DNA of 62,340 nucleotides, filler included, from Rhabdomonas costata (lineage: Eukaryota), in assembly GCA_019059605.1 (NCBI GenBank). It is 31 parts of 31 records of this genome, joined end to end, with 100 filler letters (N's around TTAATTAATTAA, not from the genome) between each part and the next. Parts side by side here need not be neighbours in the genome. Positions count along the whole stretch, not along the records: positions 12,077 to 13,991 come from JAHMHO010007433.1; 30 more parts are not named here. One strand, written 5' to 3'. Made by a program: the position numbers and the translations under genes. The notes beneath the pieces are model-generated. The model was not told where the DNA came from. It did not search any database and worked only from the letters and a program-made list of their open reading frames with translations. Positions within the stretch are counted from its first letter, which is position 1. Each line of letters begins with the position of its first letter. Positions 1 to 62,340 of this stretch are shown here, one piece after another.

Positions 1-32
1 GTCATTGTGTGCGTGTGTGTCTGCCTTGCTAG

Positions 33-165
33 GCAGCTCTGCCTACAACTTGAGTGTGGACCCCGGGGAGCGGACGGACATAATCCGCCGACTTGACCCT
101 AAGATGGTCACTCGGTGGCACCGCCAGGCGCTCCAGCACCGCGCCAGGATCTCGAGTGCCTATCG
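33..165 (+). CDS. Exon possibly encoding a sulfatase-like C-terminal segment
   Basis: AG/GT-bounded GC-rich exon translating AYNLSVDPGERTDII, which resembles the LYNL-x2-DPGE-x2-(N/D) motif of arylsulfatases. One short motif only. Confidence 0.35.
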
Positions 166-1058
166 GTCTGTCAGTGCGTTTGTGTAGGGAGGGGGGGTTA
201 CTCCCTTCTCCCTCTTCCATTCTCTCATTATCATTGCCCGGTTCTGAGCCCCGGCTCCACTGACACTGGGAAGTGAATCAAGTGAACCGATGCCATCGAT
301 TGCAGAGTTCAACACGAATGATCACACCATATATCGTTTAAATGGAGCGAGTCGGATGTCGTTGACTGGTGCAGTACGGCTTCATGGGGCTTTGAAGTTA
401 AACTTTCAGCGTCCAATGGAAATAACTTCTGTGGTGCTATGGGTCCCCCTTGCTGTTTGCCCTTCGTTTGTTTCAGAGCAATCTATCAGTTTGACAAGTT
501 TGAGACGACGAGCTGATCGATGCACTGGCAAGTGCTGGGGGGCTGTTACTGTGCCTCGTCCTTTGCTTGTGGTCGTGCTCTCTGCTTCCGCTGTTCAACT
601 GCAAAACTTAGTCTCCACCTAAAGTTGGACTTTAAAAGCTGTTCTCAACTTCATCATAAGTACTATGAATACGTGTGGAGCGCATGATGTCTTGCTGTGC
701 AATTAAACGGCAGAAAACGGTTCTGGGTGGCACAGCCACTTCAAGAAGTCCAAATGCATTACGAACAGGAATGCTATGGGTGCCCTATAAACAAGTAGGT
801 GCCCTCTACTTGCCACTTGCCCATTGCCCCACCCCCCTGCGGTGGAAAATTCCACGTAAGGGTCATCGATGTGATGTTTGTGTGAAGTCATCGATCACAC
901 AAACACGGCGAGCCTGTAAAGGGTCTTCGTGTCACGACTGACCCGTCGCTCGGAGCACAGTCGTGTCACGGCTTGTTGGATTCGGTGCTGTGCACTTTCT
1001 CACGCAGGCTTGTGCTGTTGTACTGTTGTGTCTGAAGTCCCACTCCCGAGGCAGAGAA

Positions 1059-1914
1059 ATGTCTTGCCGGCCCAGGGTGATTCGCGTTTTCCGAAACGGC
1101 GATCCTCACCATGCGGGAGAGAGGGTAATGCTGAAGGCTAGCATCAATACCATGCAAAAACTTTACGATCAGGTGTGGGTGTCCGTATGGGTGTGCGTGG
1201 AGAGGTTGGAAACAACCATTTTGGATTTTTTCGCATTTGATGAGCGGACAATAAATGGTGATCCACCCAAATATGGAGTATCTGTTGGTATTTAACAATG
1301 GTTTTGCCTGTCTTCCTTTTCTGTGCGGGTCTTCTAGGTTTGTTTTGCCTTGCCTCAGGTGAACTCCCAGGTTAAGCTGGTGACTGGTGGATGTCGAAAG
1401 GTACGGTTGTTTGTGGAACCACTTTTTTTTTGTTCTTTTGGTATCTTTGGTAGGATTGCTTTCCTTTCCTTTCCCCTGTTTTGCGATTGTTTGATACTAT
1501 GCTGCAGTGCTCTCGTGGTGTTGGTTTGGATTTGCTCTTTCCATACACGTACACATACGCACACACCCCAAATTGAACAGCTTCGTTCTTGCTTTTTGCG
1601 CCTTCTTCTGCCCTGTAAAGGAAAATTGAATATGTTTTTCCTCCTGATCTTTGTGTGTTAACTTTACGTCACCAAAAGTTCTCTTCCTCGTTCATTGTTC
1701 TCCTATTCTTGTCTATTCTGTCCCATGGAAGTGCCGCTCCGCGCACCCCCTCACTCCACGCCTTCTTGGTTCTTGGTTTGCACAGCTGTTGCGTCCCAAT
1801 GGTCAGCAGGTCAGCGAGCTCGCGGATTTTGTAGACGGGGAGGCCGTGCTGGCGCTCTCTGGGGAGCCCCTCAGCCGGGAGCACATGCCGGCGGGCGCCC
1901 TGGCCCCCACCACC
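1059..1914 (+). CDS. Doublecortin (DCX) domain protein, 3 exons, 3' truncated
   Basis: Exons 1059-1172, 1359-1400, 1786-1914 joined by phase-0 GT-AG introns give MSCRPRVIRVFRNGDPHHAGERVMLKASINTMQKLYDQ/VNSQVKLVTGGCRK/LLRPNGQQVSELADFVDGEAVLALSGEP. This matches the DCX pattern (RNGD...G.R; G..V..l.dF.dG...la.g.E). Confidence 0.8.
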
Positions 1915-2014
1915 NNNNNNNNNNNNNNNNNNNNNNNNNNNNNNNNNNNNNNNNNNNNTTAATTAATTAANNNNNNNNNNNNNNNNNNNNNNNNNNNNNN
2001 NNNNNNNNNNNNNN
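1915..2014. other. Artificial contig-joining spacer (first of 30): N44-TTAATTAATTAA-N44
   Basis: The same 100-bp spacer recurs about every 2014 bp (3929, 5944, 7957, 9971, 11977 ... 60328). TTAATTAATTAA gives stops in all six frames. Contig lengths are nearly identical, consistent with length-sorted concatenation. Confidence 0.98.
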
Positions 2015-2038
2015 GTGGTTGGTGTATGCTCTGCGCAG

Positions 2039-2213
2039 AGATCTATGTGCTGCTTGGGGGCTTCGCGAGGTTTGCTCAGCAGTACCACAGCCACGGGTTT
2101 CTTGTCACGGGTTACGATGCCCAGCTATGGAGGAGCATCTGGGCCGCCAAGGGCACCAAAGTGGTCACCCCGTCCCCCATCTCCCCTATCGTGGTCGACC
2201 GGCCGCCCTCACG
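2039..2213 (+). CDS. Rhodanese / Cdc25-like (Acr2/Ych1-type) phosphatase, C-terminal exon
   Basis: IYVLLGGFARFAQQYHSHGFLVTGYDAQLWR matches the YVL-x-GGF-x2-F...GY-x3-LW ending of small Cdc25-like phosphatases/arsenate reductases. Boundaries approximate. Confidence 0.6.
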
Positions 2214-4074
2214 GTGCGAGATGAAGGTGCGCTTCCTCAGGTGCCTGGGTCTGATAAAGATTTATGCGACCTTTTTATATTTGCAACTGCAACTTTTCAA
2301 TTATTCAAAGCAAAATGCAAATAGTGCTATCTAGGAATCCCGAAGTTGAATTTAAACAAAACCTGCAAAAAAAAGCAGCCCGAAGTTTTTTGTTGGTGCA
2401 GTGTTCCTATTCTGAAAAAAGAATTGTAAAATAGTTCCAGAAAAGTATTACAAATACGTCTTTCTTTGCATCAACGCATTAACTTTATATTTTGGAAAAT
2501 GTTCCATTGCATTTTTGGGTTTTGACTCCATTGATTCTGCCTATTCTAATCCCGCCCTCAGTGAATAACTTCACCATATCAAAGTTTGTGTTTATCGGTG
2601 CTGAACGTTTAAAGCAAAAGATTTGCTTGACCCCCATTTATGGCACGTGTCCGGCTCGTCCGTTCGCTGCGGTCGCGCCCCGGCGCTGGTTTTGCTGCCC
2701 CAATTGATCCGCAAAGTCCCAAACCATTTAATGCCGTTTACTGCTTTTACGTACGATCAAGCTGTTAGATGAAATTCTCCTGCCCAGGCATTTTCTCGAT
2801 GATGTTTCATCGGCAAATGAAATAGAAGCTGGTGGTGGTGGTGATAGTGGACCCGCACCCCACTAACTCGGCTTTTCCACATGTTTGGGTAAGTTGCGCA
2901 AATTCTTTTTATATTTCCTCTCAAAAACCGGATGCTGCTTCCGGGTTGAACACGGCGCTCCAAGGTTATTATTTGTGTGTCACAGCCCGGCTCTGGAACA
3001 GAGAGTGACTTGTTCGAGTTGATGGTGTCCGCGCCTGGGCCAGTGTTCATCACAGAGGTTGGCCTTAAATCCATCCAAGAAAAGAGCACTGTGTGGCAAC
3101 TCGTTTGCTATGTCGCAGTTGTGGGAGCGGCGAGTTTGTTCTGTTAGATTTTTTCTGATTCATTAACTCATCCTTGTTTTTTTACGCAGCTCCTTTCCGC
3201 GCTGGCGTTGACCTAGCTGCAGTCTTCATGAAAGACATTGCCATCGGATTTTTTGGTTGTGTAGAAATCTAGAAGAAATACAAGGAAAACGATTGTGCAT
3301 CTTCGGAAACTCATACCCTCAAAAGTGCTGGCTTTTGCATAATGGCGTGAAAAGAAGGGGTGGGGTTCATTGTGGCTGTTTGATGGACTTTCAGGATGAT
3401 GAGATCCGAAGCCTTGAGAAACGGATTCTAGAGCTCGAGAACAGCTTAACGAGATACTGCTCGCACTCCTGAGGTCACTCCTGAGGTTCTGGTTTGATAC
3501 TACCAGTAGGGTGAAGACGCGATCTTTCTAGCCAAGGCTTTGAATTGCAATGGGCCATGGTGACCTTATCGCCCGCTCTCCGGATTGCAGACGCACTTCC
3601 TCACTTCCTGTCCAAAAGAGATTGTTTCTCCTCATGTGAGTGTGTGCTTTGTCTATAGACGTTGGTGTTGCACCGGCAAGGCTTTGGATCCGTTATTGCT
3701 TTGCTGGAGCTTTGCTGGAGTATAGCCTTTGTGACCAAAGTGGCCCATCGCCCGAACTGGAGTACTCGTGAATGCACTCTCCTCGGGGCAGTACATTTGG
3801 CTTGTGTGTCATATCGGCTGGATGTGCTAGTGCTTCAGATACCTCGTTCAGGGAATTTCAGAAAGAAAATTGAGGGACCACGCATTATAACAGTTGGTAG
3901 CGAAAGCGCCGAACCGCAAGCACTGTGTNNNNNNNNNNNNNNNNNNNNNNNNNNNNNNNNNNNNNNNNNNNNTTAATTAATTAANNNNNNNNNNNNNNNN
4001 NNNNNNNNNNNNNNNNNNNNNNNNNNNNTGTGTTGGGGGTTGGTTATTGAGGAGTGGTTATCGGTGATCTCCAG

Positions 4075-4632
4075 GGAGTGGAAAGACTTACACGATGATC
4101 GGGGTGCCGGGGAGCGAGGAGCGCGGGGTGATTCCGAGGCTGTGTGAGAAGATGTTCGAGGTGATGAAGTTCCTGCAGGAGGAGAACCGTACCCTGGACT
4201 TCCGTATTGAGGCCAGCTACATGGAGATCTACAATGAGAAGGTGCACGACCTGCTGGCTACCCGCAAAGACGGTGTGGCGGTGGCGCGTGCTCTGGGGGT
4301 GCTCTAACTTTTCGCTCCTGCCCTGAAATAAGAACCATAACCAGAGCGGTGGAGGGGGTCATCGAAAGCAAGGGATGGGCACTTCGGTTCCTTTGGGGGA
4401 TGTTTCGGTATTTTTCTGCAGCCCGAGGGAAGGGGCCACGGGGTCCGGACAACAGCTCGGACCTTAAGGTCAGGCAGCATCCCGTGCGGGGTCCCTTTGT
4501 GGAGGGCCTGTCCAAGGCTCCCGTCTCCTCCGTGGGTGAGGTGATGGAGCTGCTGGACCGCGGCAGCGCCGCACGGGCCACTGCGACGACCTCAATGAAC
4601 GAGCACTCCTCTCGCTCACACGCGATCTTCAG
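4075..4632 (+). CDS. Kinesin motor domain fragment, probably kinesin-3 (KIF1/KIF13-like)
   Basis: Exons 4075-4272 and 4422-4632, phase-1 GT-AG intron. Contains P-loop GSGKTYTM, GVIPRLC, SYMEIYNEKVHDLL, LKVRQHPVRGPFVEGLS and switch I MNEHSSRSHAIF. Confidence 0.93.
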
Positions 4633-6843
4633 GTCGGTGAAGGAGGGAGCTGGGTATTATTCATTGCATAGTTTGTAGCTACTGTGCTGCCCGTACTCTG
4701 TACCATCGCGTTACGCGTGGCCACAGGGCCAGACGCAATAGACTTAAAAAATCGGCAGGAAAATTTGTCGATGCATGGCTTTCGGTCAGTTGGGTATGTC
4801 CCCTGGGGGGATAGTCCGGTTGATTTCAGTCAAGTTTCTGGCCTCCCCGCGCTCGTAGCCGTGAACCTGACATTTCCATTACAAGTTATTACATTTGCAG
4901 CATGTTTTGTTGACCATGATCTCCAATTTTACCTCAGCGGGACAAAAAAGATAAAGGCTTGAAACAATTTTGTCTGGATCTGGTTGCCATCACAACCTCG
5001 TTGCTGCCAGCAACGCTTCCTCCACGTATTGCTGTTCTTGAAAGTCTATTTGAACGCGCTTTGGGCAGCAGTTTCTCCGTTCTGTCTATCTCTCTCGTTT
5101 GCCCAGCATCGAGCTCTCGGCAAAGCAGCTGATTCCAGGCACCGATGGGCAGGAGGTGTGCTCCTTTCCTGTCTGTCCAAGTCAACCTTGCTGATGACCT
5201 TTCCATTTTTTCCTCTTTTGTTCTCGTCTCGCGTGCGCGCTGCAGTGAGACAGCAGAGCAGCCTCACAGAAAAGCGACTGCTTTTCCTTTTATTGCACCT
5301 ATGACTGCTGAGCTCTGGATTTGTCATCGCGCTTGTGTTTCTCATTGAGGGGGGGCATTCCCGTCTTCTTGTGGTTCCCTCCTCTCCGTCTTACTCCCGC
5401 AGCTTTTCACCAGCAAGTCGAGCAAGCTGCACCTCGTCGGTATTTCGGCCTTTTATTTTCACCACTCATCCTTTTGTTTCGGCCGATCCCTTGCAGCTGT
5501 TCTGACTATTGTTGTGCAACCCTGTCTGCTTTTCACCACTGCATTCGGCGAGATTTCGTGAAATTTTCATTGGAAAGGTTCCCTTGGTCATCCACTCGAT
5601 CATCCTCAATCAAGAAGACTGAACATCCTTATTTAATCTGCCTAGCAGCGTCTGATTGTAATCAGGCTTGTATTTGAATAAATGGCATTCGCTCTTCCTT
5701 TTTATTATGTTGTTGATATGCTGTTGTTTGTTGTGTTTAGTGGTCGTTTGCTAGCCCCATCCCATCCAGATTGGCAAACGGAAGCAGCTGTGAATATGTT
5801 CTGGGACGTGTTTACTGTTGTCTCCAATGGTAATGAATGCAAATGCACACCTGAGTCAGGACTTCTGACTCATATGCAGCGCTCGTCCACACCTTCCCAA
5901 ATTCTAAGGGTTTCCGAATTCAAGAAACGTGAAAAGCAGATTTNNNNNNNNNNNNNNNNNNNNNNNNNNNNNNNNNNNNNNNNNNNNTTAATTAATTAAN
6001 NNNNNNNNNNNNNNNNNNNNNNNNNNNNNNNNNNNNNNNNNNNTGTTTTTTTTTGCCCATTTGCATGTTTTTGCCCTATTTTACTATTTTATGGGCCCTG
6101 TGCCTTGCTGGCCTATCTATTGACCAGGTGGAAAAGGGAGCCCCGAGGCTCAGAATTATTGTCCACTTCAAGCCCCTTTTTATTTCGAGTTTTGTCAAAT
6201 ATCTTCGAGGGGTCTAGCATGAATTAACTTGTCATGTCCAAGCTTAAATACCAACATTTTTTGTTTCAGTCACCTGGCAACCATTACCAGTGGTGTACCC
6301 TACTGGGGAACGTTAACGCTTCTCGCCCCTCAACGTCAATAGCGCAGAAAAACGGCCTGGCAATGTGTTGCAAAGAACGCGAGCCTACGATAGCCCAACC
6401 GCGGTGGGGCCGCCGTATAGTTCTGCATTGGTGTCGCCATGGACATGCATAGGAAATGGGTAATAAAGTTTTCCAAACGCCTTGGATGTACAGGGAAGGA
6501 CCTCCAAGACAGAAAACTCCTGTGGAAATGCCTCATTTCACCTTTTGCACTTCAGCCCTGGTTTTCGATCATTCATACTGTTTACACGTGGCCGTGAGGT
6601 CAGCAAAGCAGTTCCAAAGTGTTTGTTGTGACCTCACGTAATTACATCCCAAAGGACGACTTTTCTCCCTAAAACCTGTTCAAAGGTTTTAAAAAAAAGT
6701 GTTCGTTTGCCACAAAATCTATGCATCAAAAATTGGTTGAAATCCCGATGTGCATAGCGTTACTTTCTTATGTCGATTCCCAGTGGGTTCTTATTCGCCG
6801 CGGTTCTCGTCGCCCTGCATTCTGTGCATTTGTGTTGCGGCAG

Positions 6844-7592
6844 GACGTCGTTCGGCAGTTTGGCCGGTCTGCGGAGGATGCCCCGCGGATGGCCTTTTTG
6901 CGGGAGTCACTGCCTCGTCTGGTCGACGAAGAGGACGCCATGGTCTGAAGTTTGCGTCACAGTGAGATGGTGAGAGATGATGTGTTTGATACGGTTTGTA
7001 TGCGGATTTTGCTGGTGTGCTCGCTGTGCACCTGTTGGCTGATGATCGGTTTTTGTGCTGCGCAGTGGACAGGTGAACTCGTGTGCACCCTTTGGCAGAT
7101 ATTCCTTGGCTGTCCATTGTCGCAACATGCCGTATAGCAGTCGGGGGGCACACAGTGAGCCAAGCGCTTTCAGGGAACCCCGATGTAATGCTGTGGCGAT
7201 AACGTTGGTGGATAAATGGATGTCCCACCCCACCCAAACCTGGCAGGCATGCTTGCGGCAAGTATGATTTGCGGCACTCATCCCAATTCATACTGCAGTG
7301 GAAAATTGAGCACCAAAAAGCGATGCAACGAGGGATGAAAATTGTTTTCTTTTTCTCATGATTGTGTTTTTGCATGGCACAGTTGTTAATCTGTGTCCTC
7401 GAACAAAGTAGTCTCGAGGAGCAGAGCCCGGCTGTTCTTTTCGCGGCCCCGTTGTAGAGTCCCTTGCGTTTGGTCATTGTTAATGTATCTGTGCACCTTA
7501 ACACCCAGGGGTTGGCCCGCCTGTCGATGTTCCTGGAGTGTGTCACAAGCGGGCAGCTCGAGAAGGCGGAGAGCCTTCTGGATTGGAAAGGG
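6844..7592 (+). CDS. Hypothetical protein, two internal exons
   Basis: Exons 6844-6942 (DVVRQFGR...EEDAM) and 7509-7592 (GLARLSMF...LLDWKG) are AG/GT bounded and phase-0 compatible. No family recognised. Confidence 0.45.
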
Positions 7593-8158
7593 GTACGTTA
7601 CCTTTCTGCCACACTGCGCGCACGCGAACACGCACGTGGACAGAAAGCACACACACTCTCTCCCACTCCTACATTAGACCTAAAAAGTACATAACTCCCT
7701 TCTGCACCTGCTTAGATGCACCCCGTTTGTGCGGGCATGCGTTGCTTCGTATTGTCGTATTGTATTGTCAAAAACCTGCTAAGATGGCCTTTTAGCGAAC
7801 GTCGTCTGTGTGTGAGAGCGGCTGCATTAGTAAGAGTGTTGCTGTGAATGGTAGCGTCAGGGTTCCTTCTCCGCCCCCCTTGCCTGCCAGTTTCAATAGC
7901 ACAGCCGTGATTCAGCTTTCTTTCCTATTTCTTGCAAGGAATGAACGCGCCGAACANNNNNNNNNNNNNNNNNNNNNNNNNNNNNNNNNNNNNNNNNNNN
8001 TTAATTAATTAANNNNNNNNNNNNNNNNNNNNNNNNNNNNNNNNNNNNNNNNNNNNGTGGTGGGTGTGGTTGGTGTGGTTGGTTAACTAGGTTTCTTCGG
8101 TTAATAATTCGTTTTTACATTCGCCTTTCTTTGCTTTTGATGCTTTTTTGCATGCTAG

Positions 8159-8698
8159 TACGGCAAGGTGACAAAAGTTGAACGCCCCCAAAGCAGAACT
8201 TCTGCGGGACCTCCTGAATCTGCGAAGGAGTATGCCTTTGTCGAGTTCGAAAAGCCAGAAGATGCAGGTATTGCCATTGCCCACATGGCCCATGGTCAAC
8301 TCGATGGTCGGACACTCACTTGTGAGCTCGTATTTTCTGGCGGAGCTGGAGACAACGCCCACCCCAAACGGAATCCGGTCGAACATGCCGACCGGAAACC
8401 TGTAACCAAAGCTGCTCAGAGGCAGCGCAATGGTAGCCGGAATCGGGGGGAGCCTCATCGACCTGCGAGAGAACGTGACCGAGCCTCCGCTTCACGCAGC
8501 AGGGAGCGCGATAAGCCTACAAGGCGGGCCGAGACCACGCGCACAAGGTGCGGTGCTAATGCTTTCATACTAAATAGGCTGGTGCTCTCTCTCTCTGACT
8601 CTTGGTCCGTTCCTGCCTTTTTTAATTTTCTCAGAAGTCCTCGCGGAAGAGATGAACGTGACCGTTCTCGTGACCGCGGACAAGTGCGTAGGAAATAG
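8159..8698 (+). CDS. RNPS1: RNPS1/SR45-like RRM and RS protein, 3' part
   Basis: Exons 8159-8547 and 8635-8698 (TAG stop). YGKVTKVERP...KEYAFVEFEKPEDAGIAIAHMAHGQLDG matches the RNPS1 RRM ending (HM-x-GGQIDG). An RS/RD-rich tail follows. Confidence 0.75.
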   Translation, partial: YGKVTKVERPQSRTSAGPPESAKEYAFVEFEKPEDAGIAIAHMAHGQLDGRTLTCELVFSGGAGDNAHPKRNPVEHADRKPVTKAAQRQRNGSRNRGEPHRPARERDRASASRSRERDKPTRRAETTRTRCGANAFILNRLVLSLSDSWSVPAFFNFLRSPRGRDERDRSRDRGQVRRK

Positions 8699-10579
8699 GA
8701 CTGCAGCTTCATCATCCTGCTGCTTGCTTGGTGAGGACGGAACGACTTCTTTCTTGAGTGGTACAGTGGCCGCATCATTTCTCTTTGAATTGTTTCAAGA
8801 GGCATTTCGATGTTACTTGCCTGCCTGAGTGGTTGCCCGGATTTTCAACTGCATATTATTGCTGTGCTAAGCAAGTCACAGCGCTGCAGCTAGCTTGAGG
8901 GCATTGACCTGATGCTCGTCAGATTCCTCGGTGTGAGGGTGGTTTTCGGTTCCGAAATTTCGCCACCTTGCATCTTTTGGTTTTTCGAGCCTCGGAGGGG
9001 GAAGGCTGGGAATCCCGTTTGAGGAAAGCAAAGCAGAAGCAAAGCAAGTTTTCATCACTTTCACGGTGTACCGCCTTCATCCCAAGTTGTTGGGAAACGT
9101 CCAGACACATGAGTGCAGTAAATCGTGCCTTTTTAGTCTCCGTGCCACGTGCGGGCACCCAGGAGCGAGACACAACCCGGAGGAACAGAGCGCTACGCAG
9201 CATTGCACACCAGACATATCCGAGCACCCCCCACCAAAACCAGCCCCACTACTCACATGACGCGCTTTTCCGTCACCCCTCCTTTACGGTCTTCGATCGG
9301 GCGCCCCTCCCCCCGACGAATAACTACGCCAGACTGCCTTGCCTTCTCGTGGGTGACCGTTTTTGGTGTGGCCCCTGGGGCTGGCGATGATGCCCTGAGC
9401 GGGGGGGTCCCCGTGGGTGAAGGCAAGCAAAAAAAAAGGATCCTGGAAAACCGGTTTTCCTTCCCTGGTGGTGTTGGCCCGACACCATGTTACAATCGCC
9501 CTACACCCACCAGTTTCCAAAGCTACCCCACTTAGTCAGCCCCTTGCACGACAAAGGCGGTTTTTGCGGGGTCTCGGGTGCCAACCCCGCTCCAAACCGA
9601 AAAACTCGAAAAGTCGAAAAGTCCCCCCCCACACACACACCTCATTTTGTTGCCCGAAGTGGGTTCCGACCAATCCTCAGATTTCAGATGAGAATGCAAA
9701 ATCCACCTCAAGAGCGTCGTAGACAGGTGCCGTGGGTAACGTGAGATCAGTTATCTGCTCTGATCATAGTTGACCCTTTCACCCGCTGGAGCCCGGAAAC
9801 CGATTCTAGCCAATTGGACAGGGTTTTTTCCCGTTCGGATGCGCCGTTTACGCCGGAACGGGGCCATGGCGAGTTTGGCCGGGGCCCAAGGCAAAGCATC
9901 TTAAGGGCAAGTACCGCGGGTGGCAGTGGGAATATGCTGGGCCAAGGTTTGGGGGAGGGACCAAACAAAANNNNNNNNNNNNNNNNNNNNNNNNNNNNNN
10001 NNNNNNNNNNNNNNTTAATTAATTAANNNNNNNNNNNNNNNNNNNNNNNNNNNNNNNNNNNNNNNNNNNNGGTTGTTGTGGTTTTACGCCTCCCGTCCCT
10101 TCCGTCCAAGCAAACTCGGAGTCAATCTGCCGGAAGTCATGGTTGAATTACTATGTCTAGGACAGTTCTTCCGGAAGCTCACGTAGGGTGGTAAAGGCAA
10201 AAGCCCGATGGCCGGTCCGTGTACCCTTGGGCTGGTAACCACTCTTTTTTTTTTTTACAAATTTTTCCGCGTCTTTCCCCAGCGCAGCGGAGGGTGGAGG
10301 GTTTACGGCCGGCCCACCCTCAACGTATGTACAAACACCCCCTGCCTATATCCCCGTAACAGGGGGCGCAGGCAAAAGGCTCTCCGCCGTCTGTTGTCCA
10401 CCATAATAATCACGAACTTCACGCTGTGGTGCTTCGCGTTCGAGTTGCTTGGACGGAAGGGACGGGAGGCGTAAAACCGCTACAAGCACAAAGCAATACT
10501 ACCCAAGAGGTCTGCCGAAAGGCGCAAAACGTCCATGAAAAGGAAAAGCACCCCTCAAGCTCAAGAACAGGGAGCGCAC

Positions 10580-11517
10580 CGGTTTTTCCTCTGGGGGTCG
10601 ACGGCGTCCTGCTGCACCGTAGCCGTGGCCAGCTCCGCCGCGGTTGGTGTGGTGGAGACCTCGCTGTCACCGGCAGCCTCGAACGAGGCCCACCGCCGCT
10701 GCTTCTTCTCCAGCCGATGCACAGTCGGCCCTGTGCGGCACCACCGCACAAACATTCCCTACCACAAACACCTACCAAACAAACTTAAAATGTGGGGATG
10801 CACTGCTTATTTTAATCAGAAGATAAAATGCAAGGGCAACGAGGTGCTTCCTTACACAAACAAGGACAAACGCAATTTGCAGAGTGGTCTGTGTCCATTG
10901 CACACAAAAGCAGATATGGCAGAACAGACGCTGAACACAACCTAACAAAATTGGAGCCCATTACCATTTGTGGTGTGTGTGGAATTTCTATTGCTTCGCT
11001 CCAGCAACAGCTCTAGGTCACCAGAAGCCCACGTCCAATAAAAACAAGTGACTGTTGTATTTGGGAGGTGGGGGGAGTTAACACCGTTAAAAAGTTAAAA
11101 AGAAGAATCATTTCAAACTTCAAAAATCGGTCTCAAGGGCGTAGTGGAACGGTGACCCTAACCAGCTTTCGCCAATATAACATCATCAATTGAGTACAGG
11201 CACAGTTATGGTGACCCCCGTTCTCCCCAAAAAAGCTAATTTTTTTTAACAACGTGGAAAGGGTTACCTTGCACAGGGGGTGCATGAGGTCCACGGCGCG
11301 AGCCACCGGTCCCGACACCCGCACCGCCCTCCTCATCCTGGGGTCCTTCTGCCGCTGCGCTGGGGTCGTCTTCGGCTTCCCTTTTGCGAATGGCCCCTCG
11401 AGGCCTGCGGGGCCTGAACAGGGACTGCTCTGAAGCACTCTCTGGGACTAGCGGCGGCCCACCGCTAGCCCCAGCAGAACTCACAGCAGAAGAGGAGGAC
11501 CCTACTTCGCCCGACAT
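10580..11517 (-). CDS. Low-complexity protein N-terminus, possibly CWC24/RNF113A-like
   Basis: Exons 11517-11268 and 10730-10580, phase-1 GT-AG join: LFRPRRPRGAIRKRE...PPVQG/PTVHR...ELATATVQQD. Loosely resembles the Cwc24 N-terminus; zinc fingers are not in the contig. Confidence 0.35.
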
Positions 11518-12076
11518 AACACGGAGAACGAAGGAGTGCGGAACGGGAAGAAAGAAGGCCCGGGAGGATAGATGGCACGTGGCACATGCTAGCCCGCCTG
11601 ACAAGTTTCATTCCACGAGTGAAGTGGAACACATCTAGAAAATAGGCAGCATGTCCATCTTACCCCGAAAAATCTTCAGGACGGGTTTTGGATTGAATTA
11701 GCAAGTAATCAGGGGTTATCCGAAACGCTCCGGTCTTAAAATTTTCAGATGAGGCGAAATCACCCCTGCACGGACACGTGGCAACCCGATCCAGGAAGTG
11801 GGGGAGAGCAAAGGCGGAGACAAATTGCAGCACAAGAAGATGAAAAAGATCGATGTAAGAACAGCCTTGGACAAAGTCCTGGTTGTGAAGATTGCGCCGA
11901 CACATAAAACAACAACCACACACGGCCGATACCCTTCACTGCACCGATCACAGCTTCCCCTCCCAACCCCCCAAAANNNNNNNNNNNNNNNNNNNNNNNN
12001 NNNNNNNNNNNNNNNNNNNNTTAATTAATTAANNNNNNNNNNNNNNNNNNNNNNNNNNNNNNNNNNNNNNNNNNNN

Positions 12077-13156
12077 GGGTGGTGTGCTTGCAGCGACGCG
12101 GCCGTCTTTCGGCCTGTCGGTCGAAGTGCATTGTTGACAACCCGATAAGGCGCTTGTCGAGTGGAATCTTCCTCCCCCGCGGTCCACCACCGGCACGTCG
12201 CAACTGCAAGCACATCGCTGGGGTACCGTTCCTGGGCCCACGCCAGGCAGTCCTGAGAGAACAGTAGGGCATTCACACTGCCCGCACTGATCAGCCCGTT
12301 GGCAGCTATGAGAAGGGCATCGGGCTCATTCAGAACGTCCATGTACTTCTCCAGCATCGCTCGGTAGGACTGCTCCCAGGCCGCATCTCGGGACACCGTG
12401 GCGCCGAACGCCATCTCCAGAGCATCTAGGAAGAAGAGGATGAGACGCACGTGCGCAAAGGTGAAAGGGGAGCGGGGGCAAGGTGAGCAAAACCCCCGTG
12501 AAGAACAATATCAGGTCAAGGGGTTAGGTGGTGGTGAAAGTCAAGGGGGACAAAGGCACATAAAAATAAGACATACAAACCTAAGGAGGGCAGAACCAGC
12601 CTGCGCTTTTTCTTTCGCTTGAAGTACACGACCAGCATGAAAGCTGCGATGATCGCCACTCCAACAGCGACAGAAATGACAATTGTCGTGGCTGATGAAT
12701 CGGAACCTATGCACGTCAGTGGGAGCGAACGGGAAATTAGGGTGCTGCGCTTTCGGTTTTGAATAACCGCATCAAATTTATCGCTTGGCTGAAAAAGGTA
12801 ATGTTTGACGATAAGTAAAATTACACAAGTTTGCATAAATGCCTGTTCGTTTTCCAAGAAGCCGACGCCTCACAACAATGCTGAATGCGAAAACGGCACC
12901 ACTTCAGCGGAAACCCTTTCCAGTGAAAATGAATTCGAAACAGTCCGCTTCCCCGGTCTACAAACACAGCAGAGAAGCCGAGTACCTTGAGTCGAGTCAC
13001 AACGATGGGTGTTGCAGGGGGACCGCAATGTGGTTCCATTGGCAGAGTGGCACGCGTATGCCGTGGTTGGGTCGGTGACGAGAAATGTAGCAATGTAGAA
13101 GCCTGTGCCGCAGCTCGCAGAGCACGTCCCATTGTAGAAGGACCCTCCACAAGCGG
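12077..13156 (-). CDS. Single-pass receptor-like protein: TSP1-like Cys-rich module, TM helix, N-terminal part of an ADP-ribosyltransferase-like domain (partial)
   Basis: Exons 13156-12986 (CSASCGTG...PCNTHRC), 12706-12581 (IVISVAVGVAIIAAFMLVVYF then KRKKKRR), 12425-12077. Both joins are phase-1 GT-AG and in frame. The last exon is 40/92 identical, ungapped (manual count), to 43564-44164. Confidence 0.75.
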
Positions 13157-16100
13157 CTGTGTGGTAAGATGGGATAACATCCACAAAAAAAGACAAGCAA
13201 CGATGAGCGATGAGATGCTGAACAAGTGCACCCAGTGTGCAAAGCAACGATAGGCACAGGAATTAAATTAGCGGGCTTCTGGCTGACTAACGCCATCCCG
13301 AAGTCATCTGTACAGTGCTGCCCTCGCGACAGAAGGTTGCGCGTACGAGGCACCGAATTAAACGACTGGAAACCTCAGCAAAACGCCCGGTGCTCTCCGA
13401 ACACATAGATAGCCGTCGACAACTTCACATCTCCGCAGCTCGAACGGATCGGCGTGACGTTCGGTGAGACTTTCAAGTGCTGTTCAACACGAAAAGGCCG
13501 CCCAACGACGCAAAGCGAACCAAAATTGTAACGAAATCATAGAAACAGCAGGCGACAGAAAACACCCCAGTTCTCCCTCTGCCCACCTCTCCGTATATCC
13601 TGTATTCCTAGATTATTGTCCCAGCGCTATCCCTGGATTTTCCTAGATACTCGCCGCGTCATCCATCCTTGCCTTCCTCGTGGTGGATCATCGTTGGTAG
13701 GAGTTTCTCCGAGCAACACTTTTTCAATTTAGAACTGCATCTAGTGCATATAGCTCTGTTTCGTCGTTTGCACTGGCTGGCAACAACCTCGAATGCTAGA
13801 ACCCCGCGTGAACGGACATGTTCCTATCAATACAAAACATGCCTGTGCAGGGCGTCCGCGTGAATGGACATGCCTTCGTTATTACCAACAAATAACAGAA
13901 CGCCATACCAAACATACCGGTGCAGGGCGTCCCAACCCATGGAGGAAGGTTCAACAGGCACGCCCACGGGTTGCCACCCAGCTCCAGGCTGNNNNNNNNN
14001 NNNNNNNNNNNNNNNNNNNNNNNNNNNNNNNNNNNTTAATTAATTAANNNNNNNNNNNNNNNNNNNNNNNNNNNNNNNNNNNNNNNNNNNNTGTGGTGGG
14101 TGTGGTTGGTTTTTGGGGTGTCGGCACTAAAACCTGATTGCAGTGGGGGGGGGGACAGAATTGGATAAATTCCGTGCAAACCCCGTGAAAAAGAGTTGAC
14201 GGTGGTGGAAGAACTGAGTTCGCAGACTAAATGGTTGGTTGTGATGGTGGGGTGACTTTTTGCACATCTCAGCTCTCTCTCTCTCTCTTTCTCTTTCCTG
14301 TTGGCCAAGAACTTCAGAATGGCGACGACCCGGTTTGTCCACTCGCCGTACTCTTTCGAGGGTATGCACTCCGCTACCTCGCTACCATGGCCGCATACTA
14401 AACGCACACATTTGCGCAGATACACAACCGCACACTCACACGCACCAGCGTTTGGATCAACGTAACTCTTGAACCGAAGGTCTCGTCATATAGCATGGTT
14501 TTCAGACAAAAAGTTGGGCTTTTCATCACCCGTCCTTCATTTTTGTCTTGGTCAGCCTCCAAGTAGTTCGTGAGACAACGAAGTAGCGAAAATCGGACGA
14601 GTGGAAAAGCATTTCTTTAGGAGCGAAGCCCGGCCAGAGTGGGCGGCCGGGCATTTTAGAACCCTTAGAAAACCATTTAATAAGAAAAAGGGCTTCAGGT
14701 AAAAAAGACGCCATCCCCCGTCTCTCTTATGAGCAAGGGTGCCGGAGACTCCAAAAATAATCGTATCCTGTTGTGCATTCCCTTTCAGTATCGTCTTGGA
14801 TGTGGTGCAGTTTCCTAGGGGGTTACTTCTGCTATCCTTTCTTTTTGTTTGCAGGGATGACTGCTCTCCCAGGATTTATTCCACCTCTGCCGCTGAGCCT
14901 ACCTCCGCCTGCCTCGCCACAACAGCAGGGACCAAGGCACATCAATCCCCCCCTCTCTCAATCCAGTTCAATGGTTAACCTAACCGTTGCGTTTATTCTT
15001 GTTGCACCTTCATCCGGAAGTATCCTTATCACTCGTTTGTGACCCTCTGCGGTGCAGAGTTTTTACGGGGGAACTCGAGCAGCCTCACCAGTGGCCAGGC
15101 CTGCCCGGGGGTGTGGGTGACATCCATTCCAGCCGTGCTGCGGAAATGACTGCCTCCGCCCTGCCGTCCACGCTCCTTCCGGATGCAGTGGATCTCGCCC
15201 GTGGCCTCTCTACACTGCCCCCGCCTGGCAAAGGTCTGAGCGCCCTGGTGCTCGTCTTCTTCGCCTTCCCATGTGCTTGAGGGTGCGCCCTTCTTTGCGG
15301 CTGCCCTGTTTAGGGTGGTGTTATTCTCATATTATTTTCATTTTTATTATCGGGTGATCTCAAAGTAAGAGGTGGGAGGTGGGACATAAAGAACAGGCCG
15401 AGAAAAGGAAAGGAAAAACACCTCCAGGTAAAAACCAGTTTTTTGACCACCTCCTGCCTCATGTAGTGTGCACCTTTTCGGTTGTTTAGGTGACTCAGAC
15501 AATATTACCTGTGTCGCACCGCCCAGACCAATTTTGGTGATGAAGGCTGTCCGAATGTCCGGATATGAGTTTGGGTCGTTGTAGCGCGAATCACGCACAC
15601 GTGATGTGGCCGCCAGCAGAAGGGCTGCACCTGCGCGCTACGTCGGGTCAGTGTGCAAACGCACGGAAGGGGTATGTGGAGATCCGAACTTACTGGGCTC
15701 CTCTTGAAAGGCGAACATTGATGCATACAGAAGTTGAATAGCGGTGGTAATCGCTGTTGGTGAGATAGTTTAAGCCACCTCCTGGTTGCAGATGGCTTAG
15801 AAAATATAGCCATTCCCATGGTGCTACCAAGTTACGTGGGTCATCCAGGGAGGCTCTGTTCTGGGACTGGATCGATTCATATTTCCCCTAGCAATAGGAC
15901 TGGTTTCGCGTGCCCTTCTGTTGTTTTCATGATATCGGTGATCGGGTATATGTGCAGAGGCAGTACAAGCTCCAACTTCACCTTCTCCACCTTTATCCCC
16001 TGCAGNNNNNNNNNNNNNNNNNNNNNNNNNNNNNNNNNNNNNNNNNNNNTTAATTAATTAANNNNNNNNNNNNNNNNNNNNNNNNNNNNNNNNNNNNNNN

Positions 16101-17683
16101 NNNNNGTGGGGTTTTGCACGTCAGTCAGGTCGCGAACTGCTGAGCTCTTTCTGCGCCTCCGAAACAATATGGGCGGGTGCGCCTCACGCCTGTTCGCAGG
16201 CAACAAGGTCCTTCCTTCCCTCACTACCTTTAGCTTCGAGACGCTGCTCTGAATGCGCCGGTAAAAGATTGTTGCTGGTGGTCTTGAGTTTGATTGTGGC
16301 AATGCCCAAGAAACGGACGTCGATGAGAATCAATGCTTTAGTCACGCAAACCCGGGCATCCTTTTTACGCAATTCTTCAGAGATTGGGTAAGCTCTCTCT
16401 GATGATGTTCTGAATGGGTTGCAGAGCATATTCCGCCACGGCTTGCAGCCCCCGTGTCTCCCTCTGATGAGTTTTGGCGTCAAGATGGGTGTGTGTTGCG
16501 TCGTTTTCAAGACTGTGGGGGGCTCTTTGGTGGACTGGTGTTGTGCATATGTGGCTATTTTATGGGGAGTCCTTTCTCATGGGCCCCTCAGGTTACGGAT
16601 GACCGTGCGGACTCGAGGTTTCCCATTGTCCCAGGCTCTCAGGAGTCACCGTTTGCACCCACGTCCCTAGGTTGAAGATTTTTAGCAAGGGAAAGCTTTT
16701 TGGAAGAGCTTTTTGTTTTTCTTTTGAAACTTACCTGGGCCCTTTGAGGCCGCTTGTTCCCTTGTGTTGATCTGCACGAGAGCTTGGCGGACCGTAAGGT
16801 AAGGAAGTGAAGGAAGTGAGAGTGAGAGCGAGGTGAAAGAAATGGGGAACGCGCTGAACGCAGCGTCCTATCTCTCGCGGTGCGACACCAAATGCGGGCG
16901 AATGCCGGGTTCCCACGGGAACTTTGGAACGGAATGCGTGAGCCAACATCGCGGCTGTAACCTTGGACCAGTGTGCCGAATTTATGCAAATTGACCTTTG
17001 ACTTATTAAAAGAACCCTTCAAGGGTTTCGCGTTGGACATGACTACAGTTGCTGATAAAGTTGGGGGCGATTTGGAGCTTCCGGTGCTTAATTATTCTTC
17101 CCATTGGCATGGTTTCTATTGTTGCATTGTAACGCAATTACCGTTCTTTCACAAGTAGCATCCGTGCCTTTGCTTGTTGCATCCCAAAGTTTTGCGCGCT
17201 CATTCCCAGATTCTCGGCACGTTTCTGGTGATGGTCTTGTGCCGGCCCCTGCAGGGAGATGGGTCGGCGGGGCGGGGGACTTCCGCGGTATAAGCTTGAG
17301 GGCTTACTTTTTCTCCCCCTCCCCTCCCCCCTGCGCGCCTTGCATCACATTTCTAGCTCACCGTTGAAACGACAGAAGCAATAGGAATTAAATATATTCG
17401 CGAATTCAGCACCTTCCACAATGTGTCGAATAAAAGCGTTCACCGCGGTTTCTCATTTGCTGCTGGGGTTTCTCAGTTGACGATTTGAAGGATACCAATT
17501 ATTGGTTCCTTCCTGTTTGTGTTTTGTGCAGTGGTGCTCCAACGATCGTCGTGCCTTGTGCTGGACCAAAGCAGCGGGGAGCTCTTTCTTTGCCCTGGCT
17601 GGGGCGAGGTACGGCGTCTGGCAAGTGGATCGGTCCCCTTAGGCACTCTTCGGGTGTTCGACCTTCCCTCCTCCCTTCATCAG

Positions 17684-18019
17684 CCTGCCTCGGCGGATGA
17701 GGTTTTCCACCTGACTTACATGTCCCGCGAGACCCACCGCCACACGGAGAGGCAGCTCCAGCGGATCGCGGACAAGGCCCAGGCGTTCAACCGCCGTGTG
17801 GGTGTGACTGGGTTCCTGATCTACTCCAACCCGTTCTTTATCCAAACCATCGAAGGATGCGAGGACGCCGTGCAGTACTTGTATGCCAGAATTGCGAGGG
17901 ATCCCAACCACCTGGAATGCATCGTGCTCTCCACCGATCGAAGCAAGGAGCGGTGGTATGGCAACTGGAGCATGATGACGGCGGATATTGATGCCTTCTT
18001 CAACTTGTCCCCTCCCCCT
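17684..18019 (+). CDS. BLUF (flavin blue-light sensor) domain exon, similar to the first BLUF domain of euglenid photoactivated adenylyl cyclase
   Basis: LTYMS...FNRRVGVTGFLIYSNPFFIQTIEG...IARDPNHLECIVL...RWYGNWSM retains the BLUF Tyr, Asn, Gln, Trp and Met. Pyrimidine tract and CAG acceptor at 17681-17683. Confidence 0.92.
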
Positions 18020-20304
18020 NNNNNNNNNNNNNNNNNNNNNNNNNNNNNNNNNNNNNNNNNNNNTTAATTAATTAANNNNNNNNNNNNNNNNNNNNNNNNN
18101 NNNNNNNNNNNNNNNNNNNTGTGGGGGTGAAAGGCACCAGGGCACCAGGGCACCGGGGCACATGGAGGAGGAGCGGGGGTGAGCAGAGGGCAAAAGGAGA
18201 CAAGCAGCCTGAAGGCCCCGCTTTTTCCCCTCCTGTACTGCATACAGTAGAGAAGCGCAACACTAGATCTACAGAAAAATTGAAAAATATAATGGCGGGG
18301 CTTAAGAACAGCATCGCATCATCACCACACCCTGTTTTCTGAGAAATTCTGAATTGCCATAAACTTCTCTGCCAAATTGTATTCCGTCCCACAGGTACGT
18401 TTATGTGTACGCTCGAGTTAGGCACCGAAGAATCCCTCTATCAAGGGGCATTGCGCATTCAGTTCTGGTCTCCCAGCGGACTTTCTTTACTCAAGGGATG
18501 ACATATCCATTTGTGTGTCTCTGTTTAGGTTTCTTAAGCCCCGACGATTGCACAAAACATTGGCATGAAAAGGAAAAACAGCAACAAAAAAGGCAGGTAA
18601 ACAAGGTACGAATATGCGCAAGCTCCCCCGGGAGAGAAGAAAAGAAAAGAAGAGAAGAGAAGAGAAGAAGAGATTTGGCAGTGCGAAGGGTCACCGCTTG
18701 ATTCGTCAACGACCATGACAATGAATTGTGGAATTGCGAGAGCGAACGGGGCTGGTGTGAAGAAAGAAAAAGGAAAGGTTCAGTTCCTCTGAGAGGAAGA
18801 GAAGGAGAAAGTGAGAGACCAGAAGTCTTAGTAACACTCCTCGGTCTCTTCCTCACCCTCGGGAGGACTTCCGACACCCGCTGACCGCCTTCTACCACGA
18901 CTGGTGAACACCCTCCACCGATTTCCACACGCCTCGCAGAGAAAGTGGTTGTATCCCTGTGAATCCCCCCCAACCGAAAGTCAGTTAACCACAGCCACAC
19001 TCACAGTCGCGCAAAAAGGAATTATGTAGCTATGGGTGAAAGGTGGGTATTTTGTTTTTTTGTTTTTTCCCACCATTTTTTAAGTGTGTATGGAATCTAG
19101 CACGAGAGTGACGAGAGCGCTCCGTGGTTGCGTGCGTATTCACAGAAAAGTGCTGGTAAAATAAAGCCTGTCCCATCCGAACTATCCGAACTAAGATAAC
19201 AAAGCATGAGCACGCGAATCGTCGGCACACTTGGCCGCCAACCAAGTCTTCGGTCCGGTCGTTCTGGATGTTCCGGTACAGACGAAGTGGCCGCGACCCA
19301 CCCGTGTAAAAAACGACAAAAAAACACAATCTCTACGCGACCTCACACACAAAAACCCCGCAGGCAAGAAGCCGCTCAACGCGACTTCTAAAGATTTCTA
19401 AATAGAACCAGCCTCTGCAACCGCTGGTATTTATCACAAGAGCGGGAAGAACGAGTATGGGAAAGAAGATGAACACGAGCTCTGGTGCATACAACGTCCG
19501 GTTAACTGAGAAATGGATGGATTCAGTCAGAGTCAAGCCCTACCTTCTTGCATCTGATCCGCCGAAACGAGGCATAATGGGTGCAGGCATGGCCTGAGGA
19601 CGACCGCGAGTTCATCGCTGCGTTGCCAGGCGAGCCGCACTCCGGACCTTTTGGCCCAGGCCTGGCGCCAGCCCCACTGATTACCGCAGGAACGACGATG
19701 AAAGTGGGCGGATGCACCACGGGCAGCGACAGCGACACCGGGAGGGACAGCGGCAGGCAACGCTGGGCCACCGCTGGGGTTGCCAGAAGTGGTTCCGAGG
19801 GCACCATGGCGGCCCGCTGACAAGCTCCGTCCGAGGAGGGTGGCAGGAGGAGTCTCACCACCACGCAGGAGCTGGTACTGCCGTTGAGGGGCGAAAGCTC
19901 GGCGCTGGTGATGGTGCCACTTCGACTTTCTCCAGAGCCCAGTGCTGAGGTCCAGGACGCTGTCCTTATCCAGATCCGCGGTGACCGTGAGCTGTAGCCC
20001 AGCAGAGGCCTCGCGCAGCACCAACCCACAACCCNNNNNNNNNNNNNNNNNNNNNNNNNNNNNNNNNNNNNNNNNNNNTTAATTAATTAANNNNNNNNNN
20101 NNNNNNNNNNNNNNNNNNNNNNNNNNNNNNNNNNGGGTTGTGTTGACACACTTTCTGGTGACGTTTTAATTGGAAATTATGCTGAACTCTGTGCAGTAAT
20201 ATTGCCACTGCTTATCATTTGAGAATGTGAATCGCCCGTTCGTCTATCGTTCGCATGGGTTAGTCGCACACTCGCACACCTGCCTGGTACATCCCTGGGC
20301 ACAG

Positions 20305-21329
20305 GGTGCATGTACGCGGACACCTGCCGCGGCTTTCTGGGGCAGTTGGGCGCCAGGCAGGCCTCCTTCAACGCCACTGTGCTGACGAGCTGTGTTGGAG
20401 ACCCTGCCACCCAGGGCCCCAGCAGGGCATTCGTCATGGGCCCCTCGCAGTGGCACCCCGGGCTGGCGGACGAAACTCACAACGAGCAGGCCAGCGTGCT
20501 TTTGGGGTTCATGCAGGGGATGTTCCCAGTTACAGCCCAAGGCTTGTGTTTGTTCTACGCTGCCTATCTCTCCTTTTTTCTGCAGGAGGGGGAGTGTTTG
20601 TGAGTTCAGGTGGGTTGTCGATTAGAAGCGATTGCTTGTGGGCAACCGTTCTCAGTGGCCCATGGATTTGGTACAATCGCTGGTGGAGGTGGGAAGGAGG
20701 GGGCGCTTGCTATCTAAAATCTTGATCAGACACCCATGGGAAACAATGTGGAGCAACAATTTTCTGAACAGGTACGTTTTGGTAGGGCAACGTTGGCAGG
20801 CCGTCATGTTGGTTTGTATCCTGCAGAAAGCAACCTCACAACCTCTCACGTGCGGTTTATCTGAGGGGTTTTTCCTCAAAAAAAATATCTGAGGGGTTGT
20901 CTCTACCCCGCCCTTCCTTGGGAACAGCAACGGAAGAATTTCCCATTGTTTTCTGTGGGTATCGTTTTTTGCTGTATAAGATGTCTTTGACAAGATTTCA
21001 GTCACGGGCATTTCACCAAACCCCTCCACCGTTGACCAACAGGGCCCTCCTCCCCAGAGCAGTTTCGGCAAGCTTACCGCAACGCCGCCGGCACCGACCC
21101 CACCTACCACGCCGCAAGCGCCCTGGCCTCGTTGTACCTCTTTCAGCGCTCCATGCTTATGCCGAAGCAATCTAGCCCCGCTCGCTTGATGGAAGAGATC
21201 ACGGTGATGTCCACGATTGGGCTGCCCACTTTCTACGGCGCGCTGTCTCTAGATCAGGGGTCTGGGATGCTCTCCCGGGCGGAGGACTTCGCGCTGCTGC
21301 AGTACGACAGCACCGCCACCACCTCAAAG
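20305..21329 (+). CDS. Type I periplasmic-binding-protein-like (Venus flytrap / LIVBP) domain exons
   Basis: Exons 20305-20541 and 21043-21329, phase-1 GC-AG join: VMGPSQWHP...FRQAYRNAAGTDPTYHAASALASL...PTFYGALSLD. These are typical C-terminal motifs of branched-chain amino-acid binding proteins. Confidence 0.7.
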
Positions 21330-22148
21330 GCGTGCATTCCTCCGCTGCCACCGCTTCGCACGCTCTTTTCTTTTCTTTTCCTTACTTTGTGACCTGCCCG
21401 TTATTTTTTTTGCCCGTTGAGCATCGGATAGTCTGACACCACAGAGTCGCCCGCCACATGAAGTGCTGCGGAAAATAAATGAAACTACGTAAACATGAGG
21501 CAGCATACCGCAGCGACGCTCTCTGCCGCTCATTCCCGACTCCCCCACCCATCCACCCATCTCCCTTCTTTCCCCGCTGTGCAAAGAGTCCGCCGCCCCC
21601 AGAATCCGTTCAACCCTCTCCAACCAGCAGACTCCAGTCGGACACACTGTTGTAATGCTTTCCGTAGATTTCCGCGGAGGAAAGGCCACGAAAACATGAA
21701 AAAGAACTGGACAACCGTCTGCAGACACCGATTCCGTGCGCCCTGAGCAGAACTTAACTCCTGAGAAGTACTGCACAGACAAGAAATCAATGCGTAAGCC
21801 TCTCAGCAAAGCTTGGAACATAGGCAGCTTCCTTGCACGGCTCCCAAGTGGTTGCGCGTGACTTAGAGACAACCTTATTTTCATCCACGGTTTTTTTTCG
21901 CCTCTGCGTGTTTCCTCTTTTCTTCGTCTTTTCTCAAACGTAAAGACACAGACTGTCTTTAAGTTAAACCAAAAACCCACCAAAACCCCTCACCAACAAT
22001 CGCGGGATGCTGTTAAAATTTGCTTCCTCGAACTCGTCCAACAACACCNNNNNNNNNNNNNNNNNNNNNNNNNNNNNNNNNNNNNNNNNNNNTTAATTAA
22101 TTAANNNNNNNNNNNNNNNNNNNNNNNNNNNNNNNNNNNNNNNNNNNN

Positions 22149-23686
22149 GCTGATTGAGGGAGTGACGGCAAAGAGCATGCATCAGATGAGCCTGGGGCTA
22201 GCCCACAGCTTGAGCCGGCACAAGATGAAGTTCAGCGCGGACAAGATTGATGTGATGGTGATTCAGGCCATTGGGTGTGGTTTCCCACCTCTGCCTGGGT
22301 GGGCCTGTGGGTGTATGTAAAGATTGTCCGGAACTGTCGAAGTTGTGGTTTCCTTTGTGGTCACAAACTGAATGTACATTTGTGCGTGTGTCTCCGTAGT
22401 CAGAAAATACGGTCTGTGGATCCCAGACGAGACGAGGAGAGTCTGTTCGGCTTTACAATCAGACTGGGCGAGCGCAGAGGAACTACCCAGAACCGCGGTG
22501 TCTTTCGCCATGGATTTTTCTCAAGAACCTCGGTTCCAGGCTGAAACTTGACCCCCCCCCCCGTGAACCACTTGTGGTCCGCCAACCACCAACGGAGTTC
22601 AGCGCACATCGATGACGTTACCCGAGTGGGGCGATGAACGGTTCCCGAGAGATTGCCGTACAAAAGGGACTGATTTTCGGTGCGGAAGCCAGCCGCCGCC
22701 GCGGCCGAAGCGGGTGCGTGGGCGGGGACGTTCCCCAGGGCTTAATTGCCGGCTGGACTCTGATACCCAGTTATTGGTTCACGCTCGTGAACCACCCCAG
22801 GTGGTTCACGGGGGCGGGGGGGTCGAGTTTCAGCTTAACTCTAGAACCTCTGCCCAACAGCAGAGGGGTTATGGACTCCGACAAGCAGCCAGCCGGGCAG
22901 CTGCAAGATTGGAAAGCCTGCTGGAGGCAGAAAAACGTGTATAAACAACACCCTGTGCACTTCTTGTGCAAAGCAACCCGCAATTATCAACATGTTGCTA
23001 GGAATGTTGCTGAATTTTCTCGTAGAGCCACCGATTGGACAATGGAGGTGCAGCATTTAGAGACGGCAGAAGAAATAAGGTTCATATTGATCTTCCTTTT
23101 GCATTTGCACTCCGCATTTTTCATTTTCGTTTTCGATTTGCAGGCTCCTCGATGACTTGGACAAGGAGCTGAATACCTACGTGATGCGTGTCAAGGAGTG
23201 GTATGCGGGGGGTTCGGGTTCAAATCAGTTTTCAGGAAGAAAAATCCTGAGGCAATGCTGGGCTGTGTACCCCCAAGGCTTTTTTCGATGCGGAATGGTC
23301 CTCGCTGCCGCACTCCCACGATTAGGAAAGTTGCCGGGGATTCGCATTCGCTTTTTGAAGAATAGTGGTCACTTCTCCTTGGTGACGCAACCTTGTTGGA
23401 CTCGCCGGATTAGGAATTGTGCCCTGTAATTTTGCCATAATTCCCACCAACTGTTAGAAATCCAGTGGGCACTTCGCTTTCCTGTGTGCGTGATAGGGAT
23501 TGGGGGGGGGATAGGTACGGGTGGCACTTCCCTGAGCTGACCAAGGTTGTCAGCGACAACGTCACCTACGCCAGGCTTGTGCTGCTGATGGGGCCCCGTG
23601 AGAACGCCCCGAACGTCGACCTCACTGAGGTGCTCACTGAGGAGGACGCCGCGCACGTCAAGGATGCGGCGATTCACTCAATGGGA
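22149..23686 (+). CDS. NOP58: Nucleolar protein 58 (box C/D snoRNP), internal fragment
   Basis: Exons 22149-22274, 23144-23200, 23515-~23686: [62 protein letters not shown]...SMG. Confidence 0.95.
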
Positions 23687-24162
23687 GTCGGGGTATACCA
23701 TTTTGCACGTTTACGTCATGCCTCCTCTTCTTTCCAAAGAAAAACAACAAGATCTCTCTTTGCGTCGCTTGCAAGGGCAAGGCCAACACCCGTGGGGTGG
23801 ACCCCACGCCTCCTCACCCCCCTCCTCCTTTTTTCATCCGTACTCTGCGTCGTACGTCATCGTAGCAATCACACTATCCGTTAGTTCTATCCCAAATTCA
23901 AACTGTAATATTTTTCATGTTGTTTTTTCAGAATGTGAATCTCTTTATTATGTCGTTATTGCTGAGCCAAAAGGGCGAGAGTACCCTGGCAGAGCACTCC
24001 CATTGAAAGAATTGAATCAAATTAGAGCAAGGAGAGCAATGCAGAGGGGAAACAGCCCGTGGNNNNNNNNNNNNNNNNNNNNNNNNNNNNNNNNNNNNNN
24101 NNNNNNTTAATTAATTAANNNNNNNNNNNNNNNNNNNNNNNNNNNNNNNNNNNNNNNNNNNN

Positions 24163-25634
24163 TGGGCGAGGGTCGCCACGCCGACGCCCGCACTGTCGCC
24201 ACCCGCTGCCTGGCGGTGTGTGTGTGTTTGTAAGTGTGTGAGTGTGTGTGCATATAAGTGTGTGTTTATTTGTGCGTGCGCGCGTGTTTTGCTAGCGTGT
24301 TTTCCGTTTTCTTCTTTTCCGAACCTCTGGTGCGGATTCATGTTTGTGTGGTTTATGGGACCGTTTTTGCAAACAGAATGGCTGCGTCCGTGTTGCTATC
24401 GTGCAATTTTGGCGTTGGATTGCAAAAGGAACCGAAAAAAACAGGAACCGAATGGCAAATCTGAATGATTGGAATTCCGAAGTTTATGGTGGCATGTGAA
24501 CCTGAAGAGCTTGAGCTGTCAAATACGAGCAGCCAGAAGACGAAAATGCTGATGCTTGAAGCCTCGTTGATTGTAATGGATTGGAACTGGCTTTTGCGTT
24601 TGACAGATTGCCGCTGGGTTGGCATTTGTGGTGTCTGTGGTGCTGCTGTTCATACTGAAGGAGCCCATCATGAACATGATGACCTCAGACCCTGCCGTGC
24701 AGAGGTAAGAATGCCATGCTCTGCGTGCGTACTGGAATCAGGGTATGTCTCGGTGCATTTGATATTCAACCCATCCTCCTCCACAATGTTCCCTCCTCAG
24801 CCGAAAGGTTCAGAAATCGCGGTACCGAATGTTAGCTCAGGTACATGCTTGTTTATTGCGCCCCGCGAAGGTTGTACCGGGGGACGCTGTGGCTGGTGTG
24901 CCTGTTCCTTCCCATCGAGGCTGTGCAAGGGGTGAGCCAGGGCGTCGTGAAGGGCGCAGGGAAGCAGACCGTGGGCTTCCTAGTGGTTTTCGCAGGTACG
25001 TACTTTTCTTATCTTCAGGACCAATTATCCCCGCTGTTCACCTCCGAGAAGCACAGCCAAAGAGCCCTGCAGCTACTGTCTTGTTCCAGCATCTATATTC
25101 TACGCTGGAACAAAATGCGAATTAAAGCAAAACTCTGAACCCCCGGCACCTTGGAATTGATTGGTTGGTTTTCCCAATGATGCCGGAGTTATGGTCGTCA
25201 CACGTTGTGGGGCAGGGAACTACGGGTTGGGGATTCCTCTGGCGGTGTACCTCTCTGTGTGGACCGCCCTGGGGCTTACCGGGCTATGGGTGGGGATGCT
25301 CTCGGGCTACTCTGCGATGGTGGGGATGTTTCTGGTTCTGATTCTGCGCCTGGACTGGGCCCGAGCCTCTGCTCGGGCTGTGGAGCTGGCCCATCGTGGG
25401 CTGGTGGGGTCCGCGTCCGCCTCCTCGGCCATCCCCTCGACCGCCCTCTCGACGGCCCTCTCGACGGCCATCTCGGCTGTCACCTCGGCTCCGCCCGCAG
25501 ACGTCAGACCCGATGGCCATAAGGATGCCTCTGTGGCCAAGGAGCCCACTGGACAACCCCCGCAGCTCGGGGCTGTTGTGGTAACGGTGGACTACCACAG
25601 ACTCACGGATACGCCTCCTCCGGTGCTCCCGTGA
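24163..25634 (+). CDS. MATE family efflux transporter, C-terminal part
   Basis: Exons 24163-24215, 24607-24704, 24871-24995, 25216-25634 (TGA stop), all phase-compatible GT-AG: TSDPAV, QGVVKGAGKQ, YGLGIPLA, GLTGLWVGM, LDW. Confidence 0.92.
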
Positions 25635-26052
25635 GAAGTGGGTTGTTCGGCCGTGCAGACCTGGGATGTGGTAAGGGTCGGGAGCTTTGCGTGGTGTTTA
25701 CGTTTGTGTAGTGATGGGGAGAGGATCAGGTCAAATGTACTGGGAGATGATATTCGAAGAGTGGTTTCAAAACGGGGGCGCATCTGTGTTCTGCGAGTCA
25801 AGGAAGATGAAGAGAGCCATGCGAACGTGTACGTGTGCTGAGGTGACAAGGTGTCATCCCCCATCAGTATACTGGTGTTGGTAAGAGGTAGGTGTATCCC
25901 CCAGCGCGAGGAGAGATCTGACATCACGTGGAGATCTGGTACGTTTATTGCCTTTGGACAGTTTTTTCGTCTGAAATGAATGGTAGCGCTAATAAGACGT
26001 TTCCCTCACTTGATTTTCTAGGTGGTCCTGGTGCCCTCGCAGATCGATGATT

Positions 26053-26076
26053 TGTGTGTGTGTGTGTGTGTGTGTG
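26053..26076. repeat. (TG)12 microsatellite at contig end
   Basis: Seen directly; likely the cause of the assembly break. Confidence 0.9.
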
Positions 26077-27024
26077 NNNNNNNNNNNNNNNNNNNNNNNN
26101 NNNNNNNNNNNNNNNNNNNNTTAATTAATTAANNNNNNNNNNNNNNNNNNNNNNNNNNNNNNNNNNNNNNNNNNNNCTGCCGTCAATAATTGTCATTGCA
26201 CACGATGTTTTTGCAGCTACCTTTTTCGACACTTACTAGTAGCGTTTTCTAGCGCTTACCGTCCTGACCACAACCTCCGAAGGCGTCCGCAGCCACGCGG
26301 AATATAGGTCGCAGAGAATGAATCGCATACTCTTAAGATGGACAAGCTTCTTGTGGGGCACTTTGTTCTCTGGGCTGGGGGAAGGAGTGGTTGAAGTACA
26401 AAAACGAACCCCGCACCCCCCTGACGATAAAATTTCTACGTATATATAATTCGGAGGGGGGGGGGGGGCAGAGCAGTGAAAGGGGTGTGGCATTAGCCCT
26501 CGCTCCGCCAGAACTCCCGCTCCACCAAAACCACTTCCAACCAAAACCCAAAGAATCTCAACAAATACCCATTGCTTCAGAAAACTTATTTTTGAAAAAA
26601 AAATCGATTTTTCAAAGAAAAAAACGATCGTAAAATTTTGATCTTGGTGGAAATTCACCAAGCCAGTGGCGCCTAAGTTGGACCCGTTGCCCCTGACCCG
26701 CTGGTCGAAACCCGCGTTTCCAGCGAAAACCGTGGAAACTATCCGGAAACCAATGGCAACGAAGGCACGATTTTATATTTGTCGTCGAGGGGGTTTAGGT
26801 TGCGATGCACCCATCCCCGGGATTCCAACAGAAGCTATTGGAGTGGGTTAGGTGGTGATGCACGGGTCCCCTGGGATTCCGACATATCGTTTGCAGAGGA
26901 GGCGGCACACGTGTCCATTGGATTTCCTATATTAGCTTTTGCAGGGAGTTAATTTGCGACGCACGCTCTCCAGCGATGGACACGTGTTTCATCTTGTCCA
27001 GGGTGTCTTGGGCCGCTATGCCCC

Positions 27025-27157
27025 GCTCCGCGGCACAAGATCCCAGGTGCTTTCAAAAGACACCGATATCCGTGGGTTTCCAGCATTAGCGGGTTTCCAT
27101 CGCGGGAGCGGGTTTCGAACAGCGGGTAGGAGACCGATCCCCGTCCTCCCCCCCCCC
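27025..27157 (+). repeat. Dispersed repeat family B, copy 1 (other copy at 50065-50186)
   Basis: gctccgcggcacaagatcccaggtgc...tcgcgggagcgggtttcgaacagcggg...polyC is colinear with gctccacggcccaagatcctagatgc...tcgcggaagcggttttcgaccagctgg...polyC. Confidence 0.7.
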
Positions 27158-28240
27158 TTCCTCCATACAATTTCGTATAGTAGTATATAGTACCATATAA
27201 ATACAGGGAAGGGGCAAGGGAGGAACATACCCACCTACACCACAAGGGCTAAAACCACTAAGGACATTTCGCTGCCTTGCCTGCCCGCACGAAGGCAAAG
27301 TGACTTCGCTTTATCTTTCCTTCAAATTTACCCTTTCCTTCAATTAGAGCAATAGGTTTTCATGCCTGAAATTCGATTCACGAAGTTTCCCCTGCTGTTG
27401 TACACAATCGAGCGATGTCCTGAATTTGATAGTGGGGGTGTCAGGTCTGAAGGCTCGTAGGTGAACCTGAAGACAAGGGCGTGGATGCCTTTCGCAGTAC
27501 AACGGAGTCGCAGCAGCGCGGATCGTCTATAAGACACGCGCTTGAGTAAAACACAAACACTATCAGCAGAAACCAGAGTGTGGAGACCCAACTTGAACAC
27601 AACACAGCAACACATCTCGGGGGCGGGAGGTCCCCACGGAAATTTCGCGAGAGACGCTGGATCAAAAGCGCGTCTGCTCGAAGGGTTGATGCCACCAGTA
27701 CAGATCATTCCCAAGCACAAACACAAGCCCATTCTTGTGGGGAGCTTTTGACTTTGACAAGCAGAATCTATAGAAACCACCAAGCAGAGAGCAGTGAAGG
27801 CCCGCTTGCTCGAGCTGTTCATATTTGTATTCCTCCCGCACACACAAACGCATTATTGACAAACGTAGTTCACAGCGCGCACACAGATCCACGACTCGAA
27901 TGGACGAAAGGCAAAACACACCCACCCACGCCCAAAAAAACGCAAGTACTACTCATAAACAAGGAGAAACACTTCCTCGAAAGAGAAGGCTCATTGAGTC
28001 AGAGCAGGAGCAGCCAAAGAGGGTGCCCCATCTCGCAAAGGAGGGGGGGGGGCAGGAAATTTAAGTGATGGCCATCGGAACAAACACCCCNNNNNNNNNN
28101 NNNNNNNNNNNNNNNNNNNNNNNNNNNNNNNNNNTTAATTAATTAANNNNNNNNNNNNNNNNNNNNNNNNNNNNNNNNNNNNNNNNNNNNTTTTGTTTGT
28201 AGGATCAATGGAAGCGTAGATGCTGGGCAAATGCCCAAGA

Positions 28241-30103
28241 CTTCTGCACTTCCCAGGGCACCTCTGCAAAATACCCGAATATTTCGACCACCTCAGTAGT
28301 CTTGGGCATTTGCCCAGCATCTACGCTTCCATTGATCCTTCAAACAAAAATACTCAAAGCTTTCTTCCAAAACGCAGATAGATCTCACGAAGAGCATCCC
28401 TTCTGTGTGCCGAACAGTTCCGGCACACAGAAGTATAGGAGGGATTTCCGTATTACGCATATAACGCGGTTTTTGGAGCAACGCTGATATTCGCATGCCA
28501 TGTTTATCAGCGTATATTAGCGTTATTCACAAAAGACATAGGATGGTATGATGTAGGCAGACCAAGAGAGCAAAGGACCAAATATTCGCAGGAAGTACGC
28601 CTCCCCCCCAGAGATAGATACATCATCTCGGAGACAGTTGTTTCATCTTTCATAACCTGAGTATTCCACACAAAGCAACGTCGCGCCCACACGAGGTGTT
28701 AATGGCGAGCTTCCGCATGTACATACTGTTTCTGGTGATAATCGATGCCAGCTGCATTTTCCGCTGCTTTGCCAGCCCATGAAAGGGGTCCGCATTAACA
28801 AACATCTCCGCCAGCCTGGCCTCCATCACCGTGACAACACTGAACCCCACGAGCTTCATCAGGATCTCGAAGACCAAGGTGGCTGCCGGAACCGCGAAAA
28901 CAGCATACATTACCCTTCTTGACATCCCCCATTCAATCTATCTAAAGCAGAAGTTGTGCCAAAGGTAAAACGCAAAATAATCCAGGCGTTGCAGGATAAG
29001 GACATTGAATAAGGCAAAGTGGTGGTTATCGGAATGAACCGCACCCTCAGCGCAAGAAAAAAAAGCAATACGAAATCCAAAGTGGTCGCATGGATCTATG
29101 CCGCGCCTCTCAGCGCCAGAGTGAGCACATAAACACTGTCGGCATACGGACTCGGCGGCCCAGGTCCCCATGCGAGTGCAGGAAGCACGAGATAGTGAAC
29201 GTCATGGCAGCCAGGTACTTGCTGTACCATCCCTCCTCCTCATCGTACTCGCCCAGCTCCGTTGCGGGGTCGGCCAGGGCCAGCCAGACGATCGTCAGGC
29301 TCTGCAGCACCACAAGGCCTAAGCTGAAGAACTTAAGCGCACTCACCCACGTCGAGGTGACGGAGATGGGGTTGCGGCGCTGGAAGTATGTCGGGAGGCG
29401 GACCACGTGGAGCAGCCGAAGGAAGACAAGGACTCCAAAGGCAGAGGGATGGACGCGCATGCACATCGCCTCAGGGGAGGTGGAGCCTTCGGAGAGAAGC
29501 GCCAGAAGGTCCATCGGGAAGGACATCAGCAAGTCCCAGCAGAACCAGCTCTGCAAGTACAGCTTGCGCACCACAGGCTATAGGGAGGCAGGGGGGAAGG
29601 TCACGGGTTGGACCACTCTGACGCAGAGGTCACAGGGAAGTGCGCTCCCGCAGTATGCAGCTGTATTTTCCTGATTTCTTAAGCAAAAGCAGCTCCGCAG
29701 TTACCTAGACCCAGGGGAAGGACGTACAGTGACATTCGTCCACCGCAGGCCAATGTGAAAAAGTAAAAAGGCAATTTCAGTTCTAATTTCCTTTATCATA
29801 TGCAGGACAGGTACCACGGCATTGTGCACAAAGGCTCAAAGAAGGAATGCCGTTCGCAAAGTCCATCGAACGAGGAACAAGCGCTTCCTTGAGCGACAAG
29901 GAAGAGTGGCATTCTCACACGCACCAGTGAGTCCACGGTCTCCCACTTCTGCCTCCGCACCGCGGTGTTGAAATTCAGCAGGAGCTCCGTGCACTGCCCT
30001 AGTGACACCGCGACTAGAAGGCCCAGCAGCAGCCCTCGCAGCGCCTCACTCTCCGGGCAGTCCACCAACAGTGTCGACACTGCGATGAACTCCCCCACCA
30101 CCC
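28241..30103 (-). CDS. CNG/HCN/EAG-like cation channel fragment (S1/S2 to start of C-linker)
   Basis: Exons 30103-29925, 29577-29148, 28882-28727, 28263-28241, in-frame GT-AG joins: LLNFNTA, YLQSWFCWDLLMSFPMD, LRLLHVVRL (S4), YLAAMTFTISCFLHSHGDL (pore), S6, then TRNKVPWEVQK. Confidence 0.8.
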
Positions 30104-30260
30104 NNNNNNNNNNNNNNNNNNNNNNNNNNNNNNNNNNNNNNNNNNNNTTAATTAATTAANNNNNNNNNNNNNNNNNNNNNNNNNNNNNNNNNNNNNNNNN
30201 NNNGTTGGGTGGGTGGTTGCGGGTTGGGATGTTTGGGGGATGCTGTGGCTGTGTACGCAG

Positions 30261-31157
30261 TGTGCAGACGGCGAAGCGCATCATGGAGATCAACACCCGC
30301 CACGCCCTGGTGGACGAGCTCAGGCGGCGGGCTAAAGAGAACGAGGACGACCCCGAGGCCATTGAGGCTGCGGACGTGCTCTACCAGGTCGCCGCGCTGC
30401 AGTCCGGGTACACCCTGGACGACGTCAACCACTTCGCCACCCAGATGCACCGCACTCTGAAGCAAAGTGCGGCTGTTTCTGCGCGCGCGCCCGCTGTGTT
30501 TCTTTTAGGGGGAGGGGGTATCCTACCTTTTTCTTCCATGCCGTCAAAATTTTTTTGGCGCTTTTGTGTGGGAAATGGTGTAACCGTGAGGTTTGGGACC
30601 TGTGTCGCTTGCCATTAGTGTCTCGAGGTCCTTACTCCAGATCCTCCCTCCCTCCAGATCCAGAATACTCTGCTTGGAAATATTAGTTCAGCTTAGTTTT
30701 CCCTTCAGATCTCTCTCGCGTTCCTTCTTGTAAATTATTTGTTTTTGGTGTTGCACCCTGGACTCTTCACAAACTCCGTGCCGGTGCCGTGACAACTTTC
30801 CAGATTTCCTGTTCACCACAAAACTATTTCCATGCGGCACTACGGCAGAGGCACAAGAGTTCGTGAAGAGTGCAACACAAAAAACGTGTGGTGAACAGGA
30901 AGGCAGGAGGTTTTCGCGTTGTAAGTTTGTGTGATGGTTTTGGAAAACCTCCAAAAGGCCTCAACCTGGACCCCAACACGAACCTCGTGGAGGAGGAGGA
31001 GTACGTGGTCGAGGAGGAGCCCGAGGACCCATATTTCTCCGCTGAGGAGGGCGGCGAGAAGAAGCCCAAGACGGAATCAGGCGCAGAGGAGGCCGGCGGC
31101 GCCTCCGCTGTGGAGGAGGAGGACCCCAAGAAGTTCGAGGATCATGACGACCTGTGA
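30261..31157 (+). CDS. HSP90B1: ER Hsp90 (endoplasmin/GRP94), C-terminal part
   Basis: Exons 30261-30466 and 30958-31157, phase-1 join: KRIMEINTRHALV...LYQVAALQSGY..., acidic tail ending in the ER-retention signal HDDL then stop. Confidence 0.92.
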
Positions 31158-31920
31158 GGATGAGGCAGACACTCAGACTGTGGGGGAGGGACCCATGAAG
31201 GGAAGGTGGCGTGCGGTCGGCGATGACCTTCGGCGCGGCTTCACCTTGCCTTCCTTCTACACGCTTCGGACTCGGGAATGGCGGTGAGTGGCTTTGCGGA
31301 GTGGCCGTGGCCGTCCTCTCCATCTCCTCCTTTCCCCTTCTAAAGCTCGTCTACCCACACCCCTTGCACAACTGTTGTGTTCTCCATCTTTCTCTGCAGT
31401 CCACGTAGCAGCGGACAACAGGTCGGGTTATGGAGGGTGCACAGGGAATTTTCTCGTTGTGCCTAATGACGCCCATTTGCGATTTGCGGGAGGGATAAGC
31501 CGGACGGTTGGGAGTCCGTGAAGTCGATGAATGGGGAGAATGGATGAATGAAGATTTTTATCGTCTATACACTATACTTTTTACAGGGCGAGTATAAAAA
31601 ACAAACACAGAAATGCGAAGTGATAAGTCATGTATGTAGAAGAGCTTGACACGGTTTTATATTGCCAGATTCGGCGATACTGAAGTTCTGAAGAAGAAGA
31701 GGAGTGTTGCCCGCTGCTTGCTCTCCAGAATCCCACAGGCCATCTGTGCCGAAGAGGATCCTTTCGTTTACCACAACACATACATGCACTTTGAGAGGGA
31801 AGGAAGCACCCTTCGGGGATACTCCGCGGGGTGCATCTCCCCCCTCTGCTGTTCGTTGGGACAGTCCCTAGAGGTCACAATTGTGTACTGGCCAGTTGTG
31901 TGCCCCTGCGCTTTTGAATT

Positions 31921-32110
31921 TTTGGGCCCCGTGGTTCTCCTTCTCTCTAGCTCATTCGGGCCCGGAAGGGCCTTGGTAAAGACGAAGTCGAAGGCAACAA
32001 ACGAGGTGTTCATCAAAAGGGTGCACAGCGTACCACAGAGCACGAAGAACAGCACAGCCAACGATTAAAAGGGAACCGCTGTGACATTAAAATTCCCGCG
32101 CCGGTCCCAC
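31921..32110 (+). repeat. Dispersed repeat family A, copy 1 (other copy at 39798-39960)
   Basis: Shared colinear blocks: cattcgggcccggaagggcc, aaagacRaagtc, gtgcacagcgt, agcacagccaa, cgccgg. Confidence 0.8.
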
Positions 32111-32336
32111 CAACCCCNNNNNNNNNNNNNNNNNNNNNNNNNNNNNNNNNNNNNNNNNNNNTTAATTAATTAANNNNNNNNNNNNNNNNNNNNNNNNNNN
32201 NNNNNNNNNNNNNNNNNAGCAAGAGGAAGCGACGGGAAGAAGGATACACGCACTGAAATTGCGTTCCATCACCTCCCATCACCTGTTACCCATCGCATCA
32301 AATATTTACACACGGGCTCGCTCGCTCGCTCCACAG

Positions 32337-33760
32337 GGCACGTGCGAGCGCTGCCCCAGCGATTTGGTGTACGACGCCCGGATGGCGCCCCCGCAGTGCG
32401 CCCTGCCTGCGCCCTCAATGTGGTGGTGGTGGGTGGTAGCCGCAATGGCTGGGCTGCTGGGCTGTCTGGTGGTGACCTACGCCGTCCTTGCCTACCGCCG
32501 GCAGAAGCTCCGCGCCCGCGTGCTGGCCAGTGTGCCCACAGGGGAGGTCACCTTCGTCTTCACAGGTGTGTTACAGGTATAGCAAGGTGTGCATCGGGGC
32601 CTCGACTGGATGCACGTTTTCTTCGTTTGCACAGTCGTGTTCCACCGCTGTTCCTCGCTTTATCAAGGTTACCGGGGGAATGTCCTAATGCGCAGTGATG
32701 GCAGTATGTTGTGTTGAAAACCTGGAAAGGGGAGGGGAGGGCTAGTGCTTAATTGCGTTAAGGGATTGCAGTTGCCAACGATTTCAAAATTCCACGGTTG
32801 ACAGTATATTGGGTCAAACCAAGCTCCTCCCCCCACGGCCACGGTCCTGTCTTGCCCCTTCCAGCAGCAGGATAGCGGCTTCAGCGGCAGTATGCTTCAC
32901 GCGGACTCTTGAGAAAACAGATGCACCGATGAGCGGTAGACTTTTTCCTCAAATATTGGGAGCGCTCGTAAACATGCTCAACAGCTGCTTGAAGTGTAAT
33001 GATGTGAGTCTAAACAAAACGCTGCTGGAACAACACCGTTGTCCAATGTCCGCTGAACGCAACGGCACAGAAACGTGGGGCATGTGCGCATCAGTGTGCA
33101 ACCGTGTGTAGTAGAGGTGTGGCGTGTGTCCGTCCTTAGAACCGAAAATGAGCAAGCAAATAGTCGGCGATCACTTGCAGAGGGTAAGGCAAGGATGGAT
33201 GACAGGTTCTCTTGTTTCTTTTCTGCAGACATTCAGAACTCAACCCTGCTGTGGGAGACCTACCCGGAGATGCCAGAGGCCCTTCAGGTTCACAACAAGA
33301 CGATGCGGGAGCTCATCCAGAAGTGGGGTGTGCCCCTCTGTGAATGCATCAACTTGGGAGCTTGCGCTGCAGTCTGCTCTTGATTCTTGGTCGCTTCCGG
33401 CATCCCTCTTGGTCAAGGTTGGGGGTCCTTGCTGCAGTCGCCTCTTGAGCGGAAGAAGAGAGCCAGCATATTTTGTGGTCGGGCTCTACAATAGGCAAGA
33501 GTTGATTTGCCAGGACCGTGCTCTGTGTTTCTGGGATGCTTCGGCAGGTCTGAAATCCATCAATTCGCATTTGGGAAACGGCAAAATGGAGCTGTATTCA
33601 TTGTAATATTGTAGTCTTCGTGTTGCGTCCGACCCGTTGCTCTGCTCCACCTGGAGGTGGGTACGAGGTGAAGACCATCGGGGACAGCTTTTTTGTGGGT
33701 TTCGGGGATGCCAACCACGCCGTGTACTTCGCAGCGGAGGTCCAGCTGGCTATGCTAAAG
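32337..33760 (+). CDS. Receptor-type class III adenylate cyclase (Cys-containing ectodomain end, TM, catalytic domain), partial
   Basis: Exons 32337-32565, 33229-33327, 33657-33760, phase-1 joins: CERCP...C, TM, PTGEVTFVFTDIQNSTLLWE...GGYEVKTIGDSF. Both metal-binding Asp and the ATP-specifying Lys are present. Confidence 0.92.
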
Positions 33761-35388
33761 GTCTGCTTAGACGCCTTCCAGCCTCCAGTCCCGAAATGAT
33801 CCCGCCCTACTGCCTGGCTGAATTTCAATGTCGTGTCGGACAATGGAAGGGGCACCAAATGTTTTAGCAATGCCAAAGGGTCTTAAAGAAAACAGAGTAT
33901 GTCCTTCATGGGAAAGGAAACACGGTATGTCTGTGCTGTTCTCCTCGTCCTTTCGCCCACTTTTTTTCCACGTTCTGGCCTGCCAGACTTCTCGAGTTTT
34001 TTTCTTATGCGAATTCACTTTCTCTACAATTTGAATGCATTATGGGGCCAAGAGCCTTGACGTTCGTGACCAGAAAAAATTGTCTCTTACTCCTACTACT
34101 ACTATGCTGAAATTTTAATCTGCCAAAAAAANNNNNNNNNNNNNNNNNNNNNNNNNNNNNNNNNNNNNNNNNNNNTTAATTAATTAANNNNNNNNNNNNN
34201 NNNNNNNNNNNNNNNNNNNNNNNNNNNNNNNTTGTGTTGGGTTGGCTTTGTGGTGGGAGAAAAAAGGCAATTCAGAGGGAGAGAAACATCTTGTTTGGTT
34301 TTGGGCTAATCATGACGATCCGTCGGCTCCGCGACGTGGAGCCCGTACTAATTCTCTTGATGGAGCACGATTTCTGGACGACGGTGACAAACTGTTGTAG
34401 CCCGCCGATATTCTCATCGCAGAAAACGCAACAGCAACGGGCGGTCTACCCGGAATAAGCAAGAAGCCTATCGTTTATCATGTTCAGCTTACCAGAAAAC
34501 GCCTGCATGTCAAAACTGTGAATGAGAAAAAAGACCCGAGCCCCCATACGAACAAAAAGCAAGTCGTGTCATACACACAATGTTCTTGGGATAAACGGTA
34601 CAATGCACCGTGGCAAGGCACGACAAAACAATGTCCTGCAAAAATACAAGCCCATTTACAAGGGATAGGCATGGGAAGAGGGCATGTGAAGGGAAGATTT
34701 GAAAGGGGAAGGAGCGTGAGAGAACGAATAAAGGGAATGAACGAGAAAGAGAGAGATAATGTGGAAAAAGAGGGAGGGAGGGCAAAATTACGGGACAAAA
34801 AGAGACATGACAGGAGGAGCAATGACTGTGACGTAGTGGAACGGTCAAAAATTGGAAAGAAACGGAATGATGCTAAGGAACGGGGACAAGGACAGAAAGA
34901 ACGAAATTAAAACATAGAGAGAGAAAGGGACGGAGGGAAGGAGTTCAAATTGGATCTGCTGTCTGCGGTGCCTCTTCGTACCAACCGCAATTAGAACAAA
35001 ACTTCCGTAACAACGTACATCGGCGGTAAAAACAAGAACAACAAGAAACCTGAAAAGAAAAGGGCAAGAACAATGCATGTCGCAATCAAGCAGGAGGGGG
35101 TATGCTTTCATTGAAACCCATACGGGAGCGAGTGAGAGAGGCAGGGAACGAGTGAGAGAGGGCCAGGAGCCGAGGGAGCCAGAGAAGGGTGGCAGCGGGG
35201 ATCAAGCATGGAGCATCCAGGGAGAACAGAGACGCAGAGCAGGAGAGGCCGACGGCAGGAAGGCACCCCCGACACTCCCAGGCGTGAGGTGTGAAAGCCG
35301 CAGCCGAAAGCAGGCGGAAGACGAGCATGCCCACAATCAACCACATTATGCCGAAACAAAGGTAGGCAGCACGACAAAGGACGCACGC

Positions 35389-35499
35389 CTGTGCAGCAGT
35401 CCGACTGGGTGCACGTCTGCGTCGCGCAGATGGTGGAGGAGGCCATGCTGGAGTACCCGCTGGGGCAGGCGTAGCTGCTGCTGCCACACGTGGGGTTGG
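35389..35499 (-). CDS. 111-nt exon encoding a six-cysteine extracellular-type module
   Basis: NPTCGSSSYACPSGYSSMASSTICATQTCTQSDCCT. Same Cys spacing, length and 1-1 phase as exon 42397-42507, using a GC donor. Confidence 0.75.
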
Positions 35500-48498: not shown

Positions 48499-49778
48499 AT
48501 GACCACCACCATCCTGACACAGCCATAAAATCTCTGTTACTGCTGCCACCGCATTGTCCTCCCCTTGCGCTGCGCTGTCTCTTTCCCCCGTGCTTTTGCG
48601 GTTTTCCTTTTCAGGCTGTCGGGGCAACGCGCGTATGTAGTCGGCGGTTTGTTCGTTTCTACCGTGACCAGCCGGAGCCCGCTTTCTTTCGAACGTTGTA
48701 TGTGGGCCAACCGCAACCCTGGCGCTCGGAGAAGCAAGTCCCTCCCAACCCCGGTCAGTTGAAATGGCAGTGGGAGCCCGAGCACATTCCCACTAAGGAG
48801 GAATACGAGGCTTTCCCCAAGGTTTCCGTGTGAATGAGTTTCCTTCCTTTTGCTTAAGCCAGCGTCTTCACGAATTGCAAGTGCATGTGTGTTTTCAGGT
48901 GATCACGATTTTTGGTGGAAGTGGTTTTTTGGGAAGATACCTTGTCCAGGAGTTGGTCGAGAATTCCCCCGCCGAAGGAATTCGGGTGGCCACTCGGTAT
49001 CCTGACGAGCTCGCCCAAACGTTTCCAGGTCACGCCCCAAACAGCTGAATCGGTTGTTCTGTGCCTCTTAATTTCTGCGGTACAACTTGTCGTCATCTTT
49101 TCCACACAGCGTCGTGGAAAGGCAAAGTTGTTGCCGAATTCGTTGATATCACCGATCAGCACAATGTACTGGCGGCGTGTGAGGGAAGCCAAGGCCTGAT
49201 CAACATGGTTCTCCCCTTCCGGCGCCGCAGCGTGAATAGGACCCTTTTTCTGAACGATCTTTTTCCCAGTGAGGATCATTTTTCGACCATGGAGAGGGAG
49301 GTGCATATTGAATGGAAAGAAACAACCCTCTGACTCCTGTTCATTTTTCTGCCGCAACCTCACCGTACCTACCTTTAATCTCAGTTGCGGTTTAGAATTG
49401 TACCCACCCAGGGTCGCGCGCATTGGGAACTCGAAACCAGCTCAAGAAACGGGCTTGTCGACAATAACGCCACTCATTTTATCACATCAAATGTCTTGCG
49501 ACTTGGAAACGTTCCAGTGTCATTGTTGGGTTGGCGGGAGAATTCGGAGGGTAGAAGGGGGCAGAAACTTGGAGAACAATTTGGTCACACGTGGTGCGTG
49601 CTCCTACAGATGGGCATTTCCTACGAGTGTGAGCTGAGCTTCTACGAGGCCCACGTGCAGTCCTCAAAGTGGATCGCCCACTCGGCAAACACGGTGATGG
49701 CCAGCCGCGTGATCCACGTCTCATCCCTGGCCTCCCGCGACAACTCCTGGTCCCGCTACAGTGAGTCCAAGTTCCGCG
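48499..49778 (+). CDS. NDUFA9: Mitochondrial complex I 39-kDa subunit (NDUFA9, SDR fold), 5' part
   Basis: Exons 48499-48516, 48624-48821, 48899-49028, 49110-49207, 49610-49778: presequence-like MTTTILATRVCSRRF, VITIFGGSGFLGRYLV, LINMMGI, IHVSSL, SRYSESK. Confidence 0.8.
48517..48623 (+). other. Putative euglenid non-conventional (non GT-AG) intron
   Basis: CAG at +4..+6 and CTG at -8..-6; ends pair (ACAGCC/GGCTGT); removal joins the nearby ATG in frame. Confidence 0.7.
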
Positions 49779-50064
49779 GTATCCCCGCACCCGCTTCTGC
49801 TCAGGACGCTGCCCTCGTCTCCTTGGTTCAAAAAATGCTGTTGATTTTGGAACGCTTCGTGGGTGAAGCCTGAGCACCGCGGGGTTTGTACGGTTAAGTT
49901 TGTTAAATACCCCCCCCCCCTGAAAGGGCAAGACGTGTCACCGAGGTGAGTCTGTTGGTCTGGCTGTTGGTCAATGCCAAAGACCGGAAAGGGACAAGGC
50001 GGGAACCCGCCAAGGCGGTCTCTAATTCGGGGGGTAGGAGGAGGTGATGTTCATATTGTCTTGC

Positions 50065-50186
50065 GCTCCACGGCCCAAGATCCTAGATGCTTCATTCACA
50101 AGACAAGGATACCTGTGGAATTCCGTTGCAGTAGTCGCGGAAGCGGTTTTCGACCAGCTGGTCTCATTCCGATACCCCCCCCCCCC
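50065..50186 (+). repeat. Dispersed repeat family B, copy 2 (in the intron after the last NDUFA9 exon seen)
   Basis: Colinear similarity to 27025-27157. Confidence 0.7.
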
Positions 50187-50362
50187 TCTCCGTCGGGAAA
50201 CCAAAGAAACGTGGAAATCGGAAGCGGTGGTGGGAGAGTCCTCTATGCGGACTGCACCACCANNNNNNNNNNNNNNNNNNNNNNNNNNNNNNNNNNNNNN
50301 NNNNNNTTAATTAATTAANNNNNNNNNNNNNNNNNNNNNNNNNNNNNNNNNNNNNNNNNNNN

Positions 50363-51166
50363 GGGGGTGGTTGGGGAGGCCGCAGTGGTGGTGGAGGAGG
50401 AGCGCCGGGCATACCGCACCACGAGGGGCCGCACGGGGTCGATGGGGAAGTTGTTCAGTGCGGTGATCGCCTTGGTGGCCTGGGCCACCGTGGAGAACCG
50501 CGCCAGGGCGGCGCCCTTGCTCGCCCCACTCACCCTACAGAGGAGACAGGGCAATCCCCCACAGAGGTTCCAACGGCACAGTGAGCGAAAGCCCGGGTTC
50601 TACCGGAAAAACCCACAGGATACCAATAAATATGGCAAGAGACCCCTTCCGCTCCAGCACTGAGGGTGATGCCAGCGTCTTTTGTGTAAAAAAAACCTAC
50701 CCAAGGTATTCTCAGTTGCCTTCTTTTACTCGCTTTTGCACACCATAGTTACTGCACCAGAAAAATATGTTTTGCCAGAATAGGACAACATGGTAATTGG
50801 AACGGCACGTCATAATATGCAACTTCCTCAGGTCCCTCTATTTCAATCTCTCGCTCGCTCCACCTCCTGTGGTCCTCGGCTCAAACTTGACGTGACTGCG
50901 GGGGGAGGGTGATATGGACTCGGTAGCACGGTAATCCTTTCTACACGACTCCGAGAAACCCCTACACACTTGTCCCGCAGCACGGTGCACTGCACGTCGC
51001 TCCCGTAGCTTGCTAGCAGCGTGGTAAGATCCTGCTCCGTGAAATTCTCCGGGACGTTCCCTACCCACACATTCTCCGAGGGTGGAGCATCATCCCCAAC
51101 CACTGTGGAGCCAGCACCACCTCGAGGCCCACCGCTCGCCGGGGTGGCCGCAACAGGTACAAAAAT
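50363..51166 (-). CDS. RRM RNA-binding protein fragment
   Basis: Exons ~51166-50970 and 50534-50363, phase-2 join: NVWVGNVPENFTEQDL...VLRDK/VSGASKGAALARF...AITALN...PLVVRYA. Another RNP2-type segment (NLWVGNIPFEWTEDDV) lies at ~51750-51850. Confidence 0.85.
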
Positions 51167-53509
51167 CTGTGACCACCTGCATTTACACGCAAATACTTCG
51201 ACCCATTCAATTCCCTTTTAGCACATGCCGTCCATTTGCCTTAAGCGGTATCCACGGGGGTGAAATTGTTGGAGGTGCCCGAAAGTCTGTCTAAATCTGG
51301 GGGAGGGGAGGTACAAGCCCATCCATTACTGTATCCGTCCACATACTTAAGATGGAAAAGACTTCTTTTAAGGAGTAAAACTACAAACCACCGAAAATGA
51401 GAAAAACCGGTAATTATGAAAAACGACGCCAGAGTTTTGTCACATGTTGCGCGTGGAAAGCTGTACGCGAGCACGAGGCACTGCCTTTGCGGAGGCTTAA
51501 TGCCTGGTCGGATTTCACGTTTACTTTCCACCCCTCCCCCGCTTCCTAATGCTTCCGGCGAGTAACCCTTTCAAAGCTGGGCGGAGACCCATTGAGAGGG
51601 CTCAATGGCAGATGAGCATCGCGTTTTGGGGGATCTCGAACACTCAAAGCTCACCTAGGCTGGCCTTTATGGCTCAGAGTGACTCTCTTCACCCATTTCT
51701 TCTGCTGTTCTGCCTTGGCCTGGAGTCAACAAATCGATAGCACAGTGCCTGGCCGAAGAAGCACCGGACGTCGTCCTCAGTCCACTCGAAGGGAATGTTC
51801 CCCACCCACAAGTTGGTGCCTGCCGCGGCGGCAGCGACAAACTCGGGATTCCGGGGGCGGGGTCCACTGTGAGGGAGAGTGGGCGTGTTTTCGAATACGA
51901 CCCCCCCCCACACACACACAACAATATTCTGAAGGCTCGGGTGCGCCAAAGAAAATGCGAAAAGCCCGCAGCGATTCCAGAAGCTTCCGAAAACAAGAGA
52001 ATACAGGCATTCCTGCATCGCCCATTTTGGGCAGCCGTTTGCGTGTGGACCTTCTTTTTCTTTGACCTTCCTTTGCAAATCTCACAGACGCATCGGAACT
52101 GCGGTTCGACGGGCGGCAATCCGTCAGTAATCGCCGAGCGCTACTAATCATACTGTGCCTTGGCTCCTGAAACATAGACACACCTCTGGCATCTGGTAGG
52201 GGTGAGGAAGAATGCGCCCGTATGCTTGAACTACTGCACCGTGCAGTGCACGTGCGCATCGGAAAAACCAAAAAANNNNNNNNNNNNNNNNNNNNNNNNN
52301 NNNNNNNNNNNNNNNNNNNTTAATTAATTAANNNNNNNNNNNNNNNNNNNNNNNNNNNNNNNNNNNNNNNNNNNNGGGGTTGTGTGCAAACAAGGAGGAC
52401 TGTGGCGCGCTGTCCGGTGGGGGGAACCAAAAAGCGATGCCGCTAGCCGGCGCCTCCCATGCTTGTCCTCCTCCATTGTAGAGAAAGTCTTATGGTTTTC
52501 AGAATAGCATCGACCCCTGTTCCTCCTCCTGTGTTTCCTGGATGCAAAATCAATTGCGTGGGCGGGGGTCGGTTTCCTTCATCGTTTATGTTGCTATTTC
52601 TGTACCTTTTTCCTGTACGTGTGGGCAATCGCGTGGGATATGGCTGTGGTAGTCTTACAGTGGTACTTGGCATGTGCACGGTCAGGTGCAGACACCTTTT
52701 GAGGTTCGTGTAATTGCTTTCCGCTTCCGCTCGGGGTTAGCAGAGAAAGCGAGTTTGGGGTCTGGTGATGTGGCAACGTTCCGTTGAACTCCTCCCCTCT
52801 GCCGAACTGGAAACCGTAACACAAGAAAGGGCATTTTTCAGTTCGAAAGTTTGCATAAGGGGTGTATACCCCGTCACTTGCCGTCATCTCCAATTTGCGC
52901 TGGTGCCGTTTTTCCGCATGAAAAGGAAGCACCACGTGAGAAGGACTTTCACATGTAATTACAACTGCTGCGGTGGCAGCACACAAGGACCTGACAGCAT
53001 GCCATTTGAGCGGAATTTTCAGATGCCAAAGCTGACCGCAAGAACCCACAATGCCAATGGATTATCCTGTATTCGCTTCGTATGCCACTTAAACGGGTGG
53101 GGGGAGTGTGGTAACCTGTACCTCCTCCCAAATATCAATAGCATCCTTCTGCGCCATGATGCACGCTGTGCATTCTTCGGCGGTAAGTCTACAAGATATT
53201 AGCATTATAAGTTTATCTGCTTTTCTTGGAAATTGGTTGCTGCTCGTTTGGATGCACCTTGCTTTGAACTTGAATGGTATTGTCGGGCTGTCGGACTTTG
53301 TCGGCCCGTCCCCCAAAGTCAGTGTAGTCAGTGTCTCGCACAAAGAGGGGACAATTATTGATTGTATACCAGAGTTCGTTTTCCCTGTGGATGTCTTCCC
53401 TACCCTCCTCCCCCAACCCCAGACCCCGCCCGTCTCTCCCTTCTATGGGACAACACTCCATTGTGTTGTTCACGACCCTTTGAGGGGCCTTCCAGCATTC
53501 CTTCCGTAA

Positions 53510-53999
53510 ATGTGCTCCCTTTTTCCGGGGAACCCCCTGGTGTGCCCTTATGATAGCCGTGCCCTCGCCCTGCTGTGCCTGTGGCTTCTTGGAGCTCCTC
53601 TTGGCCTGTGCTCCCCCATAGTCTCGGGGGCGGATCGTCCCGACTCCCCCTTGAACTATTCTTCCTCTTCCCTGCCCTCCCGTGAGTCTTTGAACTCCTC
53701 GAGCTTCTCCTGCCCTACCGAGGCGCATCTTCTGTTGGGCTCCCGCTGCACTTTCGCTGCGGTTGTGGTGCGGAGCTTCCACCGCGAGGAGAAGCGGCTG
53801 CGCAGGTGGCTGCTTCCCACCCACCGGGCCTTTGTGGATTCTCGGAAGTACGAGCTTGTGTTGGTCTTCGATTCGGAGTCCCTGGCGGACCACCAGCTGG
53901 TGCACCGACTGAGTGGGGAGGGCCACGACCTCCGCTTTGTCTTTGACCCAATGCCCGCAATGAACTTCTCCGCTCTTCCCCACCCCTTCGGCCCAAGCG
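53510..53999 (+). CDS. Secretory-pathway protein, possibly glycosyltransferase-like (N-terminal part)
   Basis: Hydrophobic signal/anchor, Ser-rich stem, then AAVVVRSF...LVLVFDSES. GC-rich coding composition. Family uncertain. Confidence 0.45.
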
Positions 54000-54830
54000 G
54001 TATCGTGGGCTGCTTTGTTTGGCTGCTTTCTCGATCAGTGCTCCCCATTGACACACCCACACACTCAAACCCTTGTTTTCCTTTGTTTCTGTGAGTGAAT
54101 GCCCTCCGACGCTCTTCGGGTGTCCCCGGGGGTTATTGGGCGCAGTCTCGTCCAGGGTGGTGACATGTGTAGGACCACTCACATGCTGAAGTGCATGGCC
54201 AACGTATTGTGTAGAACCGGCATTTCTGGTAATTACAAAATACGTTGGCCATGCACTTCAGCATGTGAGTGGTCCTACACACACCACCNNNNNNNNNNNN
54301 NNNNNNNNNNNNNNNNNNNNNNNNNNNNNNNNTTAATTAATTAANNNNNNNNNNNNNNNNNNNNNNNNNNNNNNNNNNNNNNNNNNNNTGTTGTCGATAA
54401 GGCGCTGGATTGCTGGATTGGGCAAATGGCAGCTTCTGCCCTGAAGGAATTGGCGCGCCTTCGGCTCCGTCTTTCAGCGGCACGACTTTGTGCGCCAAGC
54501 TACGCCGGTAACGGGTGGTCAGGGGGTTATGCACCTCCACTCAGAGACACCCGTCCCAGACCAAAGGCAGGAATATAAGGCAAAAAGCCTTCAGAGCGGA
54601 ATGTCACAGACTATTCTCTCACAGACTATTCTCTTTGGAGCTAACCTTATGAAAAGTGGAAAAGTGTTTGGAAAAGTGTTTCCGAAGGGGTGCGACTCCC
54701 CCCAACCCTGCAACTGAAAATACAGAAGGTGCGCTACCTTAACTAACTAGAGATGAAAGCGAAGGCAGGGGGAGGGGTTATACACAAACAGATATTGGAA
54801 GAGAGAAAGAACATAAGGTACGCACATTAC

Positions 54831-56301
54831 GGTCTCGTTCTGAGCTTCCAGCTGGGCGGCCTTCTTCGCAATATTTTCCTGAGCGGCCTGCAGCTCCGCA
54901 GTTCGCTTCGCCAGCGCTTCTTCGGGAGTCTGGTTAACCTTGACGCTGCAAAGCCCCACCACGCTCACAGAGAAAACAGTCATATTTTTGTAAAGAGGGT
55001 CTCTTTTCTGCCCGATCCCTTTGTGTCCCCTCCCTTCCCAGGCCCTCAGTCACAGAGAGCTTGGAACCTCCGCAAGGTTGGGGTTCCAAACAAATAAGGC
55101 TGGTGTGAAAGTGGGTATATGAAAAGGGGAGCGATTAATTCAAAACAAGACGAGTGACGGCACGCCCTCCGTATGGGTTGAATGTTTCCACAATACAAGG
55201 CTAGTAACACCCCGAAATTGAGAATTTAGTATGTGACATTTCGAACAGAAGTCTTTTTGCCTCTATTTATGCCGGTGGTCCTTCGCGGCATCCTGTGGTG
55301 CGCCGTGGTTAAAAACTCTCAATTTACGGTGTAGCCTGCTATATTTTCTAATGCACGGGAATGATGAAGAGGAAATCGAGAGCGGTATAAACAACACAGA
55401 AACGCACAATAACATGCTGTCATACCAAAAAGTGAGATGCAAAAAAAAGGCAGCTCAGGTCACCCGCATATCTGGAAGGCAGCCGTATTTCTAAGAGAGG
55501 TGGCCTGAACTGAGAAGCTCTCAAATGCTCAAGAAGTAGTTACGGCATGTTGAGGTGTTTTACGACGGGTAGCCTTTTTTGCAGTCCTTTTTATGTCCCA
55601 AAACCACCCGTAAAATCAAATTTTTTTGGTTTCGGATTCCCAATTATCATCTTAAGGTGGTAGTCGGACAATATTTGACTGGGCAGCGAGAGGGGTGGGG
55701 GCAACTGGGAAACCATTCTTTTCCGTGCTAGCGACTTTTAACTGAGCCGCGTTTCCCCGTGCCTGCCACAGAAATGGACCACGCGTGTACAGGTGCGGTT
55801 CACAGATGACCCCTTTTCTTGCAGTGCAATTCTTGCTGGGGAAGAAGCAGTCCTGGGTTCAATCGCAATCCCCACAACAGCAATAATGGGCCTTGTAAAG
55901 CAGCGTGTGTACTGTGCAAATAGTGCTCCACTAATAAAACATTTGTATGAAATCCCATTCTCAAAGAGACTGTGAGCGGAAATTACAAGTACCGCTACAA
56001 TGCCCCCCCCCCCTGCCTCAACTCTCCCATTCAAGTTTCAATGGTACAAAATCCTATTCAAAATCCTATTCATGTACATCGAAGAGGCCAAAAAATTAAG
56101 TGCCAAATTTGAGCGTTTCTGGGGGAGGTTTTTTTGTTCAAAGCTACTTCACAAAGTCCCCAGTGGAGGGGATGGTGCGGATACGGATAAAAAGACGACC
56201 AAAACAGATTAAAAGTCTGAACCTCTCCAGGGCCTCCAGGACTTTCTTCAGCCGCGCCTGCTCCGCGGTAGATTCCGCGAGGGCCTGCCGAAGTCTCGCC
56301 A
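54831..56301 (-). CDS. Coiled-coil protein, two exons
   Basis: Exons 56301-56223 and 54945-54831 join in phase 2: RLRQALAESTAEQARLKKVLEALES/VKVNQTPEEALAKRTAELQAAQENIAKK. Confidence 0.55.
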
Positions 56302-57613
56302 NNNNNNNNNNNNNNNNNNNNNNNNNNNNNNNNNNNNNNNNNNNNTTAATTAATTAANNNNNNNNNNNNNNNNNNNNNNNNNNNNNNNNNNNNNNNNNNN
56401 NATGAAGTGTTTGTGCCCCCACAGTGTCATACTCATGTCAGAATGGCGGTAAATAGTATCAGCTGCATTCCCTTCGAACCTTTTGAGAGGGTCTTGTGAG
56501 GGTCTGCCTTCCTCCTCAGAACCGGATTAGGCGAAAAATCTGCAAGACCCGTGCACTTTGAGTTATTTAAAAGCGAAGGGGAAAGCAGCAAGGCCACTCC
56601 AATGGCGGCATAGACCCACTTATACCACTTATGCCGTCATTTGCCAATGCCGACCAGGCATCGCAGACACTGTTTGGGCTGCTGAACTGGATAATCCGTT
56701 TACGTCAAGCAGGAATCAAATAGTATATGACCGTGCTGAGGACAAACGGAGTTTAACGCCACAACCTACCAAACAAAACGATGGTATACCGAGTGGGAAA
56801 ACGTTACTCAGCACAAGATGGGGGGCCACGTTCGCCCCTCGGTTCGGGCCTTCCGCCTGTGTTGGTAGGGAAAAAAAAGCACACACAGTGCACGTTTTTC
56901 TATGTAAAAAAGCGATAACCCGCTGCTTCGAGCTCAACTTAAAGCTCACACTCCGGCCATGGAAAAACCACATGCGCTGAACACCCACGTGTAAATAGCT
57001 GCAAGTTGAAGCAGAGAAAGCCCTGCTCACGTGGAATTAAGCGAAGGTTTATGTGGGAACTCGGCAACTCCACCCACATCCAATGGAAAACCAAAACGTT
57101 CCAGACCGACCCTTTATGCTCTTTTCCTCAAAAACATTCTGAAATATCGGCTCAAAAGGGCTATGCTACCCGACCACTCAGCATATATCACAATGTTCCG
57201 CTGGACTAACCCTCACTTTCTTTGCATCCCAAGTGATAAAAGTCGATGCCGTTGTCCCGCAATTCTCGCAGGAGATTTCGAACAAACAAAGGGTGATGCA
57301 CGGCCCTCATTGATTGCGGTTGAAAAGCAAACGCCGATTGGAGGCGACACGCATGTCCCGCTGTCCCGTAGCCATACACAAGATTGTCCTCCAGGGCATG
57401 CGAAAAAGTCACACACCAAAACAGTTCACCATCAAACGCTGTTTACCTCAGCACTCACGGGGCCTCCATTAACCACAAGCACCCATTCAACCCCATACAA
57501 AAAAGAACTGGGACCTACGGGAACAACCAATATCATAAACCCGGCTCTGAACACAGAAACATGACAGAAATCCAGTTTCTCGTCACATGGCACACCGGCA
57601 AAAGCGTAAGCAC

Positions 57614-57822
57614 CGTCGAGGCCCTCGAGGCGTTCTCGCGAAGCCACACAAGCCTCTCCGCGACTTTGATGTGGTGGAAGTTAAAGCTGTGCCGGGAGAA
57701 GGGCTGCCGCAGCTGCCGCGACGTGCTCACCTGCTGGCTGTGCCGCCGGACCAGCCGCTCGGGGATCAGCACAAACACGAACGAGAATGTGGAGTACTCC
57801 AACACCCGAGTCTTCAGACACC
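57614..57822 (-). CDS. GDP-hexose phosphorylase (GDPGP1/VTC2 family)-like exon
   Basis: LKTRVLEYSTFSFVFVLIPERLVRR...LRQPFSRHSFNFHHIKVAERL resembles the family's T..l.G...FvaqLN..R..+R...v.Q.Fd...FNF.ki...E.L segment. A possible next exon (VLVVNGGPV, ~57500-57446) could not be joined cleanly. Confidence 0.6.
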
Positions 57823-59864
57823 CTAAGCAACGCACCGCACCCGAACCCCAGCCATAGCACAGAAAATTTGCACTGCGAATCGAAAGTCAGGCCTTTTGCA
57901 ACTTACACAGTGGAACACACACAACCCACATTCACAGGCAATGGGAAGCATGTCCCGAAAGCTGATAAAAAAGTTCCTGTATCCAGACGGCTACATGGCC
58001 TTGTGTTAAAATGGATTCAAAAAATAAACAAAGGCGCATCCCTTGGCAAAGTGCAGGCTCGACATTGTAACTCCATACCATACCATACCATATTTTTCGA
58101 ATCAGCCAAAGCTACCCAAAAGGCACATCCAAAGGGGGGGCCAAAGAGTCCATACCCCAGGTCAGTGTTGCTGTCGGCCCTCCCTTTGGATGTGCCTTTT
58201 GTGTAGCGGCGCTATTCAGCCGTGAGTAGCGTTCGCCAATCAACCATGCGGATAAAAATGTTTTCCATCGCGCGGCCTGAGCCAAACCTGAGCGCCATAT
58301 ACATACACCCAACANNNNNNNNNNNNNNNNNNNNNNNNNNNNNNNNNNNNNNNNNNNNTTAATTAATTAANNNNNNNNNNNNNNNNNNNNNNNNNNNNNN
58401 NNNNNNNNNNNNNNGGTGTGGGGGGGGTACTGTGCAGTTTGGCAATGCCAGCTAAGACCAGCTTTGCTTGTTCACTGATGGTTATGCTTCAGCCCTGAAG
58501 ACTCACAAGACTTGGTACATCAGCTGCAACGTGGACCCTCCCAAGCCGAACCTTCAACCCGCTGTCGAGCGGAGGCTGCTGGAAGAGCTGAGGACGCTTC
58601 AGCTGATGTGATACCTCACGCTTTCTTGGCTGTGCTCGTAAATCCGCCCCTGTCAATGAGGAAAGTACGACGGATGCAAGAATGCATCTGGTGCCTGTGG
58701 ACTTGTATGGTGCGGAGTGGTTGCACTTCGCTTCTTCTGGAGCACAAAAGAGGAGATGAATTCTTTGCGGAGATTAGTGTTGGATGGAAAATCTAATTGC
58801 AAAATTGAAATTGGTTACTTGTGTTTATGTTTGCAGCAAGGTGTACCTTTTTCCGGTATGTTTGCTGGTGGTTGAGAGTTGTCAAAGAAACACTGGGAAA
58901 CGTCACAGCCAACTTCCAACTTTGACCCTTCTCAGGATTCCCAGGACTCGACTGCTTTCCCCCCCATCCTATTCTGACATTGCGACTTCTAATGGTGACA
59001 TGTTGTGCAGCGAGGAGGGTGCCTCAACAAATTGTCTCTCACTCGACTCACTTGCTCTCAGCACCCCCCTCACTCGCCCCCTTCTCTCTGTTTCAGACTT
59101 CTCTCGCAGCCTCAGAGCAATTAAATGGGCACTGATTGTTATTGTGGACGAGACAATGCACCACATGACGGAAAGAGAACTTGCGCCTTTTTTCTTTGTA
59201 CACAGGCTATCGCTGTGGATTTCCTTTGATTTCTGAAATTGTTCGGCGATATATACTTATCGGTTCTTTCTTTTTCCTTCTGCGGCTTCCTCTCTTCTTC
59301 CTTAATGGCTTCTCAATGACCTGAAGGCGCCATGAAGTAGAGTGGGAGCCACGGCTCGTCCTCTTGCCTCAGGGCGTCAAACTCTGGACTAATCTTGCTT
59401 GCGCTGCGGTGCAGAAGCACAGAAGAGAGGCAGGCGCGCCTCGTTCTTGCGGCCCTTCGGCTGCAATGGAAGGCCGGGGTGGAGGTCCTACAAAGGTGAA
59501 GCTGTCCACCTCTCTCACCTCTCGACTTGCTCGAACCTTAGATCAGTCAGATTAGTAGGCCTCACTTTCTCTCACTTTGCCCCCCCCCTCTCTCGCTCGC
59601 TTTTTTCACTGTGTTCCATGAATTTGGTTTGGGTGGGTGGATGTTAGGCAGCATTTTCTCATATGTGGGTGTCTGCCTTCTTTCCTACTTCCCTTCTCAT
59701 TCTTCCGCAGCGACCTTCGCATAAGGTTTATCGCGTGGATTCGATCCTTGGGAGTTCTTGCCAACCCATCGTCCAATTTTCTCCCTCGCAGGACGCAAGC
59801 AACGAAGGCACAGAGCATCCGTATGTCCCTCGGCACCCCTTTGGCCCCTTTTTCTCCCGCCTAT

Positions 59865-59945
59865 TTTTTTGAATTGCTGACGGGGACTAATGTCGTTTAC
59901 GCGTTTGTCGTAAACAACATTAGTTCCCGTCAGCAATTCAAAAAA
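59865..59945. repeat. Inverted repeat / hairpin, 37-bp arms, 2 mismatches, 7-nt loop
   Basis: ttttttgaattgctgacggggactaatgtcgtttacg / cgtaaacaacattagttcccgtcagcaattcaaaaaa. Confidence 0.9.
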
Positions 59946-61153
59946 CGCTCACCGTGTTCAGTGGGCTTTTGAGATTTCCTAGAGGCAGCGCTGATTTCAT
60001 GGGAAATGTTCATCTCGTGTGAGGATAATAAACCTGTCTCCTGCAGGGGGGGGGGTTCCCTCTTGCAGAGGTGGCAGTCCTGGAGGAGGTGTGCCTTCTT
60101 CCGAGAATCCTCCGAGAAGCTCCTCGCGGACCATGTCTAAGGAGGACCCGGTGCTGGCCATAGTCCTGAGCGCAGCAGAGGTTTTGCCGAGGAGGACTCA
60201 CTGAGTCACCTCATCATGTTGCTCAATCCCTCTGCCTGTTTTTGATGTCAGGGCGCAGTGTGAATGCGAGATACACGCGCATTCATAAAAAAACCTGCAC
60301 GCTCTTGCTTCGTTTTTACCAACAACCNNNNNNNNNNNNNNNNNNNNNNNNNNNNNNNNNNNNNNNNNNNNTTAATTAATTAANNNNNNNNNNNNNNNNN
60401 NNNNNNNNNNNNNNNNNNNNNNNNNNNGGTTTTTTTTCATTTCAATTCGCCGGGCTTTTGGCGCCCCTCAGACGCACGCTCTGTGAAAAGGATGGCGACC
60501 CCACCGCACCTGTCGCTTGCGTTGTCGGGGTTGGCTATTTTCTGTGCTTCTAAAGAAAGAGCTGCGGTGGATTGCCGCGCGAAATTGCTGGAGTTGTCGG
60601 AGGTGGGGGTGAGTTGCCGGTCACTTTCCAAGGTCTGCAAGGGCGGCAGAATAGCTGTGTTTTGTTGGCGTCGTCCGGGGGCTGTTGTTTACTCCTCAAA
60701 TTACTCACTCACCTCTACTAACCACAGCGCTTTCTTCTTACAGGGGCACCCGAACCGAATCAGATAAGGAATAGCAGTTCGCGAAACAAATGAGCTGTTG
60801 CCATCCCAGTGCTTCACAATGAAGCAATGCCAGAAGGAAGTGTGTCATGTTTTGTCTGGGAATTGGGGACTGTGAGAAGACTGATCTCGGTTTTACCGAC
60901 CTGACGGCACACACCTGTCAGGAAACAAACAGCCACGCATGCCTGTCCTGTACCTCTCATTACATTGTTGTTCTCCATCTGCTTTCATTACCTCCCTACC
61001 GGTGCGTCCCATCGCCTCCCATCGCCTTTGCCTTTCAGGGTTTCTCCTCAGTCCTTTTACTGAAAGGCCCGAGAAAAGCAAAAGAGCAGAAAGAAGAGAA
61101 AGAGAGAGCTAAATAAAAAGAAGTAGGCCAGAAAGGTGCGCAAAACCCCGCCA

Positions 61154-62340: not shown

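What the first reader, a model, noticed from the sequence alone, without database searches (positions are those of the whole stretch)
12077..13156. Second receptor-ART paralogue with a different (TSP1-like) ectodomain
Seen: an unrelated contig carries the same cytoplasmic region (40/92 ungapped identities, shared LAVATCRWWT, EPDAL, RDxAWE) behind its own TM plus KRKKKRR exon. The membrane-proximal module differs: CSASCGTG...PCNTHRC, thrombospondin type 1-like without WxxW. Inference: two paralogues in 31 contigs selected only by length suggest a much expanded family with a conserved effector and variable sensors.
Basis: partly seen in the sequence, partly recalled or inferred. Interest (0 to 1): 0.8.

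Follow-up and report, generated by a model that had tools for sequence, protein, structure and literature searches.

The report
Euglenid LRR receptor with ADP-ribosyltransferase tail
This short contig carries four exons of a single-pass membrane protein, probably from the euglenid Rhabdomonas costata, with a leucine-rich-repeat exterior, a small cysteine-rich stalk and an ADP-ribosyltransferase-fold domain inside the cell, a receptor design I did not find described in print.

Summary
The window is 31 unrelated contigs of about 1.9 kb. The minus strand of contig 12077-13991 carries GT-AG, phase-1 exons for a 6-Cys module, a TM helix followed by KRKKKRR, and a cytoplasmic segment. That segment is 43% identical over 95 aa (E 2e-26) to contig 42295-44208.

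The ART label is right, but only relatives show it. The window's own fragments hit no Pfam family. Fuller homologues hit PF01129, a family profile finds XopAI, Vis and ART2.2 in the PDB, and a model of the 75%-identical P0004 superposes on ART2.2 at Z 14.4. R / S-x-S / E-x-E is intact in P0004 and P0005. The target contig ends before these residues.

The "different TSP1-like ectodomain" is only partly right. TSP1 HMMs score below threshold. The same module sits in P0005, a Rhabdomonas costata protein with a long LRR ectodomain. I found a further exon at 13918-13991 that matches P0005's LRR cap, so the sensor is LRR-type and the Cys module is its stalk.

Family size: at least 8 distinct receptor-type sequences plus catalytically degenerate soluble forms. 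No genome was available for a full count.

The parts
13918..13991 (-). Exon 0 (open at the contig end). It is an LRR C-terminal cap-like segment (..LELGGNPWACLLNLPPWVGTPCT) with donor ACCG|GTATGT, phase 1.
   Evidence: tblastn of the P0005 ectodomain gives 42% identity over 26 aa to P0005 703-728, E 8e-4 against the two contigs; sequence and donor. Joining it to exon 1 restores the spacing PC-x3-C seen in P0005.
13157..13917 (-). Intron 0 (GT..AG). It contains a 28-nt copy (13830-13857, 89% identical) of the exon 0/intron junction (13905-13932).
12986..13156 (-). Exon 1: extracellular 6-Cys juxtamembrane module (CSASCGTG ... PCNTHRC) with two N-x-T sequons. TSP1-like in motif only.
   Evidence: frame and splice sites. 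(48% identical to P0005 module, all 6 Cys conserved). (E 1e-10). (TSP1 matches below threshold).
12707..12985 (-). Intron 1 (GTACTC..CATAG). Its last 57 nt (19 codons) are retained in frame in the transcript-derived protein P0013.
12581..12706 (-). Exon 2: transmembrane helix (TTIVISVAVGVAIIAAFMLVVYF) plus basic stop-transfer KRKKKRR.
   Evidence: (Kyte-Doolittle 19-residue mean 3.04 in P0013). (identical to P0013).
12426..12580 (-). Intron 2 (GTTTGT..TCCTAG).
   Evidence: The junction is confirmed by P0013.
12077..12425 (-). Exon 3 (runs off the contig): the first 116 residues of the cytoplasmic ART-fold domain. This is its N-terminal helical subdomain, including LAVATCRWWT. The catalytic R, S-x-S and E-x-E positions lie beyond the contig end.
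   Evidence: 76.9% identical over 108 aa to P0004. (helices 11-123 in the P0004 model). (ART2.2 aligns from model residue 3).
42397..42507 (+). Paralogue, juxtamembrane Cys-rich exon (..FACPSSY..RVCSSWSC..DCCE), phase 1 at both ends. It has no detectable similarity to the target's Cys module.
42701..42820 (+). Paralogue, TM exon (ILAITGGTVLGVALLALLGYCYW) plus RCWRRRNIRR.
   Evidence: weak TM_ErbB1 juxtamembrane hit, E 0.0011, below cut-off.
43564..44208 (+). Paralogue, cytoplasmic ART-fold exon (open at the contig end). It includes the R motif (VFRVV) and S-x-S motif (AAS). E-x-E lies beyond the contig.

Best explanation
The contig holds four exons of a type I single-pass membrane protein of a euglenid. 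The organism is Rhabdomonas costata or a very close relative, judged by letter-for-letter identity to a named EukProt protein.

Reading from outside to inside, the protein has: the C-terminal cap of a leucine-rich-repeat ectodomain (the rest of the LRRs lie off the contig), a 6-cysteine glycosylated stalk module, one TM helix, a KRKKKRR stop-transfer, and a cytosolic domain with the fold of cholera-toxin-like (R-S-E, ARTC-type) mono-ADP-ribosyltransferases.

Most likely mechanism (inferred, not shown): ligand binding or clustering at the LRR ectodomain controls the cytosolic ART domain. That domain uses cytosolic NAD+ to mono-ADP-ribosylate arginine on itself or on a substrate. This would be a receptor enzyme analogous to LRR receptor kinases, with ADP-ribosylation in place of phosphorylation.

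Shown here: gene anatomy, paralogy, topology signals, ART fold, and an intact catalytic triad in the closest full-length relatives.

Inferred: enzymatic activity, arginine specificity, ligand control, and that this particular copy carries an intact catalytic half.
For: Anatomy:
- Canonical GT-AG, phase-1 junctions.
- The TM-to-cytoplasmic junction is identical to transcript-derived P0013.
- The same order, LRR cap then Cys module then TM then ART, occurs in P0005 (RCo018022, 1224 aa). P0005 carries LRRNT_2 (E 2.8e-7), LRR_4 (1.1e-13) and LRR_8 (1.8e-11).

Topology:
- P0005 has one strong hydrophobic segment (KD 3.05).
- It has 13 N-x-S/T sequons and 23 Cys outside, against 0 sequons and 7 Cys inside.
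- Basic residues directly follow the TM helix.

ART identity:
- 7 of 10 homologues scanned hit PF01129. Four score above the 22.3-bit cut-off (P0006 29.9, P0012 31.6, P0016 27.0, P0017 27.0). P0004 scores 22.1.
- A profile of 16 family sequences finds 12 PDB sequences at E <= 1, of which 11 are ARTs: XopAI 4.8e-6, Vis 3.6e-4, ART2.2 0.039.
- The AF2 model of P0004 has pLDDT 79.3 and pTM 0.76.
- Foldseek gives 29 matches at E <= 0.001, and every listed row is an R-S-E ART.
- VIA-align gives ART2.2 Z 14.4, rmsd 3.5 A, 204 of 223 residues, model range 3-344, so the helical part encoded on the target contig belongs to the ART fold.
- Atlas feature search agrees: 10 of the 10 best named clusters share the ART families.

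Catalytic residues:
- R, S-x-S and E-x-E are all present in P0004, P0005, P0006, P0012, P0016 and P0017.
- The target is 75-77% identical to P0004 over the shared part.
Against: - The target contig ends after 116 residues of the domain, before R, S-x-S and E-x-E. Activity of this copy cannot be judged.
- Its last four codons (..SLQAHH) depart from the family consensus (..SL[DE]LVMP). This may be an intron, an assembly end or damage.
- The window fragments alone match no Pfam family at E <= 10.
- P0004 and P0005 fall just below the Pfam ART cut-off.
- Some family members are catalytically degenerate: P0008 (R to E, E-x-E to G-D-E), P0009 (K-G-M) and P0023 (E-D-K). Non-enzymatic roles therefore exist in the family.
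- The only transcript-derived protein covering the target (P0013) retains part of intron 1 and begins with a piece of another paralogue. There is no RNA evidence for the exon 0-1-2 junctions.
- No signal peptide is obvious at the N-terminus of P0005.
- No ligand, substrate or activity is known.
Confidence: 0.6

Rival explanations
1. The architecture is the same, but the cytosolic domain acts mainly as an NAD+-consuming effector (NAD+ glycohydrolase or a self-directed toxin-like ART). It would fire when the LRR ectodomain senses a microbe or virus. This is a pattern-recognition receptor analogous to LRR-TM-TIR receptors, not a signalling modifier.
For: - The best sequence and fold matches are bacterial conflict effectors and toxins: XopAI, HopU1, Vis, C3 and an ART toxin/immunity pair.
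- The family is multi-copy and divergent, as immune receptor families tend to be.
- The LRR ectodomain is of the kind used by pattern receptors.
- That R-S-E ARTs commonly show NADase side activity is established knowledge, recalled and not tested here.
Against: - Nothing here separates transfer from hydrolysis.
- E-x-E (rather than other variants) is the arginine-transferase signature (recalled knowledge).
- No immunity or antidote partner, and no ADP-ribosylhydrolase, is seen on these 1.9-kb contigs.
Confidence: 0.2
2. This particular copy is a non-functional or non-catalytic member. It could be a pseudogene fragment or a pseudo-enzyme receptor whose ART-like domain only scaffolds.
For: - The catalytic half is not on the contig, and the last four codons diverge from the consensus.
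- Degenerate catalytic residues occur in P0008, P0009 and P0023.
- P0013, the only transcript evidence, is partly unspliced and chimeric.
- A duplicated exon/intron junction sits in intron 0.
Against: - All four exons are open and the splice sites are canonical and phase-compatible.
- The spliced TM-cytoplasmic junction occurs in a transcript-derived protein.
- The nearest relative P0004 (75-77% identical) has an intact triad.
Confidence: 0.15
3. It is a surface adhesin rather than a receptor. The Cys module would be a true thrombospondin repeat used for attachment, as in TRAP-type adhesins (recalled comparison), with the cytosolic domain acting locally on the cortex.
For: - The CS-x-x-CG-x-G motif and six cysteines are present.
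- The only Pfam and PDB domain matches of the module are TSP1 families: TSP1_ADAMTS E 1.3, TSP1_spondin E 0.014, ADAMTS13 repeat E 0.09.
Against: - All matches are below threshold.
- The exon has no tryptophan and no R-x-R layer.
- The model of the module is poor (pLDDT 61.6) and finds no fold match.
- There is one module only, directly above the membrane and below a long LRR region in P0005.
Confidence: 0.05

Closest known systems
Vertebrate ecto-ADP-ribosyltransferases (ARTC family, e.g. rat ART2.2, PDB 1GXY; Pfam PF01129)
   Same: Best structural match of the family model: Z 14.4, rmsd 3.5 A, 204 of 223 residues, covering both the N-terminal helices and the beta core. It shares the R / S-x-S / E-x-E arrangement and gives PF01129 hits.
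   Different: ARTC enzymes are extracellular, either GPI-anchored or secreted (recalled). Here the domain lies C-terminal to a TM helix and a KRKKKRR stop-transfer, with 0 sequons, so it is cytosolic. The family domain is about 340 residues, with an insert of roughly 90 residues between the S-x-S region and the last strands. Sequence identity is only 18-19%.
Bacterial type III effector ARTs XopAI (6K93/6K94/6KLY) and HopU1 (3U0J)
   Same: Best profile-to-sequence hit in the PDB (XopAI E 4.8e-6). Best Foldseek hit (E 2.3e-7). Z 14.2-14.3.
   Different: These are soluble, injected bacterial effectors. They are not intron-containing eukaryotic membrane proteins and have no LRR ectodomain or TM helix.
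LRR receptor kinases and receptor-like proteins of plants, and LRR-TM-TIR Toll-like receptors
   Same: Same architectural logic: LRRNT_2 plus LRR ectodomain, one TM helix, basic juxtamembrane stretch and a cytosolic effector domain (P0005).
   Different: The output domain is an ART fold, not a kinase or TIR domain. Common descent of the ectodomains was not tested. The comparison with TIR as an NAD+-using domain is recalled, not tested.
Thrombospondin type 1 repeat (Pfam TSP_1, TSP1_spondin, TSP1_ADAMTS)
   Same: It has a CS-x-x-CG-x-G motif, six cysteines, and a C-terminal CN-x3-C. The only domain-level matches, in register over the whole model, are TSP1 families.
   Different: Scores are far below the gathering thresholds. 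There is no W-x-x-W and no arginine layer. The fold was not confirmed.
Receptor-type adenylate cyclases of trypanosomatids (recalled; not searched here)
   Same: Another euglenozoan multigene family of single-pass receptor enzymes with variable ectodomains and a conserved cytosolic catalytic domain.
   Different: Different ectodomain and different catalytic domain. No sequence relationship was tested.

Membership tests
R-S-E (cholera-toxin-like, ARTC) mono-ADP-ribosyltransferases, Pfam PF01129 / PF03496 | Significant match to the family HMM, target fragment itself | tested here: not met
   0 Pfam families at E <= 10 for 12079-12510, 12079-12438 and the 214-aa paralogue fragment. The HMM matches in relatives fall in the C-terminal E-x-E region, which is not on the contig.
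R-S-E (cholera-toxin-like, ARTC) mono-ADP-ribosyltransferases, Pfam PF01129 / PF03496 | Significant match to the family HMM, homologues of the target | tested here: met
   PF01129 scores above the 22.3-bit cut-off in 4 of 10 proteins scanned (29.9, 31.6, 27.0, 27.0). It scores below the cut-off in 3 more (22.1, 19.2, 16.5). The family profile hits XopAI at 4.8e-6 and Vis at 3.6e-4 in the PDB.
R-S-E (cholera-toxin-like, ARTC) mono-ADP-ribosyltransferases, Pfam PF01129 / PF03496 | ART fold (N-terminal helices plus split beta-sandwich NAD+ site) | tested here: met
   Tested on a model of P0004, which is 75-77% identical to the target over the shared part. pLDDT 79.3. Foldseek gives 29 matches at E <= 0.001, all listed rows ARTs. 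ART2.2 gives Z 14.4 over model residues 3-344.
R-S-E (cholera-toxin-like, ARTC) mono-ADP-ribosyltransferases, Pfam PF01129 / PF03496 | Catalytic Arg, S-x-S and E-x-E | tested here: inconclusive
   Present in P0004, P0005, P0006, P0012, P0016 and P0017. R and S-x-S are present in the window paralogue. For the target gene the contig ends before all three.
R-S-E (cholera-toxin-like, ARTC) mono-ADP-ribosyltransferases, Pfam PF01129 / PF03496 | NAD+-dependent ADP-ribosyl transfer | not testable with these tools
   Needs an enzyme assay.
Vertebrate-type ecto-ARTs (ARTC1-5) | Extracellular catalytic domain (GPI-anchored or secreted) | tested here: not met
   The domain follows the TM helix and KRKKKRR. 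It has 0 N-x-S/T sequons in the domain against 13 in the ectodomain of P0005.
Thrombospondin type 1 repeat | HMM match above the gathering score | tested here: not met
   TSP1_ADAMTS scores 9.8 bits against 23.8 (E 1.3) for the target exon. TSP1_spondin scores 16.1 against 41 (E 0.014) for the P0005 copy. PF00090 was not reported.
Thrombospondin type 1 repeat | Tryptophan (W-x-x-W) and arginine layers of the CWR core | tested here: not met
   There is no W in the 55-residue exon, and the R-x-R position reads F-Y-I-A-T. What defines the core is recalled knowledge.
Thrombospondin type 1 repeat | CS-x-x-CG-x-G motif and six conserved cysteines | tested here: met
   CSASCGTG is present, and all 6 Cys are conserved with P0005.
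Thrombospondin type 1 repeat | Three-stranded TSR fold | tested here: inconclusive
   The model has pLDDT 61.6 from a 2-sequence alignment. No Foldseek match at E <= 0.001.
LRR receptor-like single-pass membrane proteins | LRR ectodomain | tested here: inconclusive
   Clear in P0005 (LRRNT_2, LRR_4, LRR_8). On the target contig there is only a 26-residue cap-like exon, 42% identical to P0005 703-728, E 8e-4.
LRR receptor-like single-pass membrane proteins | Single TM helix with positive-inside flank | tested here: met
   Exon 12581-12706. KD 3.04 followed by KRKKKRR.

The most novel reading that the evidence does not exclude
Euglenids possess a large, lineage-specific family of cell-surface LRR receptors whose intracellular output is arginine mono-ADP-ribosylation. 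This would be a transmembrane signalling or immune chemistry not described for any receptor class. The family also includes soluble, catalytically dead paralogues that could act as regulators. Two members among 31 random 1.9-kb contigs would then reflect hundreds of copies.
Probability: 0.3. Interest if true: 0.8.

Novelty: new variant of a known kind. Interest (0 to 1): 0.62.

Why it matters
Receptor enzymes are known with kinase, phosphatase, cyclase and TIR outputs. A receptor whose cytosolic output is a cholera-toxin-type ADP-ribosyltransferase would add a new chemistry to transmembrane signalling.

It would also be a cytosolic use of the ARTC fold in a eukaryote. As far as I recall, that fold is otherwise known in eukaryotes mainly from extracellular enzymes.

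The family is testable. The cytosolic domain of P0004 is encoded in one reading frame on its contig, the catalytic triad is intact in several members, and natural dead variants exist as controls.

For this finding specifically, the value is that it fixes the architecture on genomic DNA: cap, Cys module, TM and ART exons all lie on one contig. It also corrects the ectodomain reading.

Tried and rejected
- Word-index searches:
  - P0001 'near' found 1 protein among 239 candidates.
  - P0005 residues 760-1224 found only itself among 8000 scored candidates.
  - P0004 'shorter' found 12 of 473 candidates.
  - The 204-647 aa range was never searched with P0004, so all counts are lower bounds.
- Metagenome scan: the first alignment had no conserved stretch. 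A narrower one gave 2 short loci out of 420 pattern matches, both covering only the C-terminal region, so they say nothing about TM exons.
- Cys module fold: the AF2 model is poor (pLDDT 61.6). Foldseek found nothing at E <= 0.001. I did not interpret it.
- PDB by sequence with P0001 alone gave only chance-level TIMP-1 rows at E about 1. I rejected these.
- P0014 in the representative search (11 short stretches, RGS_DHEX hit) looks like a low-complexity match and was left out of all alignments and counts.
- Literature:
  - 'ADP-ribosyltransferase' + 'euglen' + 'transmembrane' + 'leucine-rich repeat' gave 0 papers.
  - 'ADP-ribosyltransferase' + 'euglen' gave 11 papers, none on such receptors judging by title or abstract.
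  - Two broader searches and passages of PMC3417536 gave no receptor-ART.
  - In the R. costata paper PMC8219788, the terms ADP-ribos, leucine-rich and receptor occur 0 times in the main text (find mode only).
  - Its supplementary tables were not seen and may list these proteins.
  - One review I wanted (guessed PMC id) is not held.
- Earlier scan notes: nothing on this genome, sequence or topic.
Full report
**What the window is.** The window is 31 separate contigs of 1906-1933 bp joined by N spacers. The finding lies on contig 12077-13991. No whole genome is held for the window.

**Checking the observation.**
- The minus strand carries the features described.
- The cytoplasmic frame matches one other place in the window, 43587-43871 on the + strand. 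The match is 43.2% identical over 95 residues without gaps, E 2.2e-26, and all other hits have E >= 0.8.
- In an all-against-all tblastx of the 31 contigs, only 2 of 465 pairs reach E <= 1e-5. These are this pair (112 bits) and a weak c16/c20 pair (41 bits).

**Gene model.**
- The exons are bounded by canonical sites, and every junction is phase 1.
- The exons are:
  - Exon 1, the Cys module, 13156-12986.
  - Exon 2, the TM helix plus KRKKKRR, 12706-12581.
  - Exon 3, the cytoplasmic domain, from 12425 to the contig end at 12077.
- The exon 2/3 junction is confirmed by database protein P0013. Its residues 79-201 equal the spliced exons exactly.
- P0013 is a transcriptome-derived protein of Rhabdomonas costata in EukProt, so the organism is that euglenid or a very close relative.
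- The published description of that species reports an intron-rich, highly fragmented draft with mostly GT-AG introns (PMC8219788, passages only). This fits the contig.
- P0013 is not a clean model. It retains the last 19 codons of intron 1, and it starts with the TM end and first 40 or so residues of another paralogue. I take it to be a partly spliced or chimeric transcript assembly.

**A fourth exon.**
- tblastn of the ectodomain of P0005 against the contig finds a segment at the far end of the contig, 13990-13913. It is 42% identical to P0005 residues 703-728, E 8e-4 against the two contigs.
- It ends at a good donor (ACCG|GTATGT, last exon base 13918).
- Joining it in phase 1 to exon 1 reproduces the P-C-x3-C spacing of P0005.
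- In P0005 this segment is the cap that closes the last leucine-rich repeat.

**What the cytoplasmic domain is.**
- The window fragments hit no Pfam family, even at E <= 10.
- An exhaustive HMMER search of 1.84 billion representatives with the paralogue fragment P0001 found 15 proteins at E <= 0.001: 11 at <= 1e-10 and 2 at <= 1e-30.
- Of 10 of these scanned against Pfam, 7 hit PF01129 (NAD:arginine ADP-ribosyltransferase). Four score above the 22.3-bit cut-off. P0004 scores 22.1 and P0005 19.2.
- A profile of 16 family sequences found 12 PDB sequences at E <= 1, and 11 of them are ADP-ribosyltransferases. The best are XopAI (4.8e-6), Vis (3.6e-4) and ART2.2 (0.039).
- P0004 is a 370-residue protein covering the whole domain. 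It is 75% to 76.9% identical to the target over the shared part.
- Its AlphaFold2 model has pLDDT 79.3 and pTM 0.76.
- Foldseek gave 29 PDB matches at E <= 0.001. Every listed row is an R-S-E type transferase: XopAI, Certhrax, Vis, C3, HopU1, ExoS/T, ART2.2, Vip2.
- VIA-align gave ART2.2 Z 14.4, rmsd 3.5 A, 204 of 223 residues over model residues 3-344. HopU1 gave 14.3 and XopAI 14.2.
- The 116 residues on the target contig are therefore the N-terminal helical subdomain of the ART fold, not a separate domain.
- Two language-model searches agree as leads only.

**Catalytic residues.**
- The Arg, S-x-S and E-x-E positions are all present in P0004, P0005, P0006, P0012, P0016 and P0017.
- The window paralogue shows Arg and A-A-S, and its contig ends before E-x-E.
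- The target contig ends before all three.
- P0008 (Arg to Glu, G-D-E), P0009 (K-G-M) and P0023 (E-D-K) are degenerate.
- That E-x-E marks arginine specificity is established knowledge recalled here. It was not tested.

**Topology.**
- P0005 has one strong hydrophobic segment (Kyte-Doolittle 3.05). A second window at 1.92 is the conserved hydrophobic helix of the ART domain, which is also present in soluble members.
- P0005 has 13 N-x-S/T sequons and 23 Cys before the TM helix, and 0 sequons and 7 Cys after it.
- Basic residues follow the TM helix directly.
- The target shows the same signs: two N-x-T sequons and six Cys in exon 1, then KRKKKRR after the TM helix.
- The ART domain is therefore cytosolic, unlike vertebrate ecto-ARTs (the latter point is recalled).

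**The Cys module.**
- It is 48% identical to the module of P0005, with all six Cys conserved (E 1e-10).
- Against Pfam, the target exon gives only TSP1_ADAMTS at E 1.3 (9.8 bits, cut-off 23.8). The P0005 copy gives only TSP1_spondin at E 0.014 (16.1 bits, cut-off 41).
- A two-sequence profile against the PDB gives the ADAMTS13 repeat at E 0.09 and thrombospondin-1 at E about 4. A chance cytochrome oxidase hit ranks above them.
- The exon has no tryptophan and no R-x-R.
- Its model is poor (pLDDT 61.6) and finds no fold match.
- The module is TSP1-like in motif and cysteine pattern, but membership is not shown.
- It is not the sensor. In P0005 it sits directly above the membrane and below about 700 residues of LRRs (LRRNT_2 E 2.8e-7, LRR_4 1.1e-13, LRR_8 1.8e-11).

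**The other paralogue.**
- Its exons are 42397-42507, 42701-42820 and 43564-44208, again all phase 1. The last intron is at the same position, 12 codons before RD.AWE.
- Its juxtamembrane exon shows no detectable similarity to the target's module.
- By eye, its F-x-CP ... C-x4-C pattern resembles the LRR cap pattern of P0005 and of exon 0. This is a weak, untested impression.
- If it is right, both paralogues have LRR ectodomains and differ in whether the TSP1-like stalk is present.

**Family size and make-up.**
- Eight members carry R. costata names: P0005, P0008, P0009, P0013, P0015, P0016, P0020 and P0025.
- The others come from unnamed ENA, JGI and Logan contigs.
- In my alignment, the number of sequences covering at least 60% of each region is:
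  - 13 in the N-terminal region, which is 11 distinct after two identical pairs.
  - 17 in the middle region, which is 16 distinct.
  - 14 in the C-terminal region.
- I defined the receptor-type group by closeness to P0004. It has:
  - 8 distinct sequences in the middle region (P0001, P0004, P0005, P0010, P0011, P0019, P0020, P0021), with all pairs at most 84% identical.
  - 8 in the C-terminal region (P0004, P0005, P0022-P0027), with the top pair 94% identical.
- The target may be the same gene as P0011 or P0020, whose N-termini are unknown, so the floor is 8.
- Of the 7 genes with sequence upstream of the domain:
  - 4 have a TM helix: the target, the window paralogue, P0005, and the N-terminal piece of P0013.
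  - 3 have none: P0008, P0009 and P0018/P0007.
- These counts are lower bounds, as set out under Tried and rejected.

**A sampling argument (inference).**
- If the genome is about 107 Mb, like the published draft of that species, the window samples about 0.055% of it.
- With 20 genes, the chance of catching two ART N-terminal exons would be about 6e-5. With 500 genes it would be about 0.03.
- This favours a large family. It is weakened by post-hoc selection and by not knowing how the contigs were chosen.

**Mechanism.**
- I commit to a ligand-controlled receptor enzyme. The LRR ectodomain senses, the Cys module acts as a stalk, and the cytosolic ART domain mono-ADP-ribosylates arginine using cytosolic NAD+.
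- The anatomy, topology signals and fold are shown. Activity, specificity and control are inferred.
- Rivals, and my confidence in each:
  - An NAD+-consuming immune effector, analogous to TIR: 0.2.
  - A dead or pseudogene copy: 0.15.
  - A TSR adhesin: 0.05.

**Novelty.**
- None of my four literature searches, nor the two papers I opened in find mode, describe a receptor with an ART output.
- Supplements were closed, and one review I wanted was not held.
- I class this as a new variant of known kinds (the ART fold and LRR receptors) in a new combination and cellular location.

Noticed in passing
window 13830-13857 and 13905-13932: A 28-nt direct repeat, 89% identical and 75 nt apart. The exon 0/intron 0 junction is copied inside the intron, and in the copy the donor GT reads GC. 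A second short repeat (13804-13820 and 13856-13872, 94% identical) lies beside it.
   Followed up: partly
P0013 (RCo025796), against window 12426-12770: This transcript-derived protein begins with the TM end and first 40 or so residues of a different paralogue (RRRKKRR type). It continues through 19 codons of the target's intron 1 and then the correctly spliced TM and ART exons. It is either a chimeric transcript assembly or a partly processed RNA. It also reveals one more TM-bearing paralogue.
   Followed up: partly
P0008, P0009, P0018/P0007, P0015, P0016 (database proteins, five of six named R. costata): A soluble branch of the family without a TM helix. In P0008, P0009 and P0018 a short conserved helix motif (..AE.AL.WG.L..) lies about 40-60 residues upstream of the ART-like domain, and P0008 repeats motif and domain twice. 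P0008 and P0009 have lost catalytic residues. They are possible regulatory pseudo-enzymes.
   Followed up: partly
window 12077-12090 (minus strand, last codons before the contig end): The target's last four codons (..QAHH) leave the family consensus (..[DE]LVMP) with no GT donor in sight. This could be a non-conventional euglenid intron, an assembly end artefact or damage to this copy.
   Followed up: no
P0019 and P0027 (both on an unnamed contig of 4870 bp), P0021, P0011: Several paralogues run into non-coding sequence inside the ART domain at different places. This suggests introns within the domain that P0004 and the window paralogue lack, so intron positions appear to vary among copies.
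   Followed up: no
window 31926-32107 (c16) and 39808-39958 (c20): The only other similarity between contigs of the window: 184 nt at 67% identity (blastn E 2.5e-15; tblastx 41 bits). It is possibly a dispersed repeat.
   Followed up: no
L001 59-289 and L002 105-251 (metagenome contigs): Two environmental contigs encode the C-terminal E-x-E region of family relatives (35% and 42% identity). The family therefore exists outside the named species, but the contigs are too short to show architecture.
   Followed up: no
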